DNA of 34,923 nucleotides, taken from UHGV virus genome UHGV-0335080; one strand, written 5' to 3'. This document shows positions 1 to 34,923 of the stretch, one piece after another. The translations under genes were made by a program, and so were the position numbers. This DNA comes from a virus. Each line of letters begins with the position of its first letter. Within the stretch, counting starts at the first letter, position 1. The notes below the pieces were generated by a model that was not told where the DNA came from, did not search any database, and saw only the letters and a list, made by a program, of their open reading frames with translations.

Positions 1-180
1 TGAACCGTGTTGATACATCAACTGCACCTGATATTGAGTGGCCTACGAACCCTGTCAGGGAGTAATCATTGGGATTATGCCGCAGCACGTCTTAAGCAAG
101 AACGTGCTGCGGTTGGATGGTGAACTTTCGATAGTGCGAGTATTGAATGATTTCCAGCCGTTACCGATTTTACGTGTTAA

Positions 181-429
181 TTAGTGAACAAACCACTCGT
201 CAGCAGACTCCCAGGTATCTTTCAGAGTTTCCTGAACAAAAGTTTTAGCTGAATCTTTATCGGCGGTGCGCGTAACAGAAAGGCCATCGTTGCTGGTAGC
301 TTTTACGATCACCTCTACATCGTCATAACGTTTACTGATGCGTCGGGTTAATTCTTCCTTTAACGCATCCACAGCACCGGTTGGCATTTTAGTCATTTTT
401 TCTTTGGCTATGCAGATTTCAATACGCAT
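181..429 (-). CDS. dinI: DinI-family SOS-response protein (RecA modulator), prophage-associated paralog
   Basis: 82-aa ORF; recalled E. coli DinI shares MRIE..IAK N-terminus, GA.DAL..EL.RRI and C-terminal TWESAD.WFV motifs; two LexA boxes immediately upstream. Confidence 0.85.
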
Positions 430-442
430 AAAAGTCCCTCTA

Positions 443-490
443 TACTGTGTTTGTATACAGTATCATTTTTAACTGTATGGATAAACAGTG
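443..490. promoter_or_regulatory. Two tandem LexA (SOS) boxes in the dinI-like promoter region
   Basis: TACTGTGTTTGTATACAGTA (443-462) and AACTGTATGGATAAACAGTG (471-490); both fit CTGT-N8-ACAG; located 14-60 nt upstream of the dinI-like start codon. Confidence 0.65.
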
Positions 491-515
491 TCAAGGGTGA
501 AGGAAAGTGATTTTT

Positions 516-584
516 TGGGGCATGCATGGGGCAAAAATATTTGTTGTGGGGCATTTTGGGGCATGATTGGGACACTTTGTTACA
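516..584. repeat. Array of TGGGGCA repeats between dinI-like gene and int 3' end; candidate integrase arm-type sites / att region
   Basis: TGGGGCA at 516, 527, 557, 567; 18-mer TGGGGCATGATTGGGACA (567-584) recurs as TGGGGCATCATTGGGACA at 767-784, inside the int 3' end. Confidence 0.4.
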
Positions 585-720
585 TATGAACTTTGCCGAT
601 TTTTATATGACATGGAAATACAACGCTTTGATTCTTCTAAATAAAAAACATGCTCTTGGGCGTTCTTTAGTGATTTTTAAAAATTCCGTATCACGCAGTT
701 AACATGACGGGTATTAAGGA

Positions 721-2034
721 TTAACTTACTGATTTTAATAAGCCTCTGGTGTCACTTTGGTGACTATGGGGCATCATTGGGACATAATCTGTCAGCTTCT
801 GATTCAGCATTGCGATCTGTTCTGCATTGCTGTCAGTCATCCATGCTCCGTATACATTGAATACCATCTGGGCACTTGCATGGCCCATCTGGCTGGCAAT
901 GAAGCTTGGGTTTGCTCCGGCAGATAATGACCAGCACGCATAAGTGTGTCGTGACTGGTATGCCTTTCGATGCCTGATCCCTGCACGCTTAATGGCTGTT
1001 TCCCATGAGTCACCTACAGAATCGACTTTGTAGACAAAACCTACCTGTTCGCTTTTTCTAACCACTTGAGGGTTAAACACGAAAGTACATTCATGGTTCA
1101 CTGAACGTCTATATTCACGTAGTTGCACCTTGATGTTGTACTGCTTACCCAGTCTTGTCATTTCAGCCTGATTTTTCAGGACACTGATAGCGGGCTGGAT
1201 AAGGTGCACAACCCTGTTTGTGCTTGCTTCAGTTTTCGGTAGAGTGAACTCACCAAGTTTCGTATAATTGCGCCTGATGGTAATTGTTCCTGCCTTCAGA
1301 TCGATATCTTCCCAGGCCAGGGAGACCAGTTCACCGTGACGCATTCCTGTGTACACAGCCAATGACCACAGGTTTTTCGTCTGCTGATGTCGGCAAGCAT
1401 CTATCAGGCGAATAAATTCGTCACGAGTTAGCGGATCTGGCTCTGCCCTGGCTCTTTTAAGAGGCTTAATTCCCTGGAAGGGATTTGCTTCTAAGTAACC
1501 GTGATCTGCAGCAAACTGAAACATTCCAGCGATTGTCGTCATGTAATAATTTACAGTAACGACGCTCCGTCCTTTTGCTGCTACTTTGTTTTTCGTTGAA
1601 TTCTGATACCCGGTAAGCAAATCTTTCCTGATATACAGCAATTCCTCTTTGGTTACCGATGACACCAGTCTACTGCCTCCAATTTTCGGAACCATCGTTC
1701 TTGCAACGGATTCATAGCGATTGAATGCATTTGCAGAGATTTCCATTCGTTTCAGATCCAGCCACTTTTCTTCAAGTTCCTTCACCGTAATTTCTTTTTT
1801 ACTTACCCCAAAAGTCTGAAGGTTGGGGGAGTCAGGGAACTGTGCAGCATAATCAAAGCTTCCTGTGCGGATGGCAAAACATACTGATGTCCGCAGTTCC
1901 CCGGCGATCTTCCTGTTCTTGGCAGTGTCAGGGACACCAAGATTTTCCCTGACACGTTTACCTTTAAAATTAAACCAGATGCGTAATGTGCCGCCGTGGT
2001 TTTCGACGCCTGTTGGATATTTGACTTTATCCAT
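721..2034 (-). CDS. int: Phage integrase, tyrosine site-specific recombinase
   Basis: 437-aa ORF; C-terminal catalytic region with R...HxxR...Y pattern (HSRHTYACW, VFNVYGAWM); GGAGGT RBS; adjacent excisionase; position at prophage end. Confidence 0.9.
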   Translation of the reverse strand: MDKVKYPTGVENHGGTLRIWFNFKGKRVRENLGVPDTAKNRKIAGELRTSVCFAIRTGSFDYAAQFPDSPNLQTFGVSKKEITVKELEEKWLDLKRMEISANAFNRYESVARTMVPKIGGSRLVSSVTKEELLYIRKDLLTGYQNSTKNKVAAKGRSVVTVNYYMTTIAGMFQFAADHGYLEANPFQGIKPLKRARAEPDPLTRDEFIRLIDACRHQQTKNLWSLAVYTGMRHGELVSLAWEDIDLKAGTITIRRNYTKLGEFTLPKTEASTNRVVHLIQPAISVLKNQAEMTRLGKQYNIKVQLREYRRSVNHECTFVFNPQVVRKSEQVGFVYKVDSVGDSWETAIKRAGIRHRKAYQSRHTYACWSLSAGANPSFIASQMGHASAQMVFNVYGAWMTDSNAEQIAMLNQKLTDYVPMMPHSHQSDTRGLLKSVS

Positions 2035-2089
2035 CGATACCTCCAGACGCCCAAGAGCGATACGAGCTTACATATTTCATGATATTAAA

Positions 2090-2326
2090 TCACCTGGGTT
2101 GTTTGTTTTTCATTGAGGCGACCCAGGCATCTATTGCTTTTCTGTTATACATACATTCACTGGAAGGCTTTGGATTACCGTCTGGTGATACGTGAATATA
2201 CTCTCTTCCAACCATCCAGCATTCTTTCCGGGCCCGAAGAATTGTGCCTGGTTTGAGCCCGGTAATTGCGATAAGAACGCTTTCACAAACCCATTCATTG
2301 GGAGCCAGTTGAATCACATTGCCCAT
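2090..2326 (-). CDS. xis: Excisionase-like protein
   Basis: 78-aa ORF immediately upstream of int on same strand; small basic protein resembling lambdoid prophage excisionase-like proteins; GAGGT RBS. Confidence 0.6.
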   Translation of the reverse strand: MGNVIQLAPNEWVCESVLIAITGLKPGTILRARKECWMVGREYIHVSPDGNPKPSSECMYNRKAIDAWVASMKNKQPR

Positions 2327-2334
2327 GTATTACC

Positions 2335-2481
2335 TCACACAACACTCAGCCCACGGCAGTGGCAACACACTTCAAACATTCGCTTCACAACTTCACGACA
2401 GTAGAAGCCGTCAACATCTCGCGTCAGGTCATAGCGATTGCCGTAACGCTGGTGGACCCATCGTTCAAATGCTTTATTCAT
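2335..2481 (-). CDS. Hypothetical small protein (48 aa), Cys-rich C-terminus
   Basis: ORF below the 60-aa track cutoff, translated by hand: MNKAFERWVHQRYGNRYDLTRDVDGFYCREVVKRMFEVCCHCRGLSVV; AAGGAAG RBS; starts 3 nt after upstream gene stop. Confidence 0.3.
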   Translation of the reverse strand: MNKAFERWVHQRYGNRYDLTRDVDGFYCREVVKRMFEVCCHCRGLSVV

Positions 2482-2484
2482 TCT

Positions 2485-2727
2485 TTACTTCCTTTTTATG
2501 GCTCGTAATTTTTTCAGGTGCTTTTCCTGCTCAGTGTCCGCGAGAATTTTGCGGTACTCCTGGTGGTCAATATGTTCGAACAGGCAGTTTAACTCACCAA
2601 TGCGTACCCGCCCGGATCGTCCGTCCATCCGTCGAAAGAACACTGAGTGCTCAGTGATGCGAGTAATCACCACGGGGTATCCGGCTCTGTCCGTGTATAT
2701 CTGACCGCGTTGAATCAAAGCGAACAT
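2485..2727 (-). CDS. Hypothetical prophage protein (possibly DUF4222-like)
   Basis: Track ORF 2485..2781 trimmed to internal Met (MFALIQRGQ...); the upstream MRWRWRWW extension looks like translation of a repetitive noncoding stretch. Confidence 0.5.
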   Translation of the reverse strand: MFALIQRGQIYTDRAGYPVVITRITEHSVFFRRMDGRSGRVRIGELNCLFEHIDHQEYRKILADTEQEKHLKKLRAIKRK

Positions 2728-2811
2728 GTGGTTATCCCCAGCGGCAAATCGAATACACCACCAGCGCCACCGCCATCGCAATTCCTACCGTTGTTAATGC
2801 TTCAGGCCAGG

Positions 2812-3156
2812 TCATCGTAAAATATCCTCCACGCTCATCAGTCCGTTCCGCTCCAGATAACTCATCGCCTTATCCGGTAATTTGCAGTCTGGCTTCGCTT
2901 TCCTCAGTTGCCAGGTTAACTGCTTTACCAGCATGGTTAACTCATCGACCAGACGCTGATATCCCACTGGTTTGTATTCATGCAATTTACCGGCTGGCTC
3001 TGCTGCCAGCGATACCAGTGCGATTTCCAGAACAGCAATATCCATCTTATATGTGCGGATGATGTCATGGTCGATTGTGCCCGGTATGCACAGTCTCTGT
3101 GCTTCAATAGTCTCCTCTGCGTGAGCTATTAACTGCTCTCTGGTAAAAGTCGTCAT
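2812..3156 (-). CDS. Hypothetical early-left operon protein (114 aa)
   Basis: Track ORF; start overlaps stop of upstream gene (ATGA); no recognised domain. Confidence 0.6.
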
Positions 3157-3320
3157 GCCGTAGCCCCTTCTTGATATTTTTCAAACCAGAACACAACCGG
3201 CTCTGCTTCCAGCGATACCAGCGCAATCCGTGCCAGTTCCATTTGTTCACCACGGGTAAGCCCGTTTTCAAGCGGATTTTTAATGAACAATTCAATACGT
3301 TCTTTGGTAATAGTGGTCAT
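3153..3320 (-). CDS. Hypothetical protein (55 aa); paralog of N-terminal module of 3596..4006 gene
   Basis: Hand-translated: [62 protein letters not shown]; about 85% nt identity to 3872-4006. Confidence 0.5.
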
Positions 3321-3330
3321 GTGTTACTCC

Positions 3331-3594
3331 TTAACCCGCAGTGCTTTCAACTGATGAGGGGAACAAAATCTTTTCATCAAACCCTGCATTCATATCATGG
3401 ACAGCAACACACCAATCCATTGACGAACGATTATCAAGAGCCTCCATGATTTCATCCATGCGGCGCAGGTCATACAGGTAAATGCTTTTATCGCCAATGG
3501 TGTAAAAACCAATTTTTTTCGGTGATGGGCAGCGATCAAGAACGTCCTGTAATTCGTTCAACCATGCCCGTTCTTTTTTTGTTAAAGTTGCCAT
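3331..3594 (-). CDS. Hypothetical protein (87 aa)
   Basis: Track ORF 3331..3705 trimmed to Met preceded by AAGGAGAGTGA RBS (MATLTKKERAWLNEL...). Confidence 0.55.
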   Translation of the reverse strand: MATLTKKERAWLNELQDVLDRCPSPKKIGFYTIGDKSIYLYDLRRMDEIMEALDNRSSMDWCVAVHDMNAGFDEKILFPSSVESTAG

Positions 3595-3595
3595 A

Positions 3596-4006
3596 TCACT
3601 CTCCTTTCCCATGAAGCATAGCGGCGCGGCAGGCGTTCCAGCCTGTAGCGTATGCAGCCGCTTTGCTGCTGCCTTCAACTGGCGCATCCTGCCAATACAT
3701 TTCATCCGGCACTACCGGCGCTGGCAAGGCAGCGTGATAGTAGAGTGGCATAGTTTTGTACAGTGGTTCGCCAGGACTTCCGTCAACCTGATTCCATTCT
3801 TCAACCCAGGCATCAACAACCGCTTTGCTGGTTGATACATGTTCTTCTGAATCTACATTTTGTCCTGATATACAGAACATAACTGCCTCTGCTTCCAGCG
3901 ATGCCAGAGCAATTCGTGCCAGTTCCATTTGTTCGCCACGAGTAAGTCCGTTATCAAGCGGATTTTTAATGAATAATTTGATACGTTCTTTGGTTATAGC
4001 GTTCAT
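3596..4006 (-). CDS. Hypothetical protein (136 aa) with duplicated N-terminal module
   Basis: Track ORF 3596..4048 trimmed to MNAITKERIKLF... preceded by AAGGAGAGTGA RBS; N-terminal 35 aa paralogous to 3153..3320 product. Confidence 0.6.
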   Translation of the reverse strand: MNAITKERIKLFIKNPLDNGLTRGEQMELARIALASLEAEAVMFCISGQNVDSEEHVSTSKAVVDAWVEEWNQVDGSPGEPLYKTMPLYYHAALPAPVVPDEMYWQDAPVEGSSKAAAYATGWNACRAAMLHGKGE

Positions 4007-4007
4007 C

Positions 4008-4823
4008 TCACTCTCCTTTGATGCGAATGCCAGTAGCGCGGATTGCATCGATGACTTCAGAAACTTTGTATGCCATTACCGTTTGGTAATCATCGTGAAA
4101 ATCTGTTCGATGAAGCATGCTGCTACGTTCCGGGAGCGATATTTCCCGAGCATCCAGTTCCTTAACGCGCTCCTCCAGTTCGTAGACCCTGCATTGTTCT
4201 CTATCATCAATCAGATATAACCCAAGACATTCGCTTTCTACCCAACCGCCAAAATCATGATCGTAACGCTCACATGAAAACTCACCGTCACCGTCCTTTG
4301 TTGGAATGGTGTAACTATCTAATGGGCCACCATATGTCGGCACATTTCCCAATGTTGGATGCTCAATCCACATGAAAAATGCACGTCCGGTTATTGGGCA
4401 AATATCTGGCCGCCATTGGTTACGAACAGCCTTGGTTTCGGATAATTCTTCAGCGTGTTGTTTTACTTCCTCAAGCTCAACTCTCAGCTTCCCAACCGTA
4501 AGAGCAATATCCTCGTTCTTCTGGTCGCGGCGTTTGATGTATTGCTGGTTTCTTTCCAGCTCATCCAGCAGCGCCAAGACGGTAGCCGGATTGGCTGCAG
4601 CGATGAATTCAGCATTGGCCTGCTGTTCCATTTGGAAATCTTCATCGAAACCGCTTTCAGGATGCGCTCCTTCAATTCTGCAAATGGGAATATATCCAGC
4701 AGCCTCGCGATGAATTAGCGCATCATCACCATCAAATCGGCCCGATCCATATTCGAGCGACCACTCACCACACGTTGCTTTCTCTGCCTTTTCACGCAGT
4801 GCCTGATAGTCAATCTTGCTCAC
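4008..4823 (-). CDS. Hypothetical acidic coiled-coil protein (271 aa), possibly Ead/Ea22-like early protein
   Basis: Track ORF; GTG start with AAGGAGG RBS; central coiled-coil-like stretch; family assignment is from memory and weak. Confidence 0.6.
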   Translation of the reverse strand: MSKIDYQALREKAEKATCGEWSLEYGSGRFDGDDALIHREAAGYIPICRIEGAHPESGFDEDFQMEQQANAEFIAAANPATVLALLDELERNQQYIKRRDQKNEDIALTVGKLRVELEEVKQHAEELSETKAVRNQWRPDICPITGRAFFMWIEHPTLGNVPTYGGPLDSYTIPTKDGDGEFSCERYDHDFGGWVESECLGLYLIDDREQCRVYELEERVKELDAREISLPERSSMLHRTDFHDDYQTVMAYKVSEVIDAIRATGIRIKGE

Positions 4824-5124
4824 TGGTTGCCTCCTTTGCCGGGATTTCTAACTTTTGAGTGGTTGTATCAAATTCAAACAACTTAACCACGTCATCAAAC
4901 AGGACATAATCACCATCAGGATCTTCAGTCATATCTGCGCCACAATCCTGACCGCACGAGTCGCAACCATCCATATCAAGCTCGTATCGCTTCAGGTTTG
5001 CGATATTTGATAAATTCAGCGCCAGTACAGCCAGGTCATAAACCTCTTCGGCAGTGACATCGCTGTTCAGTCCCATTTCATGGCGATATATGATTTTTTC
5101 TACTCGTTGTTTTGTGATCGTCAT
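4810..5124 (-). CDS. Hypothetical acidic protein (104 aa) with CxxC..C cluster
   Basis: Track ORF 4810..5148 trimmed to MTITKQ...; DGCDSCGQDCGAD motif; overlaps upstream gene 3' end. Confidence 0.5.
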   Translation of the reverse strand: MTITKQRVEKIIYRHEMGLNSDVTAEEVYDLAVLALNLSNIANLKRYELDMDGCDSCGQDCGADMTEDPDGDYVLFDDVVKLFEFDTTTQKLEIPAKEATSEQD

Positions 5125-5272
5125 TTTTCTCTTCACTCCGATATACAAGGATTACCACACCCCCTCTGCTGATTGCGCGAGCTGGATCCCCTGGTTCCAT
5201 GCCGTCAATTCCGAAGGCTTCGGAAAACGCATTCATTGCCTTCTGGCGTTCATCCTGCTTACGGCGTTTATT

Positions 5273-5395
5273 CTATTTTTTCAGGAACAACAGCGACAGC
5301 CACCGTCCGCTGCAGAACACGATGTAAAAATAACCAAGGAGCGCCAGGCCGACATTCAGGGCCGTTTCTATGGTTAGTTGTGAGTCAGTTGCCAT
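5273..5395 (-). CDS. Putative small hydrophobic peptide (40 aa)
   Basis: Hand-translated MATDSQLTIETALNVGLALLGYFYIVFCSGRWLSLLFLKK; overlaps 3' end of upstream wHTH gene; below ORF-track cutoff. Confidence 0.25.
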   Translation of the reverse strand: MATDSQLTIETALNVGLALLGYFYIVFCSGRWLSLLFLKK

Positions 5396-5633
5396 TTCTT
5401 ACCTGTTTAAGTAACTGGTTGAACATAACACTTAGGGGATTGCTGTATCCAAACGGCAGATTGTTTACGCAGTACAGAATCATTTTGTTTTTTTCTCCAG
5501 TTCGTACTATTAACCCATTCCACAATAACCGTGATAATTCATTACTGATAGAAGTTGCGCTTCTTCCAAGTGCGAGGGATATATCTTCTCTACTGCAATC
5601 TGGATTTTCCTGGATATACTCGATAACGGTCAT
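5385..5633 (-). CDS. Small winged-helix-like DNA-binding protein (82 aa)
   Basis: Track ORF 5385..5675 trimmed to MTVIEYIQENPDCSREDISLALGRSATSISNELSRLLWNGLIVR, an HTH/wHTH-like pattern. Confidence 0.5.
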   Translation of the reverse strand: MTVIEYIQENPDCSREDISLALGRSATSISNELSRLLWNGLIVRTGEKNKMILYCVNNLPFGYSNPLSVMFNQLLKQVRNGN

Positions 5634-5643
5634 GTGGTCCCTT

Positions 5644-6225
5644 TTACTTAATATCTGTTTCGGATTGCATGCCATGAGTATTCATTTCGTTAATAATTTC
5701 ATCCAGAAGGATTTCAAGCCCTTCTCGACCCATATCTGAAAGAATGAAACCTTTATCAGGGGAAGTAGTGAGCATTTTCTGATAAAGAAACAGCGCTCTT
5801 CCCATTCCTTCAGCTTCGCCGTATTTTTGAATTAAATTCCATTCAATATACTGTTGTAAGGCAAATCGAATGGGGCCGGGATATATCGTCATAAACCCAT
5901 ACATCCCGTTATATACCACGGCGTGTTCAGTTGTTCCGTGTTCATTCAGGATATCAATTGTGCCGTTCTTGTCTTCTTCTTCGTTGATGAATGTCGTCAC
6001 ATACAACCATCGCCACTGAGCAACCTTCATCTCAACCGGAAGTTTACCCAGTAATCCTGCTTCGTCGGCTTGCGCCAGACACTGAAGGATACGTAAACCT
6101 CGCACATTAGGAGTATCGAATTCTCCGGCATCCAGACGACGTATGGCGTCGTGATAATCAATCGTCATACTGCCAGTTCGTATACCATTGGCTGTTGCTT
6201 CAGCCTGGAATTCATCGTATTGCAT
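5644..6225 (-). CDS. Hypothetical protein (193 aa)
   Basis: Track ORF; GAGGA RBS; no recognised domain. Confidence 0.65.
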   Translation of the reverse strand: MQYDEFQAEATANGIRTGSMTIDYHDAIRRLDAGEFDTPNVRGLRILQCLAQADEAGLLGKLPVEMKVAQWRWLYVTTFINEEEDKNGTIDILNEHGTTEHAVVYNGMYGFMTIYPGPIRFALQQYIEWNLIQKYGEAEGMGRALFLYQKMLTTSPDKGFILSDMGREGLEILLDEIINEMNTHGMQSETDIK

Positions 6226-6230
6226 GATAT

Positions 6231-6413
6231 TTATTCCTCATCTTCATCTGCTGGTGCAATAACGTCATATCCTGCCTTTTCTGCAATAAACAGGAATGTT
6301 GAAAGAGTTCCTACAAGTTCATCGTCATGAACATGGCGAATGAATATTACTTTCCCGTTTTTGATGGTCAGCAATACTCTGGTTTGTTCGTGTTCTGCTG
6401 TTTTCTGATGCAT
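6231..6413 (-). CDS. Hypothetical small acidic protein (60 aa)
   Basis: Track ORF; GGGAGA RBS. Confidence 0.45.
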   Translation of the reverse strand: MHQKTAEHEQTRVLLTIKNGKVIFIRHVHDDELVGTLSTFLFIAEKAGYDVIAPADEDEE

Positions 6414-6607
6414 TATTATCTCCCGTATGCTTTACGCAGAAATAAGCAGGCAATATGCATGTAATTTTCACCGTATTGTGCAATAAGGCAGGCGGTCTTG
6501 TGTGATGCCATATTCTTTATAAAAGTCACAATAAAGCCTCCTGTGGATTAAGGTTGTAACAATCCCCGGCGATAAAACCGCAATAAACGTTCAGGGCATA
6601 TTTGTTG

Positions 6608-6973
6608 TTATTGCGCTAATTCTTTTTCGGCAGCAGCTTTTGTATACTCACATGCAAAATTCAGAATTTCGCTGCCGAGTGTTTTCGTTTCGTGATTACT
6701 GGACATATGTAATACCTGTGTTGCATGCAATAAATGATAAACATTTACCGCAAATGAATCAGGCTCCAGGCAAATGCCTTCGTAATTATCTTGCTGTGAG
6801 GTTGTTTCTGTCATTGCTCCTGAAGTGCATACGAGCCTGTTTTTGACAATTCTCTTTTCTCTAATCACTATATCGGCAACATCTATTGCCTTTACAACCT
6901 CCGGGAGAAGTTCCGGGTTTGTATAATCAAAGTCATCAACATGGAGAACAGTTATGTTTTCGAACTTTTTCAT
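6608..6973 (-). CDS. Hypothetical protein (121 aa)
   Basis: Track ORF; GAGGA RBS 4 nt upstream of ATG; separated from neighbours by intergenic gaps, unlike the coupled operon to its left. Confidence 0.6.
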   Translation of the reverse strand: MKKFENITVLHVDDFDYTNPELLPEVVKAIDVADIVIREKRIVKNRLVCTSGAMTETTSQQDNYEGICLEPDSFAVNVYHLLHATQVLHMSSNHETKTLGSEILNFACEYTKAAAEKELAQ

Positions 6974-7101
6974 GGTTTCCTCAGCTGACTTATATGTTCT
7001 GCTATATAGCGAGTCTCAGAAGTGTTTTCATATTAAGACTGTTTCCGCAATGATTGATAAAAATGTTCGCATGTACCTTGAGGGGCGAAGCGGCGATTAT
7101 G

Positions 7102-7605
7102 TCACCATTGGTATTGGTTCTTCCGTAGAAGAGCTTCGCGAGATAAGGGGCAAACTTGTTGAGATGCGTCATGGTGTTGCTGCTCCTCACTTTTTGGTTG
7201 CTCCGGAGGAGTAACCTCACCAGTTAACAGCCACATCGCATCGCAGCCAAGAATATTTGCCAGTGGGATAAGCATACTGATAGTTGGTTCATACTCTCCG
7301 CTCTCCCACTGGATGATAATTTCTTCATCGAGATCGAGCAGCCTGGCGAGTTCGGCGGTTGTTAAGCCGCAGGCTTCGCGTTGGGTGCGAAGACGGTTGT
7401 TGATTGCAGAATTTTTGTTCTGTAAAAGCATTGCTGACGATAGCTTTCTGGATATGCTATTTGTCATATCCCATGCCAGTCCTGCGCATGACTCTATATC
7501 GCTAGAGAGCGTAGCATCAGGTGTTGCTTTTGCTATTAGTGTAATGAGGCTGCCGAGGTTTTTCAGTTCTTCGAGACAGTCAAGAGTTGTAGCTTTATTG
7601 ATCAT
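7102..7605 (-). CDS. HTH (XRE-family) domain protein, 167 aa, first gene downstream of cI
   Basis: Central HTH motif (LRTQREACGLTTAELARLLDLDEEIIIQWESGEYEPTISMLIPLANILGCDAMWLLTGE); GAGGT RBS; start overlapped by operator-like inverted repeat. Confidence 0.7.
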   Translation of the reverse strand: MINKATTLDCLEELKNLGSLITLIAKATPDATLSSDIESCAGLAWDMTNSISRKLSSAMLLQNKNSAINNRLRTQREACGLTTAELARLLDLDEEIIIQWESGEYEPTISMLIPLANILGCDAMWLLTGEVTPPEQPKSEEQQHHDASQQVCPLSREALLRKNQYQW

Positions 7606-7610
7606 GAGAT

Positions 7611-7690
7611 GATACCTCAGTTACGAACTTTGTTTTATGGTAACTAAGGTATCAAGGCGTGGCAAGTAATTTTTGATACTTTGGTTTCTT
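7611..7690. promoter_or_regulatory. Operator-like site cluster (OL-like) downstream of cI, with candidate leftward promoter
   Basis: TGATACCTCAGTTAC (7611-7625) and its inverted copy GTAACTAAGGTATCA (7642-7656), plus TGATACTTTGGTTTC (7676-7690); possible TTGCCA-N17-TACCAT on minus strand. Confidence 0.4.
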
Positions 7691-7708
7691 TTTGTGTTTT
7701 GTGTCTGG

Positions 7709-8365
7709 TCAGAAAATATCCCATCTGGCATCAACCACAACACCTACTATTTCGCAATCATTGTCCATTTCTATGATTGGATATTGTGGATTAAGGGGCT
7801 TTAGAAACGCCTTTCCCATGTCAGAAATATATTTTTTGAATGTTGCTTCATTGGTGGATTTTTTTCTGGCGATGACGTAACACCCTGAAAAAACTTCTTT
7901 ATCTGGGTTGACAAGGATCGACATTCCTTCAGGAAATGTTATTCCTACGGGCGAAGTCATTGAGTCTCCGTGCACTTCCAGCCAGAACCCCCTCTCACCA
8001 GCGTATTTTACAGAATGCCTCCAATTATCCTGATCATACATGTTGTAGTCATCACCAGAAGTTGCGAATAATCCTGCCTGAACCCAGTTAATTACAGGGT
8101 AAGAGTGTGCTGTGTCTCTCTGTGGGCAGCTCTTAACATTATTTTCCCAATGCTTATCTTTTTCATCTCCGTTCTGAAGCCACTGCGGTGAACACCGCAG
8201 TGCAGCTGCAACTTTAAAAAGGGTGTCACCGTTGAAACTTTTTGTAAGGCCTTGCTCGGCTTTACTTATTGCAACTCTGGTGACCCCAGCTTTTTTAGCC
8301 AACGCATCTTGTGTTAACCCAGCTTTTTGCCGTGCGTTGATGAGACGTTCACCTAAAGACTTCAT
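7709..8365 (-). CDS. cI: CI-like prophage repressor: N-terminal HTH plus C-terminal LexA-like S24 autopeptidase domain
   Basis: HTH_XRE motif (LTQDALAKKAGVTRVAISKAEQG); Ala-Gly candidate cleavage site (VQAGL); Ser in GDSM and downstream Lys (ARKK); GAGGAG RBS; track ORF trimmed to MKSLGERL. Confidence 0.9.
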   Translation of the reverse strand: MKSLGERLINARQKAGLTQDALAKKAGVTRVAISKAEQGLTKSFNGDTLFKVAAALRCSPQWLQNGDEKDKHWENNVKSCPQRDTAHSYPVINWVQAGLFATSGDDYNMYDQDNWRHSVKYAGERGFWLEVHGDSMTSPVGITFPEGMSILVNPDKEVFSGCYVIARKKSTNEATFKKYISDMGKAFLKPLNPQYPIIEMDNDCEIVGVVVDARWDIF

Positions 8366-8386
8366 TTTTCTTCTCCTCTCATGGCT

Positions 8387-8462
8387 GTTGATACTAAAGT
8401 AACAGAATTTCTTGATACTTTGGGTTCCTGTGGTTAACATCGTTGGATAACAAAGTATCTGG
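8387..8462. promoter_or_regulatory. Operator-like site cluster (OR-like) between cI and rightward genes, with candidate PR
   Basis: TGATACTAAAGTAAC (8391-8405), TGATACTTTGGGTTC (8414-8428), inverted AGATACTTTGTTATC (8446-8460); TTGATA-N17-TAACAT rightward promoter-like at 8412-8439. Confidence 0.45.
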
Positions 8463-8476
8463 TGTGAGACTAAAGA

Positions 8477-8704
8477 ATGACCCTTTATGAAATATTAAAA
8501 ATTCAATTTAAAACCAATGCCGCTATTGGTCGCAGGTTCCCAAAGAAAGGAAGGCCTCGTGGCAGTCAAGGTGTTGGAAAGTGGAAAACGCGAGGTGTTC
8601 CGGAGGATGTTGCCATTCTTTGTCATCTGGATCCGAGCATTCCATATACACACCCAAGTCTAGCGAATACAGAAGATGACAAGCCCACAGGAGACCAACA
8701 ATGA
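8477..8704 (+). CDS. Uncertain small basic ORF (75 aa) in the Cro position; may be noncoding
   Basis: Stop overlaps Rha start (ATGA), but weak RBS, no HTH and low-complexity basic composition; an alternative 48-codon ORF exists in another frame. Confidence 0.25.
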   Translation: MTLYEILKIQFKTNAAIGRRFPKKGRPRGSQGVGKWKTRGVPEDVAILCHLDPSIPYTHPSLANTEDDKPTGDQQ

Positions 8705-9408
8705 ACACCGCAATTTTTAACGGCAAAGCATCCATGACCAGCGTTGAGATCGCAGAGCTGGTGGGAAGCCGACCAGATAGTGTTAAGAGAACTATTGAAA
8801 CACTGGCTAAAAAGGGAATCATCCAATTTCCACAGACTGTGGAAATTGAGAATAAACAATCACTTGGGCCTCGCCGATTTTCTAGCGCGTATGTATTCGA
8901 AGGTGAACGAGGTAAGCGCGACAGCATCATTGTCGTCGCACAGCTCTGTCCTGAATTCACAGCTCGCCTGGTAGATCGCTGGCGCGAACTGGAAGAACAG
9001 ATCCGTAAGCCAATGAGCGAAATCGAAATGGTTGCCGCGATGGCTCTTGAAGCCGTTCGCCAACAGAAACGGATCACTCAGGTGGAAGAAAAAGTCAGCC
9101 ACGTTGCTGAAACAGTCGAGCAAATTAAAAAGGGCACTATTCGTGAGGGCTATGCCGGATATCGCCAACTGAAAGCAAAAACCGGTTTGTCAGATGATAA
9201 ATGCCGCAATCTGGTGAACGCCTATCAAATTCCTACAGACACACATGAGTTCATGACGCCGGACGGATTGTTGTCACGTCGCGCAATTGTTGCTGTGGAA
9301 CCGTTTATGGCTGCTTTTTATCGGGTTATGGAGGAAGCAGAACCGCGAGGGACTCGCTGGTATCACCCGAAAATGGGGTTATTTCAGGTTATTGGTTGGC
9401 AGCGGTGA
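8701..9408 (+). CDS. rha: Rha-family phage regulatory / antirepressor-like protein
   Basis: N-terminal motif MTSVEIAELVGSRPDSVKRTIETLAKKG typical of Phage_pRha; GGAGACC RBS. Confidence 0.7.
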   Translation: MNTAIFNGKASMTSVEIAELVGSRPDSVKRTIETLAKKGIIQFPQTVEIENKQSLGPRRFSSAYVFEGERGKRDSIIVVAQLCPEFTARLVDRWRELEEQIRKPMSEIEMVAAMALEAVRQQKRITQVEEKVSHVAETVEQIKKGTIREGYAGYRQLKAKTGLSDDKCRNLVNAYQIPTDTHEFMTPDGLLSRRAIVAVEPFMAAFYRVMEEAEPRGTRWYHPKMGLFQVIGWQR

Positions 9409-9435
9409 AAAAAAGCCGGGAGTAACCCGGCTCAC
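9409..9435 (-). terminator. Possible intrinsic terminator in minus-strand orientation
   Basis: GCCGGG-agtaa-CCCGGC hairpin (9415-9431) preceded on the plus strand by A7, i.e. followed by U7 on the minus strand. Confidence 0.3.
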
Positions 9436-9516
9436 TCAACATCAATAACGGGGAGCTGTTTCGCATAAAACGGCTCCGAAACATCCAAGAACAGTTCTAA
9501 AGATATCAGCAGCTAT

Positions 9517-10179
9517 ATGATCATTTCAAGACCAAATATTGATTCTGCAATTTCGGGACGTTACACTGTCTCCGCACCTTATAAAGCGGGTGCCGGGATT
9601 GGCGTCCTGAAATTGTCAACGGCGATGTATGACGCGCCAGCGTCTTTTTTATCGTCCGCATTTGCTCACATCCAGATTATGGTGGGCTGGGCGGGGGCAC
9701 CGAAAGGTGCGCCGGTCTCCGTTGACGCCGGTTACGCCAACCCCGTCCAGTTCACCACCAGTGAAATTGGCGTTTCCGGTGGTGGAAGTTTTTCACTGTC
9801 AACGGAGGCTGCCATCATGGCTACTGTCCTAACTTCCCCATTCCTAAAAATCGAAGTCGTCAACGGCAAGGCCGTTATTTTCTCCCTGCATGTTGCCTGC
9901 CATTTCAAGCGCATGCACCAGAACATCGTTGACAAAATCGAGTATCTGAACTGCTCACGCGAGTTTTTTACCCGCAATTTCATACCGGGTACTTATCACA
10001 TCTACGGTGACTCCCTGCGTGGTTATTACATCACCCTTGATGGTCTGATGATGCTTCAGCTTGGGTTAAGTCTGCGCACAATGCGGTACTACGAGAGCTG
10101 TATTGAAGCATTCCATGAGGCTGAAACCGTCCAGGGTCACTCCGCGTTCCGTCGTAATCAACGGGAGGTGCACCTATGA
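9517..10179 (+). CDS. Rha-domain protein with unrecognised Gly-rich N-terminal domain (220 aa)
   Basis: C-terminal Rha-like segment (KIEVVNGKAVIFSLHVACHFKRMHQNIVDKIEYL...); N-terminal about 100 aa paralogous to next gene. Confidence 0.65.
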   Translation: MIISRPNIDSAISGRYTVSAPYKAGAGIGVLKLSTAMYDAPASFLSSAFAHIQIMVGWAGAPKGAPVSVDAGYANPVQFTTSEIGVSGGGSFSLSTEAAIMATVLTSPFLKIEVVNGKAVIFSLHVACHFKRMHQNIVDKIEYLNCSREFFTRNFIPGTYHIYGDSLRGYYITLDGLMMLQLGLSLRTMRYYESCIEAFHEAETVQGHSAFRRNQREVHL

Positions 10180-11027
10180 TCCGCCACCAGCATATTGATT
10201 CTGCAATTCCGGGACGTTACACTGCTCAGGCACCTTATAAAGCGGGTGCCGGGCGTGGAAACCCGAAATTCAATATAGAGCACAACCGCGCTCATGCGGT
10301 TTTTTCGTGTCATGAGCATCGTTACACCCAAATTATGGTGGGGCGTGCAGGGCCAACTTCGGTTGGGCCGGGTTCTATGTTGACCGGTATTTCCACCCCT
10401 GTACGTCTCACCACCTATATGGTCGTGGAAAGCCTTGGTGGTGAGTTCATTGAATTCAACATAGGGGCTGTCACCATGACTACTCTCCCAACCCAATCTC
10501 ACCCTGAAATCACGATTATCAATGGTCGCGTTGTCACCACATCTCTTGCAGTAGCTAATTACTTTACTAAACGGCATGAGCGGGTTTTAGATAGAATTAG
10601 AAACCTCGAATGTTCCGCTGAATTTACTGAACACAATTTTGTGTTAAGTGAATACACCGACGCATCAGGCCGCAAACTCCCTTGTTACCAAATCACCCGC
10701 GACGGTTTTGCGTTTCTTGCCATGGGCTTCACTGGTAAACGTGCTGCCCAGTTCAAAGAGGCATACATCAACGCCTTTAACCTGATGGAGAAGAGTTTAT
10801 CAGGTGCCGATGCGTCTGATATGTCAGCTGTCGCACGAAACGCCAGAGGCGTATACCTGCATTTGCGTGAAATCCATCAAATCTGGACAAGCCAGCTTTA
10901 TCCAATGCTTAAGGCCGTTGAATCTCCGCTGGCTAGCAAACTGTACGACCGTGTTGGTGATGCTGTTTTTGGCGCTGCACTTGTTGATTCCAGGCTGAAT
11001 GGTTCTGACAAGGAGGTTCGCCCATGA
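10176..11027 (+). CDS. Rha-domain protein, paralog of upstream gene (283 aa)
   Basis: Rha-like segment (ITIINGRVVTTSLAVANYFTKRHERVLDRIRNLECSAEF...YQITRDGFAFLAMGFTGKRAAQFKEAYINAF); shared N-terminal domain; ATGA-coupled start with GGAGGTG RBS. Confidence 0.7.
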   Translation: MIRHQHIDSAIPGRYTAQAPYKAGAGRGNPKFNIEHNRAHAVFSCHEHRYTQIMVGRAGPTSVGPGSMLTGISTPVRLTTYMVVESLGGEFIEFNIGAVTMTTLPTQSHPEITIINGRVVTTSLAVANYFTKRHERVLDRIRNLECSAEFTEHNFVLSEYTDASGRKLPCYQITRDGFAFLAMGFTGKRAAQFKEAYINAFNLMEKSLSGADASDMSAVARNARGVYLHLREIHQIWTSQLYPMLKAVESPLASKLYDRVGDAVFGAALVDSRLNGSDKEVRP

Positions 11028-11218
11028 TTAGTTACGAAATCATCATCTCCACTACGGAATACAGAAACGATGTATCAGTTCGCACGGATGTATCTGTCTG
11101 GCACCGTCGCTATAAATCCAGAAAAACAGCGGAACTGAAAGCGGCAGAGATGTGTGAAACCATCTCAATGAAAGGTAGCCCGGTTAAATACGTAACTACG
11201 GCGGAGGTGCGTCCATGA
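11024..11218 (+). CDS. Hypothetical small protein (64 aa)
   Basis: Track ORF; AAGGAGGT RBS; ATGA overlap with upstream stop. Confidence 0.45.
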   Translation: MISYEIIISTTEYRNDVSVRTDVSVWHRRYKSRKTAELKAAEMCETISMKGSPVKYVTTAEVRP

Positions 11219-11439
11219 TCCGCCACATCGTTAATTCCCTGTATCACCGATACAACCGTTGCCCCCGTGTGGGGCAGTGGTTCGCCACCAGCAACGGTCA
11301 CGTTCTGCGGGTTTGCCTAGTCAACGCTGAAAGCCAGAAAGTCGTGTGCGAACTACAGGGGCGTAGCTACACCATCAGTTACCCTCTGGCGGTATTTCTG
11401 TCTGGAAAAATGTTTAAGCGTCTGGGAGGTGTGGCGTGA
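11215..11439 (+). CDS. Hypothetical small protein (74 aa)
   Basis: Track ORF; GGAGGTG RBS; start region repeats the 24-nt junction seen at 10163-10187. Confidence 0.45.
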   Translation: MIRHIVNSLYHRYNRCPRVGQWFATSNGHVLRVCLVNAESQKVVCELQGRSYTISYPLAVFLSGKMFKRLGGVA

Positions 11440-11735
11440 ACTGTTTTCAGTTTGTGTGCGGATGTGCTTTCGATAACCCGATTCAGCGCCTAATTATGTT
11501 GCGTGTTTTGATGTCGGGTTCTTCAGACGGTGAAGGCGAGAGAGTTATTGATCATCAGGTGCTTGCTGATTTCTGCTGTTGTTCTAAGCAAGCGATATTC
11601 AGGGAAACCCTGGCACTGGAAAGAGCTGGTTATCTTCATATCCGAAAAATTGCAACGCTTACTATTGATGCAAAAGCCAGACTACAACCTGCGCGTGGCT
11701 ACACAATTCTCATGCCGCGGAAGGAGGTTGTATGA
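11436..11735 (+). CDS. Hypothetical protein with possible HTH (99 aa)
   Basis: GTG start overlapping upstream stop (GTGA), GGGAGGTG RBS; segment QAIFRETLALERAGYLHIRK is HTH-like. Confidence 0.45.
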   Translation: MNCFQFVCGCAFDNPIQRLIMLRVLMSGSSDGEGERVIDHQVLADFCCCSKQAIFRETLALERAGYLHIRKIATLTIDAKARLQPARGYTILMPRKEVV

Positions 11736-12736
11736 GCCGTTACGCCCCCACACCGGAAGTTATGGCTATTGGTCAAATTAATATTTCCGGCAATGTTACA
11801 CCTGCGAACTGGTGGAAATATATTCGACTACCCAGTGGGCGTCCGGATGCGACGGCTATCGCTCTGCTTTCAGAGATCGTTTACTGGTACCGCCCGACAG
11901 AGGTCAGGGATGAGCACACCGGAGCGTTGCTGGGATATCGCAAGCGTTTTCAGGGCGACAAACTGCAAAGAAGCTACCAGGCGTTTGCTGAGCAGTTTGG
12001 TTTCGGGAAAAGGGAAACCGCAGATGCGCTGAAGCGTCTGCGCGATGCAGGGTTTATTACTCTGGATTTACGCACGGTGGAAATGCTCGATGGGGTGAAA
12101 TGCAGCAATATTTTGTTTGTCGGGATCAACCCACAGGCAATTGCGGCCATCACCACACCTTCTTCTGTTTCGCCAGAAAGTAACAGCAATAATGCAATCA
12201 GCGATACAGCTATTACGTTAAAACGGAACACCCCCCGACGTCATAACGGAACAGGGGATACGCCGAATGTTGATACAAATACAGAGATTACTACAGAGAT
12301 TACTACAGAGATTACAACGGAGACTAAAAACACTATTGATGCATCCGCTGACGCGTCTGCGCCAGCGCGTTCTGCCCGACAGGAATATTCACCGGAATTT
12401 GAACAGGCCTGGCAGGAATATCCCAAACGTGCTGGTGGCAATTCCAAGTCAGCAGCCTTCAAAGCCTGGAAAGCCCGTATCAGGGAGGGAATAAAACCGG
12501 AGACCATGCTTGATGGCGTGAAGCGGTATGCCGCCTGGGTACGTGCTACAGGAAATACCGGCACACAGTTCGTGAAGCAGGCCGCGACGTTCTTTGGACC
12601 CGATCGTCACTTCGAAGATTACTGGCAACAGCCAGCCGCTCACGGAGGTGGGCGACAGCGACAGGTCGATGTCCTGGCTGGCCTGGGAGCCATGTCTGAC
12701 AAATTCGGTAAATCCAGTAACAAATTGACATTCTGA
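11732..12736 (+). CDS. Phage replication initiation / replisome-organiser protein (O-like)
   Basis: Position immediately upstream of DnaC-like and DnaB-like genes; contains in-gene 12-bp iterons; GGAAGGAGGT RBS. Confidence 0.65.
   Translation: MSRYAPTPEVMAIGQINISGNVTPANWWKYIRLPSGRPDATAIALLSEIVYWYRPTEVRDEHTGALLGYRKRFQGDKLQRSYQAFAEQFGFGKRETADALKRLRDAGFITLDLRTVEMLDGVKCSNILFVGINPQAIAAITTPSSVSPESNSNNAISDTAITLKRNTPRRHNGTGDTPNVDTNTEITTEITTEITTETKNTIDASADASAPARSARQEYSPEFEQAWQEYPKRAGGNSKSAAFKAWKARIREGIKPETMLDGVKRYAAWVRATGNTGTQFVKQAATFFGPDRHFEDYWQQPAAHGGGRQRQVDVLAGLGAMSDKFGKSSNKLTF
12281..12328. repeat. Tandem 12-bp iterons inside replication initiator gene (candidate ori)
   Basis: ACAGAGATTACT x3 (one with 1 mismatch) plus one degenerate copy; encodes TEITTEITTEITTE. 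Confidence 0.5.
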
Positions 12737-12746
12737 GGTGACAGCG

Positions 12747-13646
12747 ATGATGACGATTGACCAACGTGAGAAACAAACAAGACTACAGGCGCGAATGGAT
12801 GAGTTACGGGCAGAAATGGATGAGTTACGGGCAGAGATTGCATTTGCTCAGAAGGGCGAAAAGCCATGGCCTTATCGTTCCTGCCTGATGCGTGAAGGTC
12901 ACGGATATTGCGAAAAACACGGTAAATATCGTACGCATATACTGGTGTGGATCGATCGTAATGGCGAGGACAGAGAAAAAATTTCATGCTGCCCTGACTG
13001 CTTGATCGCTGAGGCCAGTGATTTGACCATGGAACTGTCGTCCCTCAAGGCGGAAGAACTGACTGATAACGCCGGAATTGCTCTGCGTTTTCGGGACTGC
13101 GAGTTTGATAATTATCTGGAGGTTAATCCTGACGCAGCCAGAAATCTTGCGGCCTGTCGCCGCTATGCGGAGAACTGGCCAGATATGCTGGAGAACGGTA
13201 CCAGTCTTGTTATGACCGGCAGTTGCGGTACCGGGAAAAATCATCTGGCGGTATCAATGGCAAAACACATCATCCGTAACTATCTGGCCAGTGTGGAGAT
13301 CACCGACGTGATGCGCCTTACCCGGGCTGTGAAAAACTGCTGGCGGAATGACAGTGAAAAAACAGCGGATGACGTCATTGAGCATTATGCGTCACTGGAT
13401 TTGCTGATTGTCGACGAAGTCGGCGTTCAGTTTGGCAGTGCGGCTGAAATGGCCATTTTGCAGGAAATTATCAATGCCCGGTATGAGGGTATTTTGCCAA
13501 CTATCCTGATCAGCAACCTTTCACCGGAAGAATTGTGGGCGTTCATCAGTCCCCGGATTGCCGACAGGATCACCGATGGCGGGCGCAACTGGTTGTCGTT
13601 TAACTGGCCCAGCTACCGTTCTCGTATCGGAGGTGTTGCCGCATGA
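12747..13646 (+). CDS. dnaC: DnaC-like helicase loader (IstB-type AAA+ ATPase) with N-terminal Cys cluster
   Basis: Walker A GSCGTGKNHLAVSMA, Walker B LLIVDEVG; N-terminal C..C...CCPDC; start chosen at ATG 12747 with GAGGTG RBS (track start 12738 is GTG). Confidence 0.85.
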   Translation: MMTIDQREKQTRLQARMDELRAEMDELRAEIAFAQKGEKPWPYRSCLMREGHGYCEKHGKYRTHILVWIDRNGEDREKISCCPDCLIAEASDLTMELSSLKAEELTDNAGIALRFRDCEFDNYLEVNPDAARNLAACRRYAENWPDMLENGTSLVMTGSCGTGKNHLAVSMAKHIIRNYLASVEITDVMRLTRAVKNCWRNDSEKTADDVIEHYASLDLLIVDEVGVQFGSAAEMAILQEIINARYEGILPTILISNLSPEELWAFISPRIADRITDGGRNWLSFNWPSYRSRIGGVAA

Positions 13647-15043
13647 CCAGCCAGAACACCCCGGCATGGCGTAACGATGACCTGGAAGGCGCTGTCATCG
13701 GTGCGTTTTTTCTGCGTGGGGCCGATCCGGAAGTGATGGATATTCTGGCCACACTTCCGGCGGATGTATTTTTTGTGCGTCAGTACCGGGATATTTACGC
13801 GGGGATTTGCAGACAGGCTCGCATATCCGGCGTCATTGACCCCGTACTGCTGTGCAATGAGATGCCGGAACTTGCCCCGGTGATTACCGACACCGGACGC
13901 AAAACCTGGGTGAAGTCTTCACTGGAGCACTATGTCGCAGCGTTGCGGCGCAATGCCGCACTGCGCGATGCAGAAAAAACACTGACTGAAGCATTACAGA
14001 ATTTACGTGATGCGTATACCTGTGAAGCAGCCGAGGGTGCCCTGAAGGATGCGCAGAACATGATGGCCTCACTGTCGACCGGAAAGGGCGTCATTCAGCC
14101 GGTTCACATTGATGATGTCCTTCCGGAAGTGGTCGACCGTGTTGAATGCCGCAATCAGGGACTGGAGAAATCCAGGGCGCTGATGACCGGTATTGATGAA
14201 CTGGACGCAAAAACGGGCGGTATGGAGCCCGGAGACCTGGTATTCATTGCCGCCCGTCCTTCGATGGGGAAAACCGAACTTGCGCTGGACATCATCGACA
14301 AGGTGACTGAGCAGGGGCATGGCGTGCTTCTGTTCACCATGGAGATGGCGAACATCCAGATTGGTGAACGTATGGTGTCTGCTGCCGGTGGAATGCCGGT
14401 ATCCCGTCTTAAGTCTGTTGCCCGTTTTGAAGATGAAGACTGGGCGCGTTTCTCGCAGGGCGTGGGACGAATGACGGGGCGTAATATCTGGATGGTGGAC
14501 CAGGCAAACCTGACCATTGATGAGATATGTGCAACCACGAAGCACCACCGGATGAAACACCCGGAAACGGCGCTGGTGGTGGTCGATTACCTCGGCCTGA
14601 TTAAAACCCGCAGCACGGGGCGTCACGACCTTGCGGTGGGGGAAATCTCAAAGGGACTTAAAAGCCTGGCAAAATCCGGCGGTTTTCCGCTGATTGCTCT
14701 GAGCCAGCTCTCCCGCGGCGTGGAATCCAGACCCAATAAACGCCCAATGAACTCGGACCTGAAAAACTCCGGGGAAATCGAGGCGGATGCCGACATCATT
14801 CTGATGCTTTACAGGGATGAGGTATACAACCCGGAAACTCAGGCCAGAGGCATAGCAGAAATCAACATCACGAAACAGCGTAATGGCACGCTCGGGACCA
14901 TTTACCGGCGTTTTCATAACGGACATTTTCTGCCTGTGGACCAGGAGAGTGCCCGGGTTCTTTCCACACCCATGACGCCGGGCAATCCGCGCAGATACAG
15001 CAATAACCGCATGTCGGGCAGTAAAACGGAGCGTTTATTTTGA
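13643..15043 (+). CDS. dnaB: DnaB-family replicative DNA helicase
   Basis: 466 aa; Walker A ARPSMGKTELAL, RecA-like C-terminal domain (LIALSQLSRGVE, ADADIILMLYRDEVY); ATGA overlap with dnaC-like stop. Confidence 0.9.
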   Translation: MTSQNTPAWRNDDLEGAVIGAFFLRGADPEVMDILATLPADVFFVRQYRDIYAGICRQARISGVIDPVLLCNEMPELAPVITDTGRKTWVKSSLEHYVAALRRNAALRDAEKTLTEALQNLRDAYTCEAAEGALKDAQNMMASLSTGKGVIQPVHIDDVLPEVVDRVECRNQGLEKSRALMTGIDELDAKTGGMEPGDLVFIAARPSMGKTELALDIIDKVTEQGHGVLLFTMEMANIQIGERMVSAAGGMPVSRLKSVARFEDEDWARFSQGVGRMTGRNIWMVDQANLTIDEICATTKHHRMKHPETALVVVDYLGLIKTRSTGRHDLAVGEISKGLKSLAKSGGFPLIALSQLSRGVESRPNKRPMNSDLKNSGEIEADADIILMLYRDEVYNPETQARGIAEINITKQRNGTLGTIYRRFHNGHFLPVDQESARVLSTPMTPGNPRRYSNNRMSGSKTERLF

Positions 15044-15297
15044 ACAACAGAACAATCACTGTTTCACCGGAACAACTTCGTCGGCAGGCGCAGGAGATGC
15101 TTCGTTGTGCTGAACAGGTGGAAAAAACGAGCGTGAAAAAAGATACGCTCCGCAAGCAGCTTACTCCGGCGCTTCGTGATCTGCTGCAGGCAAAACACCG
15201 CACACAAAAGGCGGTGGATGAGCTGGTGGATTGCGTGGCGGAACTGGAAGGACAGGTAAGCCAGTTTGAAATACTGGTGAAGGAGTTTACTGCGTGA
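15040..15297 (+). CDS. Hypothetical protein (85 aa); start uncertain (TTG)
   Basis: Track ORF begins with TTG coupled to dnaB stop; helical charged sequence; no recognised domain. Confidence 0.35.
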   Translation: MNNRTITVSPEQLRRQAQEMLRCAEQVEKTSVKKDTLRKQLTPALRDLLQAKHRTQKAVDELVDCVAELEGQVSQFEILVKEFTA

Positions 15298-15318
15298 TGA
15301 CTGAGTTTTTTTCTCTGT

Positions 15319-16338
15319 ATGCATTCAATATCGTTTGCTGAGGTGACCGTGAGAGCACTGCTGACCCCTGAAATTGCCCCGCGTATGGGGATTGTATTGT
15401 TCAGGCCCGGTTCAGAGCTGATGCCCCTGTTTATGCAGGGGCGTGTCCTGCTGGAGCCTGAGCCGGAACGTTATTCATCTTTCGCCAGCGGTGCCGTTCC
15501 GGCAGCATCACAACCGCTGGCGGATGATCCTGCCGTTCGGGCCGTGTTCCGCAATGAGGCAGTTATTCGTTGTACTGGTGGGGTGGAATGTCTTGAAAGC
15601 TGGTTACTTCGTGAAAAGGGCTGTCAGTGGCCTCATTCCGACTGGCACAGCGAGAACATGACCACAATGCGGCACGCGTCAGGCGCAATCCGTCTGTGCT
15701 GGCACTGTGACAATCTTCTCCGTGACCAGTTCACGGAACGGCTGGAATCAATGGCAACGGATAACTGTGCCCGCTGGGTGTTGTCCGTAGTCCGTCGTGA
15801 TCTCGGTTTTGATGACAGCCACGTTGTGACAATGCCGGAACTGTGCTGGTGGCTGGTTCGTAATGACCTGGCGGATGCCTTACCGGAAAGTGCAGCCCGT
15901 AAGGCACTGAGATTACCGAAGCCTGTTGTGCCGTCTGTCACCCGGGAAAGTGACCTTGTGCCTTCGGTTCCTGCCACCAGCATCATCCGGGATAAGGCGA
16001 AAAAGGTGCTGGCGCTGAAAGTGGATCCGGAGTCGCCGGAGTCTTTTATGTTACGCCCCAAACGTCGTCGCTGGGTTAATGAAAAGTACACGCGCTGGGT
16101 TAAGACGCAGCCGTGTGCATGTTGTGGTAAGCCAGCCGACGATCCTCATCACCTGATTGGTCATGGTCAGGGCGGAATGGGAACAAAAGCGCATGACCTT
16201 TTTGTGTTGCCTTTGTGCAGAAAACACCATGACGAACTGCATGCGGATACCGTGGCATTTGAAGAGAAGTATGGCTCCCAACTGGAGCTGATATTTCGTT
16301 TTATCGATCGCGCGCTGGCGATTGGTGTGCTGTCCTGA
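15319..16338 (+). CDS. DUF968-family protein with C-terminal HNH-like Cys/His motif
   Basis: C-terminus CACCGKPADDPHHLIGHGQGGMGTKAHDLFVLPLCRKHHDELH resembles DUF968 proteins found upstream of Q in E. coli prophages (from memory). Confidence 0.65.
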   Translation: MHSISFAEVTVRALLTPEIAPRMGIVLFRPGSELMPLFMQGRVLLEPEPERYSSFASGAVPAASQPLADDPAVRAVFRNEAVIRCTGGVECLESWLLREKGCQWPHSDWHSENMTTMRHASGAIRLCWHCDNLLRDQFTERLESMATDNCARWVLSVVRRDLGFDDSHVVTMPELCWWLVRNDLADALPESAARKALRLPKPVVPSVTRESDLVPSVPATSIIRDKAKKVLALKVDPESPESFMLRPKRRRWVNEKYTRWVKTQPCACCGKPADDPHHLIGHGQGGMGTKAHDLFVLPLCRKHHDELHADTVAFEEKYGSQLELIFRFIDRALAIGVLS

Positions 16339-16355
16339 TTTTGTGGAGAAAGTTG

Positions 16356-23588: not shown

Positions 23589-25708
23589 ATCAGGTGAACG
23601 AGAGCCATAGCCGCGCATCCGATATCTGGCGCGAAGTGGCCTCGCTGTTTCGCCCACCCAGCCGGTTACCAGTAGCGGAAGCCATCAGGCGTTATATGCG
23701 GGTACCACGGGGAGCCAATACTTCCGGTCCGTGGGAGTCATCGCTGACGCCCTATATGATTGACCCCATTAATACATTATCAGCCCGTGAATATGACGCG
23801 GTGGTGTTTGTGGGACCTGCGCGAACCGGGAAAACCGAAGGGCTGATTGATGGCTGGATTGTGTACGGCATCATCTGTGATCCGGCGGATATGCTGGTGG
23901 TGCAGATGACTGAGACGAAGGCGCGTGAGCATTCCAGAACGCGTCTTTCCAGAACGTTTCGCCACAGTCCGGAGGTCAGCAAGCGCCTCAGTCCTTCCCG
24001 TAATGACAACAACGTCCACGATAAAATGTTTCTTGACGGCTCCTTCCTGAAGATTGGCTGGCCGTCGATCACTGTATTTTCTTCTTCGGATTACCGTCGT
24101 GTGGCGCTGACGGATTATGACCGTTTCCCTGAAAACGTGGACGGGGAAGGGGATGCCTTCACCCTGGCATCAAAGCGTACCACCACCTTTATGTCCTCGG
24201 GGATGACCCTGGTCGAGAGTTCGCCGGGGCGGGATATCACTGACACCAAATGGCGCTGTGGCGGCGCACATGAGGCACCGCCAACAACGGGGATCCTGTC
24301 ACTGTATAACCGGGGAGACCGCCGCCGGTGGTACTGGCCGTGTCCGCACTGCGGGGAATATTTTCAGCCGGTGATGGATAACATGACCGGATACCGGAAT
24401 AACCCGGATTTTGTGGCTGCCGGTCAGGCTGCCCGTCTGATGTGTCCGCATTGTCGCGGGCTGATTGCCCCTGAGCAGAAACGCGAACTGAATAACAAAG
24501 GGATCTGGCTTCGTGAAGGTGAACGGGCGGTGGCGGACGGCAGTATCACCGGAACGCCACGAAATTCCCGGATTGCGTCATTCTGGATGGAGGGGCCGGC
24601 TGCGGCGTTTCAGACCTGGGAACAACTGATTTTTAAACTGCTGGCGGCAGAAGAAGAGTATGAGCGAACCGGCAGTGAAGAGACCCTGAAAGCGGTGGTG
24701 AACACCGATATCGGACGCCCCTATCTGCCCCGTTCAGCCACGGAACAGCGTAAAAGTGAACTGCTTGAACAGCGTGCCGAGCCGTTTCCCCGGCGATCTG
24801 TGCCGGATGGTGTGCGTTTTATTGAGGCAACGGTTGATGTACAGGGCGGTAAAAATCGCCGTTTTGTTGTGCAGATCACCGGATACGGAGAGCAGGGGGA
24901 ACGCTGGATTGTTGATCGCTATAACATCCGGCATTCACTGCGCTGCAGTCCCAACGGTGAAAGTCTGCCGGTTGATCCGGCGGCATATCCGGAGGACTGG
25001 GATTTGTTGCTGACGGATGTGTTCCATAAAACATGGCCGCTGGCTTCTGATCCGGATGTGCGCATGCGTCTGATGGCCATGGCGGTGGATACGGGAGGGG
25101 AAGCCGGGGTGACAGATAACGCCTATCGTTTCTGGCGTCGTTGCCGGAGTGACGGACTGGGCAACAGGGTGTTTCTGTTCAAGGGGGATGGACTTCGCCG
25201 TGACAGGCTGATTAACCGTACCTTCCCGGATAATACCGGCAGAAGTGCCCGCCGTGCCAGAGCCAGTGGCGATGTCGCGCTGTGGCTGGTTCAGACGGAT
25301 GCGTTTAAGGACCGTGTAAATAATGCCCTGTGGCGTGACACACCAGGGCCGAACTATATCCACTTTCCCGACTGGCTGGGGCGATGGTTTTACGATGAGC
25401 TGACCTATGAAGAGCGCGGCAGTGACGGAAAATGGCGAAAACCGGGCAGGGGAGCTAACGAGGCGTTTGACCTGCTGGTTTATGCGGATGCGCTTGCCGT
25501 TCTGCATGGTTACGAAAAGATCCGCTGGCCCTCCGCACCGGACTGGGCACAGCGGGAAACGTGGCTCGTCTTCCCGCAGGAGCGTTCTGGTGAAACGGTA
25601 TCCCCGGAACTGACGGCCGGGGCAGAAAAACGCCGTCGCCGGAAGAAAAAACTGCGGACGGAGCGTGCGGAAGATAATCCATGGATAACATCAGGAGGCT
25701 GGTTGTGA
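23585..25708 (+). CDS. A: Terminase large subunit (lambda gpA-like)
   Basis: 707 aa; ATPase motif VFVGPARTGKTEGL; WYWPCPHCGEYFQP parallels lambda gpA Cys/His motif; GTG start overlapping nu1 stop. Confidence 0.9.
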   Translation: MNQVNESHSRASDIWREVASLFRPPSRLPVAEAIRRYMRVPRGANTSGPWESSLTPYMIDPINTLSAREYDAVVFVGPARTGKTEGLIDGWIVYGIICDPADMLVVQMTETKAREHSRTRLSRTFRHSPEVSKRLSPSRNDNNVHDKMFLDGSFLKIGWPSITVFSSSDYRRVALTDYDRFPENVDGEGDAFTLASKRTTTFMSSGMTLVESSPGRDITDTKWRCGGAHEAPPTTGILSLYNRGDRRRWYWPCPHCGEYFQPVMDNMTGYRNNPDFVAAGQAARLMCPHCRGLIAPEQKRELNNKGIWLREGERAVADGSITGTPRNSRIASFWMEGPAAAFQTWEQLIFKLLAAEEEYERTGSEETLKAVVNTDIGRPYLPRSATEQRKSELLEQRAEPFPRRSVPDGVRFIEATVDVQGGKNRRFVVQITGYGEQGERWIVDRYNIRHSLRCSPNGESLPVDPAAYPEDWDLLLTDVFHKTWPLASDPDVRMRLMAMAVDTGGEAGVTDNAYRFWRRCRSDGLGNRVFLFKGDGLRRDRLINRTFPDNTGRSARRARASGDVALWLVQTDAFKDRVNNALWRDTPGPNYIHFPDWLGRWFYDELTYEERGSDGKWRKPGRGANEAFDLLVYADALAVLHGYEKIRWPSAPDWAQRETWLVFPQERSGETVSPELTAGAEKRRRRKKKLRTERAEDNPWITSGGWL

Positions 25709-25917
25709 GCACAGAAGAAGCCAGAGAAATGATACAGCGGTACCGTGAAGCGGAAATGGCCGTACTGGAGGGGAAGTCTGTCACCTTCAACGGACAGCAA
25801 CTGACGCTGGAAAGCCTTTCTCAGATCCGCGCCGGACGTCAGGAGTGGGAACGCAGGCTTGCCGCGATGGTGAGCCGCAGGCGGGGAAAACCAGGATTTA
25901 AACTGGCGAGGTTTTAA
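25705..25917 (+). CDS. W: Head-tail joining protein W-like
   Basis: C-terminus ...RRRGKPGF resembles recalled lambda gpW end; GTG 25705 with AGGAGG RBS and GTGA overlap with terminase stop (track ORF begins at ATG 25681). Confidence 0.6.
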   Translation: MSTEEAREMIQRYREAEMAVLEGKSVTFNGQQLTLESLSQIRAGRQEWERRLAAMVSRRRGKPGFKLARF

Positions 25918-27419
25918 TGGCAATTATTGATGATGTGATAGGCGTGTTTTCCCCCGGCTGGAAAGCAGCCAGACTGCGTTCAAGGGCGTTAATCATGGCC
26001 TATGAGGCGGTGAAACCGACCCGGACACATAAAGCCCGGCGGGAAAATCGCTCTGCTGATCAGCTCAGTAAATACGGTGCGGTTTCCCTGCGGGAGCAGG
26101 CCCGTTTTCTGGATATCAATCATGACCTGGTGATTGGTGTGTTTGACAAGCTGGAAGAGCGGGTGATTGGTGCCAGGGGAATTATTGTGGAGCCTCAGCC
26201 ATTACGAAAAAACGGGGAAATGGCGGCAGAGCTGGCTGCGGATATCCGCCGGTTGTGGGCTGAGTGGTCCGTGAGTCCGGATGTGACAGGGCAGTATACC
26301 CGTCCCGTGCTTGAACGTTTACTGCTGCGGACCTGGCTGCGGGATGGTGAAGTGTTTGCGCAGATGGTCAGTGGTGCGGGAAACGGTCTGGAACGGACGG
26401 CGGGAGTGCCATTCTGGCTTGAGGCGATGGAGCCGGATTTTGTTCCCATGCGCACTGATGAATCCGCCGGACTGAATCAGGGGGTTTTTCTTGATGAGTG
26501 GGGAAGGCCGAAAAAATATCTGGTTTATAAAAATTATCCGGTCAGCGGCCGGCAGAGTGATACGAAAGAAATCGCTGCCGGAAAAATGATCCACCTGAAG
26601 TTCACTCGTCGTCTGCATCAGACGAGAGGCTCATCCATGTTATCGGGGGTGCTGATGCGGATCAGTGCCCTTAAGGAGTATGAGGATGCGGAACTCACTG
26701 CGGCGCGTATTGCCGCGGCGCTGGGACTGTATATCCGTAAAGGTGACGGGCAGGACTATGAAGAGCCGGGGATCAAAGAAACCGACCGGGAAGTCCATAT
26801 CACCCCGGGTATTATTTATGACGATTTGCGCAAGGGCGAGGATATCGGCATGGTCAAATCAGACCGTCCCAATCCCAACCTTGAAACTTTCCGCAACGGC
26901 CAGTTGCGTGCAGTGGCAGCGGGCAGTCGTCTGAGTTTTTCCAGTGCGGCGCGTAACTATAACGGCACCTACAGTGCCCAGCGGCAGGAGCTGGTCGAGT
27001 CCACGGATGGTTACCTGATCCTGCAGGACTGTTTTATTGGCGCGGTAACCCGTCCGGTGTACCGGACATGGCTGAATATGGTGGTTGCGGCAGGTCTGCT
27101 GAAAATTCCGGCGGATGTGGAGATGAAAACGCTATATAACGCGACGTATTCCGGTCCGGTGATGCCGTGGATCGACCCGGTTAAGGAAGCTGAAGCCTGG
27201 AGAATTCAGATCCGGGGTGGTGCAGCGACAGAATCTGACTGGGTGCGTGCCGGCGGGCGCAATCCGGATGAGGTCAAACGTCGCCGCAAGGCTGAAATTG
27301 ATGAAAACAGCAGACTGGGGCTGGTCTTTGATACTGACCCCGTCAACGACAAAGGAGGCAACAGTGCCGGAACTGAACAACAGCGTCAGCAGGCCACCGA
27401 CAGCCAGCATGAAGAATAA
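25917..27419 (+). CDS. B: Portal protein (lambda gpB-like)
   Basis: 500 aa; position after terminase and W; TAATG stop/start overlap with W. Confidence 0.85.
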   Translation: MAIIDDVIGVFSPGWKAARLRSRALIMAYEAVKPTRTHKARRENRSADQLSKYGAVSLREQARFLDINHDLVIGVFDKLEERVIGARGIIVEPQPLRKNGEMAAELAADIRRLWAEWSVSPDVTGQYTRPVLERLLLRTWLRDGEVFAQMVSGAGNGLERTAGVPFWLEAMEPDFVPMRTDESAGLNQGVFLDEWGRPKKYLVYKNYPVSGRQSDTKEIAAGKMIHLKFTRRLHQTRGSSMLSGVLMRISALKEYEDAELTAARIAAALGLYIRKGDGQDYEEPGIKETDREVHITPGIIYDDLRKGEDIGMVKSDRPNPNLETFRNGQLRAVAAGSRLSFSSAARNYNGTYSAQRQELVESTDGYLILQDCFIGAVTRPVYRTWLNMVVAAGLLKIPADVEMKTLYNATYSGPVMPWIDPVKEAEAWRIQIRGGAATESDWVRAGGRNPDEVKRRRKAEIDENSRLGLVFDTDPVNDKGGNSAGTEQQRQQATDSQHEE

Positions 27420-29388
27420 ATCCTGGTTCAGGATGCAGGCGGGTGGTCAGGGGGAGGCGGATATTTATATTTATGACGAGATTGGTTTCTGGGGAGTTAC
27501 CGCGAAGCAGTTTGTCAGCGATATGAATGCCCTGGGTGATATCACCCACATTAATCTCCACATCAACTCACCGGGTGGCGATGTCTTTGAAGGCATCGCC
27601 ATTTTTAATGCCCTGAAAAATCACGGTGCGGCCATTACCGTGTATGTGGATGGCGTTGCCGCCTCGATGGCATCCCTGATTGCGATGGCCGGTGACACGG
27701 TCATTATGCCGGAAAATGCCTTCATGATGATCCATAAACCCTGGGGGATCAGCGGTGGTGATGCGGAGAAAATGCGCACTTATGCCGAACGTCTGGACAA
27801 ACTTGAGTCGGTTATGGTGCCGGTATATGCGCAGAAAACCGGAAAAACTACCGATGAAATTGCCGCCATGCTGGCGGATGAGACCTGGATGTCCGGTGCC
27901 GAGTGTCTGGCACACGGATTTGCAGACCAGGTGACGCCAGCCGTTAAGGCAATGGCATGTATTCAGTCAAAACGTACAGAGGAATTTAAAAAGATGCCGG
28001 AATCCATCCGAAATATGATCACGCAGCCATACAACAGTGCCCCGCGTGATACCACAGTGACAATCCCTGCACCGGCGGTAACAGAACCATCACCGGTACC
28101 GGCAGTGTCTGATGAGGCGACCATTCGCGCCCGCGTTATGGCAGAACAGAAAGCCCGCATGTCAGGCATTAACGATCTGTTTGCCATGTTCGGCGGTCGC
28201 TATCAGACGCTTCAGGCACAGTGCGTGGCTGATCCTGACTGTTCGCTGGAAATGGCCCGTGAACGTCTGCTGAATGAAATGGGCAAGGAGTCCTCGCCGA
28301 CCAACAAAAATACACCGGCTCATATTTATGCCGGAAACGGCAATTTTGTGGGGGACGGGATCCGCCAGGCGATGCTGGCCCGTGCCGGATTTGAAAATGT
28401 CGAGAAGGATAACGCCTATAACGGGATGACCCTGCGTGAATGGGCTCGCATGTCACTGACGGAGCGCGGTATTGGGGTGGCCAGTTATAACCCCATGCAG
28501 ATGGTCGGGCTGGCGCTGACGCACAGCACCTCTGATTTTGGCAATATTCTGCTGGATGTGTCGAACAAGGGGCTGATCCAGGGCTGGGAGGAATCAGAAG
28601 AAACCTTCCAGAAGTGGACCCGTAAGGGACGCCTGTCAGACTTCAAAACAGCGTATCGCGTGGGGATGGGCGGTTTTGGTTCTCTGCGCCAGGTTCGTGA
28701 GGGGGCGGAGTATAAATACATCACCACCTCAGATCGCAAGGAGACCATTGCACTGGCCACTTACGGGGAGATTTTCTCCATCACCCGCCAGGCCATTATC
28801 AATGATGATCTGAATATGCTGGTGGACGTGCCGATGAAGATGGGGCGTGCGGCGAAGGCAACGATTGGTGACCTGGTTTACAAGGTGCTGACGGATAACC
28901 CGAAACTGTCAGACGGTAAGGCGCTGTTCCATGCCGATCACAAAAATATTGCCACCGGTGGGATTTCCGTTTCCGGACTGGATGCGGCCCGTCAGATGAT
29001 GCGCCTGCAGAAAGAAGGCGATCGCGCCCTGAATATCCGTCCGGCCTTTATGCTGGTACCGGTGGCACTGGAGACGGTGGCGAACCAGACCATCAAATCG
29101 GCCAGTGTGAAAGGGGCGGATGCAAACGCCGGTGTCATTAACCCCATCCAGAATTTTGCTGAGGTGATTGCAGAAGCGCGTCTTGATGCGGCAGATCCGA
29201 AAACCTGGTATCTGGCGGCGGCACAGGGCACTGACACCATTGAAGTGGCCTGGCTGGATGGTGTGGACACGCCATACATTGATCAGCAGGAAGGTTTCAC
29301 CACTGACGGCATTGCCACAAAAATCCGTATTGATGCCGGAGTGGCACCACTTGACTGGCGCGGGCTGGTGCGTTCGTCGGTGGCCTGA
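27409..29388 (+). CDS. Prohead protease (ClpP/S49-like) fused to HK97-fold major capsid protein, single ORF
   Basis: N-terminal protease domain (IYIYDEIGFWG...INSPGGDVFEGIAIFNAL...VDGVAASMASLIAMAGD) then a 400-aa capsid-like region; ATG 27409 overlaps portal stop. Confidence 0.75.
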   Translation: MKNKSWFRMQAGGQGEADIYIYDEIGFWGVTAKQFVSDMNALGDITHINLHINSPGGDVFEGIAIFNALKNHGAAITVYVDGVAASMASLIAMAGDTVIMPENAFMMIHKPWGISGGDAEKMRTYAERLDKLESVMVPVYAQKTGKTTDEIAAMLADETWMSGAECLAHGFADQVTPAVKAMACIQSKRTEEFKKMPESIRNMITQPYNSAPRDTTVTIPAPAVTEPSPVPAVSDEATIRARVMAEQKARMSGINDLFAMFGGRYQTLQAQCVADPDCSLEMARERLLNEMGKESSPTNKNTPAHIYAGNGNFVGDGIRQAMLARAGFENVEKDNAYNGMTLREWARMSLTERGIGVASYNPMQMVGLALTHSTSDFGNILLDVSNKGLIQGWEESEETFQKWTRKGRLSDFKTAYRVGMGGFGSLRQVREGAEYKYITTSDRKETIALATYGEIFSITRQAIINDDLNMLVDVPMKMGRAAKATIGDLVYKVLTDNPKLSDGKALFHADHKNIATGGISVSGLDAARQMMRLQKEGDRALNIRPAFMLVPVALETVANQTIKSASVKGADANAGVINPIQNFAEVIAEARLDAADPKTWYLAAAQGTDTIEVAWLDGVDTPYIDQQEGFTTDGIATKIRIDAGVAPLDWRGLVRSSVA

Positions 29389-29475
29389 TAACCGAGTTAT
29401 CACAATCACTGCCCGAAAGGGCTTTTTTTATGCCTGAAAAACAGCCCCACAGGGGCTGTCCGGAGAAACAGCATT

Positions 29476-29802
29476 ATGGCGAAAAATTTTGTACAGGACG
29501 GTACCACCATTGAACTGGTGAATGCCGGAGATCAGACCATCCTGAGCGGTGCTGCGGTGGTGGTCGGCAGTATGGTGGCCGTGGCCATTACCGATATTCC
29601 TGCCGGTGATGCCGGTGACGGTTTTGCCGAAGGCGTGTTCCTTCTGCCCAAACAGTCTGCTGACGACATTCAGTCCGGCGCGGTGGTTTATCTGAAGGAC
29701 GGGGTTGTGCAGCTGGCTGCAGAGGGTGCGGTGGCCGCGGGGGTAGCCTGGGAAAATGCTCCTGCAAACAGCGCCACTGTGGCGGTAAAAATCAATGTCT
29801 GA
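29476..29802 (+). CDS. Small Gly/Ala-rich capsid-associated protein (DUF2190-like)
   Basis: 108 aa immediately after capsid gene; typical position and composition of DUF2190 head proteins. Confidence 0.55.
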   Translation: MAKNFVQDGTTIELVNAGDQTILSGAAVVVGSMVAVAITDIPAGDAGDGFAEGVFLLPKQSADDIQSGAVVYLKDGVVQLAAEGAVAAGVAWENAPANSATVAVKINV

Positions 29803-30076
29803 TCTGTTTACGCGAATGTGTTGCCGGATGGACGGGGCGACCGTTCGGGTGATGGGCAAACAGGCGGAGATTAACGGCGTCGTGTATGACGTGATGCCGG
29901 AGGAAGAGTCCGCGGAGATGGGGGCGCTTTCGGGCAGCCAGTTGTCACTGGTGGTGTTTTCAGCCCGGTACCGTCCGGCCCGTCATGATGTTGTTGTGTT
30001 TGCGGGGCGCACACTGACGGTGACCCGTTATGACACGTACAACGGTAAACCCCGGATTTTTGTCGAACAGGAATGA
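29795..30076 (+). CDS. Putative head-tail connector / head completion protein (FII-like)
   Basis: 93 aa; synteny between capsid and Z-like gene; overlapping start/stop. Confidence 0.45.
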   Translation: MSDLFTRMCCRMDGATVRVMGKQAEINGVVYDVMPEEESAEMGALSGSQLSLVVFSARYRPARHDVVVFAGRTLTVTRYDTYNGKPRIFVEQE

Positions 30077-30078
30077 GT

Positions 30079-30702
30079 ATGGCAATAAAAGGTCTGGCGC
30101 AGGCCATGAAAAATCTGGATGCAATTGACCGCCGTGCCGTTCCCCGGGCTGCCGCCACGACACTTAACCGTGTGGCGGAGTCCATCATCGCGAAAACGGC
30201 CTCTTCGGTTGCCAGGGAGCTGGCGGTTCCGCGCCGTCTCATCCGTGAGCGTATCCGCCTGCAACGGGCCAGCGCAGACAGGATTTATGCGAAGGTCATC
30301 ATCAACACCGGTAATCTGCCCGCCATAAAACTGGGGACGGCCAGCGTGCGGCTTTCCCGCAGAAAGCGACGAAAGAAAGGCGAGCGTTCGGTCACGAAAG
30401 GGGGCGGCAGTGTGCTGATTGTGGGGAAAAGACGGATCCCGGACGCCTTTATCACCCGGCTGGCTAACGGACGCTGGCATGTGATGCAGCGTATGCCGTG
30501 GGCACCATCGTCCACCGGTGCTGACAGCAAAGGGAGGCCGAAACGCTACCGTCTGCCGATTGAAGTGGTGAAAATTCCGACTGCCGGACCGCTGGCAGAA
30601 ACCTTTGAACGTGAACGGGACCGGATGTACCGGGAAAAATTACCGGCGCAGATGATGAAAGCCATGACGCATCAGTTACGCCTGGTGCTGAAAAGAAAAT
30701 GA
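30079..30702 (+). CDS. Z: Minor tail / tail completion protein (gpZ-like)
   Basis: Basic protein (MAIKGLAQAMKNLDAIDRRAVPRAAATTLNRVAES...); synteny before U; second ATG chosen for AGGA spacing (track start 30073). Confidence 0.5.
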   Translation: MAIKGLAQAMKNLDAIDRRAVPRAAATTLNRVAESIIAKTASSVARELAVPRRLIRERIRLQRASADRIYAKVIINTGNLPAIKLGTASVRLSRRKRRKKGERSVTKGGGSVLIVGKRRIPDAFITRLANGRWHVMQRMPWAPSSTGADSKGRPKRYRLPIEVVKIPTAGPLAETFERERDRMYREKLPAQMMKAMTHQLRLVLKRK

Positions 30703-30714
30703 CAGGGAGGGTGT

Positions 30715-31113
30715 ATGAAACACCGTGAAATACGGACGGCAGTTCTGTCTGCCCTGAAAGATAATATTTCTGAGCGGGTGAGCTGGTTTGACGGCCGCCC
30801 GGTTTTTATTGATGAACAGGAACTGCCTGCTGTTGCTGTTTACCTGACTGATGCGTCTGCTGCTGACGAGTTCGTTGATGAGGGGACCTGGGAGGCGACA
30901 CTGCATATTGAAGTTTTTCTCAGGGCAAAAGAACCGGACTCGGCACTGGATATGTGGATGGAAGAGAAAATCCTTCCTGCGCTGGAGGCGGTTCCCGGCC
31001 TCAGTGCGTTACTGCTGAAGATGAATCTTCAGGGGTATGACTACCGCCGGGATGATGAGTTTATGATGTGGGGATCGGCAGATCTCCTGTGGAAAATTAC
31101 CTACGAGATGTGA
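30715..31113 (+). CDS. U: Tail terminator protein U
   Basis: [14 protein letters not shown]...FDGRP...LPAVAVYLT...GYDYRRDD...ITYEM closely parallels recalled lambda gpU; GGGAGGG RBS. Confidence 0.85.
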
Positions 31114-31120
31114 GGACGAT

Positions 31121-31867
31121 ATGGCAATACCAAATCCTCTTGAGCCGGTGAAAGGTTCCGGCACCACACTATGGGTGTACACCGGCAAGGATGATGCTTA
31201 TGCCAACCCGTTGTCAGATGATGACTGGCAGCGACTGGCTAAGGTGAAGGATCTGACGCCGGGCGAGATGACGGCAGAATCCTACGATGATAACTACCTG
31301 GATGATGAAGACGCGGACTGGACCGCGACCGGGCAGGGACAGAAATCTGCAGGTGATACCAGTTTTACGCTGGCCTGGAAACCGGGAGAGGAAGGCCAGA
31401 AAGGGCTTATAGGCTGGTTTGAAAGCGGCGATGTCCGGGCCTATAAAATCCGTTTTCCGAATGGCATGGTGGATGTGTTTCGTGGCTGGGTCAGCAGTAT
31501 CGGTAAGGCCGTGACGGCGAAAGAAGTGATCACCCGCACGGTGAAAGTCACTAACGTGGGTAAACCTTCTGTAGCGGAAGAACGCAGCAAAATTACGCCG
31601 GTCACTGCGATTAAGGTAACGCCGACAGGTACGGTTGAAAAAGGGAAAACAACCACCCTGACCGTTACTGTGGAACCGGAAAATGCAACGGATAAGACAT
31701 TCAGGGCGATTTCCGCCGATCCATCAAAAGCCACCATTAGCGTGAAAGATATGACGATTACTGTGACGGGGGTTAAGGATGGAAAAGTCAGCATCCCTGT
31801 GATTTCCGGTAATGGTCAGTTTGCTGCGGTGGCTGAAATTACCGTTAATAATGTGCCGGGTGGCTAA
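31121..31867 (+). CDS. V: Major tail protein V with C-terminal Ig-like domain
   Basis: Near-identical blocks to recalled lambda gpV ([92 protein letters not shown]). Confidence 0.9.
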
Positions 31868-31885
31868 AGAGCTGAGAGATAAGCG

Positions 31886-32317
31886 ATGTTCCTGAAAACA
31901 GAACAATTTGAATATAACGGTGTATCCGTCACGCTTTCTGAGCTGTCTGCGCTGCAGCGTATTGAGCATCTTGCCCTCCTGAAACGGCGGGCAGAAGAGG
32001 CTGAAGCCAGCGGCAACCTGCAGGTGAGTGTGGAAGATCTTGTCAGAACCGGCGCGTTTCTGGTGGCGATGTCCCTGTGGCATAACCATCCACAGAAAAC
32101 GCAGTCACCGTCAATGAATGAGGCCGTGATGAAGATAGAGCAGGAAGTGCTCACCACCTGGCCTGCCGATGCCATTGCCCGGGCGGAAGACGTGGTGTTG
32201 TGCCTGTCCGGGATGATCGAAGCTGTTCGTCCGGATACTGATATTACTGAAGTGGCGAAAAATAACACGCTGACTGATGATGATTTTTCTGCGGGAAAGT
32301 CTTCGACGGTGAGCTGA
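31886..32317 (+). CDS. G: Tail assembly chaperone G
   Basis: MFLKTEQFEYNGVSVTLSELSALQRIEHLALLKRRAEEAE...AGKSSTVS parallels recalled lambda gpG; ends after slippery site. Confidence 0.85.
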   Translation: MFLKTEQFEYNGVSVTLSELSALQRIEHLALLKRRAEEAEASGNLQVSVEDLVRTGAFLVAMSLWHNHPQKTQSPSMNEAVMKIEQEVLTTWPADAIARAEDVVLCLSGMIEAVRPDTDITEVAKNNTLTDDDFSAGKSSTVS

Positions 32318-32748
32318 ACTTTGCCCTCAGACTGGCGCGTGAGATGGGGAGACCCGACTGGCGCGCCATGCTTGCCGGGATGACATCCACCGAATATGCC
32401 GACTGGCACCGTTTTTACCGCACGCATTATTTTCAGGATACCCAGCTGGATATGCATTTTTCCGGGCTGACGTACGCTGTACTTAGCCTGTTTTTTTGCG
32501 ATCCGGATATGCATCCCTCTGATTTCAGTCTGCTGGCACCCCGACGTGATGATGAGCAGACGGAGATGCCGGATGAGGACGATATGCTGATGCGGAAAGC
32601 GGCAGGTCTTTCTGGTGGTGTCCGCTTTGGGGCTGACGGGAAGGAAATCGTTATGGTCAGTGATGACATGCGGAGCAGTACAGAGGATGAAGCCATGCTG
32701 ATGATGGTGTCTGAGGGAATTCCAGGAGGTGTACGCTATGGCGGGTAA
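31886..32748 (+). CDS. GT: Tail assembly chaperone G-T fusion via programmed -1 ribosomal frameshift
   Basis: Slippery heptamer G GGA AAG at 32293-32299; -1 frame continues ...LNFALRLAREMGRPDWRAMLAGM..., matching recalled lambda gpT, to stop at 32746-32748. Confidence 0.7.
32293..32299 (+). promoter_or_regulatory. Programmed -1 frameshift slippery site
   Basis: GGGAAAG in XXXYYYZ register relative to the G frame, identical to the lambda G/GT site. Confidence 0.7.
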
Positions 32749-34923
32749 TTTTGCCGATCTGACAGCTGTTCTTACACTGGATTCAACCCGTTTTTCTGAA
32801 GAGGCTGCACGGGTAAAGAAAGAACTGGGTGAAACCAGTGACCTTGCGGATTTGATGGCCGGGCGTGTCAGCCAGTCTTTTAAGAAACAGGCCGCTGCTG
32901 TTGAGCAGGGGCTGAGCCGTCAGGCGCTGGCTGCACAAAAAGCCGGGATTTCCGTCGGGCAGTATAAAGCGGCCATGCGAACCCTGCCCGCACAGTTTAC
33001 GGATATCGCCACGCAGCTTGCCGGTGGTCAGAATCCCTGGCTGATCCTGCTGCAACAGGGCGGTCAGGTGAAGGACTCCTTCGGCGGGATGATCCCCATG
33101 TTCAGGGGGCTTGCCGGTGCGATCACCCTGCCGATGGTCGGGGTCACCTCGCTGGCGGTGGCGACAGGTGCGCTGGTGTACGCCTGGTACCAGGGAGATT
33201 CCACGCTTTCAGCGTTTAATAAAACCCTGGTTCTTTCCGGTAATCAGTCCGGACTGACTGCCGATCGTATGCTGACTCTCTCAAGAGCCGGGCAGGCAGC
33301 AGGGCTGACGTTTAACCAGGCGAGAGAGTCACTGGCAGCCCTGGTGAATGCCGGTGTGCGTGGTGGTGAACAGTTTGATGCCATCAACCAGAGTGTCGCG
33401 CGTTTTGCGTCTGCATCCGGTGTGGAGGTGGATAAAGTCGCTGAAGCCTTCGGGAAGCTGACCACTGACCCGACGTCGGGACTGATGGCGATGGCGCGCC
33501 AGTTCCGTAACGTGACGGCAGAGCAGATTGCGTATGTTGCACAGCTGCAGCGTTCCGGAGACGAGGCCGGGGCATTGCAGGCGGCGAACGATATCGCCAC
33601 GAAAGGCTTTGATGAGCAGACCCGTCGCCTGAAAGAAAACATGGGAACACTGGAGACCTGGGCGGATAAAACAGGGAAGGCATTCAAATCGATGTGGGAT
33701 GCCATTCTGGATATCGGTCGTCCTGAATCCTCAGCGGATATGCTCGCCAGTGCGCAGAAGGCATTTGATGAGGCGGATAAAAAATGGCAGTGGTACCAGA
33801 GCCGGAGCCAGCGCCGGGGAAAGACCTCCTCTTTTCGTGCCAACCTTCAGGGCGCATGGGATGACCGGGAAAATGCCCGTCTGGGTCTGGCAGCGGCCAC
33901 GCTGCAGTCGGATATGGAAAAAGCCGGTGAACTGGCGGCAAGGGACCGGGCTGAGCGTGAGGCGTCACAGCTGAAGTATACCGGAGAGGCGCAGAAGGCG
34001 TATGAGCGCCTGCTGACGCCACTGGAGAAATATACCGCCCGGCAGGAAGAGCTGAATAAGGCCCTGAAAGACGGGAAAATCCTGCAGGCGGATTACAACA
34101 CGCTGATGGCGTCGGCAAAAAAGGATTATGAGTCGACGCAGAAAAAGCCGTCCGGTGTGAAGGTGTCTGCCGGTGAGCGCCAGGAAGACCAGGCGCATGC
34201 AGCCCTGCTGGCGCTTGAAACTGAGCTCAGGACGCTGGAGAAGCACAGCGGTGCGAATGAAAAAATCAGCCAGCAGCGCCGTGATTTATGGAAAGCGGAA
34301 AATCAGTATGTGGTCCTGAAAGAGGCCGCCACGAAACGGCAGTTATCTGAGCAGGAAAAATCCCTGCTGGCTCATGAGAAAGAGACGCTGGAGTACAAAC
34401 GCCAGCTGGCTGAGCTGGGAGACAAGATTGAACACCAGAAGCGGCTGAATGAGCTGGCACAGCAGGCGGCGCGGTTTGAACAGCAGCAGAGCGCGAAGCA
34501 GGCGGCAATCAGCGCAAAAGCCCGCGGCCTCACTGACCGTCAGGCGCAGCGGGAGTCGGAAGAGCAGCGCCTTCGTGAGGTGTACGGTGATAATCCGGCT
34601 GCGCTGGCGAAGGCCACATCTGCACTGAAGAACACCTGGTCTGCGGAGGAGCAGCTTCGTGGAAGCTGGATGGCCGGGATGAAGTCCGGCTGGGGCGAGT
34701 GGGCGGAAAGTGCGACGGACAGTTTTTCGCAGGTTAAAAACGCGGCCACGCAGACCTTTGACGGTATTGCACAGAATATGGCAGCGATGCTGACCGGCAG
34801 CGAACAGAACTGGCGCAGCTTCACCCGTTCCGTGCTGTCCATGATGACAGAAATTCTGCTTAAGCAGGCAATGGTGGGGATTGTCGGGAGTATCGGCAGC
34901 GCCATTGGCGGGGCTGTTGGTGG
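32738..34923 (+). CDS. H: Tail tape measure protein H (3' partial, runs off window end)
   Basis: Open frame from ATG 32738 to window end with no stop; MAGNFADLTAVLTLDSTRF... with long helical repeats; not in ORF track because unterminated. Confidence 0.85.
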   Translation, partial: MAGNFADLTAVLTLDSTRFSEEAARVKKELGETSDLADLMAGRVSQSFKKQAAAVEQGLSRQALAAQKAGISVGQYKAAMRTLPAQFTDIATQLAGGQNPWLILLQQGGQVKDSFGGMIPMFRGLAGAITLPMVGVTSLAVATGALVYAWYQGDSTLSAFNKTLVLSGNQSGLTADRMLTLSRAGQAAGLTFNQARESLAALVNAGVRGGEQFDAINQSVARFASASGVEVDKVAEAFGKLTTDPTSGLMAMARQFRNVTAEQIAYVAQLQRSGDEAGALQAANDIATKGFDEQTRRLKENMGTLETWADKTGKAFKSMWDAILDIGRPESSADMLASAQKAFDEADKKWQWYQSRSQRRGKTSSFRANLQGAWDDRENARLGLAAATLQSDMEKAGELAARDRAEREASQLKYTGEAQKAYERLLTPLEKYTARQEELNKALKDGKILQADYNTLMASAKKDYESTQKKPSGVKVSAGERQEDQAHAALLALETELRTLEKHSGANEKISQQRRDLWKAENQYVVLKEAATKRQLSEQEKSLLAHEKETLEYKRQLAELGDKIEHQKRLNELAQQAARFEQQQSAKQAAISAKARGLTDRQAQRESEEQRLREVYGDNPAALAKATSALKNTWSAEEQLRGSWMAGMKSGWGEWAESATDSFSQVKNAATQTFDGIAQNMAAMLTGSEQNWRSFTRSVLSMMTEILLKQAMVGIVGSIGSAIGGAVG

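Follow-up and report, generated by a model that had tools for sequence, protein, structure and literature searches.

What does a dinI-like gene placed under two LexA boxes contribute to a temperate phage, and does it belong to the phage at all? The question is raised by the first lines of the stretch of DNA analysed here as a whole (34,923 nucleotides, UHGV virus genome UHGV-0335080, called the window below), in which the following gene is found.

181 to 429, minus strand: dinI-like coding sequence, 82 amino acids plus stop, ATG start (open reading frame, profile and structure matches)

The product matched the Pfam family PF06183 (DinI) over profile positions 1-63 of 63, with an E-value of 1.1e-19 and 70.9 bits for a cutoff of 24.2, and the solved E. 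coli DinI (1GHH/7YWA) was a full-length match of the 82-residue protein (E=3.7e-13), the identity between the phage protein and E. coli DinI being 49%. The AlphaFold model of the phage protein (pLDDT 75.8) presents a beta-alpha-beta-beta-alpha succession, with strands at residues 2-8, 39-45 and 51-55 and helices at 19-34 and 59-80, and its comparison with the PDB gave 1GHH and 7YWA as the top and sole significant matches (probability 1.00, TM 0.75). According to the cryo-EM structure of the RecA-DinI complex, residues L13, L21, W71, W77 and F78 of E. coli DinI form a pocket for F203 of RecA, and a patch composed of E24, E69 and D76 faces K232, R243 and K245 of RecA (PMC9926225). In the alignment, the phage protein has at these positions a hydrophobic pocket made of M15, L23, W73, W79 and F80 and an acidic patch made of E26, D71 and E78, which amounts to five identical and three conservative residues for a total of eight contact positions. 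Purifying selection on the protein is clear. The gene is a diverged homologue of dinI, as an earlier note on this DNA had recognised from the letters alone, and its RecA-binding surface is predicted to be intact. The phage and E. coli proteins share their Pfam family, fold and length class as well as control by LexA (predicted for the phage gene), and they differ by a 2-residue insertion after Lys9 in the phage protein and by their isoelectric point (5.4 vs 4.7, the phage protein being less acidic). The two genes also differ by the number of operators, two in the phage cassette versus one at E. coli dinI, and by their location, beside attP for the former and beside pyrC for the latter.

Family membership alone would also fit a host chromosomal dinI lying outside the prophage, and the decision between the two origins depends on the position of the attachment site.

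692 to 702: att core CACGCAGTTAA (attP), the phage boundary in lysogens, from attL/attR comparison

When compared with the yecE prophage of E. coli UPEC957C, the window follows attR up to position 702 and attL from position 696 (from 692 with one mismatch). This three-way comparison places the crossover at 692-702, the window following attR to the left of it and attL to the right, and an 11-bp attL/attR is annotated at the matching place in the phiP27 record. Since the crossover is located there, the window carries attP and the dinI-like gene, found 262 bp from the att core, is phage DNA. On the integrase side, window 692-2100 shares 99.9% identity with the attL-int-xis end of prophages inserted in yecE, 99.6% with the start of the Escherichia phage PhiR49_2 record and 94.7% with the start of phiP27. 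On the other side, window 1-693 matches the opposite end of PhiR49_2 with 99.9% identity, and the DinI gene is the last one annotated there. In UPEC957C, window 1-700 is present at 100% identity approximately 49 kb from the int end, in the order tail-fibre genes, DinI-like gene, truncated yecE fragment and yecD, and the gene occupies in the lysogen the last position before attR in yecE. The host origin was therefore rejected, the host-phage junction lying beyond the gene. It is further opposed by the presence of the gene in virion-derived phage genomes and by the features of the chromosomal copy, which neighbours pyrC, shows a single box at -37 and does not exceed 49% identity, and we consider this origin extremely improbable. 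The att mapping asked for by the earlier note thus puts the gene inside the phage, in an att-proximal position. That note had spoken of a prophage end, whereas the window shows attP in the arrangement dinI-attP-int; its source is an excised, circularly permuted phage genome or a tandem array, and a simple prophage end is ruled out.

The rest of the window is lambdoid and contains int, xis, early-left genes, cI, a cro-like gene, three Rha/Ash genes and replication genes, and it also encodes Q, a sialate esterase, lysis genes, terminase, and head and tail genes. Its backbone resembles that of the Stx2a phages integrating into yecE, and neither stx genes nor tRNA genes are present in the window. 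The dinI-like cassette is inserted between the tail-fibre genes and attP and its transcription is opposed to that of the late genes. From these comparisons, the phage appears to be temperate and lambda-like, related to PhiR49_2 and phiP27, with yecE as its probable site of integration. The repressor gene is found at the following position.

7709 to 8440, minus strand: CI repressor with a LexA-like self-cleavage domain (HTH_3 and Peptidase_S24; QAG, GDSM and FKK motifs)

The LexA-like autocleavage domain attributed to the repressor in the earlier note was recovered here through the Peptidase_S24 match and the three motifs, and CI is thus of the LexA-like self-cleaving type and is presumed to be a client of RecA*. 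The same note had described the dinI-like gene as next to CI, and a distance of 7.3 kb actually separates them.

The control region of the dinI-like gene comprises the following elements. The score of each box is its number of matches to the 20-nt SOS-box consensus TACTG(TA)5CAGTA, obtained by counting the mismatches.

489 to 494, minus strand: -35 hexamer TTGACA, from the promoter scan; the similarity of the cassette stops just upstream
471 to 490, AACTGTATGGATAAACAGTG, minus-strand reading CACTGTTTATCCATACAGTT: distal LexA box, 15/20, filling the spacer between -35 and -10
465 to 471, minus strand: -10 element, AAAAAT at 470-465 or TAAAAA at 471-466
443 to 462, TACTGTGTTTGTATACAGTA, minus-strand reading TACTGTATACAAACACAGTA: proximal LexA box, 17/20, over the predicted transcription start
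435 to 441, minus strand: AGAGGGA, a Shine-Dalgarno-like sequence 5 nt ahead of the ATG, maintained across the aligned upstream regions

Both boxes contain a perfect CTGT-N8-ACAG palindrome upstream of the gene, at 445-460 and 473-488. This motif occurs four times in the whole 34.9-kb window for 0.40 expected, and none of 100 shuffles had four or more. The two other matches (29456-29471 and 34835-34850) have G+C-rich spacers, lie within late genes and look like chance occurrences. When sites with at least 13 matches out of 20 and an intact CTG/CAG were searched in the whole window, solely the two boxes of the dinI promoter were obtained; in particular, no SOS box reaching 13/20 that might control an antirepressor (the three Rha/Ash genes, 8701-11027) was found elsewhere in the window. 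The two boxes are separated by 8 bp as 20-mers and by 12 bp as 16-mers, with 28 bp from centre to centre. The two CTGT-N8-ACAG boxes reported earlier in this promoter are hence present, and the spacing of 8 bp given for them holds for the 20-mers 443-462 and 471-490. The promoter scan gave 10 of 12 matches, with a perfect TTGACA and an 18-nt spacer. The order on the minus strand is TTGACA (494-489), distal box, A/T-rich -10, proximal box, AGAGGGA and ATG, and the proximal box begins 2-3 bp past the -10 element. The same promoter is annotated in phage mEp460, in which the LexA boxes are not annotated. The gene is preceded by a strong sigma-70 promoter occluded by two good predicted LexA operators.

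To place this layout among related genes, homologues were sampled at 160 loci (80 from viral contigs and 80 from genomes representative of species), with 120 bp of upstream sequence for each of them. Homologues with 56-100% protein identity mostly have two CTG-N10-CAG boxes, at approximately -59 and -31 from the ATG, whereas those with 51% identity or less have one box, at approximately -37. The succession TTGACA, box, -10, box, Shine-Dalgarno and ATG is shared by most homologues over the whole range of 56-100% protein identity, in Escherichia, Pantoea, Erwinia, Mixta and Trabulsiella, while the spacers of the boxes and all the sequence upstream of the -35 diverge in the upstream alignment. 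Because the layout is kept where spacers and flanks differ, selection on both operators and a boundary of the cassette at the -35 are indicated. Pfam scans of the sampled neighbours located the two-box genes at prophage ends, with a host gene (prfC, rcsD or PBP) or an integrase on the promoter side and, where identifiable, a phage or conversion gene downstream. The one-box genes are of two kinds, a chromosomal one beside pyrC, 45-46% identical (loci L160 and L163), and a prophage one beside the lambdoid early-region genes DUF968 and DUF1367 (loci L107 and L120). These data suggest that two operators are specific to an att-proximal phage clade, and that one operator characterises the chromosomal dinI and the prophage type of the lambdoid early region. 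No description of the two-operator design of the att-proximal clade was found in the literature. At the level of individual phages, the match with mEp460 stops at window position 498, from which a different integrase begins, and the cassette is found beside different integrases in the virion-derived genomes of mEp460, SKA5 and Lys8385Vzw.

The other end of the cassette is marked by a potential secondary structure.

79 to 116, minus strand: 3'-terminal hairpin of the cassette, 14-bp stem, z=-3.3 (MFE fold), terminator-like, with no U-run in the window copy

No open reading frame of at least 20 amino acids starts between the dinI stop and this hairpin on the dinI strand, and the dinI-like gene is for this reason considered as monocistronic. 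The homology of the cassette among its relatives also ends at the hairpin, and changes in the stem are compensated in relatives (CAGTACG/CGTACTG at locus L089 vs CAGCACG/CGTGCTG in the window). The hairpin is followed by a T-run in 14 of 29 distinct variants, at the place where the window has CATAATCC. The end of the transcript is uncertain because the hairpin of the window copy has no U-run. The hairpin folds equally well on both strands (summed MFE of -502 for the sense and -521 for the antisense strand), and no bias indicates the strand on which it acts. On the plus strand, positions 80-111 correspond to the last 32 positions of the Rfam family CssrB, with 36 bits, below the gathering threshold, and the Rfam search gave nothing beyond this partial match.

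DinI-like sequences under the control of LexA have been described in several temperate phages. [quoted passage not shown] The Gifsy dinI is located 1.3 kb downstream of the replication genes and is described with a single LexA site at the head of the operon, in contrast with the window, where the gene is monocistronic, has two boxes and is found beside attP in a phage with a cleavable CI. The Tum protein of coliphage 186 is a LexA-controlled fusion of an antirepressor with DinI (PMC3121763); like the split tum genes of PSP3 and Fels-2, it provides a DinI-like sequence under LexA control in a temperate phage, and it differs from the protein of the window, which has no antirepressor moiety and belongs to a lambdoid rather than P2-like phage.

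These systems raise the hypothesis that the gene of the window is the first of a LexA-controlled antirepressor operon of the Gifsy dinI-gfoA-irsA type, or a split form of the 186 Tum, since LexA-controlled dinI homologues do head such operons in Salmonella prophages (PMC3121763). This type of operon was rejected at the window locus: between dinI and the hairpin, the dinI strand offers no plausible open reading frame, none of the relatives has a cassette extending past the hairpin, and the repressor has its own S24 cleavage domain. Among the sampled homologues, it is the single-box prophage genes, and not the gene of the window, that have Gifsy-like neighbours of the early region (DUF968, DUF1367), a position which recalls that of the Gifsy dinI relative to the replication genes. 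We judge this hypothesis to be very unlikely. Closer to the present arrangement are the DinI-like genes of phiKO2 and of the Serratia phage phiOS31, which are opposed to the tail-fibre genes, downstream of which they lie, and have a LexA box upstream as in the window (PMC7556043); the phiKO2 gene is reported to be LexA-regulated in a work cited by PMC7556043. Both are described with one box, and that of phiOS31 with a translationally coupled downstream open reading frame that is absent in the window.

The cassette is also widespread in E. coli. The 315-bp segment containing the gene and its promoter was detected in 1,678 of 5,426 complete E. coli genomes (at least 80% coverage), with a maximum of 7 places in one genome. 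The protein shares 100% identity with gp21 of mEp460 (named DinI-like protein) and with those of SKA5 and PhiR55_1, and it is 92-95% identical to the products of right-end genes of VT1-Sakai and of Stx1a, Stx2a and Stx2c phages among those listed. The gp21 gene of mEp460 and the genes named DinI-like family protein or RecA filament binding protein DinI (VT1-Sakai H0001, Stx1a/2a/2c, SKA5, 2H10) belong to the same cassette at the att-proximal end; the non-identical DinI genes of lambdoid and Stx phages share 92-99% protein identity, and the mEp460-type cassettes differ from that of the window by the flanking integrase and att, with otherwise essentially no difference. In E. coli CFT073, the expression of the dinI-like gene c0943 falls along with that of sulA, umuD, recN and dinI in transcriptomes (PMC2817434), and the explicit proposal has been made that the dinI of an Stx phage would restrain induction if it were expressed (PMC8456039). 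The cassette is real, common and already annotated, and the gene, its predicted LexA control and the hypothesis of a limitation of induction are already on record. A simple experiment combining deletion and cleavage is, to all appearances, missing from the literature for phages of the CI type.

Taken together, the position of the gene inside the phage and beside attP, its occluded promoter and its monocistronic layout are in agreement with a self-contained SOS cassette carried by a temperate lambda-like phage, which we propose as the best overall explanation and consider probable in view of the sequence comparisons. In a healthy lysogen, LexA would keep the dinI-like gene tightly shut. Upon DNA damage, the formation of RecA filaments would lead to the cleavage of LexA and to the production of the DinI-like protein, which would then occupy the groove of RecA, i.e., the site used by LexA, UmuD and the CI-type repressors. 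The result could be a delayed brake, with stabilised filaments and a raised damage threshold for the cleavage of the phage's own S24-type CI, of the repressors of co-resident prophages and of UmuD. This step is the most speculative part of the mechanism, and we put it forward tentatively, as a possibility that we would rather doubt than expect. A delayed brake is favoured because LexA must fall first and because CI is a slow client of RecA. A tuning of the RecA-mediated cleavage of CI appears structurally reasonable, since DinI and lambda CI use the same groove determinants of RecA (PMC9926225), but the sign of any effect on this cleavage is uncertain, because the main activity ascribed to E. 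coli DinI is the stabilisation of filaments (PMC9926225). The effect of a single copy may moreover be redundant, because many E. coli strains hold several copies in addition to the chromosomal dinI.

An effect of the opposite sign could also be considered, in which the phage DinI would stabilise the RecA filaments, prolong the RecA* state and commit the lysogen to induction once the damage is serious. The lengthening and stabilisation of RecA filaments by DinI (PMC9926225, and Lusetti 2004 as cited there) would be in favour of such an acceleration, as would the two strong predicted operators, which suggest an expression restricted to a substantial depletion of LexA. Nevertheless, DinI sits on the elements of the groove needed by lambda CI, and its stoichiometric binding should exclude CI; an acceleration of induction thus seems unlikely to us. 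The absence of an effect of the Gifsy deletions tends to weaken all the readings centred on induction, the brake included, but it is not decisive for a phage of the CI/S24 type, because the Gifsy repressors are not cleaved by RecA.

The Gifsy deletions, which left induction unaltered (PMC3121763), are on the other hand in favour of a third role, that of a cargo of lysogenic conversion (a 'moron'), for which the additional SOS-induced DinI would mainly help the host or harm rivals and would have little part in the induction of its own phage. [quoted passage not shown] The autonomous layout of promoter, gene and hairpin, oriented against the late operon, and the shuffling of the cassette among phages with unrelated integrases and tail genes speak for such a cargo. 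As regards its delimitation, the promoter and the breaks in homology are clear, the hairpin is present with no U-run, and the intrinsic terminator scan called none. The genes associated with the emergence of quinolone-resistance mutations in E. coli included one of DinI-like type located in a viral region (PMC10575684), which would also be in favour of this role. Against it, the gene would be silent in unstressed lysogens, and any benefit would be confined to the SOS response, while the prophage itself is being induced. We regard a role as cargo as conceivable, albeit somewhat unlikely; it overlaps with those of a brake and of an accelerator and is compatible with the self-contained SOS cassette that we prefer.

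Should the threshold or the timing of RecA-dependent repressor cleavage indeed be set by the phage DinI, the cassette would represent a common and unrecognised control knob on prophage induction. Its scope would include the Stx-converting phages, for which induction means toxin release, and it would offer a route for one prophage to influence its neighbours and the SOS mutagenesis of the host. The presence of two operators in the att-proximal clade instead of one provides a concrete handle on the question of the phenotype.

The last feature of the cassette is located between the stop codon and the hairpin.

119 to 160, minus strand: conserved 42-nt island of the dinI-like 3'UTR, with an invariant 21-mer at 129-149

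This island is better conserved than the coding sequence. Its identity among the homologues is of 83-88%, where the synonymous third positions have 49-59% and the first 20 bases of the UTR 45-50%. The 21-mer is unique in the window. In 70 of the 74 close homologues it occurs 32 nt past the stop codon, a position that it also has in 5 homologues of 69-74% identity. A comparable location is known for the Klebsiella dinI mRNA, the 3' end of which yields the small RNA DinR (PMC10907235). Both are mRNAs of the dinI family with a conserved stretch just upstream of a terminal hairpin, and the island of the window differs from DinR in having no sequence similarity with it, no complementarity to ftsZ and no U-tail.

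On this basis, the cassette might have two outputs, the protein and the island (119-160) as the seed of a regulatory RNA produced from the 3' end upon SOS induction, a counterpart of DinR with a different target, although we find this quite improbable. In a more radical form, which we rate as equally improbable, the RNA would be the main selected product and the protein would be secondary. The Klebsiella precedent, the conservation of the island above the synonymous sites, its position directly upstream of a hairpin having a U-run in about half of the variants, and its maintenance in a decayed relic of E. coli K-12 argue for an RNA. On the other hand, the protein is clearly under purifying selection, the window copy of the hairpin has no U-run, and the sole stem predicted by RNAalifold in the 3'UTR is weak, with zero compensatory change and hence no covariation. 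The pairing of the island with the start region of E. coli ftsZ is not special (29% of the shuffles were as good), nothing convincing was obtained with the start regions of the window open reading frames, and no Rfam family matches the island.

An RNA seed, if true, would account for the longer persistence of the island than of the coding sequence, both in diverged homologues and in the relic found in almost every E. coli between ecpE and ykgJ. In K-12 DH1, this relic is promoterless and frameshifted, and it retains the latter half of the gene together with the UTR, the hairpin and a tail rich in T. A 71-nt query made of the UTR matched 5,383 of 5,426 E. coli genomes (at least 80% coverage), typically with 93% identity and in unannotated DNA like that of the K-12 site.

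Downstream of the dinI-like gene, conservation among the homologues is concentrated in a short stretch of the 3'UTR, directly followed on the same strand by the terminal hairpin:

119-160, minus strand, conserved 3'UTR island of 42 nt with an invariant core at 129-149

Among homologues with 69-74% protein identity, the island is 83-88% identical, versus 70-75% at the nucleotide level for the coding sequence and 49-59% at synonymous sites. A similar picture is given by the E. coli K-12 DH1 chromosome, where a frameshifted and promoterless relic of the dinI-like cassette lies in the ecpE-ykgJ interval (2384-2620 of the fetched locus L167). The relic retains the latter half of the gene together with its 3'UTR, hairpin and a T-rich tail. 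The coding portion of this relic is decayed and its UTR island almost intact. When a 71-nt UTR query was used, a match, typically of 93% identity and in unannotated DNA, was observed in 5,383 of the 5,426 complete E. coli genomes. [quoted passage not shown]

Two plus-strand features overlap this region. At 80-111 (plus strand), the hairpin is identical to Rfam RF02799 (CssrB, a Shigella sRNA) over the final 32 positions of that family, with a score of 36 bits, below the gathering threshold. The match suggests that CssrB terminates at this phage hairpin, in the orientation of the tail-fibre genes. The second feature is an open reading frame:

38-184, plus strand, 48-aa ORF (RefSeq hypothetical protein WP_001300215.1) spanning the hairpin and the UTR island and overlapping the dinI stop

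This ORF is probably spurious, because the homology of the relatives stops at the hairpin and the variation within the island is not codon-like.

Arm-type integrase binding sites are probably represented by seven direct TGGGGCA / TGGGACA motifs, located at 513-574 and 764-784 on both sides of the att core and grouped as three double units and one single, with one unit contained in the int 3' end. The integrase carries an Arm-DNA-bind_2 domain, and related motifs are found upstream of dinI in other fetched loci (L061-L065 and L085). Positions 1-2100 contain attP in the order dinI-attP-int, and the dinI side and the int side are adjacent in none of the 5,426 complete E. coli genomes; therefore the window derives either from a circularly permuted phage genome that was excised or came from virions, or from a tandem lysogen.

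The phage is an stx-negative relative of the yecE-integrating Stx2a phages: its backbone is similar to theirs, with Q followed by a sialate O-acetylesterase gene, and the gap after Q (790 bp, 16736-17525) is insufficient for stx2AB. No tRNA genes were found in the window. Around cI, further genes are present:

7102-7605, minus strand, second HTH_3 protein of 167 aa, without peptidase domain, immediately 3' of cI on the same strand
8701-11027, a row of three adjacent paralogues carrying Rha domains, Ash domains or both, preceded directly by a small cro-like ORF (8477-8704)

Members of the Rha/Ash family are frequently annotated as antirepressors or regulators; no LexA box was found at these three genes. 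Two more CTGT-N8-ACAG matches (29456-29471 and 34835-34850) are probably due to chance, lying inside late genes, with G+C-rich spacers and fewer than 13 of 20 positions agreeing with the SOS-box consensus.

Enterobacterial-type dinI-like genes with SOS boxes were also observed in assemblies labelled Chryseobacterium, Saccharibacteria MAG and Vagococcus (loci L089, L092 and L128). A PBP5-type carboxypeptidase gene flanks the L089 copy, and these contigs look like contaminating or mis-binned sequences.

Follow-up and report, generated by a model that had tools for sequence, protein, structure and literature searches.

In bacteriophage lambda, attP comprises the arm-type sites P1, P2 and P'1-P'3, the IHF sites H1, H2 and H', and the Xis sites X1, X1.5 and X2. 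The Xis sites are confined to the P arm, and the arm-type site P2 is inverted. Lambda and HK022 share their arm-type sites and have different core specificities. The locus described here, positions 516-784 of a 34,923-nucleotide stretch of viral DNA (UHGV virus genome UHGV-0335080; the whole stretch is referred to below as the window), resembles the lambda site in several respects. It lies just downstream of a leftward-transcribed int gene and spans about 270 bp; repeats unrelated to the core are found in both arms, with the P' sites reaching into the 3' end of int; putative IHF sites, here consensus matches only, separate the arms from the core; xis is located next to int; and the integrase possesses a separate N-terminal arm-binding domain. 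Unlike in lambda, however, the repeated motif is TGGGRCA instead of C/AAGTCACTAT and is arranged in pairs with an 11-bp register and a single orientation, the arm-binding domain is assigned to a different Pfam family (PF12167), and neither the core nor the target gene, here yecE, is that of lambda. At the level of amino acid sequence, the integrase shows only a weak match to lambda Int, located in the catalytic region.

With phiP27 and other prophages of yecE, the window shares the same 11-bp core, arm repeats at the same offsets and, in the case of phiP27, an int gene of 94.8% nucleotide identity. Unlike the window, phiP27 contains no dinI-like gene between the late region and the P arm. The public annotation of phiP27 marks the 11-bp attL and attR, not the arm sites, and yecE is an established phage insertion site (PMC8112680); hence neither the att core nor the yecE target is new. 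A search of the openly available literature retrieved no paper in which arm sites are mapped for integrases of this family or the motif is mentioned. Judging from comparative sequence data, we consider it highly probable that positions 516-784 of the window constitute a complete lambda-type attP of the phiP27 type, inserting in yecE of E. coli, and that the TGGGRCA repeats are the arm-type sites of its integrase.

The core was delineated by a four-way alignment of the window, the intact yecE of E. coli MG1655, an E. coli attL and the attR of P-EibC. The 11-mer CACGCAGTTAA (692-702, + strand) is common to attP, the attB in yecE, attL and attR, and the flanks are exchanged around it: attL is composed of the left flank of attB and the right flank of the window, and attR of the left flank of the window and the right flank of attB. 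The phiP27 record begins and ends with the identical 11-mer, annotated there as attL and attR, respectively. When positions 505-905 were compared with 5,426 complete E. coli genomes, 343 of these gave a match, and every one of the 343 splits the region at 692; the best E. coli genome matches all start at query position 188, which corresponds to position 692 of the window. Because the four-way alignment and all of the genome matches break at this point, 692-702 is the crossover core, and the window contains an attP. Rightwards from 692, the window shows 94.8% identity with the left end of the Stx2e phage phiP27, 99.6% with phage PhiR49_2 and up to 99.9% with prophages adjoining the DUF72 gene yecE in many E. 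coli genomes.

Within the core, strand exchange probably occurs at CAGTTAA (696-702), since a prophage found at a secondary site in L075 has only these seven bases in common with attP. Inverted core-type sites are recognizable in attB as CCCTCCAC...GTGGCGGG around GCAGTTAAA, and in attP only as a weak CCGT...ACGG. Just to the left of the core, a highly conserved block, TGCTCTTGGGCGTTCTTTAGTGATTTTTAAAAA (651-683, + strand), was recovered in both the attP alignment and the repeat search.

An earlier, sequence-only reading of this DNA had placed a prophage boundary between the dinI-like gene and int. This position is borne out, given that the core coincides with the annotated attL and attR of phiP27 and that the matching E. 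coli genomes are split there. Both of the comparisons that the reading had recommended were likewise productive: the alignment to an uninterrupted host locus (MG1655 yecE, together with attL and attR) yielded the 11-bp core, and the matching core at the other prophage end was recovered as the attR in the last bases of phiP27 and in the attR of P-EibC. The same reading had spoken of arm-type integrase sites of an attL/attP region, of which the attP part holds (P arm, core and P' arm are all intact) and the attL part does not. The window as an attL with host DNA at its left was rejected because positions 1-691 match the right ends of phages, PhiR49_2 with 99.6% identity, as well as the dinI modules of numerous phages. 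Both the dinI-like gene and the P arm recur at the right end of PhiR49_2, and in CharmingMan the tail fibre, dinI, repeats, core, int and xis are contiguous in the middle of the genome. Everything to the left of 692 is phage DNA from the other genome end and not host DNA, including the dinI-like gene (181-429, - strand; Pfam DinI), which is phage cargo next to attP and outside the recombination site.

The contiguous P-core-P' junction was found in none of the 5,426 complete E. coli genomes (343 with a match), nor was it detected in two pattern scans of species-representative genomes. Among viral contigs the exact junction pattern retrieved nothing, and a looser pattern retrieved a single contig, L095. 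A circular or permuted phage assembly and a tandem or prophage-in-prophage array would both yield the same P-core-P' junction.

A pattern search revealed nine matches to TGGGRCA in the whole window, a total not above chance (12.4 +/- 3.2 expected). The non-random part is the clustering: seven of the nine are located inside 269 bp, at 516-784, and every one of the seven lies on the + strand. In 1,000,000 random placements a cluster of more than four was never obtained, and the analytic estimate is about 8e-13. TGGGGCA starts at 516, 527, 547, 557 and 767, and TGGGACA at 568 and 778, giving three pairs in an 11-bp register (516-533, 557-574 and 767-784) and a single site (547-553). The pair pattern TGGGRCA-N4-TGGGRCA is found only at 516, 557 and 767 across the whole window, and the repeat search delimited a 21-nt unit in three copies, at 513-533, 554-574 and 764-784. 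All of the arm sites are in direct orientation, on the same strand throughout.

The sequence-only reading had noted four copies of TGGGGCA within 516-573, and these are indeed present at 516-522, 527-533, 547-553 and 557-563. The 18-mer TGGGGCATGATTGGGACA, which it had put at 567-584, is actually located at 557-574, 10 bases away. Its recurrence with one mismatch at 767-784, inside the C-terminal coding region of int, was correctly described (the sequence there is TGGGGCATCATTGGGACA); the distance between the two copies, given as 200 bp, is 210 bp from start to start. A third, looser copy of the 18-mer unit, TGGGGCATGCATGGGGCA at 516-533, had been missed.

In terms of attP anatomy, two of the pairs would belong to the P arm and one to the P' arm, all on the + strand. 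The predicted arm-type Int sites of the distal P-arm pair (516-533) are TGGGGCA at 516-522 and 527-533, at -176/-165 from the core start. Those of the proximal P-arm pair (557-574) are TGGGGCA at 557-563 and TGGGACA at 568-574, at -135/-124, and those of the P'-arm pair (767-784) are TGGGGCA at 767-773 and TGGGACA at 778-784, at +75/+86. The last pair is situated inside the 3' coding end of int, where TGGGGCATCATTGGGACA codes for the residues V-P-M-M-P-H of the C-terminal tail. The single TGGGGCA at 547-553 is not conserved among relatives and is probably optional or auxiliary.

The int gene itself (721-2034, - strand) encodes a tyrosine integrase of 437 aa, recognized by its Pfam domains, with 99% amino acid identity to many yecE prophages. 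The N-terminus matches the full-length profile of Arm-DNA-bind_2 (PF12167; residues 7-70, E 1e-23), and the catalytic domain (PF00589) spans residues 202-395 (E 3e-18). A sequence search of the PDB with Int gave weak matches to catalytic domains and no structure of the Arm-DNA-bind_2 domain. The neighbouring xis gene (2090-2326, - strand) codes for an excisionase of 78 aa, identified as the putative excisionase family DUF1233 (PF06806, E 1e-32). From the comparisons that follow, we infer that the protein which binds the repeats is Int. The other possibility mentioned in the sequence-only reading, an array for another protein, is disfavoured.

Among close relatives the layout of the repeats is nearly constant. 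Measured from the core start, the motifs begin at -176/-165 and -135/-124 in the window, phiP27, L095 and the attR of P-EibC, and the P-arm offsets of CharmingMan are one base smaller; in the five-way attP alignment, no other block of the P arm is as invariant as the proximal pair (557-574). The P' offsets are +75/+86 wherever a P' arm is present, namely in the window, phiP27, CharmingMan and L095, the attR of P-EibC displaying the P-arm offsets. The extra site at -145, by comparison, occurs in only some of these five: the equivalent of 547-553 is kept in L095 and P-EibC and is degenerate in CharmingMan (TTAGGACG) and, unlike in the window, in phiP27 (TCGGGACG). The P' pair was retained at the same place in all 80 of the 80 close IMG/VR relatives. 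The 73 of the IMG/VR relatives that could be anchored fall into 13 haplotypes, within which the P' motifs vary only by G/A at the R position and the flanks are more variable. The tail sequence VPMMPH of the window is replaced by APQMPQ in CharmingMan, and the DNA of both keeps TGGGRCA-N4-TGGGRCA.

The same motif was also found, at nearly the same offsets, in more distant phages, the remaining arm DNA of which is essentially unalignable to the window. Stx2_95, which is inserted in yecE with a 21-bp duplication and has an Int of 76% amino acid identity, carries in its P arm only a triple at -143/-132/-121, the distal pair at -176/-165 being absent, and its P' motifs are at +74/+85. In PA50, a 933W-like phage with different genome ends (Int 68%), the P-arm motifs are at -171/-160 and -140/-129 and the P' motifs at +71/+82. 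Meanwhile mEp460_ev081 (Int 60%) has one P-arm pair and a second pair 207 bp downstream, in the int 3' end. The C-terminal tail of Int that overlies the P' pair is only 27-35% identical in these three phages, with the DNA motif retained.

Among the relatives sharing the motif, the best-conserved part of Int is the N-domain, with 77-99% identity to the window, and in the core-binding region the identity drops to 49%. The phages that share the motif differ in their targets: two core variants of yecE are used, Rac occupies ttcA, and PA50 and mEp460_ev081 each have a site of their own. It therefore appears from these alignments that, as in the case of lambda and HK022, one arm-site code is used by integrases with different cores and targets, with the N-domain being the most conserved. 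IntR of the Rac prophage of E. coli K-12 belongs to the same family as the window Int, its N-domain being 49% identical. In Rac, a variant pair, TGGGGCA-N3-TGGGGGCA (TGGGGCAaatTGGGGGCA), is found at +73 relative to the annotated start of the prophage, and the attR arm contains several GGGGCAAAA repeats. Unlike the window, Rac is inserted in ttcA, the spacing and the flanks of its motifs vary, and its P' pair is located just beyond the int stop codon.

The best surviving alternative is that TGGGRCA marks the sites of the DUF1233 excisionase, or of some other directionality factor, and not those of Int. A xis gene accompanies int in every relative examined, and comparative data alone cannot fully separate Int and Xis as the binder; moreover, XisR of Rac binds a 294-bp attR fragment in EMSA (PMC4632033), and this fragment may include the Rac GGGGCAAAA repeats. 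The distribution of TGGGRCA nevertheless makes this explanation quite improbable. The motif is present in both arms, whereas characterised Xis sites, such as those of lambda, lie in the P arm only. An array recognized by a directionality factor would be expected to occupy one arm and to change with Xis, and TGGGRCA does neither: Xis is only 41-47% identical across Stx2_95, PA50 and mEp460_ev081, which keep the identical motif, as against 77-86% for the N-domain of Int.

It is a separate repeat, beside the proximal pair, that changes when Xis changes. This direct repeat consists of CATATGAA (583-590) and TATATGAC (604-611), 21 bp apart on the + strand; phiP27, CharmingMan and the phi80 relic retain it, and Stx2_95, the Xis of which is only 47% identical, has unrelated TTCGTCGA repeats in its place. 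Because it changes along with Xis, the CATATGAA...TATATGAC repeat at 583-611 seems to be a better candidate for the Xis sites than TGGGRCA, a suggestion that derives from its pattern of conservation.

A second alternative would make the array at 516-574 an upstream regulatory element of the SOS-controlled promoter of the dinI-like gene, with the copy in int being incidental. The promoter scan placed the -35 hexamer of the dinI-like promoter at 489-494, so that the array starts 22 bp upstream of it, and two LexA-box-like CTGT-N8-ACAG elements (445-460 and 473-488) are located immediately to the left of the array. The homology of the dinI module to many other phages stops at about 494-500, however, and these phages share dinI and its promoter but lack the repeats. 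In mEp460, for example, the same dinI, promoter and LexA-type boxes extend to about 498 and are followed by an unrelated int, with no repeats. Conversely, phiP27, L095, PA50 and mEp460_ev081 carry the repeats without an adjacent dinI, and the copy in int is kept at a fixed, conserved distance from the core. The LexA-type boxes are separate from the repeats. The repeats go with the int module and not with dinI, as far as the genomes compared indicate, and the regulatory explanation was rejected on this module linkage as very improbable. Located 22 bp upstream of this promoter's -35 hexamer, the distal pair might separately couple occupancy by Int to the SOS-regulated expression of dinI, a possibility we regard as rather doubtful.

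That the repeats are a chance cluster or a functionless remnant of local duplication is scarcely credible, for although the motif count of the whole window is not above expectation, the probability of the clustering is about 1e-12, and the motif, its pairing, the 11-bp register and the distance from the core are conserved where the flanking DNA and the Int tail have diverged beyond alignment.

Returning to the repeats as arm-type sites of Int, two putative IHF sites complete the picture. A perfect match to the IHF consensus AATCAAAGCGTTG (WATCAANNNNTTR) is located in the P arm at 621-633 (- strand), between the P-arm sites and the core, and it is the sole perfect match in the whole window on either strand. 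In the P' arm, an IHF-like site with one mismatch, AATCAGTAAGTTA (722-734, - strand), separates the P' pair from the core, at about +31 relative to the centre of the latter, and overlaps the conserved block ACTGATTTTAATA. Both sites are predicted from consensus matches only and are imperfectly conserved among relatives.

By analogy with lambda, Int would be a heterobivalent protein, the N-terminal Arm-DNA-bind_2 domain of which binds pairs of TGGGRCA and the C-terminal domains of which bind and cut the core. Of the predicted arm sites, the P arm (516-574) would hold two pairs, together with the optional single site, and the P' arm (767-784) the remaining pair. Bends introduced by IHF at 621-633 and 722-734 may fold the arms back to the core to form the intasome, strand exchange would take place within CACGCAGTTAA at 692-702, and Xis, probably bound at the CATATGAA repeats beside the proximal P pair, would shift the complex to excision. 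The geometry of the intasome may differ from that of lambda because all of the sites are direct on one strand, unlike in lambda with its inverted P2. The proposed mechanism is otherwise ordinary and lambda-like, and no new mechanism is revealed.

What the analysis adds is a definition of the attachment site over its whole length (516-784, about 270 bp) and of the likely accessory-site code of a widespread family of E. coli prophage integrases, which includes those of the yecE-inserting Shiga-toxin phages and of the K-12 prophage Rac. Such a definition may be of use in drawing prophage boundaries, in building integration vectors and in asking whether prophages that reside together and use the same code influence one another's excision. 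With one TGGGRCA code across the Arm-DNA-bind_2 clade, the N-domains of the integrase of one prophage could conceivably occupy the att arms of another, although we regard this as rather doubtful; if true, the prophages of a polylysogen, for example EHEC or K-12 with Rac, would help or hinder one another's integration and excision.

In some genomes the attachment site survives as a relic. Phi80 was considered as a characterised homologue of this attP and was rejected, as the homologous stretch proved to be a relic attR together with a yecE fragment, 1.2 kb from the own attP of phi80 and its unrelated int. In this relic the equivalent of the single site 547-553 has been lost through a 10-bp deletion. 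The phi80 relic keeps the repeats without a cognate Int nearby, and retention alone is thus no proof of current function. PPompW prophages contain an attR relic which now serves only as attB for other phages (PMC8112680), and in this relic the core is intact and three of the four arm motifs are mutated, a natural instance of decay that counts in favour of the repeats as arm-type sites.

An Rfam scan of positions 1-2500 showed nothing in the region, and the promoter of the dinI-like gene was the only element found by the promoter and terminator scan. In addition to the arm sites, a direct repeat of the form TTAsTGATTTTwAAwA is present on both sides of the core, one copy at 667-682, within the conserved block 651-683, and the other at 726-741.

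The core of the attP site is flanked by a direct repeat, TTAGTGATTTTTAAAA and TTACTGATTTTAATAA, the two copies of which (positions 667-682 and 726-741 of the window) lie approximately 30 bp to each side of the core centre. In the alignment of attP sequences both copies fall within the most conserved blocks, and the right one overlaps an IHF-like site, as judged by a match to the consensus.

To the left of the attP lies a dinI-like coding sequence (181-429, minus strand), which is preceded by a sigma-70-like promoter on the same strand with the -35 element TTGACA at 489-494. Two LexA-box-like elements of the form CTGT-N8-ACAG (445-460 and 473-488) overlap this promoter. The homology to the dinI modules of many unrelated phages ends at a sharp mosaic junction at about position 498-515. 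Near the left end of the window, 3' of the stop codon of the first ORF, a GC-rich hairpin (ccgcagcacg...cgtgctgcgg, 74-118) was noted, which is most simply read as a terminator; its match to the 3' end of the Rfam family CssrB reaches 36 bits, below the gathering score of 76. In phiP27, which is devoid of dinI, the P arm is preceded by the same hairpin.

The consequence of insertion for yecE can be seen at the attL of Escherichia coli 3059 (L004, 1278-2048; window 692-739), where 13 in-frame phage codons stand in place of residues 1-29 of YecE. The hybrid N-terminus reads IKISKLILNTRHV-NCVEGN..., and its phage codons overlap the 3' end of int. The start codon given by RefSeq for this hybrid DUF72 gene is ATT.

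The gene order of the window runs from the attP junction through early and replication genes to late genes, the late part comprising a terminase, named among the features under database matches, and large ORFs reaching to about position 33.8 kb. Such an arrangement is what an assembly that is circular or circularly permuted would show, or else a tandem array, more than a simple prophage with host DNA on its flanks.

A related prophage residing at a site other than yecE was observed in a 93-kb contig (L075, IMGVR_UViG_2850796239_000011), with its junction downstream of int. The site looks like the inside of the late-gene region of another phage, which hints at a prophage-in-prophage insertion. 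CAGTTAA is the only stretch that this junction has in common with the attP; this sole shared sequence hints that CAGTTAA may be the 7-bp overlap region.

In phi80 (JX871397, 1750-2070), and likewise in mEp237, an attR survives as a relic of a yecE-type prophage. In the phi80 relic the core CACGCAGTTAA is accompanied by TGGGGCA pairs, a LexA box, the DinI-family gene dinL and ∼30 codons from the start of yecE, which are annotated as a DUF72 pseudogene. The relic is located 1.2 kb away from phi80's own attP and its unrelated int. It might serve as an attB within a prophage, like the site of PPompW (PMC8112680).

Repeats of the same kind as the arm repeats of the window also occur in the Rac prophage of E. 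coli K-12, namely TGGGGCAaatTGGGGGCA, 73 bp inside the attL boundary (2973-2990 of the left-end locus L098), and, on the attR side, GGGGCAAAA in several copies within the arm (500-560 of the right-end locus L099). These are candidate arm sites of IntR.

Follow-up and report, generated by a model that had tools for sequence, protein, structure and literature searches.

In lambda and P22, the DNA beside the excision gene xis is occupied by small, highly mosaic early genes that are dispensable in these model phages: the exo-xis region of lambda (ea8.5, ea22, orf61, orf63, orf60a) and the ea region of P22 (eaA-eaI). Ea22 favours lysogeny; this activity and its tetrameric state are experimental properties, and variable, mosaic C-terminal domains are normal in the Ead/Ea22 family (PMC7093339, PMC10834534). 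RgdR, a DUF4222 protein, is a regulator encoded by an EHEC prophage (PMC10877973). In a survey of enterobacterial lambdoid phages, a Rec module was absent in 68 of 314; 62 of these 68 carried at least 8 Chi sites on the top strand and at most 6 on the bottom strand, and RecBCD enhances growth of the Rec-less prototype LLS (Zheng et al. 2025, PMC12315714).

The window analysed here, a 34,923-nt stretch of DNA that represents about three quarters of a phage genome, is organised in lambdoid fashion: int, xis, the block under study, an HTH gene, cI, a cro-like gene, Rha/ash, O-like, DnaC-like, DnaB, DUF968, Q, lysis and terminase genes, followed by head and tail genes. The block lies between xis and the cI-proximal genes (2335-6225; Table 1) and is an ordinary mosaic block of small accessory genes adjoining the xis of an E. 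coli lambda-like phage. It contains 11-12 tightly packed ORFs, all on the minus strand, one of which is a pseudogene. Neighbouring ORFs are separated by 1-10 nt or overlap by 4-47 nt, except at one 84-nt gap (2727/2812), and AGGAG-like Shine-Dalgarno sequences precede most starts, which bears out the original prediction of tightly coupled genes with strong ribosome-binding sequences. The ORFs are not chance open frames, because each of the 11 coding sequences has a PHROG match (E 1e-18 to 1e-90, with the intact DUF4752 copy used for g9) and because all 10 sequences looked up occur in public data, most of them on at least 1000 contigs; this look-up covered all block proteins except the 193-aa g11. 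Judged by these matches, every ORF is a member of an already catalogued, functionally uncharacterised phage family, and calling the genes unrecognised was an overstatement. The families include Ead/Ea22, DUF4222 (the family of the regulator RgdR), DUF4752, a MarR-like winged helix, and PHROGs 3871, 660, 1714, 3126 and 1515; three ORFs belong to a Pfam family.

Table 1. Features of the block and its surroundings, in window coordinates
Feature	Position	Strand	Remarks
g1, 48 aa, Cys-rich C-terminus	2335-2481	-	Directly downstream of xis; phrog_3871, E 7.5e-33, full length
g2, 80-aa DUF4222 protein	2485-2727	-	PF13973, 50.6 bits (cutoff 27); phrog_285
g3, 114 aa	2812-3156	-	phrog_660, E 6e-42
g4, 55 aa	3153-3320	-	Essentially the EaA N-terminal module alone; 84% identical to P22 EaA residues 1-44
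146-nt direct repeat, copy 1	3187-3332		Covers the EaA-type N-terminal module and Shine-Dalgarno sequence of g4
g5, 87 aa	3331-3594	-	phrog_1714, E 3e-50
g6, 136-aa chimeric ORF	3596-4006	-	EaA-type N-terminal module fused to an unrelated C-terminal part
146-nt direct repeat, copy 2	3873-4018		Start of g6
g7, 271-aa Ead/Ea22-like protein	4008-4823	-	PF13935, E 2e-32, 113.1 bits (cutoff 27), residues 2-130
g8, 104-aa acidic protein	4810-5124	-	phrog_3126, E 4e-64
g9, DUF4752 gene, 105 aa when intact	5078-5395	-	Interrupted here by an in-frame amber codon at 5273-5275
g10, 82-aa MarR-like winged-helix protein	5385-5633	-	phrog_1687 "MarR family", E 1.3e-24
g11, 193 aa	5644-6225	-	Small uncharacterised family
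Promoter-proximal genes of the leftward string	6231-7605	-	60 aa (6231-6413), 37 aa (6416-6529), 121 aa (6608-6973), 167-aa HTH protein (7102-7605)
Candidate left operator and early-left promoter	7610-7695	-	Between the repressor gene and the 167-aa gene
cI-type repressor (HTH and S24 peptidase)	7709-8365	-	Pfam Peptidase_S24 and HTH_3
Chi octamers GCTGGTGG, n = 10	2448, 8757, 12431, 14572, 15222, 15845, 21434, 22227, 23893, 28818	+	
Chi octamers GCTGGTGG, n = 4	2758, 10184, 11285, 15974	-	

The block shares with the lambda and P22 regions its position, its small early genes and mosaicism, an Ea22 homologue and the EaA N-terminal module. All proteins encoded from xis through cI in lambda and from xis through c2 in P22 served as tblastn queries, and matches were obtained with Ea22, EaA, EaD and the repressor only. 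Within the block, relatives are confined to those of lambda Ea22, of the P22 EaA N-terminal module and of a portion of EaD. Unlike the model regions, the block has no tblastn homologue of ea8.5, orf61, orf63, orf60a, eaC, eaE, eaF, eaG or eaI, and, as the phage lacks a Rec module, exo does not form its boundary. The same queries found no relative of Exo, Bet, Gam, Kil, cIII, Ral, N, Erf, Abc1/2, Arf or gene 17.

Profile searches agree with this result. Pfam, NCBIfam and PADLOC revealed no recombination or anti-RecBCD family in the block, and its profile searches gave no nuclease, annealing-protein or OB-fold signal. Over every early ORF, Pfam, PHROGs and NCBIfam together with tblastn detected no strand-annealing protein, recombination nuclease, SSB or RecBCD inhibitor, and homology to the lambda Red, RecET, Erf, Gam and Abc2 modules was found for none. 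Neither the early-right genes nor the PGAP annotation of a 99% identical prophage includes a recombinase family. The only nuclease-like gene encodes a DUF968/HNH protein (15319-16338) in the nin position, a type that Zheng et al. 2025 do not count as a Rec module (PMC12315714). The earlier statement that recombination, anti-RecBCD, Kil, cIII and SSB genes cannot be identified in the block stands for all these searches, which place the ORFs in catalogued phage families, none of recombination type.

Chi is strongly enriched. The window holds 14 sites in 34.9 kb, 10 of them on the strand that is "active" in lambda (top). After dinucleotide shuffling the count averages 1.47 and never exceeds 5, and synonymous-codon shuffles give 2.2 on the plus and 0.9 on the minus strand, with none of 1000 reaching 10 on the plus strand, where Chi is the joint most frequent octamer. 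The related PhiR49_2 and the AVS0969 prophage carry 11 + 3 and 12 + 7 sites, respectively, and the lambda and P22 stretches examined carry none. One top-strand site (2448-2455) falls inside g1. Of the ten top-strand sites, seven map to the roughly 14.3 kb on the left side of the inferred cos, which is placed at ~23.0 kb, immediately ahead of the terminase genes (23112); the distal tail genes fall beyond the window. Zheng et al. themselves caution that Chi may accumulate passively in a long-resident prophage (PMC12315714).

By its sequence, the phage fits the lambdoid class described as "no Rec module, high Chi", and the missing module has a published explanation. It shares with this class the lambdoid organisation, the lack of an annealing protein, nuclease, SSB or anti-RecBCD gene, and a strand bias of Chi within the published range. 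Within the window, most top-strand Chi sites also lie on the stretch running up to the inferred right cohesive end, which may be a further parallel. It differs from LLS and ST64B in its early-left genes, among which no yfbR/yfdQ/yfdP cluster was seen. The original prediction had missed that absence of a Rec module is a known trait, one that goes together with strong Chi enrichment, as in this window.

The mosaic structure is most evident among the EaA-type ORFs, whose N-terminal modules can be aligned. In this alignment, g3 combines a diverged module with a C-terminal module common to several PHROGs; its start overlaps the g4 stop by 4 nt (ATGA). P22 EaA is 317 aa long, compared with 55 aa for g4, and the cluster mates of g4 are named "DUF551 domain-containing protein, partial". 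g6 is 60% identical to P22 EaA residues 1-65, matches phrog_5117, 60 and 660, and is treated by PGAP as two pseudogene fragments, one an incomplete DUF551 protein. The two copies of the 146-nt repeat are 86% identical to each other, and a third, short copy lies in g3 (2996-3024). Similarity to PhiR49_2 breaks at 3239/3298, 3598 and 4792, positions that correspond to EaA-type modules or gene boundaries. The phrog_1714 match of g5 covers residues 38-124 of a longer ORF, which places its start at the ATG of position 3594, preceded by the Shine-Dalgarno sequence GGAGAG; PGAP annotates this gene in a 99.9% identical prophage. The exact g1 sequence occurs on at least 1000 contigs, and Pfam, NCBIfam and PADLOC searches gave no match to it.

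g7 confirms the suggestion that the block encodes an Ea22-like protein: besides its PF13935 match, lambda Ea22 finds it by tblastn (E 8e-21, 32% identity). It has the N-terminal segment and coiled coil of the Ea22 proteins of lambda and Stx phages, joined to a C-terminal domain that is different and portable. These C-terminal 141 aa have 2388 homologues joined to varied N-terminal parts, and make up a distinct domain of wide occurrence in which Cys and His residues are invariant. This domain is unlike the NMR-solved domain of lambda Ea22, a PDB sequence search gave no match at E 1 or better, and its AF2 model is unusable (pLDDT 57). g2 belongs to the same Pfam family as RgdR (Sakai ECs1581, prophage Sp7) and is likewise a small protein from a prophage early region, although the two are 41% identical over 27 residues only and g2 has RGQ at the aligned position of the RGD tripeptide, so the RGD motif is absent. 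The LEE/T3SS target of RgdR may also be missing from hosts of this phage. g8 carries a C-x2-C-x3-C cluster and a weak EaA-type N-terminus; its Pfam matches are all sub-threshold (for example zf-FCS, E 0.09).

The g9 amber codon differs from the intact copy by a single T/C change at 5274, which turns TGG (Trp41) into TAG. The intact copy matches PF15944 (E 7e-37) and phrog_667 (E 3e-40) and has an N-terminal hydrophobic helix. Among complete E. coli genomes, 104 carry the intact TGG form and 7 the amber allele, which PGAP calls a pseudogene with "internal stop". The 40-codon hydrophobic peptide at 5273-5395, which had been proposed as a Kil-like gene of its own, is therefore rejected as such: it is the N-terminal stub (first 40 codons) of the truncated DUF4752 gene. 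Its sole likeness to the host division inhibitors Kil of lambda and P22 is its shortness, and neither Kil matches the block at E 1 or better.

Upstream of the block, the promoter-proximal genes match phrog_340, 5451 and 4739 and a "CII-like regulator" (E 1e-39); the 167-aa protein contains Pfam HTH_3, and none of these genes belongs to a recombination family. The repressor resembles P22 C2 (E 3e-57) and lambda cI (E 1e-38). Operator-like repeats (GATACYTNNGT...) in the interval next to its gene are also present at 8404-8460, beside the divergent cro-like gene, and the minus strand reads TTGCCA-17-TACCAT at 7665-7637, which resembles a sigma-70 promoter. The block is probably transcribed from this candidate promoter beside the repressor gene; we treat this as an assumption because neither an N-like antiterminator nor a boxA sequence was found. 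The block's assignment to the distal part of a lambdoid leftward early gene string is retained.

Taken together, the block is probably the distal, non-essential, mosaic accessory part of such a string, regulatory in character, in a Rec-less phage that would rely on RecBCD. It corresponds to the lambda exo-xis and P22 ea regions and is a mosaic of small, translationally coupled cassettes, several of them built on a shared EaA-type N-terminal module of about 45 residues. Exchange between phages at shared modules and gene boundaries probably creates new combinations and also leaves debris such as the module-only g4, the chimeric g6 and the nonsense-mutated g9. By analogy with Ea22 and RgdR, the products most likely act on host gene expression and on the choice between lysis and lysogeny, and not in DNA processing, an analogy drawn through distant or partial homology (a different C-terminal domain, no RGD motif). 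Since there is no Rec module and Chi is enriched in an oriented manner, linear or rolling-circle DNA ends are probably left to RecBCD and RecA of the host, which would provide the recombination on which concatemer formation depends.

The block might instead be mainly an anti-defence or host-takeover arsenal, whose small proteins inhibit host immunity or cell division. Lambdoid early-left accessory regions do carry such genes, for example lambda Ral, Gam and Kil, and the block proteins are small, acidic and variable, with fast turnover of cassettes. This reading is unlikely, however, as Ral, Gam, Kil, Abc2 and gene 17 have no similarity in the block, the only candidate named for the role is the g9 fragment, and the studied relatives Ea22 and RgdR are developmental or transcriptional regulators; the PADLOC profiles bear on defence systems only, not on anti-defence. 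The debris could also suggest the decaying cargo of a defective prophage, without current function, given one nonsense-mutated gene, one ORF split by PGAP into two pseudogene fragments and one module-only ORF. We regard decay as very improbable: the other genes are intact, dN/dS is about 0.2 in both genes tested (g10 and g11), and the block is present at 99.9% identity in 77 complete E. coli genomes. Furthermore, the right end of the phage is joined directly to the int end in the window, as in a circular or attP form; the replication, lysis and structural modules are complete; and PhiR49_2, deposited as a complete phage genome, has most of the block too.

A further reading restores a Rec function to the phage by making one uncharacterised block protein, most plausibly g11, an unrecognised recombination or RecBCD-handling protein. 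g11 has a confident predicted structure for which PDB and BFVD returned no fold relative, it is under purifying selection (dN/dS 0.23), and Zheng et al. concede that unrecognised Rec proteins are possible (PMC12315714). Such a role is nevertheless highly doubtful, since phages that leave RecBCD active are marked by strong Chi enrichment of this oriented kind, and the profile searches of the block described above gave no matching signal. Moreover, Zheng et al. 2025 found no uncharacterised gene common to the early-left regions of all Rec-less phages (PMC12315714), and the g11 family is small, with 94 representatives and close members only in Escherichia. There is a slim chance that g11 or another conserved, uncharacterised block protein is a new factor that helps a Rec-less phage use RecBCD and Chi, or that blocks host defence; the block would then be more than regulatory accessory cargo.

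Beside its Ea22- and RgdR-type relatives, the block also encodes g10, probably a MarR-like winged-helix protein, in agreement with the small winged-helix protein noticed originally. Its Pfam scores fall below the cutoffs (MarR_2 22.9 bits against 27, HTH_24 19.8 against 21.9), and near-identical genomes carry it without PGAP annotation. NCBI names its relatives MarR family, and Stx1a phages encode a 91% identical protein that carries the annotation MarR-family regulator; dN/dS between g10 and that copy is 0.21.

The window is the DNA of a temperate E. coli phage of the lambda-like type; the table lists its main features. The plus strand, from about 8477 on, encodes successively a cro-like protein, Rha/ash regulators, an O-like initiator, a DnaC-like loader, the DnaB helicase, a DUF968/HNH protein and the antiterminator Q, followed by lysis, terminase, head and tail genes. 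Bases 1-693 share 99.9% identity with the far right end of Escherichia phage PhiR49_2, on its dinI side. Because this segment abuts the int end directly, the window represents a circular or attP form and not a chromosomal attL; the same phage adjoins yecE in complete genomes. A 723-aa ORF follows a portal-sized ORF, with an overlap of about 200 nt, and may represent a fused protease/scaffold/capsid gene.

Main features of the phage and of its early-left block (2335-6225), with the matches that identify them
Feature	Coordinates	Strand	Match or remark
Tyrosine integrase	721-2034	-	
DUF1233-type excisionase	2090-2326	-	Block lies directly beyond
DUF4222 protein	2485-2727	-	Pfam, 50.6 bits
Ead/Ea22-like protein, 271 aa	4008-4823	-	Pfam, 113 bits, residues 2-130
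C-terminal domain of the Ea22-like protein	4008-4430	-	
DUF4752 gene, interrupted	5078-5395	-	Pfam on the intact allele, E 7e-37
Predicted MarR-like winged-helix protein, 82 aa	5385-5633	-	phrog_1687, E 1e-24
193-aa protein	5644-6225	-	
Four further small genes (the 167-aa HTH gene included)	right of block, before repressor	-	
86-aa ORF	6954-7214	+	phrog_6104, full length, E 5e-48
HTH protein, 167 aa	7102-7605	-	PHROG "CII-like regulator", E 1e-39
Candidate left operator and promoter	7610-7695		
cI-type repressor	7709-8365	-	HTH and S24 peptidase domains
Right operator region	8404-8460		
ash/Rha antirepressor-type genes	9517-10179, 10176-11027		
Tandem isrK sRNA and C4 antisense RNA copies	9574-10418		Rfam gathering-threshold matches
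DUF968 / phrog_96 "HNH endonuclease", 339 aa	15319-16338	+	Just upstream of Q
STnc100 sRNA family	17098-17303		Rfam, full length, 165 bits
723-aa ORF	27217-29388	+	

The block is a mosaic accessory region of a typical kind, carried by a widespread type of E. coli prophage that belongs to a known phage class. As had been claimed from the sequence, it is a tightly packed array of small genes: its 12 ORFs, all on the minus strand, are separated by gaps of 1-10 nt or overlap by 4-47 nt, with a single 84-nt gap as the exception, and AGGAG-like ribosome-binding sites precede most starts. PHROG families match all ten ORFs scanned, with E from 1e-18 to 1e-90, and almost every one of these families bears the label "unknown function". 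Identical protein sequences exist in public data, most of them on at least 1000 contigs, where they are named "hypothetical protein", DUF4222, DUF551 (partial), Eaa, ead/Ea22-like, DUF4752 and MarR family. The whole 3.9-kb block is found at 99.9% identity in 77 complete E. coli genomes, and parts of it recur in 3200 of 5426 genomes and 547 phage records. Searches of the block against Pfam, NCBIfam and PADLOC, even to E 5, return no function beyond Ea22, DUF4222, DUF4752 and a weak winged-helix signal, while Rfam matches and tRNAs are absent from 2335-6225. Literature searches by RefSeq protein accession found no paper for the block proteins, and none was found on PhiR49_2.

Recombination genes are truly absent, as the original prediction held for both recombination and anti-RecBCD functions. 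All annotated lambda genes in the xis-cI interval and all P22 genes in the xis-c2 interval were translated and searched against the whole window, and only lambda Ea22, P22 EaA, EaD and the repressors found matches. Queries with Exo, Bet, Gam, Kil, cIII, Ea10, Ral, SieB and N, and likewise with RexAB, Erf, Arf, Abc1, Abc2, gene 17 and gene 24, gave a best E of 0.017 across the whole window, with the weak matches lying at unrelated places. Family scans of the promoter-proximal early-left and early-right genes reveal no recombinase, SSB, NinB, NinG or RusA family, and the PGAP annotation of a 99% identical prophage lists zero recombination genes. The DUF968 protein is the only nuclease-like gene product of the early regions.

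A recently defined group of phages offers the context for this absence. Zheng, Casjens, Davidson, Amundsen and Smith (Genome Res 2025, PMC12315714) found 68 of 314 enterobacterial lambdoid phages to be without a phage recombination (Rec) module, and 62 of these 68 have 8 or more Chi sites oriented actively (top strand) and no more than 6 oriented the opposite way. In their prototype, LLS, Chi is the commonest octamer and growth is better with RecBCD; phages that encode a Rec module and a RecBCD inhibitor mostly have no Chi, and the Rec-less class shows a Chi bias toward the right genome end (PMC12315714). The window contains 14 Chi octamers, 10 on the plus and 4 on the minus strand, against a mean of 1.47 and a maximum of 5 in dinucleotide shuffles. 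Synonymous-codon shuffles of 54 ORFs, which keep protein sequences and codon usage, predict 2.2 and 0.9 on the two strands, and none of 1000 reaches 10 on the plus strand or 14 in total. On the plus strand, Chi ties for first among 24,034 distinct octamers. Two relatives show similar counts (11 and 3 in PhiR49_2; 12 and 7 in the AVS0969 prophage), and the lambda and P22 stretches examined have none.

Since the plus strand bears the late genes, it is the equivalent of the lambda top strand. The 14.3 kb leading up to the inferred cos site, which sits shortly before the terminase genes at 23112, contain seven of the 10 top-strand sites, a placement that agrees with the reported right-end bias; the distal tail region lies beyond the window. 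The top-strand sites closest to the right end are at 22227, 21434, 15845, 15222 and 14572. The window thus fits the Rec-less, high-Chi lambdoid class, which makes its missing Rec and anti-RecBCD genes a recognised class trait and no sign of hidden novelty. With this assignment, the class gains a prophage type that is common in E. coli (present in 77 complete genomes and named among ST131 sequences).

The block is built as a mosaic. A 146-nt direct repeat (3187-3332 and 3873-4018, 86% identity between copies, with a short third copy at 2996-3024) spans the ribosome-binding site and the first 45 or so codons of two genes. The module it encodes is the N-terminus of P22 EaA, with 84% identity over 44 residues in a 55-aa ORF that is hardly more than the module alone, and 60% over 65 residues in a 136-aa ORF that PGAP reads as two pseudogene fragments. 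Weaker versions of the module open a 114-aa and a 104-aa protein. Similarity to PhiR49_2 breaks at 3239/3298, 3598 and 4792, which coincide with EaA-type modules or gene ends, and a different Ea22 variant lies between the breakpoints.

The 271-aa protein itself is Ea22-like, as proposed, given its Pfam score and a match to lambda Ea22, and it is a fusion in its own right. The C-terminal part, of 141 aa, has 2388 homologues across Escherichia, Salmonella and Klebsiella, either free-standing or joined to varied N-terminal parts, which agrees with the mosaic variants of Ea22 that Donaldson and colleagues described. Across 26 diverse homologues, this domain keeps the near-invariant motif CPITGR.FFMWIEHP...PTYGGP.DSYTIPT.D.DGEFSCERYDHD.GGW, whose two Cys and two His may form a metal-binding site. 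The AF2 model of the domain (pLDDT 57) is too poor for use in fold comparison.

A 40-codon hydrophobic peptide within the block had been put forward as a Kil-like inhibitor of host division, a reading that does not survive comparison with related prophages. The block differs from the prophage of strain AVS0969 at two positions in total, and the difference at 5274 converts TGG (Trp41) of the DUF4752 gene to TAG. The short ORF therefore encodes the hydrophobic N-terminus of a protein of 105 aa and is no separate gene. It shows zero similarity to lambda or P22 Kil, and PGAP labels the amber allele, found in 7 complete genomes against 104 with the intact allele, as a pseudogene with an internal stop. 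Exposing this apparent mini-gene as a pseudogene fragment is of use for annotation. The original prediction thus stands on Ea22, the winged helix and the absent recombination genes, fails on the Kil-like peptide, and overlooked the explanatory Chi enrichment.

The claimed winged-helix protein corresponds to the 82-aa ORF, which is predicted to be MarR-like from its PHROG match, although Pfam scores fall slightly under their cutoffs. It shares 91% identity with a Stx1a-phage protein that carries the annotation of a MarR-family regulator, and dN/dS between the two copies is 0.21. PGAP leaves it without annotation in near-identical genomes, as does the PhiR49_2 record, so the analysis flags a conserved gene missed by NCBI's pipeline.

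Members of only two block families have been studied. In lambda and Stx phages, ea22 belongs to the first genes to be transcribed, and its product promotes lysogeny and forms a tetramer whose C-terminal domain varies (PMC7093339, PMC10834534). The other is RgdR, from an EHEC prophage, a DUF4222 protein and an activator of the Ler cascade (PMC10877973). The DUF4222 protein here is a distant relative of RgdR (41% identity over 27 residues), with RGQ where RgdR has RGD. Together with the winged-helix protein, this partial homology suggests that the block probably serves regulatory accessory functions, in the lysis-lysogeny choice or in host transcription. The least understood block protein is the 193-aa protein, which has a confident AF2 model (pLDDT 84.6, pTM 0.82), a dN/dS of 0.23 and a small family of 94 unnamed representatives in profile searches; no Pfam domain was found in 9 distant members tested. 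PDB sequence searches with this protein, the Ea22-like protein and the winged-helix protein gave nothing usable. As a discovery the finding is minor and its value lies mainly in annotation. The accessory genes form a pool of small proteins of a kind that has yielded regulators and anti-defence factors in other phages.

Gene arrangement suggests that the block is transcribed as a single operon. The candidate left operator and promoter shares repeats with the right operator region and contains a TTGCCA-17-TACCAT promoter match. Terminator and promoter patterns internal to the block are no more frequent than in shuffles, and neither an N-type antiterminator homologue nor a boxA/nut site was found anywhere in the window. 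The first gene left of the repressor encodes the 167-aa HTH protein; the plus-strand 86-aa ORF overlaps its 3' end by about 110 nt and may be a gene that runs convergently within the leftward string. Elsewhere, the STnc100 match lies downstream of Q in a late-leader position. The two tandem isrK and C4 copies sit within the two successive ash/Rha antirepressor-type genes, an arrangement reminiscent of a P1/P7 immI-like antirepressor control unit, here in duplicate and within the early-right region of a lambdoid phage.

Follow-up and report, generated by a model that had tools for sequence, protein, structure and literature searches.

The Ea22 variants of lambda and Stx phages share a head and a coiled coil, and their CTDs are unrelated (PMC10834534, PMC7093339). 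Full-length lambda Ea22 is tetrameric, and its N-terminal/coiled-coil region has been implicated in, but not shown to mediate, the tetramerization (PMC10834534). The genes compared here, orf55 and orf136, begin with a common head, which we call N1. Similar to the Ea22 variants, N1 genes keep the head constant, vary the C-terminal modules, and lie in the same region of the genome, and the two groups share the K/RGE-stop junction and actual bodies, i.e., P0181 and P0143 carry the body of orf136 under an Ea22 head. N1 differs from the Ea22 head in that orf55 and orf136 have no match to PF13935 and in that a short helix-loop-helix is predicted in place of an N-domain followed by a long coiled coil. 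The P22 EaA, HK620 HkaE, 'Eaa', DUF550, and DUF551 proteins have their N-terminal 42 to 44 residues in common with N1 (77-95% identity by tblastn), and the P22 EaA/HkaE-type genes resemble those described here in their early-left operon position by xis/int, their modular build, and their Pro-rich linkers. Unlike P22 EaA, orf55 and orf136 lack the dATP/dGTP pyrophosphohydrolase domain PF04447 (no Pfam family at E ≤ 0.1), and unlike the DUF551 proteins, they have no match to PF04448; orf55 differs from its EaA kin by being head-only, and orf136 by having a body without a Pfam family. As in the phages of Martinsohn et al. 2008 (PMC2327257) and in the modular genome hypothesis (PMC9836094), the exchangeable modules are bordered by short conserved stretches, and crossovers fall within these. 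Unlike in the boundary-sequence model, however, the N1 and linker stretches are intra-coding protein modules under purifying selection, so that exchange would shuffle sub-gene domains and not just whole genes.

The window, i.e., the whole stretch of 34,923 nt that was analyzed, is an E. coli lambdoid prophage whose insertion adjoins yecE, for example in strain AVS0969. Its 1.2-kb segment 2812-4010 recurs in 129 complete genomes, with 99.8-99.9% identity. The minus strand carries int (721-2034), xis (2090-2326), the gene for a CI/LexA-like repressor (7709-8440), and every gene in between; the N1 genes therefore belong to the xis-proximal part of the leftward early operon, known as the exo-xis or "ea" region. 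Their position, strand, and tight packing with Shine-Dalgarno (SD)-stop-ATG and ATGA junctions are those of an exo-xis mosaic cassette, as is the occurrence of one module with differing neighbors across related phages, joined at conserved sequences. A scan of 2000-8600 gave 12 promoter-like sites (13.2 expected) and 9 terminator-like sites (6.1 ± 2.8 expected), none of which was judged meaningful; counts this near to the shuffled expectation are consistent with a single operon. No Red/RecET/Erf-type recombination gene was recognized among the genes scanned in the early-left operon (2812-7700, minus strand), nor was any phage recombinase in those parts of the window that the scans covered. The operon also encodes a small winged-HTH protein (5385-5675; DUF4752/MarR-like) and an HTH protein (7102-7605) with RmrA/capH-like HTH matches in PADLOC. 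On the plus strand, two tandem genes with Ash and Rha (antirepressor-like) domains (9517-10179 and 10176-11027) each hold matches to the isrK sRNA and the C4 antisense RNA (isrK 9574-9650 and C4 9675-9762; isrK 10230-10306 and C4 10331-10418), and they are a duplicated c4/ant control module resembling P1/P7 immI, repeated every ~656 nt. A full-length match to the STnc100 sRNA (165 bits) is located at 17098-17303 on the plus strand, just upstream of a gene for a 620-aa DUF1737/SASA esterase/DUF6645 protein (17525-19387).

Table 1. Repeat copies and genes of the N1 region, in window coordinates
Feature	Position	Strand	Description
Repeat copy A	3187..3332	-	SD AAGGAG, N1 head, and linker coding sequence of orf55; reference copy in the repeat search
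Repeat copy B	3873..4018	-	End of the Ea22-like gene (KGE-stop, doubling as SD), N1 head of orf136, and linker; 86% identical to copy A
orf55	3153..3320	-	55 aa: N1 head (residues 1-42) and 13-residue tail
orf136	3596..4006	-	136 aa: N1 head, linker, body (MFCISGQNVD...PLYYHAALPAPVVP), and C-module (EMYWQDAP...GWNACRAAMLHGKGE)
orf114	2812..3156	-	Diverged head (MTTFTREQ...), common linker (2995-3024), and phrog_660 C-module
orf87	3331..3594	-	phrog_1714; between the two N1 genes
Ead/Ea22-like gene	4008..4823	-	271 aa; Pfam PF13935, E 2e-32
104-aa gene	4810..5124	-	Diverged head of the N1 kind (MTITKQRVEKII...); RefSeq CDS; start motif

As shown in Table 1, the N1 region is built around a direct repeat of 146 nt. 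The repeat search of the window found its copies 686 nt apart, and MAFFT concurs. Over the 135 nt given in the earlier note (3186-3320 and 3872-4006), the identity is 87.4%, in agreement with its estimate of about 85%, and neither the repeat search nor MAFFT gave a lower similarity than had been judged by eye. The chance probability of at least 125 matches in 146 positions is ~3e-44 per pair and still ~4e-35 when multiplied by all position pairs in the window, and the repeat pair is therefore not a product of chance. It takes in the SD and the first ~44 codons of both orf55 and orf136. The comparable ribosome-binding context that had been noted ahead of the two copies consists of AAGGAG, 6 nt, and ATG in each (TTAAGGAGTAACACATG and CAAAGGAGAGTGAGATG). 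The letters of the two translations in the earlier note are likewise correct, the one correction being that both genes are read on the minus strand. Its wording of a stand-alone domain plus a domain-fusion paralog describes orf55 and orf136 accurately; two further genes of the same pattern had been missed, however. The first is orf114, in which a 29-nt linker-coding segment (2996-3024) is 90% and 83% identical to those of the other two genes, and the second is the 104-aa gene, whose head is a diverged homolog according to PHROG matches. The 112-aa ORF reading of the latter is matched by phrog_3126 from residue 9, with weak matches of the head to phrog_3323 and phrog_60, and phrog_5117 matches orf136 over its full length. 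N1-type heads are thus scattered over different PHROGs (phrog_3323, 60, 660, 10451, and 5117), which is a sign of a module common to unrelated proteins. A 150-aa reading of orf136 from the ATG at 4048 is possible; homologs begin at the N1 methionine. A protein identical to orf136 (P0121) is encoded on at least 1000 contigs, and the counterpart of orf55 in phage vB_EcoS-689R5 carries the label 'EaA protein'.

N1 was defined by its sequence, as a match that starts from residue 1 and ends in the linker ...ARIALASLEAEPV; both orf55 and orf136 begin with such a match. A tblastn search of 50,697 phage records found the head in 86 of them (Salmonella, 51; Escherichia, 22; Yersinia, 3), where the matches fall under eaA of P22 (77% identity over 44 aa), 'Truncated P22 EaA' of g341c, hkaE of HK620, and DUF550- or DUF551-labelled genes, with source names such as 'Eaa protein' and 'DUF550/DUF551 ..., partial'. 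In an exhaustive HMMER search of 1.84 billion representatives of 50% identity clusters, at least 453 clusters contain N1 (201 at E ≤ 1e-10), with scores near the maximum throughout. Among the matches listed, N1 begins at residue 1 or 2 in 148 of 150 representatives, the lengths of which range from 53 to 457 aa. Pfam assigns DUF551 to 34 of 118 N1 proteins scanned, dATP/dGTP pyrophosphohydrolase (formerly DUF550) to 15, and Caudo_TAP and Glyco_hydro_19 to 1 each; the remainder have no Pfam domain. A locus set was also compiled (n = 84), comprising the window, three reference loci, and 80 IMG/VR loci that are the best matches to the query and not an unbiased sample; its 89 N1-headed ORFs run into 16 unrelated continuations. 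Judged from these sequences, N1 appears to be a portable N-terminal module of ~42 residues, which heads accessory proteins of the P22 EaA type in the lambdoid exo-xis region. It is probable that the repeat in the window represents this EaA-type head, which is attached to many bodies and exchanged at conserved heads and linkers, and that two of its alleles have come to lie in one operon.

The substitution pattern indicates that N1 is conserved as a peptide. Across 36 unique N1 DNA sequences, the mean dS is 0.288 and the mean dN is 0.041 (ratio 0.14), and the minority-base counts at codon positions 1, 2, and 3 are 48, 30, and 199, respectively, which is the pattern of a peptide that is translated from the minus strand in this frame and is under constraint. 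The AF2 model of orf55 (37-sequence alignment; mean pLDDT 80) has residues 1-40 at 85-91 and two helices (residues 6-14 and 23-38) joined by an NPLxNGLT loop, and its 13-residue tail is of low confidence and without secondary structure. The model of full-length orf136 is poor (pLDDT 49, with N1 at 64-71), and the same two N-terminal helices are visible in it. When the orf55 model was compared with PDB structures by Foldseek, nothing matched, as is to be expected of two helices alone; profiles of N1 and orf136 retrieved no meaningful PDB sequence, and Pfam, NCBIfam, and PADLOC gave nothing for orf55, orf136, orf114, and orf87. One might suppose that N1 is conserved at the DNA or RNA level only, as a recombination hotspot, a translation-initiation cassette, or an antisense element, and that the peptide is irrelevant. 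The mapping of crossovers within N1, described below, would suit this reading, as would the start of the gene: codons 1-8 (MTTITKER; ATG A.. ... ATTACCAAAGAA) as well as the SD junctions are kept even among heads with unrelated middles, and all head variants start with M-T, M-N, or M-S. The fourth base is consequently always A (window starts 3318-3320 and 4004-4006, and all loci), which permits an ATGA stop/start overlap of the kind used at orf55/orf114 (3153-3156). Against this, synonymous variation exceeds nonsynonymous variation ~7-fold, variation is concentrated at the third positions of the minus-strand frame, and the fold is predicted with confidence. The notion is very unlikely, and a purely DNA-level element was rejected on the substitution pattern of N1. 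The antisense ORFs on the plus strand (3171-3449 and 3825-4220) were also rejected as the selected frame, because the third-position variation fits the minus frame.

The earlier note had interpreted the repeat as an intra-operon duplication. A recent tandem duplication or gene conversion within the operon, with the short ORF as a duplicated stub, would account for two direct repeats with a spacing of 686 nt within an operon, and also for the restriction of the two-N1 layout to the window-type prophage (L003 and L005-L008), a single N1 being found in 73 of the 84 loci. The distances are not those of a recent event, however. The two N1 copies of the window differ by 11.9% over the first 126 nt, whereas that of orf136 is 4.0% from the N1 copies heading AWKVTFTQ... 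and SQTYNLPE... bodies, and that of orf55 is 3.2% from the copy heading LYQSCTRP...; the Nei-Gojobori values for the window pair are dS 0.36 and dN 0.08. In addition, 26 loci have the orf55 allele together with its tail, and most of them have no orf136 gene. Recent local duplication is thus extremely improbable and was rejected on the N1 DNA distances and dS. Since each copy is nearer to N1 copies elsewhere than to the other and since dS is 0.36, the two are distinct alleles of a circulating module, which appear to have been united by cassette exchange.

Two natural recombinants suggest where such exchange occurs. Between orf193 and the start of the Ea22-like gene, the locus L010 (IMG/VR UViG_2529292907_000023) matches the window at 98.9% identity, and from inside the orf55 N1 through int it does so at 99.4%; it is without the 686 bp in between, i.e., without orf87, the body of orf136, and one copy of N1. 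Its sole N1 is a chimera, with a 5' half of the orf136 type and a 3' half of the orf55 type. Eight successive informative sites through codon 22 are of the orf136 type, and all but one of the later ones are of the orf55 type, the exception being a site at which the orf55 of the window has a private Val; the switch therefore lies between codons 22 and 24. The suggestion in the earlier note that the repeat is a substrate for homologous deletion is in principle supported by this locus. L010 also has a different Ea22 body, and the event may accordingly have been an exchange in trans and not a deletion in cis; in either case the crossover lies inside N1. It is the sole natural N1 × N1 chimera found, and among complete E. 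coli genomes no exact match to its single-N1 layout was obtained, the 14 best having an insert of ~274 nt relative to L010. In L061, the N1 head is fused directly to the orf114 C-module, and the N1-type and orf114-type similarities of the DNA overlap exactly in the 34-nt linker sequence. Crossovers thus lie inside N1 in L010 and inside the linker in L061. Lambda Red recombines 22%-diverged DNA efficiently (PMC2327257), and both loci are consistent with this known capacity of phage recombinases on diverged DNA.

The same joints recur on a larger scale. Among the 3,312 homologs of orf136 (E ≤ 1e-3), its body (MFCISGQNVDSEEH...PLYYHAALPAPVVP) sits behind at least eight different heads, which include N1, the Ead/Ea22 N-domain, MTTITREQALKIIEAADEV..., MTTFTDKELIKEIKERIGSLDV..., MATIPKKWLQRKIADLES..., MTTITRENAEIKSFITG..., and MNAVTNDELFDEIPG..., and a single conserved linker, (I)ALASLEAE(A/P)V, is found at every head-body joint. 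Further recurrent joints are PAPVVPE and the position after GWNACRAAMLxG, where the protein either ends (KGE-stop) or runs via AEPVSQTYKL...SPVTPDGW into DUF551; P0122 and P0123, for example, are orf136 plus DUF551. This mosaic composition explains an annotation artifact. In some assemblies, PGAP has split the 136-aa ORF, which is intact in the window, into two overlapping in-frame 'incomplete' pseudogenes, 'DUF551 domain-containing' and 'hypothetical' (L003 4803-5195, corresponding to 3614-4006 of the window), and in other assemblies orf136 is annotated as a normal hypothetical protein. That codons 1-42 of orf136 are labelled DUF551 is due to the resemblance of this head to longer proteins such as P0122 and P0123. 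The literature calls the exo-xis region 'highly mosaic' and notes 'full or partial gene duplication' in it (PMC8614690). The N1 case is an ordinary, very clear instance of lambdoid exo-xis mosaicism and not a new system or a new kind of biology.

The gene junctions take part in the same design. The C-terminal K/R-G-E tripeptide of Ea22 proteins was called 'of unknown significance' (PMC7093339). In the window, both the Ea22-like gene (4008-4019) and orf136 (3596-3607), on the minus strand, end in a KGE/SD junction, and the last codons of the former, AAA GGA GAG TGA, provide the SD for orf136. The K/R-G-E of Ea22 is the in-frame reading of an SD that belongs to the translationally coupled gene downstream (...ATC AAA GGA GAG TGA G ATG), which is a simple explanation of the C-terminal motif. 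The ea22 gene of lambda itself (L084 1048-1060) ends with an identical ...GGCATTCGCATCAAAGGAGAGTGAGATC, and its downstream ATG is now ATC; this end appears to be a relic junction.

The head-only gene orf55 raises the question of its function. This 55-aa ORF occurs in 26 loci and is intact in every one, and the order orf87 > orf55 > orf114 is found in all 24 that could be judged, with upstream neighbors of orf87 that vary: the N1-headed orf136, a 146-aa protein in which the orf136 body has another head, a small membrane protein, or an XF1762-family protein. The earlier note proposed a regulator/target or decoy relationship, in which the free head of orf55 would titrate, cap, or compete with an N1-headed protein or a common partner. 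Both ORFs indeed have the same confidently predicted head, the genes are co-transcribed, and the head-only ORF is intact with a good SD in its 26 loci, its tail being also found behind two further heads (P0108 and P0117). Nevertheless, both partners occur together only in L003 and L005-L008. Of the 26 loci, 15 have the orf87 > orf55 > orf114 unit and no further N1 gene, in 4 others a non-N1 head precedes the orf136 body, and most orf55 loci have no other N1-headed gene within 1.6 kb. These counts argue against a dedicated pair and make this relationship quite unlikely, although N1 heads may interact with each other where both genes occur. Alternatively, orf55 could be a nonfunctional leftover, a head stranded when the head-plus-body cassette of orf114 recombined in behind it. 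The 13 structureless, low-confidence residues of the tail would be in keeping with this, L061 displays what would be the unsplit form (N1, linker, and orf114 C-module), and annotators name similar ORFs 'Truncated P22 EaA'. A leftover is nonetheless not expected to remain intact in all 26 loci with an optimally spaced SD or to have a tail conserved behind three different heads, and the ATGA coupling would make translation of orf55 useful for the expression of orf114; we regard this origin as somewhat unlikely. The intact ORF, the good SD, and the ATGA overlap suggest that translation of orf55 may matter, at least for coupling to orf114.

The reading of N1 as a portable, exchanged head can be put as a mechanism. 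The genes of the operon would be built of small modules, between which lie conserved Pro-containing linkers and gene junctions (AAGGAG-TGA-N-ATG or ATGA). Conserved stretches of 30-150 nt would then be sites of homologous or homeologous recombination between co-infecting phages and resident prophages, by which heads, bodies, and whole genes are swapped, and such an exchange may have put two N1-headed genes into one operon. In this mechanism, orf55 would be N1 plus a 13-residue, probably disordered tail, kept within the translationally coupled orf87-orf55-orf114 unit. As for the protein, a hairpin of two amphipathic helices on its own would in most cases leave a hydrophobic face exposed unless a partner covered it. 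From this need for a partner and from the exchangeability of N1 with the N-terminal/coiled-coil region of Ea22, we infer that N1 may be a common oligomerization or adaptor handle for variable C-terminal modules. A bolder version, which we think improbable, is that N1 and its sister heads (...ALASLEAEPV) form a docking or hetero-oligomerization handle for a mixed complex of interchangeable effectors, in which orf55-like ORFs cap or compete. If it were true, the effectors brought together would be a dNTP pyrophosphohydrolase, DUF551, and many bodies of other kinds, and the result would be a combinatorial 'constant head/variable cargo' system tuning the lysis-lysogeny decision or host takeover.

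A 42-residue module that heads at least 453 clusters has no Pfam or NCBIfam model, and annotation pipelines consequently mislabel intact mosaic genes, as PGAP does with orf136; the practical value of N1 lies in domain definition and annotation. The exo-xis/ea region influences the lysis-lysogeny decision in Stx phages and is the least understood lambdoid region, and the N1 genes provide a clean, well-populated case of sub-gene domain shuffling within it.

Follow-up and report, generated by a model that had tools for sequence, protein, structure and literature searches.

Within the window, that is, the whole stretch of 34,923 nucleotides of viral DNA analysed in this work, we read the gene block at positions 6231-7605 as the start of the early-left operon, a PL-type operon controlled by CI, in a lambdoid E. 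coli prophage of the phiP27 kind, and on sequence comparison we give this reading a probability of roughly 0.6. The block is composed of three open reading frames on the minus strand, directly downstream of cI: 7102-7605 for a 167 amino acid helix-turn-helix (HTH) protein, 6608-6973 for a 121 amino acid protein and 6231-6413 for a 60 amino acid acidic protein. The first-pass annotation had located all three correctly and their products are, as it said, uncharacterised; its assignment of the block to the rexAB position does not hold, since cI is separated from the gene for the 167 amino acid protein by three operator copies and a promoter-like site. In lambda, rexAB is found between cI and OL and is co-transcribed with cI. 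The block shares with rexAB only the neighbourhood of cI and the strand; rexAB lies on the cI side of OL, whereas here operators and promoter split the block from cI.

The window belongs to the group of phiP27, Stx1_14040 and PhiR49_2, with 88-99% nucleotide identity and conserved gene order. The block corresponds to L10, L08 and L07 of phiP27 (NC_003356), which are the same genes in the same order with the same operator type; homologues are also present in Stx1a- and Stx2a-converting phages and in PhiR49_2, and the homologues in this group are annotated as hypothetical or helix-turn-helix proteins. Protein identity between phiP27 and the window is 98% for cI, 95% for L10 and 96% for L08, and falls to 51% and 65% for the diverged L07 and L06. 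L10 of phiP27 is a 138 amino acid protein whose C-terminus differs from that of the 167 amino acid protein, and a 577-bp replacement with the ORF L09 is found in phiP27 where the window has a small opposite-strand ORF of 54 or 86 amino acids.

The cI gene (7709-8365, minus strand) encodes a 218 amino acid repressor with an HTH_3 (Pfam E 2e-14) and a Peptidase_S24 domain (E 4.2e-22). The mechanically called ORF reaches 8440; the likely start is the ATG at 8365, which has an AGGAG ribosome-binding site, and it is also the start used by PGAP, which annotates this CDS of 657 nt as a LexA family protein in a relative with 99.8% identity across 6231-7708. Repeat families, a promoter scan and a motif search define an OR-like region (8366-8476) with operator copies at 8388-8403, 8411-8427 and 8445-8459 and a PR-like promoter on the plus strand (-35 TTGATA from 8412, -10 TAACAT to 8440) facing the cro-like gene 8477-8704. 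On the other side of cI, the OL/PL-like region (7606-7708, minus strand) contains a PL-like site (-35 TTGCCA at 7665-7660, -10 TACCAT at 7642-7637) and again three operator copies, of which 7610-7624 covers the Shine-Dalgarno sequence of the following gene, 7640-7654 overlaps the -10 hexamer and 7673-7688 lies upstream of the -35. The operator-type copies number six in total, with three to either side of cI, and they overlap promoter-like hexamers. The motif TGATACYTNNGKT occurs in the window in four exact copies, all flanking cI, and in eight copies when up to one mismatch is allowed, against 1.4 expected and with eight reached in none of 100 shuffles; looser copies are those at 8388-8403 and 8445-8459 in the cI-cro spacer. 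cI is flanked on both sides by operators of the same type lying over outward promoters, which is the hallmark of a PL operon, and the same OL/PL layout is present in phiP27 and Stx1_14040.

Because three operator copies and a sigma-70-like promoter separate it from cI, the gene for the 167 amino acid protein is, as judged from its surroundings, the first gene of a PL-type operon, in the position of lambda N, and is therefore predicted to be repressed in the lysogen. The 15-bp inverted repeat of the operator motif reported by the first-pass annotation is real: its 15-nt arms (7610-7624 and 7640-7654) are 93% complementary, separated by 15 nt, and one of them covers the GAGG Shine-Dalgarno of this gene. 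The repressor-linked control proposed from it gains support from the layout of operators and promoter, from which we infer repression by CI. In the lysogen, CI bound to the three OL operators would overlap both the promoter and the ribosome-binding site and keep the operon off; upon cleavage of CI, or upon infection, PL would fire and the 167 amino acid protein would be made first, followed by L08, a 37 amino acid protein, L07, L06 and the remaining early-left genes. As in the early-left operon of lambda, the first gene comes immediately after the repressor gene in the same orientation, three operator copies overlap its promoter and the same operator recurs on the cro side of cI, and many small accessory genes, one for an Ea22-like protein, are followed by xis and int. 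The differences are that the first gene encodes an XRE-type HTH protein and not an arginine-rich antiterminator, that no scanned protein matched the N, CII or CIII families, and that no rex genes are present between cI and OL.

Comparison of immunity types is in line with this assignment. In the other types the repeats of the spacer between cI and the HTH gene differ and match those of the same phage's own cI-cro spacer; the operator motif switches with immunity type on both sides of cI together. These spacers carry a GC-rich hairpin with a T-run, which by eye reads as a cI terminator, and after it a near-consensus TTGACA-17-TAATAT or TATTAT. In the immunity type of the window the PL-like promoter is weak (9 of 12 matches, -10 TACCAT) and no intrinsic terminator was found after cI, so that read-through from PRM into the block is possible in lysogens. 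Such read-through favours the proposal that the block holds lysogen-expressed exclusion or defence genes in a moron slot next to cI, as rexAB of lambda, which we nevertheless consider quite unlikely. The content of the slot between the HTH gene and L08 is truly variable and includes, in the window, an oppositely oriented small gene that would not be transcribable from PL and could be expressed in the lysogen; this is what still supports the view of the first-pass annotation, together with the low GC content. Against it stand the operators and promoter between cI and the block, the hairpin and T-run preceding PL in the relatives, and the conservation of the genes across immunity types described below. 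In addition, in the predicted fold of a read-through RNA the inverted operator arms would pair and bury the Shine-Dalgarno of the 167 amino acid protein's gene.

Database searches do not support the defence proposal. Full Pfam-A and PHROG scans of the three proteins detected no homology to RexA or RexB, no rex, N or CII family was found among ten proteins scanned against Pfam, and neither the 121 nor the 60 amino acid protein has a Pfam-A match. With PADLOC-DB 2.0 there was no match for L08, L07 and L06, and only the HTH region of the 167 amino acid protein was matched, by the RmrA, HTH_VI and capH models, that is, as a generic HTH. Over the three proteins and their neighbours NCBIfam likewise yielded generic HTH matches and nothing else. 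A search of Rfam at E up to 1 over 5200-8800 gave no match. The block is indeed AT-rich (GC 0.423) when compared to the replication (0.523) and structural genes (0.554), but this is not specific to it, because cI (0.432) and the entire early-left arm (0.453) are similarly AT-rich.

The gene order of the block was compared in 163 related viral contigs, in all of which a cI-like gene precedes the HTH gene. Downstream genes could be counted in 150 loci whose flank was long enough: 141 have L08, all 150 have the 37 amino acid ORF and L07, and 127 have L06. The order HTH gene, L08, 37 amino acid ORF, L07 is kept across six to seven immunity types, and by this conservation L08, the 37 amino acid ORF and L07 are core early genes, which contradicts the suggestion of independently acquired cassettes. 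The first-pass annotation had itself named, as part of what would speak against its view, that the two ORFs beside the HTH gene be conserved core early genes, and this is what is found for L08 and L07. The gaps on which the cassette idea was based have the coordinates given to them and are not empty. The gap 6414-6607 contains the 37 amino acid ORF, while 6974-7101 is largely taken up by the opposite-strand ORF, together with a nearly invariant segment of 96 nt. The block is matched partly or wholly in 380 of 5426 complete E. coli genomes, with at least 80% of it in 128, and related HTH alleles are found on more than 1000 contigs, many of them in Stx-converting and other pathogen-associated prophages. 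In the literature on phiP27 and L10, the PL operon and XRE proteins of the early-left region we found no functional study of these genes, and neither the Eru-phage paper nor the 'bully phage' preprint proved relevant to them.

The 167 amino acid protein (7102-7605, minus strand; homologue of phiP27 L10, phrog_4739) was analysed by Pfam, PHROG and AlphaFold2 and is composed of a head of two helices (residues 1 to about 70), an HTH domain (about 72-128) and a disordered tail (about 131-167), whose coding sequence is overlapped by the opposite-strand gene. HTH_3 (PF01381) matches residues 72-126 with E 1.3e-10 and 41.6 bits against a cutoff of 23, and Pfam is blank on both sides of it, in agreement with the earlier description of an HTH with unrecognised flanks. 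The AlphaFold2 model (mean pLDDT 76.4) has a helix at 7-27 and a long helix at 31-78 which continues into the HTH. Its five-helix repressor fold superposes on P22 C2, 434 Cro and C.AhdI with target TM-scores of 0.84-0.92 (0.86-0.92 for residues about 65-128 on P22 C2 and 434 Cro). By profile cutoff and by fold, which is that of DNA-bound repressor domains, the protein is a member of the XRE / Cro-C1 HTH_3 family, and we infer that it binds DNA. Residues about 65-128 share with the P22 C2 and 434 Cro/cI domains the fold (rmsd 0.8-1.4 Å) and 30% identity. In distinction to those proteins, the presumed dimerisation or partner module is N-terminal and helical and not a C-terminal S24 domain, and the gene is located in the putatively repressed operon and not at the switch. 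Foldseek with the whole model returned HTH domains only and nothing for the head, which to judge from the model is probably an oligomerisation or partner-binding module. From sequence and context the protein is most likely a CI-repressed early transcription regulator.

Three more specific identities were considered and discarded. The model for DicA-type repressors (NF007257) scores 47.5 bits, below the NCBIfam cutoff of 101, and on the HTH region only. Identity with lambda CII is contradicted by a full Pfam-A scan without the CII family and by the position of the gene, which is the first of the left operon and not after cro; the "CII-like regulator" of phrog_4836 is a name that an annotator gave to this same HTH family, and no CII-type match to PHROGs was found in the right arm up to the replication genes. 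An N-type antiterminator is not compatible with the presence of HTH_3, a head that is not arginine-rich and the lack of any N family match in Pfam and PHROG.

Homologues of the 167 amino acid protein are modular. Across 52 of them, 15 columns of the HTH are invariant and 27 nearly so. Conservation of the HTH exceeds 90%, in contrast to the heads, which form at least seven clusters and are unrelated or very diverged; most alleles have two tandem HTH domains. Across the 163 loci seven head clusters correspond nearly one-to-one to six cI clusters, and the homology breakpoint between the window and PhiR49_2 is at 7392/7393, about residue 71, which is the junction of head and HTH. Speaking against the main reading, the tight association between head type and cI type points, at the level of sequence, to a role connected with the components of immunity, for which a plain regulator acting on a conserved site would not account.

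A reading that takes the linkage literally would make the protein an immunity-specific switch component, whose variable head binds the CI or Cro of its own phage, or their complexes with DNA; produced on derepression of PL, it would act as anti-repressor or co-regulator, either fixing the lytic decision or adjusting lysogenisation. The head-to-cI correspondence, the position of the PhiR49_2 breakpoint and the contrast between diverged heads and a conserved HTH all favour this. The linkage may however be due to hitch-hiking: the part of the gene that encodes the head lies right next to OL/PL, and recombination would find its closest conserved DNA in the part that encodes the HTH. RecA-dependent induction is already provided by the S24 domain of cI. 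We regard this reading as unlikely.

Returning to the reading as a CI-repressed early regulator, the HTH is nearly identical across immunity types, and therefore its target should be a sequence common to those phages. The best candidate, which is a guess from the sequence, is the nearly invariant 96-nt segment just downstream of the gene (6954-7049). This segment lies upstream of L08, carries its ribosome-binding site and adjoins the convergent small gene. Within it are a palindrome, GCTATATAGC (7001-7010), and an inverted repeat, AGTCTYA-N15-TGAGACT (7012-7040), of which the window has no second copy. It shows only 3-9 differences, against 55 in the adjoining 156 nt, and about 85 nt upstream of L08 are kept in all spacer variants of the slot, whose spacers range from 128 to about 1390 bp and are missing in other loci. 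By its conservation the segment is a candidate regulatory site.

The small gene on the opposite strand (phrog_6104; 7050-7214, plus strand) encodes 54 amino acids from the ATG at 7050, or 86 from the ATG at 6954, and is convergent with the gene of the 167 amino acid protein, of which it covers the last 113 nt. Between the window and the L086-type alleles it has 55 differences in 156 nt, distributed over codon positions as 13/10/32, with 23 synonymous and 17 non-synonymous changes and stops in all three minus-strand frames. The ORF is intact in 84 of the 163 loci, in five immunity types, matches its PHROG with E 4.9e-48 and appears as hypothetical in many genome annotations; in the part overlapping the 167 amino acid protein's ORF there is little codon-position variation among near-identical alleles. 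A promoter search for it gave weak candidates only, TTAAGA-17-GATAAA over its ATG and a TATAAT at 6922-6927 without -35. The single PDB match of the 54 amino acid form (E 0.0035) has no significant stretch and was dismissed as spurious.

The 37 amino acid ORF (6416-6529, minus strand) has a GTG start preceded by AGGAGG, and its stop is 2 nt before the start of L07. All of its 33 distinct alleles are intact and end at the same stop, with 20/15/27 variable columns per codon position and more synonymous (4289) than non-synonymous (3517) codon differences; the 119 amino acid members of its cluster are of unrelated sequence and represent a clustering artefact. L07, the 60 amino acid acidic protein (6231-6413, minus strand; phrog_340, E 3.2e-22), has as named homologues exclusively hypothetical proteins of E. 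coli and shows weak matches to two PHROG families that bear the label anti-repressor, in each case to their C-terminal part (E 5e-6 and 3.5e-4). L06 (5644-6225) starts 5 nt downstream of L07.

These small genes bring to mind the transcription factor and small-protein (TF-smORF) modules of linear plasmid-like phages (Silpe et al. 2023, PMC10432266), which share a logic but not a sequence. By analogy, the XRE-type protein might activate a neighbouring small gene, either the 54/86 amino acid ORF, the 37 amino acid ORF or L07, whose product would inactivate CI. In the window, too, the phage is temperate and carries cI, and its XRE-type factor adjoins several conserved, unannotated small ORFs, of which one runs in the opposite direction; the weak anti-repressor matches of L07 also favour the analogy. 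The arrangement differs, however: the published modules sit elsewhere in the genome and have their counter-oriented small gene upstream of the operon of the factor (PMC10432266), whereas here the counter-oriented ORF converges on the 3' end of the factor gene. Moreover the factor itself appears to be under CI control and so could not act as an independent input, providing feedback at most, and the opposite-strand gene is absent from about half of the loci. An induction module of this kind is in our judgement quite unlikely here.

L08, the 121 amino acid protein (6608-6973, minus strand; phrog_5451), is modelled by AlphaFold2 (mean pLDDT 63.6) with a small alpha/beta domain at the N-terminus (about 1-47), which a disordered linker joins to a helical hairpin at the C-terminus (74-120). 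The form called by PGAP has 68 amino acids and the hairpin only, and the best hit of a PDB sequence search has E 0.47. With the head of a different HTH protein allele the hairpin shares 43% identity (E 1e-9). A whole-alignment profile comparison of L08 with the HTH proteins misaligned the heads, and the comparison was then made for each head type: hhalign gives probabilities of 97.5-98.4% against heads D and E and of 0.2% against head A of the window. Both domains of L08 are elsewhere fused to HTH_3 proteins, where they form the N-terminal head in front of a single, a tandem or a triple HTH. L08, having a head-type hairpin and no HTH, might for this reason form mixed oligomers with HTH proteins of related head, of its own or of a co-resident phage, and block them, in the manner of SinI and SinR. 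The homology to heads D and E and the fusions elsewhere suggest this, but the window's own head has no detectable relationship to the hairpin, and so no oligomerisation domain recognisably shared with it, and L08 does not co-vary with head type: PhiR49_2, whose head is of type D, has an L08 with 98% identity. We consider such titration very unlikely.

It is tempting to combine the two-part regulator and the convergent small gene into a second decision layer of N-less lambdoid prophages common in pathogenic E. coli, an extension that we put forward as speculation and think unlikely as it stands. In it, the hypervariable head would recognise the phage's own CI, Cro or operator complexes, or else would escape head-only decoys of rival prophages such as L08, the invariant HTH would have as its target a site that all these phages share, and the small gene converging over the 3' end would counteract the 167 amino acid protein's gene by antisense or collision. 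A model for the latter effect is the OOP RNA, which counteracts cII of lambda.

For the assignment of defence slots it follows that adjoining cI is not sufficient, and that what decides is on which side of OL a gene is found. If the reading as promoter-proximal part of a CI-controlled PL-type operon is true, the early-left programme of these phages would open with a DNA-binding regulator and not with an antiterminator, and the first product after derepression would be a protein not yet characterised, the variable half of which moves together with the immunity region. Its role would then bear on the commitment to induction, including that of Stx phages, and on the interference between co-resident prophages.

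Three minus-strand ORFs follow the repressor gene cI at the positions recorded in the first-pass annotation: a 167-aa HTH protein directly downstream (7102-7605), a 121-aa ORF (6608-6973) and a 60-aa ORF (6231-6413). Nucleotide identities of 88% with phiP27, 89% with Stx1a phages and, over 5300-7392, 99.3% with PhiR49_2 mark the window as a phiP27-like prophage, and the three ORFs are L10, L08 and L07 of phiP27; their sequences are not new, having been public since phiP27. They are uncharacterised as noted, since none has a described function and no study of the HTH protein was found in the literature. Among 5426 complete E. coli genomes, 380 match the block in whole or in part, and at least 80% of it is present in 128 of these. 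The cI repressor carries HTH_3 and Peptidase_S24 domains (Pfam). Its start is likely the ATG at 8365, preceded by AGGAG and giving 218 aa, and the same 657-nt CDS is called by PGAP in a relative with 99.8% identity over 6231-7708.

Two scans of IMG/VR gave 163 related loci, and in all of them a cI-like gene lies directly upstream of the HTH gene on the same strand. Downstream genes were counted in the 150 loci with at least 2.5 kb of downstream sequence: L07 and a 37-aa ORF are present in all 150, L08 in 141 and L06, the next gene, in 127. This conservation spans seven clusters of the variable N-terminal head of the HTH protein and six clusters of cI. By distribution the block genes are conserved core early genes, an outcome named beforehand as part of what would refute defence, and not independently acquired cassettes. 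PADLOC found no defence-system match beyond generic HTH. The proposal of lysogen-expressed defence genes is unsupported and improbable; a defence role would be most plausible for a plus-strand small gene only. The block is AT-rich as described, its GC content of 0.423 being below that of the replication and structural genes (0.52-0.55), but similar values hold for cI (0.432) and for the left arm as a whole (0.453).

An inverted repeat with 15-nt arms (7610-7624 and 7640-7654, 93% complementary) does overlie the ribosome-binding site of the 167-aa gene, one arm covering its GAGG Shine-Dalgarno. The motif TGATACYTNNGKT occurs four times without mismatch in the window, each time beside cI; allowing one mismatch raises the count to eight, where 1.4 are expected and none of 100 shuffles gave as many, and two looser copies bring the operators to three per side of cI. 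A promoter scan of the spacer between cI and the 167-aa gene (7606-7708) found a minus-strand promoter-like site (-35 TTGCCA 7665-7660, 17-nt spacer, -10 TACCAT 7642-7637), whose three operator copies lie just upstream of the -35, across the spacer and -10, and over the ribosome-binding site. The cI-cro spacer (8366-8476) has the mirrored layout: two operator copies lie over a PR-like promoter, TTGATA-17-TAACAT, and the third is on the cI side. In PhiR49_2-type loci the cI-HTH spacer contains AACGGGCTTTGCCCGTTTTTTT, a GC-rich hairpin with a T-run that reads by eye as the cI terminator, a consensus-like promoter TTGACA-17-TAATAT, and repeats (ATCAA...TTGAT / ACTTGAT) found again in their own cI-cro spacer; a third immunity type has its own hairpin with T-run, plus TTGACA-17-TATTAT. 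These spacers of other immunity types settle, on sequence grounds, the place of the 167-aa gene as putative first gene of a PL-type operon, the position of N in lambda. In lambda, rexAB lies on the cI side of OL. Contrary to what had been supposed, the block does not occupy that position, since operators and the promoter-like site separate cI from the 167-aa gene. No terminator was found after cI in the window's own immunity type, so PRM read-through into the block is possible; in the predicted fold of such an RNA the inverted operator arms would pair and bury the Shine-Dalgarno.

Residues 72-126 of the 167-aa protein match HTH_3 above the Pfam cutoff. In its AlphaFold2 model (mean pLDDT 76.4) a helix at 7-27 is followed by a long helix at 31-78 leading into a five-helix HTH, a predicted fold common to P22 C2, 434 Cro and C.AhdI, on which it superposes with target TM-scores of 0.84-0.92. 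Its homologues are modular and composed of a head of 60-100 residues, a near-invariant first HTH and, in most alleles, a second HTH closest to P22 C2 (E 8e-9). The heads form at least seven clusters, some without detectable mutual similarity. The single-HTH form of the window looks like the result of a deletion between two repeats. Annotators have used the names 'transcriptional regulator', 'putative CII repressor' and 'DicA'; the protein scores below the DicA cutoff and matches no CII family. Head type and cI type correspond almost one-to-one (65, 42+17, 17, 10, 10 and 1 loci), and homology with PhiR49_2 breaks at 7392/7393, around residue 71, the head/HTH junction. The head might on this account be an immunity-specific partner module, which we consider rather unlikely.

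The intergenic gaps at 6414-6607 and 6974-7101 exist, but both have content. The first holds the 37-aa ORF (6416-6529, minus strand), behind AGGAGG and with its stop 2 nt before the L07 start; its 33 distinct alleles are all intact with a common stop, and synonymous codon differences (4289) exceed non-synonymous ones (3517). It is absent from the PGAP annotation of the closest RefSeq relative. The second holds an invariant segment and part of an opposite-strand ORF. The 85-96 nt upstream of L08 are near-invariant across every spacer variant and include the palindrome GCTATATAGC and the inverted repeat AGTCTYA-N15-TGAGACT, of which the window has no second copy. The plus-strand ORF (7050 or 6954 to 7214, phrog_6104) shares 113 nt with the 3' end of the 167-aa ORF. 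Comparison of the window with a diverged allele shows 55 differences in 156 nt (13/10/32 by codon position in the plus frame; 23 synonymous and 17 non-synonymous codon changes), and all three minus-strand frames are closed in that allele. An intact copy is present in 84 of the 163 loci, from five immunity types. On this evidence we take the plus-strand ORF as a real convergent small gene, and the tail of the 167-aa protein (131-167) would therefore be a dispensable extension; pLDDT falls below 50 at 133-149, and many alleles have the tail shortened or missing. A transcription factor and small protein forming an induction or feedback module, by analogy with PMC10432266, is an improbable reading of this arrangement.

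Elsewhere the slot between the HTH gene and L08 has no spacer, spacers of 182-269 bp, inserts of about 1.4 kb, or a 575-bp replacement that includes phiP27 L09; the cassette idea survives at this slot only. The inserts in the IMG/VR loci L014 and L039 (~1.38-1.39 kb) may be insertion sequences and confirm that disruption of the slot is tolerated. In the database homologues P0017 (200 aa) and P0104 (215 aa) the HTH runs into another minus-strand frame (SNQKVRSSNTMTHLNKF...) ending near L08 (in the window 7102-7220, minus strand, frame 7002-7220), a sign of frameshifted variants, or else of errors in sequencing, where the HTH meets the tail.

In the predicted structure of L08 (mean pLDDT only 63.6) a disordered linker joins a small alpha/beta N-domain to a helical hairpin. 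In an exhaustive profile search both domains also appeared as alternative heads at the N-terminus of single, tandem and triple HTH proteins. The hairpin shows homology to head types D and E (43% identity, E 1e-9; hhalign 97.5-98.4%). Titration of the HTH protein by L08, in analogy to SinR/SinI, is very improbable, as the hairpin has no detectable relation to the window's own head A (hhalign 0.2%) and L08 varies independently of the head next to it. In the closest relative the PGAP annotation of L08 is limited to the 68-aa C-terminal hairpin (internal ATG at 6814); stand-alone 68-aa forms occur in other prophages, and a promoter-like site, ATGACA-18-GATAAT (10/12 matches), lies inside L08 at 6814-6785. 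L07 homologues are all hypothetical proteins of E. coli; L07 itself also weakly matches portions of PHROG families that carry the label anti-repressor.

Overlapping the end of L06 (5644-6225) by 32 nt is a 96-aa winged-helix (MarR-like) ORF (5385-5675, minus strand), whose top PHROG match is phrog_1687, a MarR-family transcription regulator (E 1.3e-24); it also weakly matches, at E 5e-5, a family under the label Ren-like exclusion protein, and the closest relative has no PGAP call for it. The DUF4752-family gene (5078-5395, minus strand) is cut short by a TAG at 5273-5275 in place of Trp41, the result of one C-to-T substitution at 5274 on the plus strand; the ORF is intact (105 aa) in the near-identical relatives Ecol_AZ146 and PhiR49_2. 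The right operon (8477-11027, plus strand) starts with a 75-aa basic Cro-position protein of the uncharacterised family phrog_4749, followed by three Rha/Ant/Roi-like proteins before the replication genes, and has no PHROG match to a lambda CII-type family.

The features established for the block are its gene order, the operators with the promoter-like sites, the domain architecture and the conservation. We read it, with a probability of about 0.6, as an early-left operon under CI control whose first gene encodes an early regulator, rather than as a defence island. CI binding to the three operators would repress PL, and upon CI cleavage the 167-aa protein would be the first product and would bind DNA. 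Because the HTH is the same across different immunity types its target should be a sequence common to these phages, the best candidate being the invariant segment 6954-7049. We rate the locus as a lambdoid early-left operon in which a modular XRE-type protein would replace N. An extra decision layer could come to light from the linkage of head and immunity, from L08 as a head-only relative, and from the small convergent gene.

Follow-up and report, generated by a model that had tools for sequence, protein, structure and literature searches.

In phage P22, the immC region has three operators between the divergent repressor and cro genes (OR1-3). Three more (OL1-3) lie beyond the 3′ end of the repressor gene and control the leftward promoter. 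These operators are 18 bp long and of the ATTTAAG type, with which the sequence of a P22-like locus, L087, is consistent. In phage lambda, cooperativity and looping are mediated by the C-terminal domain of CI. We analyzed the region around the cI gene of virus genome UHGV-0335080 (the window is the whole 34.9-kb stretch). Most probably it serves a phiP27-type E. coli prophage as its immunity region, distantly homologous to the P22 immC/lambda imm module and with both OL/OR sites and a Cro.

Judged from its sequence, the nearest characterized system is P22 immC. Here too, cI and the putative cro are divergent, with three operator-like sites between them and three more beyond the 3′ end of the repressor gene, where they would control a leftward promoter. 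Over its full length, cI shares 47% identity with a P22-C2-like repressor that has P22 Cro as its divergent neighbor. The 75-aa product of ORF 8477-8704 is related to P22 Cro by transitive homology and matches it in predicted fold. The differences are several. The operator is 16 bp long with the half-site GAWAC, not of the P22 type; the OR centers are 24 and 32 bp apart, compared with about 25 and 23 in L087; and the −10 of PR falls between sites B and C. The Cro has an insertion of five residues in the HTH turn, and the first leftward gene encodes an HTH protein rather than a gene-24/N-type antiterminator.

The likeness to lambda lies in the C-terminal domain of cI, which is homologous to that of lambda CI (3bdn, 8.9e-34), in the three plus three operators and in the overlap of the OR3-position site with the putative cI promoter. 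Unlike lambda Cro, which is alpha+beta, the predicted Cro fold here is all-alpha (P22/N15 type). With no rex genes between them, OL and OR are separated by just about 0.7 kb. The cI mRNA would carry a leader with a strong Shine-Dalgarno (SD) sequence, whereas that of lambda is leaderless.

The L10-L11-L12 region of phiP27, an Stx2e phage, is 93% identical in DNA and shares all six sites. L12 is the orthologue of ORF 8477-8704; an extra gene, L13, separates it from the Rha/Ant gene in phiP27. No description of the phiP27 operators was found in the literature searched, which included reviews and papers on Stx phages. The Cro proteins of the telomere phages N15, PY54 and phiKO2 share only 12% identity with the 75-aa protein, and their operators, repressor (CB) and phage type differ.

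The Repressor Gene and its Neighbors

The genes considered are the following.

7102-7605, minus strand: first leftward (PL) gene, 167-aa HTH_3 protein, phrog_4739; the "CII-like regulator" phrog_4836 was matched too
7709-8365, minus strand: cI repressor, 218 aa, N-terminal HTH_3 and C-terminal S24 self-cleaving domain
8477-8704, plus strand: proposed cro-equivalent gene, 75 aa, phrog_4749, predicted all-alpha Cro fold
8701-9408, plus strand: Rha/Ant-like second rightward gene, Rha-like by its PGAP name

The cI protein has the Cro/C1 (XRE)-type HTH and S24 domains of a lambdoid CI-type prophage repressor (HTH_3, PF01381, 1.6e-14, residues 10-63; Peptidase_S24, PF00717, 3.2e-22). Besides the lambda repressor, its matches in the PDB include structures of the lambda CI C-terminal domain (1e-24 to 1e-34), the P22 C2 N-terminal domain (1e-8) and the N-terminal domains of the 434 repressor and Cro. 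An Ala-Gly cleavage site and a Ser/Lys dyad are represented by the conserved motifs VQAG (the AG cleavage motif), GDSM and FKKY, and cleavage is predicted. We infer that cI binds multiple palindromic operators overlapping divergent early promoters.

Operator-Like Sites

Six pseudo-palindromes of 16 bp, with the consensus TGATAC-N4-GTWWC-N, lie on both sides of cI (S1-S3 at 7610-7689 and S4-S6 at 8389-8460).

S1, 7610-7625: TGATACCTCAGTTACG, OL side, closest to the leftward ORF; 12.9 bits, the weakest of the six
S2, 7639-7654, minus strand: TGATACCTTAGTTACC, OL side, between the −35 and −10 of candidate PL; 18.6 bits
S3, 7674-7689: TGATACTTTGGTTTCT, OL side, just upstream of the PL −35; 22.7 bits, the highest score of the window
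S4 (site A, OR3 position), 8389-8404: TGATACTAAAGTAACA, adjoins the cI RBS; 19.1 bits
S5 (site B, OR2 position), 8413-8428: TGATACTTTGGGTTCC, left half overlaps the PR −35 TTGATA; 20.3 bits
S6 (site C, OR1 position), 8445-8460, minus strand: AGATACTTTGTTATCC, just downstream of the PR −10; 15.8 bits

An earlier note on this DNA, made from the sequence alone, had reported six related sites around cI. All were found, 1-3 bp from where it had placed them. The pattern TGATACNNNNGTWWC with at most one mismatch gave nine matches in the window against 1.3 expected, a number reached in 0 of 100 shuffles. Six of the nine lie in the two intergenic regions and cover five of the six sites. S6 is not caught by this pattern but was recovered by a weight matrix, which was trained solely on sites from six other genera and scanned across the whole window. 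With this matrix S3, S5, S4, S2 and S6 are the top five distinct sites of the window (15.8-22.7 bits), and S1 is comparable to one background match at 13.7 bits. Six matches reach 14 bits or more, compared with 0.49 in shuffles. Each side of the repressor gene thus carries three related dyad-symmetric sites, above chance frequency. A putative seventh site overlapping the start of cro (TGAGACTAAAGAATGA, 8465-8480) scored 7-10 bits; it is unconserved in Stx1_14040 and Stx2_12E129_yecE and was rejected as an operator.

Candidate Promoters

A promoter scan gave the first two of the following candidates.

PR, 8412-8440, plus strand: −35 TTGATA (8412-8417), 17-bp spacer, −10 TAACAT (8435-8440)
PL, 7637-7665, minus strand: −35 TTGCCA (7665-7660), 17-bp spacer, −10 TACCAT (7642-7637)
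PRM, 8396-8404, minus strand: extended −10 TGTTACTTT within S4, about 24 nt upstream of the cI ATG, ahead of the SD AGAGGAGAAG

The consensus-like hexamers of PR and PL overlap S5 and S2 and are conserved, and S6 covers the expected PR transcription start. Transcription is predicted to begin near 8447 (plus strand) from PR, near 7630 (minus strand) from PL and near 8389 (minus strand) from PRM. An arrangement like that of PL is present in other genera too, for example TTGACA-17-TACATT in Photorhabdus. On its minus strand S4 holds a conserved extended −10-like motif, TGnTACTTT, and TGnTA(C/T)(T/A)TT is kept in all three specificity groups of the repressor and its sites. This motif may be the −10 of the cI promoter PRM; a −35 match for it is absent. 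S5 would cover the PRM −35 region (−24 to −39 of the candidate) instead of sitting beside it, unlike the activating geometry in lambda.

The Left-Hand Sites and a Potential RNA Hairpin

S1 overlaps the SD sequence of the leftward ORF (GAGG, minus strand), and 19 bp separate the end of S3 from the stop codon of cI. The claim that the OL-like cluster abuts this stop codon is correct for the window, but the arrangement is confined to the E. coli lineage. In Raoultella, Yersinia, Phytobacter, Photorhabdus, Pantoea, Xenorhabdus and Providencia an intrinsic terminator lies between cI and S3; the E. coli lineage lacks it. S3 is conserved across genera, 34-36 bp from S2, and S2 is kept as TGATACYTTAGTTAC in all group-1 loci. 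S1 occurs in the E. coli lineage and Photorhabdus/Xenorhabdus but is missing from Raoultella, Yersinia, Phytobacter and Pantoea.

S1 and S2 also form the inverted repeat that had been described earlier, whose 15-nt arms are 93% complementary and 15 nt apart. Leftward transcripts that read through it could fold as follows.

7610-7654, minus strand: potential RNA hairpin, 15-bp stem and 15-nt loop

The pair might therefore act mainly or additionally at the RNA level. The hairpin in read-through RNA would bury the SD of ORF 7102-7605 and leave it untranslated in lysogens. Transcripts from PL, beginning within the loop, would avoid this. The hairpin would take the place, in the E. coli lineage, of the intrinsic terminator that follows cI in other genera, and the absence of that terminator there fits the idea. 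The predicted energy is −20 kcal/mol (z = −5.1; 0 of 200 shuffles are as good), the GAGG sits in the 3′ arm, and the likeness of S1 to S2 (14/16) is above that of either to the remaining sites. Where the arms differ (in the window, L077/L084 and L078-80), the change is in each case a transition leaving a G.U pair in the leftward RNA. However, a pair of pseudo-palindromic operators in opposite orientation is automatically an inverted repeat. We sought covariation in 67 viral contigs and found only these G.U-compatible transitions and one C.A break (in L033). No true compensatory change was among them, and three G.U-compatible differences would arise by chance about once in eight times. The hairpin is unconserved outside the E. 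coli lineage; in Photorhabdus/Xenorhabdus, where S1 is present, the arms match only about 11/14. Read-through from cI is itself putative. On balance we consider an RNA-level role doubtful. A role for S1/S2 as an intrinsic terminator was rejected because the stem is not followed by a U-tract.

A Probable Cro Counterpart

Contrary to the earlier note, which had seen no HTH and no recognizable Cro here, ORF 8477-8704 appears from its homologies and predicted structure to be a divergent P22 Cro homologue with an atypical HTH, and it would be expected to bind the operators. The ORF is conserved and under purifying selection, with changes predominantly at the third codon position (for example, 34 vs 11 and 8). 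Its RBS is weak, as had been claimed: GAGA in the window and GAGG/AGG-like in relatives. A search of the interval for a conserved small ORF or an sRNA, which had been suggested, returned the ORF and no sRNA; the latter was rejected for the absence of an Rfam match and the clear codon-position bias of the substitutions. The Rha-like gene, which had been noted too, is the second rightward gene. It lies behind cro, and its start codon shares bases with the stop codon of cro (ATGA, 8701-8704).

The 75-aa protein is the product of the first gene of the rightward operon, within an exchangeable immunity cassette. In every locus examined, genes of its family and a cI-type repressor gene are transcribed divergently: 10 of 10 genome loci, three phage records, locus L086 and two loci of relatives that lack the insertion. 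A mosaic swap with Stx2_14040 spans 7390-8700 of the window. It begins inside ORF 7102-7605 (breakpoint at about 7390) and ends exactly at the stop of ORF 8477-8704, whose slot is filled in Stx2_14040 by a PF15943 YdaS/Cro protein. The phiP27 orthologue L12 was treated as Cro12 (cro12) by Smith et al. (2012), who designed primers on MTLYEI...GKQSEV of L12 (PMC3430580). L12 and all 11 copies in phage records are annotated as hypothetical in databases.

Searches of Pfam, NCBIfam and PDB sequences, with the single sequence and with a profile, gave only phrog_4749 (unknown function) and chance matches such as Nup358. No Pfam or NCBIfam model directly matched the window protein or any of the 28 family members. 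These models miss it because of a basic insertion of five residues (22-26, the P-K-K-G-R region) in the HTH turn, which makes the link between HTH helices 2 and 3 nine residues long, compared with the canonical turn of 3-4 residues. Across phrog_4749 the insertion follows the K/R-rich pattern P-x-x-G-x-x-R, reminiscent of the GRP core of AT-hooks.

An alignment of the family profile with that of insertion-less relatives (hhalign) gave a probability of 99.7% (E 8e-26) with a five-residue gap in the HTH turn, where these relatives have GV instead. Their profile matches P22 Cro (1rzs) at 3.6e-5; against PF14549 (Pfam P22_Cro) one of them, P0054, scored 31.2 bits (cutoff 30.2) and the others fell just below the cutoff. 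The direct alignment of the family profile with P22-like Cro was non-significant (probability 2.8%), so the assignment rests on transitive homology, fold and position. Among 48,164 PDB chains the best matches to the predicted all-alpha fold were N15, Xfaso-1 and P22 Cro. Foldseek matches were individually non-significant. The helix-3 residues Q31, V33, G34, K35 and W36 are invariant and align to the SQW helix of P22 Cro.

It is rather unlikely that phrog_4749 is a distinct Cro subtype whose insertion touches the operator center and that, in addition, the S1/S2 pair of the E. coli lineage doubles as a translation-blocking RNA hairpin. If true, the insertion would add contacts, possibly in the minor groove, at the A/T-rich center of the 16-bp operators.

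We also considered that ORF 8477-8704 encodes a small protein with another early role (an anti-repressor or modulator) rather than a DNA-binding Cro. The lytic-side repressor function would then be missing, or it would come from the C4/isrK RNA module and the Rha/Ant-like proteins encoded downstream; two copies of the C4 antisense RNA and a pair of Rha/Ant-like genes do lie just downstream. The missing direct family match would agree with this, as would the interrupted HTH turn: a connection of nine residues is not usual and might change canonical docking or prevent it. The POU-specific domain, however, is a lambda-repressor-like helical domain whose HTH link is also longer than the canonical turn, and its docking is conventional. 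POU domains of Pit-1 and Oct, which are eukaryotic and unrelated in sequence, are among the non-significant fold matches. The recognition helix of the protein is nearly unchanged across the three operator variants described below, unlike that of cI, and co-recognition of identical sites by Cro is thus putative. Set against this, the ORF sits precisely where a recognized Cro sits, with the same cassette boundary, the top fold matches are three Cro proteins, the transitive homology to P22 Cro is significant and the invariant residues of helix 3 fall on the SQW helix. We therefore regard a role other than Cro as improbable.

Conservation and Specificity Variants

A comparison of homologous immunity regions, proposed in the earlier note, showed the repeats to be conserved in 10 loci of seven genera and in 67 viral contigs of close relatives, in which substitutions lie mainly in the spacers. 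The spacers drift, but in loci ranging from E. coli to Photorhabdus, Providencia and Proteus the sites are conserved, as are the promoter hexamers that overlap them and the spacing within OR. Sites A and B are always 24 bp apart and sites B and C 32 bp, Providencia/Proteus and L086 included. In a footprint of the 10 loci the mean majority is 8.81/10 in site columns and 5.67/10 in non-site columns; outside the sites, the only invariant columns are the T of the PR −35 and the TA...T of the −10. Within the sites, the S4 columns are invariant or nearly so and TTGATACTTTGG of S5 is invariant. In Stx2_12E129_yecE, S6 is the perfect palindrome GATACTTAAGTATC.

Three half-site variants were observed. 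GATAC pairs with the cI helix VTRVAISKAEQG, GAAAC/GAAAG with VSRVTISKIELG and TAAAC with VSRMAISKIEMG. The two variant half-sites track changes in cI helix 3, in just two independent events. That the repeats are chance similarities or derive from promoters (TTGATA-like −35 boxes), with no repressor-binding role, is already disfavoured and barely credible: the left half of S5 does coincide with a −35 box and S1 scores no better than one background match, but the sites are enriched over shuffles, their full 16 bp and their spacing are kept across genera, even for S3 and S6, which overlap no promoter hexamer, and the half-site changes follow the repressor helix. The claimed layout of two clusters like OL and OR holds at this level of evidence, through the conserved sigma-70-like hexamers that the sites overlap, the phylogenetic footprint and the joint change of half-site and cI helix.

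Proposed Switch and its Distribution

From the sites, their conservation and spacing, the gene order, the homologies and the predicted fold, all found in the analysis, we infer binding, promoter activity, site preference and cooperativity. Dimers of the LexA-like, self-cleaving cI would bind the 16-bp operators through their GAWAC half-sites. To the right of cI, S4-S6 would cover the divergent promoters. With S5 over the −35 of PR and S6 over its start, cI would shut off the rightward operon (cro, the Rha-like gene and onward). S4 holds the only conserved candidate −10 of the cI promoter, and we propose that cI at high levels thereby represses its own synthesis. To the left of cI, S1-S3 would bracket PL and shut off the leftward operon. 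After SOS-induced cleavage of cI, the 75-aa Cro counterpart would be the first product of PR and would be expected to act on the same operators, with S4 predicted to be bound first, lowering cI synthesis and early transcription.

The region is an immunity switch of the ordinary kind in a little-studied version, and it leaves the general picture of lambdoid switches unchanged. For the phiP27-type immunity module it provides an operator map that can be tested, together with a Cro assignment. The three half-site variants, the rigid OR geometry of 24/32 bp and the Cro whose HTH turn is interrupted make up a small natural series, useful for studying the co-evolution of repressor, Cro and operator specificity. 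The components of the switch are relevant to Stx-phage biology and immunity typing because the release of Shiga toxin depends on prophage induction. The phiP27-type module is present, as prophages, in 381 of 5,426 complete E. coli genomes (about 7%), and its carriers include Stx1a, Stx2a and Stx2e converting phages.

Operator-like sites around cI

The module around the repressor gene cI is a P22/lambda-type immunity switch, functionally and by descent. The OL/OR layout proposed in the earlier note stands, with tripartite OR and OL, a self-cleaving cI and a divergent cro. For the whole module, we infer DNA binding, promoter usage and cooperativity. The genes annotated by PGAP and the operator-like sites (S1–S3 on the OL side, S4–S6 on the OR side) are as follows.

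7102–7605 (−), helix-turn-helix protein
7709–8365 (−), 'LexA family protein' (cI)
8477–8704 (+), hypothetical protein (ORF75)
8701–9408 (+), Rha family regulator
7610–7625, S1
7639–7654 (−), S2
7674–7689, S3
8389–8404, S4 (site A, OR3 position)
8413–8428, S5 (site B, OR2 position)
8445–8460 (−), S6 (site C, OR1 position)

All six repeats described earlier were found, 1–3 bp from their original coordinates. As 16-mers they are pseudo-palindromes, TGATAC-N4-GTWWC-N, with the half-site GAWAC. The sequence TGATACNNNNGTWWC at ≤1 mismatch has 9 matches in the window against 1.3 expected, a count reached in 0 of 100 shuffles. For a non-circular test, a weight matrix made solely from sites in six other genera was scanned over the whole 34.9-kb window. 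The best five distinct matches were S3, S5, S4, S2 and S6 (15.8–22.7 bits), and six matches scored 14 bits or more, compared with 0.49 in shuffles. S1 is the weakest of the six sites at 12.9 bits; one background match scored 13.7 bits. The matrix from other genera and the enrichment over shuffles therefore confirm the six-site observation. A seventh operator-like sequence over the cro start codon (TGAGACTAAAGAATGA, 8465–8480) is weak (7–10 bits) and probably arose by chance, since the Stx1a/Stx2a phage relatives do not conserve it.

Comparison with related immunity regions, a check suggested by the earlier note, found the sites conserved in ten loci from seven genera. The OR blocks of these loci align without gaps, with a mean majority per column of 8.81/10 in the sites versus 5.67/10 outside them. 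Columns outside the sites are invariant only at the T needed to complete TTGATA and at the TA...T of a −10 box. The start-to-start distance is 24 bp from A to B and 32 bp from B to C in every locus. Among 67 close viral contigs, substitutions fall mostly in spacers and the S1/S2 loop. Two lineages keep the geometry with an altered half-site: GAAAC/GAAAG in Providencia/Proteus, and TAAAC in contig L086, including the perfect palindrome TAAACTTTAGTTTA. The recognition helix of cI is VTRVAISKAEQG in the GATAC group, VSRVTISKIELG in Providencia/Proteus and VSRMAISKIEMG in L086. Half-site and helix are altered together in both lineages, the direction expected for real operators, although these are two independent events only.

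Candidate promoters and the S1/S2 inverted repeat

Rightward (PR) and leftward (PL) candidates came from a consensus promoter scan, and a cI promoter candidate from conservation.

8412–8440 (+), candidate PR, TTGATA-17-TAACAT
7665–7637 (−), candidate PL, TTGCCA-17-TACCAT
8404–8396 (−), candidate cI promoter, extended −10-like TGnTACTTT inside S4

In candidate PR, the left half of S5 serves as the −35 element, and S6 falls over the start site. In candidate PL, S2 separates the hexamers, S3 lies immediately upstream, and the leader contains S1. Other genera show both arrangements too, for example TTGACA-17-TACATT in Photorhabdus. The TGnTACTTT motif is the only conserved candidate for the promoter of cI itself; it reads TGATATATT in Providencia/Proteus and TGATACTTT in L086. 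The resulting cI leader would be ~24 nt long, with a strong SD (AGAGGAGAAG). No −35 match was found for this candidate, and S5 would lie at about −24 to −39 relative to it, so cI at S5 could activate or repress it.

S1 and S2 form an inverted repeat (15-nt arms, 93% complementarity, 15-nt gap), and S1 contains the SD (GAGG) of ORF 7102–7605. A leftward RNA with both arms is predicted to fold into a 15-bp hairpin (−20 kcal/mol, z = −5.1). PL transcription is predicted to start within the loop, so only cI read-through transcripts would form the hairpin. That the arms act as an RNA hairpin on such transcripts is an unlikely, secondary possibility. It would fit the lack of an intrinsic terminator between cI and S3 in the E. 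coli lineage, whereas seven other genera have one, and the arm differences, which are all G.U-compatible on the leftward strand. However, the arms show no compensatory pair, one contig has a C.A break, and Photorhabdus and Xenorhabdus have S1 without good arm complementarity. The repeat arises anyway from two opposite-orientation copies of one operator. The terminators in Raoultella, Yersinia, Phytobacter, Photorhabdus, Pantoea, Xenorhabdus and Providencia (L006–L013) are strong, with a GC hairpin and a T-run (cI strand), and lie after the cI stop and before the S3 equivalent.

Identity of Cro

The evidence points to ORF75, a 75-aa protein, as Cro. The earlier view that no Cro is recognizable fails on coding signal, position, cassette swap, transitive homology to P22 Cro and the published name 'Cro12'. 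ORF75 has no Pfam or NCBIfam match and belongs to phrog_4749, of unknown function. Homologues with 63–95% identity occur in Klebsiella/Raoultella, Yersinia, Kosakonia, Citrobacter, Photorhabdus, Xenorhabdus, Providencia, Proteus, Pantoea and Salmonella. The suggested search of 8477–8704 for a conserved small ORF yielded a real gene, as it differs from relatives mainly at third codon positions (for example, 11 first-position, 8 second-position and 34 third-position changes versus Raoultella). Its weak RBS is confirmed in the window but is lineage-specific; relatives carry GAGG/AGG.

In 10/10 genome loci compared, the homologue is divergent from a 218–246-aa cI-like gene ~100 bp away. ORF75 is always the divergent partner of a cI-type gene, as are distant relatives without the insertion in the turn. 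Homology between the window and the mosaic relative Stx2_14040 breaks off at ~7390, within the leftward gene 7102–7605, and picks up again precisely at 8701, where Rha starts and ORF75 stops. The exchanged cassette encodes a different cI and a protein passing Pfam YdaS_toxin/Cro (PF15943, 37.2 bits versus a cutoff of 30). A classical imm cassette behaves in this way.

When 1.84 billion representatives were searched with a profile, only 16 relatives came up. The distant ones among them have a canonical HTH turn (…IAxxFGVTRxAVxKW…) and align to the ORF75 family with 99.7% probability (E 8e-26) and a single 5-residue gap in the turn. Their profile matches P22 Cro at 3.6e-5, and several are at or near the PF14549 P22_Cro threshold. 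The phiP27 orthologue was already listed as 'Cro12' by Smith et al. 2012 (PMC3430580), whose degenerate primers encode MTLYEI… and …GKQSEV.

Helices 2 and 3 of the HTH are linked by 9 residues (F-P-K-K-G-R-P-R-G) instead of the usual 3–4, which is why family models miss this Cro. The link is the only new feature here, and modestly so. All members of the family share residues P22, G25 and R28. Helix 3 keeps Q31, V33, G34, K35 and W36 unchanged even in all three operator variants, so Cro may recognize the A-AC core that the half-sites have in common, or its preferences may not be exactly those of cI.

Comparison with known switches

cI has HTH_3 (1.6e-14) and Peptidase_S24 (3.2e-22) domains, with conserved VQAG, GDSM and FKKY motifs. 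It matches full-length lambda CI at 8.9e-34, mainly via the C-terminal domain, and the N-terminal domain of P22 C2 at 1e-8. It shares 47% identity (E 5e-69) with a repressor from IMG/VR contigs; the divergent neighbor of that repressor is essentially P22 Cro (1rzs at 2.9e-32), making P22 immC the closest characterized relative. Unlike P22 and lambda, the module has 16-bp operators with GAWAC half-sites, OR spacings of 24 bp and 32 bp, the PR −10 falling between sites B and C, a cI mRNA that is probably leadered, and a Cro with an interrupted HTH turn. In the E. coli/phiP27 lineage its OL also comes within 19 bp (S3) of the cI stop; the earlier placement of OL directly at the stop is apt there, but in other genera a terminator intervenes. 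The result is useful mainly for correcting the annotation of phiP27-type Stx phages and for giving them an operator map that can be tested.

Distribution and neighboring genes

Prophages in several E. coli chromosomes match the region 7000–9500 at 100% identity, and related sequence occurs in 381/5,426 complete genomes. Among phage records, identity is 93% to the Stx2e phage phiP27 and 84–86% to a group of phages that convert to Stx1a or Stx2a production.

The first leftward gene, 7102–7605 (−), appears to be a fusion of an N-terminal domain and an HTH_3 domain. The N-terminal part exists on its own in other genera, as a ~70-aa protein (for example L006 1854–2069; shared motif ...IE.C.G.AWDM.NS...), and the HTH_3 part also matches the 'CII-like regulator' phrog_4836. 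phiP27 (L002) has an extra leftward gene, L13 (3000–3671, −, 223 aa), between the ORF75 orthologue L12 and the Rha/Ant gene; it is not in the window or the Stx1a/Stx2a relatives. Several genera (L009–L015, L085) have a non-Rha gene directly downstream of the cro equivalent, encoding a conserved ~90–110-aa protein that overlaps the cro 3′ end (…Y.EVYQ..W..EP..YRK.N.AR..AN.RLR…). This may be the cII-position gene of the module.

Just downstream of cro–Rha, at 9574–9762 and 10230–10418 (+), are two tandem copies of an isrK-like sRNA (Rfam RF01394, 62 bits each), each followed by a C4 antisense RNA (RF01695, 81–82 bits). They lie inside the PGAP 'ash family protein' (9517–10179) and the 5′ part of a 'Rha family phage regulatory protein' (10176–11027). 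The pair looks like a duplicated P1/P7 immI-type (c4 RNA-antirepressor) or Gifsy-1 isrK-type module. If so, it would add another layer of immunity, and most of the 'ash' ORF sequence may be non-coding. A full-length match to the gammaproteobacterial sRNA STnc100 lies at 17098–17303 (+) (RF02076, 165 bits).

Follow-up and report, generated by a model that had tools for sequence, protein, structure and literature searches.

RNA-based immunity modules are already well known from phages P1 and P4. The immunity factor of P4 is reportedly an RNA (Forti 1995 and 1999), and the eta/kil mechanism of this phage was reportedly described by Forti et al. in 1999; the anatomy of the ORF concerned was verified here on the P4 sequence. 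The P4 immunity region comprises the promoter PLE, an isrK-like (seqA) element followed by a C4-like (cI, seqB) RNA, and seqC, together with the nested genes eta and kil; sites complementary to the CI loop are found both upstream and downstream. An ORF of 199 aa with an MMM start runs from upstream of isrK/seqA across C4/cI to a nested gene, kil, at its end; the start region of this gene reads EAAIMAT. In the immI region of P1 and P7, a promoter, the a1 and b1 sites, the C4 RNA and the a2 and b2 sites, with b2 placed at the ribosome-binding site, precede an antirepressor-type function; specificity is set by the a' and b' segments, with which the targets covary, and P1/P7 heteroimmunity rests on this. 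The anti-immunity locus of the phage-plasmid N15, reportedly described by Ravin et al. in 1999, is said to use a small processed RNA, the CA RNA, which controls the icd/ant genes and acts on antirepressor expression via premature termination, a likeness to the locus studied here. In Gifsy-1, the isrK-orf45-anrP locus (Hershko-Shalev et al. 2016, PMC4825925) encodes an sRNA of the isrK Rfam family with a terminator and read-through, and the next gene is antirepressor-like. Translation of orf45 was demonstrated there and anrP expression depends on it; IsrK acts in trans, STnc1160 is a processed RNA located downstream, and AnrP induces Gifsy-1 (PMC4825925).

In this study, we analysed a window of 34,923 nucleotides (UHGV virus genome UHGV-0335080). 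Positions 9517 to 11027 very probably correspond to a tandem pair of RNA-immunity (anti-immunity control) modules of the P1 immI / P4 CI / Gifsy-1 IsrK type, each controlling a nested, antirepressor-like gene with a Rha domain. The type of module is that of P1 and P4; the window has it twice in tandem, and the two copies are specific for different targets. Our computations established the membership in RNA families, the covariation in RNA structure, the complementarity to the targets and the way it covaries, the terminators, the conservation of the ORF without amino-acid constraint, and the cassette boundaries. The locus shares with P4 the order of the isrK-like and C4-like elements, the long ORF that starts upstream of the immunity promoter and ends in a nested gene, the EAAIMAT start region of this gene, and the complementary sites on both sides of the antisense RNA. 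However, the nested gene of P4 is kil, which specifies a small toxic peptide and not a Rha-domain protein, the isrK-C4 gap is about 108 nt in P4 compared to 24 nt in the window, and P4 is a satellite phage with one module, whereas the window carries two modules in a lambdoid prophage. The P1/P7 elements listed above all have their counterparts in the window, but in P1 the small gene icd stands on its own between C4 and ant; the Ant protein of P1 carries an ANT/KilAC domain and not Rha; the frame of icd closes 11 codons upstream, and P1 is therefore devoid of the ORF called Ash below; and the upstream element of P1 is scored by Rfam as c4-a1b1 and not as isrK. As for Gifsy-1, a mapping made in this analysis places the first AUG of orf45 (nt 107) at the conserved 5' AUG of C4. 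In Gifsy-1, orf45 is a separate ORF of 45 codons with AUGA coupling, whereas in the window the leader and Rha form one continuous frame that is already open upstream of the promoter; moreover, the downstream RNA is not framed in PMC4825925 as a C4 RNA with a'/b' target sites, and Gifsy-1 has one module, near antQ.

Genes and long ORFs of the locus

All the features described below are on the + strand. The initial annotation of this region listed three consecutive Rha-family genes. This holds for the ORFs at 9517-10179 and 10176-11027, in which a Rha domain is found in the C-terminal part, but not for the gene at 8701-9408, whose score against Pfam Rha (25.6 bits) is below the cut-off (29.9). 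No match of this weakly Rha-like gene to NCBIfam and no similarity to Rha2 by BLASTP were found. Its best PHROG is phrog_63 'anti-repressor Ant' (E 3e-46) and its counterpart in phage PhiR49_2 is annotated Roi; this Roi-like, or antirepressor-like, gene is located upstream of the RNA modules and outside them.

The two long ORFs of the ORF listing, at 9517-10179 (220 aa, module 1) and 10176-11027 (283 aa, module 2), both match Phage_ASH and Rha, the 'Ash' leader being in frame with the nested genes Rha1 and Rha2, respectively. The RefSeq name of the first is 'ash family protein'. Its ATG at 9517 has no visible Shine-Dalgarno sequence and is located 108 nt past the previous gene; this ORF is analogous to P4 eta. 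The start of the module 2 ORF (10176) has a strong Shine-Dalgarno sequence and overlaps the Rha1 stop codon (ATGA), and the module 2 long ORF is therefore probably translated.

The nested gene Rha1 (9817-10179, 120 aa) begins at the internal ATG 9817 and is a marginal match to the Rha domain: its Pfam Rha score (cut-off 29.9) is 27.9 bits when taken within the long ORF and rises to 30.0 bits when the internal ATG is used as the start, and it scores 35.6 against 45.95 with NCBIfam. The internal ATG is kept in 107 of 108 unique relatives, the lone exception being an offset in locating the start, and Rha1 relatives with 83-99% amino-acid identity are encoded at 80 loci. The nested gene Rha2 (10476-11027, 183 aa), which comprises a Rha winged-helix domain and a helical C-terminal part, is clearly above the cut-off for Pfam Rha (PF09669; E 1.2e-30, 106 bits) and belongs to phrog_821 (E 2e-105); in the AF2 model of module 2, the Rha domain has a pLDDT of 76-86. 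The Rha domains of Rha1 and Rha2 are 35% identical at the amino-acid level. Rha proteins are named antirepressor or regulator by annotation, and those of the window may act as antirepressors or inducers.

IsrK-like RNAs, C4-like RNAs and their targets

The isrK and C4 matches of Rfam lie exactly under both 'N-terminal domains', that is, under the first ~300 nt of each long ORF. In module 1, a predicted sigma-70 promoter at 9539-9567 (TTGATT, 17 nt, TACACT) aligns base for base with the annotated -35 and -10 hexamers of P1 P51b, and is the positional homolog of P1 P51b (P1c4) and P4 PLE. It matches 8 of the 12 consensus positions and has a low column entropy among relatives; a generic promoter scanner gave no call for it. 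The predicted promoter of module 2 (10195-10223; TTGATT, 17 nt, TACACT) is in the same register as those of module 1 and P1 P51b. IsrK/seqA-like sRNAs were identified at 9574-9650 and 10230-10306 (Rfam RF01394, 62.2 and 61.6 bits, respectively, for a gathering score of 50). The first carries the a1 site TTGGCGT (9599-9605) in the loop of hairpin 2 and the b1 site GTCAACGG (9615-9622), both complementary to C4, and ends with an intrinsic terminator (9631-9644, then a T-run). In the second, the a1 site is GTGGAAA (10255-10261), again complementary to C4, the b1 site is TCAATATAG (10270-10278), with one G-U pair, and the intrinsic terminator is at 10284-10301, followed by a T-run. Both terminators come from the terminator scan and the fold. 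Compensatory variants of the first isrK hairpin are present in the sequences of relatives. Homology to the known modules suggests that both promoters are active and that both terminators are efficient.

The C4/CI-like antisense RNAs are found at 9675-9762 and 10331-10418 (Rfam RF01695, 81.4 and 82.4 bits, gathering score 45), and both match the model over its full length (1-87). Their predicted folds have an MFE of -52.2 kcal/mol (z -5.1) for C4 RNA 1 and -44.5 kcal/mol (z -5.2) for C4 RNA 2. Among relatives, 99.3% of the cells are paired and 14 of the 27 pairs changed on both sides; slid controls gave 32-49% paired cells, and none of the 500 shuffles (0/500) reached the observed values. Rfam places the isrK and C4 pair also in the P4 cI region, SfV, phiP27, PhiR49_2 and several Stx phages including VT2-Sakai. 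In C4 RNA 1, segment b' (CTCCGTTGAC, 9717-9726) is within a 12-nt loop and segment a' (ACGCCAA, 9734-9740) is in a single-stranded junction; the corresponding segments of C4 RNA 2 are CTATGTTGA (b', 10375-10383) and TTTCCAC (a', 10390-10396). A conserved AUG is present in each RNA, at 9679 (an orf45-type start, in phase with the Rha ATG) and at 10335.

A complementarity search, validated by its recovery of the annotated a1, b1, a2 and b2 sites of P1, found the four sites in both modules, in the P1 order and with similar spacing. In module 1, a2 (TTGGCGT, 9767-9773) and b2 (GTCAACGGAG, 9798-9807) are the exact complements of a' and b', and b2 overlaps the Shine-Dalgarno sequence GGAGG (9804-9808) of the nested start at 9817. 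In module 2, a2 (GTGGAAA, 10425-10431) and b2 (TCAACATAG, 10456-10464) are complementary to a' and b', and b2 abuts or overlaps the SD-like sequence AGGGG (10463-10467) of the nested start at 10476. By homology with the P1 type, which has a constitutive promoter upstream and processing of C4 by RNase P, the C4 RNAs would be processed from the primary transcript and would repress Rha.

Modules 1 and 2 differ in both a' and b', each with matching targets. More generally, 33 a'/b' specificity types were found among 126 unique related modules, and the targets covary. Tandem modules are present at 48 fetched loci, some of which share a contig; of 54 adjacent tandem pairs, 53 have different specificities. 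Modules combine the a' and b' types in many different ways, which argues for recombination inside modules. The b' segments of the two modules of the window have GTTGAC in common, so that some cross-talk between them is possible.

The open frame, the Ash region and the conserved 5' block

In each of the 113 unique relatives, no stop interrupts the Rha frame over at least 104 codons before the Rha ATG. In this frame (frame 0), 4 stops were observed, all of them alignment artefacts, compared to 93 expected, whereas frames 1 and 2 are near expectation. At the level of codon alleles, stops account for 1/513 in frame 0 versus 22/503 and 26/500 in frames 1 and 2 (P about 3e-10). As the relatives were sampled via Rha homology and are mostly from E. 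coli, this stop avoidance holds for that lineage only; it is what the nested-gene model of P4 eta/kil predicts. The long ORF is thus kept open by selection, without amino-acid constraint.

The initial annotation had seen in the N-terminal region an unrecognised protein domain. The domain search matched it to a described family, Pfam PF10554 (Phage_ASH), which is routinely annotated in fusion with Rha (E 1e-18 and 67.9 bits for module 1, E 2e-9 and 38.4 bits for module 2, cut-off 26); of the 120 best database relatives, nearly all carry both PF09669 and PF10554. The initial annotation had itself named such a match to a described domain as a refutation of its reading. If Ash were a genuine N-terminal protein domain of Rha-type regulators, of unknown function, the matches to RNA families would be of secondary importance. 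The region is handled as protein by Pfam, PHROGs and RefSeq alike, it is given as a domain in some published work (PMC8951638, PMC10111431), the ORF is open with stops avoided in all 113 unique relatives, and the module 2 ORF, with its strong Shine-Dalgarno sequence and stop overlap, is probably translated. However, codon-position entropy is flat in the Ash region (0.59/0.63/0.50 for isrK and 0.54/0.54/0.64 for C4), unlike in the adjacent Rha domain (0.63/0.48/1.00, Rha1- and Rha2-type relatives being aligned together). In 4 unique relatives, the 3' strand of C4 is read in another frame (PLYVSPP vs TPVRLTT) owing to -1 and -2 nt changes after which the ORF is restored: these compensated frameshifts alter the peptide and spare the RNA, and substitutions are compensatory for RNA stems. 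Residues 1-108 of the module 2 ORF have a pLDDT of 23-56 in the AF2 model and are predicted to be disordered (on a shallow alignment). In addition, the RNA module is found without a fused ORF upstream of unrelated genes, i.e., P1 icd, the VT2-Sakai ORF6N gene and the F765 Rha gene, and the Pfam profile also covers, over its full length, the P4 199-aa ORF across seqA/cI (E 3.8e-23). Amino-acid-level purifying selection and a fold were therefore not borne out for the Ash region by entropy, frame-switched variants or pLDDT, and we consider a protein domain very unlikely. The 'Ash domain' is not a protein domain but what two RNA genes yield when they are translated in the Rha frame, and Pfam Phage_ASH may be the shadow of an RNA. 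The opposite extreme, in which the long ORFs are annotation artefacts, the leader is wholly untranslated and the open frame is an accident of a GC-rich structured RNA, would fit with the RNA genes accounting for the sequence conservation, with the in-frame stops of P1, VT2-Sakai and F765, and with the ATG at 9517 having no Shine-Dalgarno sequence. We regard it as extremely improbable: stops are missing specifically from frame 0, compared to ~5% in the other frames of the same RNA, frameshifts are compensated, indels between landmarks are all multiples of 3, and translation of orf45 over a C4-like RNA was shown experimentally in Gifsy-1 (PMC4825925).

The two long ORFs had also been described as paralogs with an unusually conserved 5' sequence, for which a recent duplication or gene conversion, or selection on the DNA or RNA itself, had been proposed. 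The conservation is real, as a 79-nt direct repeat (9536-9614 vs 10192-10270) is 85% identical ungapped and 87.5% identical gapped, compared to 51-66% for all other segments of the two ORFs; however, the first 19/16 nt are only 55% identical, and high identity begins at 9536/10192, not at the ATGs. The conserved stretch corresponds to the predicted promoter and the 5' hairpins of the IsrK-like sRNA. Might it reflect recent gene conversion or duplication between the copies, and not functional constraint? The copies lie side by side and point the same way, the many a'/b' combinations imply recombination inside modules, and the block could act as a crossover site. Yet the block has the lowest entropy across relatives down to 49% overall identity, and not just between these two copies, and it lies where an Rfam family matches and where P1 has its promoter. 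A recent whole-gene duplication is excluded by the identity of the flanks (51-66%) and of the Rha domains (35%), divergence being strongly non-uniform along the genes. Recent exchange between the copies is thus very unlikely to explain the block. Selection on the DNA or RNA, in the form of a translational control element, is the proposal that agrees with our results, the 'domain' consisting of two RNA genes and their target sites.

The recurrence of a 24-nt junction, also reported initially, was confirmed. The copies at 10164-10187 and 11203-11226 (repeat family D2) are 88% identical, each with the Shine-Dalgarno sequence GGAGGTG and ATGATCCGCCAC, and a weaker third copy is found at 11012-11035. 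Copy 1 starts the module 2 long ORF and copy 2 starts an orf74-family gene (11215-11439). The proposal that this junction is a recombination linker for mosaic exchange is supported by related loci, in which the Shine-Dalgarno sequence with ATGATCCGCCAC stands between varying cassettes: Rha1-type, Rha2-type or orf64-type ends are found upstream, and an orf74-family gene or another RNA module downstream, the start of the orf74-family gene being the commonest context. The 24-nt junction is a recurrent cassette boundary.

A model for tandem anti-immunity modules

We propose that the promoter located inside each long ORF directs the synthesis of a 77-nt IsrK/seqA-like sRNA ending at the intrinsic terminator, and that read-through transcripts carry the C4/CI-like RNA. 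The exposed a' and b' segments of C4 would pair with a2 and b2 just downstream; since the internal ATG has its ribosome-binding site under b2, this pairing would block the translation of Rha, and it would probably also cause premature transcription termination. The same a' and b' segments could pair with a1 and b1 of the IsrK-like RNA, which could therefore act as a decoy or an activator, as shown for IsrK in Gifsy-1. With different a' and b' segments and matching targets, each module should regulate only itself. Following the logic of P4 eta/kil, transcripts from an upstream early promoter would be translated from 9517 or from 10176, the latter start being coupled to the preceding gene, and ribosomes running through the promoter, the terminator and the C4 region would suppress termination and bypass C4 control. 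We infer this role of long-ORF translation from stop avoidance and from the compensated frameshifts.

A broader reading, which we put forward tentatively and hold to be possible rather than probable, joins three proposals: the Ash frame would be kept open in lambdoid prophages because its translation is a switch, arrays of modules with orthogonal codes would be combinatorial anti-immunity controls, and Phage_ASH would be an RNA shadow. If the switch exists, early-promoter transcripts translated through the IsrK terminator and C4 would be immune to RNA immunity, and internal-promoter transcripts would make the regulatory RNAs. If the arrays work in this way, two to three modules with orthogonal a'/b' codes, joined at the shared 24-nt junction, would constitute independent controls, and co-resident or superinfecting lambdoid phages could sense or exclude one another.

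RNA genes within the Ash region

The window is a lambdoid prophage of E. coli. Over a 3.1-kb region it shares 99.9% identity with many complete E. coli chromosomes, at least 80% of this region being present in 111 genomes. One lysogen with the prophage is E. coli THO-003 (NZ_AP022525.1, 2,223,779-2,225,289). A CI-like repressor gene of the LexA family (7709-8440, minus strand) is followed by a small ORF (8477-8704), a Roi-like gene (8701-9408), two long ORFs named in RefSeq 'ash family protein' (9517-10179) and 'Rha family phage regulatory protein' (10176-11027), two small ORFs (11024-11218 and 11215-11439) and then replication-initiator-like genes. The Roi-like gene had been taken for a canonical Rha-like gene, but its likeness to Rha is weak. 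No NCBIfam model matched this gene or the Ash part of the long ORFs, that is, the leader ahead of the Rha domain, which matches Pfam Phage_ASH.

In the initial annotation this leader was an unrecognised N-terminal domain. Four Rfam matches over the curated thresholds fill both copies of it: isrK (RF01394) at 9574-9650 and 10230-10306, and the C4 antisense RNA (RF01695) at 9675-9762 and 10331-10418. The 'domain' is therefore a pair of RNA genes, and the shared peptide motifs are their translation: IDSAI.GRYT..APYKAGAG covers the promoter and the first IsrK hairpin, and IQIMVG.AG the conserved 5' end of C4, AUUAUGGUGGG. On folding, both C4 copies form the family structure, with z-scores of about -5. 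In an alignment of 22 diverse relatives, P1 c4 and P4 cI included, 99.3% of the cells at the C4 pairs were paired (32-49% in slid controls), with two-sided changes in 14 of the 27 pairs. Both IsrK-like RNAs end in predicted intrinsic terminators. Upstream of each, at 9539-9567 and 10195-10223, lies a predicted promoter, TTGATT-17-TACACT, whose hexamers line up, base for base, with promoter P51b as annotated in P1 and with the matching position of P4. As a generic promoter scan did not report these sites, which match the consensus at 8 of 12 positions, the assignment rests on positional homology with P51b.

Further elements were observed around these genes. The sequence GGTGGTG(AG), at 9778-9784 and 10437-10445, between the target sites a2 and b2 described below, shows complementarity to the 3' strand of the stem that closes C4. 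Covariation of this pairing is seen in P4, in F765 and in some E. coli types, and in GCCACC types the pairing is limited to 5 nt; before processing, the transcript may contain it as an alternative helix. A GC-rich hairpin (9413-9433), in the 108 nt that separate the Roi-like gene from the first long ORF, scores as an intrinsic terminator on the minus strand only. Between 10176 and 11735, each of five successive gene junctions is a 4-nt overlap (ATGA or GTGA), suggesting unbroken translational coupling from Rha1, the gene nested in the first long ORF, to the replication genes (11436-12736). Within the replication-initiator-like ORF at 11732-12736, a 12-nt unit, TACAGAGATTAC, is repeated in 3.7 tandem copies (12280-12323; peptide TEITTEITTEITTE); this iteron-like array may mark an origin located, as in lambda O, within the gene for the initiator. 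Farther along the prophage, at 17098-17303 (plus strand), lies a full-length match to the gammaproteobacterial sRNA STnc100 (165 bits; gathering score, 47).

An open frame in the leader

We asked whether the Ash region is translated. Entropy by codon position is flat across the promoter, isrK and C4, and periodic in the Rha domain (0.63/0.48/1.00). In four unique relatives, a 1-nt and a 2-nt deletion cause the C4 3' strand to be read out of frame, giving PLYVSPP for TPVRLTT, after which the frame is regained. AF2 structure prediction from a shallow alignment gave pLDDT scores of 23-56 for residues 1-108 and of 76-86 for the Rha domain. The RNA module also occurs with the frame closed 8-11 codons upstream, at P1 icd, the VT2-Sakai ORF6N gene and the F765 Rha gene. 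However, in all 113 unique relatives the frame stays open for 104 codons or more before the Rha ATG, and the distances between landmarks vary by multiples of 3 only. Assuming independent columns, 93 stops were expected in frame 0 and no real one was observed, whereas frames 1 and 2 were close to expectation; among codon alleles, stops accounted for 1 of 513 in frame 0, compared to 22 of 503 and 26 of 500 in the other frames (P of about 3e-10). Flat entropy and frame switches on the one hand, and an open frame that avoids stops on the other, make it very likely that the leader is translated under some condition and that selection acts on something other than its amino-acid sequence.

Known systems offer parallels to such a leader. 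In P4, a 199-codon ORF that starts MMM upstream of isrK/seqA runs across C4/cI, its last part being a short nested gene with a start region that reads EAAIMAT, as in the window. This ORF, which we take to be eta with kil nested inside, matches the whole Phage_ASH profile (E 3.8e-23). Forti et al., in 1999, are said to have found that eta is translated only from upstream-promoter transcripts and that its translation blocks immunity-specific termination. Transcription from PisrK in Gifsy-1 either stops to give IsrK, which works in trans, or continues into isrK-orf45-anrP, with the processed RNA STnc1160 downstream; translation of orf45 was demonstrated and is needed for that of anrP (PMC4825925). 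The nucleotide sequence of orf45 is conserved and its amino-acid sequence is not, and in S. dysenteriae orf45 is fused to anrP (PMC4825925). By its position, the first AUG of orf45 (nt 107) would be the counterpart of the AUG conserved at the 5' end of C4.

Tandem modules of different specificity

Each long ORF holds a probable RNA control module, referred to as modules 1 and 2, ahead of a nested gene, Rha1 (internal ATG at 9817) or Rha2 (10476). The C4 RNA carries two antisense segments, a' and b', each with one complementary site in the IsrK-like RNA (a1, b1) and one downstream (a2, b2). When complementarity to C4 was searched for, the hits in P1 were exactly its annotated a1, b1, a2 and b2 sites. 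In module 1, a' is ACGCCAA, with a1 at 9599-9605 and a2 at 9767-9773, and b' is CTCCGTTGAC, with b1 at 9615-9622 and b2 at 9798-9807, the latter covering the Shine-Dalgarno sequence GGAGG. In module 2, a' is TTTCCAC (a1, 10255-10261; a2, 10425-10431) and b' is CTATGTTGA (b1, 10270-10278, with one G-U pair; b2, 10456-10464), b2 being adjacent to the Shine-Dalgarno sequence AGGGG. Both specificity elements therefore differ between the copies, and the targets change along with them. Among 126 unique modules drawn from 164 related loci and reference phages, we found 33 a'/b' combinations with matching targets. Two or three modules were present in 48 fetched loci (some from the same contigs), and specificities differed in 53 of the 54 adjacent pairs; the arrangement in the window is thus a common natural configuration. 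A third b-type target within the Rha1 coding sequence (9858-9866, CGTCAACGG) was rejected: it shows no covariation with b' between types, occurs in only some modules of the CTCCGTTGAC type and, as it sits on conserved VNG codons, was treated as a coincidence.

The 5' repeat of the paralogs reported in the initial annotation is real (9536-9614 versus 10192-10270, 85-87.5% identity, the remaining segments being at 51-66%), but recent duplication of the whole gene is ruled out by the 35% amino-acid identity between the two Rha domains. The 24-nt motif it described, GGAGGTGC..C.ATGATCCGCCAC, was also confirmed, at 10164-10187, where it provides the start (MIRH...) of the module 2 long ORF, and at 11203-11226; the two copies flank the segment from module 2 to orf64. 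In related loci, genes of the Rha1, Rha2 or orf64 type end ahead of the motif, and what comes after it is an orf74-family gene, most commonly, or another RNA module. PhiR49_2 has one module only, in the same context, and in phiP27 the module 1-type gene follows a different Ant gene. The motif is thus a ribosome-binding site and start codon common to different cassettes, and plausibly a crossover point for the assembly of tandem arrays.

Significance for Ash annotation and prophage control

The best-supported reading is that of two orthogonal RNA control modules of the P1/P4 type, each gating a nested Rha-domain gene and bearing an eta-like translated leader. The analysis established the identities and structures of the RNAs, the covariation of the targets, the terminators, the conservation of the frame and the boundaries of the cassettes; from these we infer expression and processing of the RNAs, repression, an antitermination role for leader translation and the function of Rha. 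The mechanism itself is already known from P1, P4 and Gifsy-1. The evidence that Phage_ASH represents translated RNA genes, the selection for an open frame free of amino-acid constraint and the frequency of tandem modules of differing specificity refine it and do not define a new system.

Relatives of P4 CI and seqA are detected by the Rfam C4 and isrK models, and CI was placed inside a 'Bro network' gene, in Mageeney et al. 2023 (PMC10111431); in a 2022 paper on Stx phages, Ash was still a protein domain of unknown function (PMC8951638). We also observed isrK and C4 modules in unannotated stretches of two Stx phages: in VT2-Sakai (AP000422.1 17732-17917) the module sits between ninE and roi, upstream of an ORF6N-domain gene, and in Stx2a_F765 the Rha 'antirepressor' downstream of it is unfused. 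Among database relatives of the long ORF, many have lengths of 341-496 aa and are annotated with extra N-terminal extensions, and several are called 'peptidase' by NCBI, which looks like a propagated misannotation.

These results correct an annotation habit: the Ash 'domain of unknown function' consists of two regulatory RNA genes together with their targets. Thousands of 'Ash family' or 'Ash/Rha' proteins are affected, some of them labelled 'peptidase', from genomes of E. coli, Shigella, Salmonella and Stx phages. A frame kept open without amino-acid constraint, and tandem specificities that almost always differ, may be useful to phage biologists. In many lambdoid and Stx prophages this region lies beside the CI/Cro switch, and the function that we propose for it, the RNA-based control of an antirepressor-like gene, would bear on their induction and, through it, on the release of Shiga toxin.
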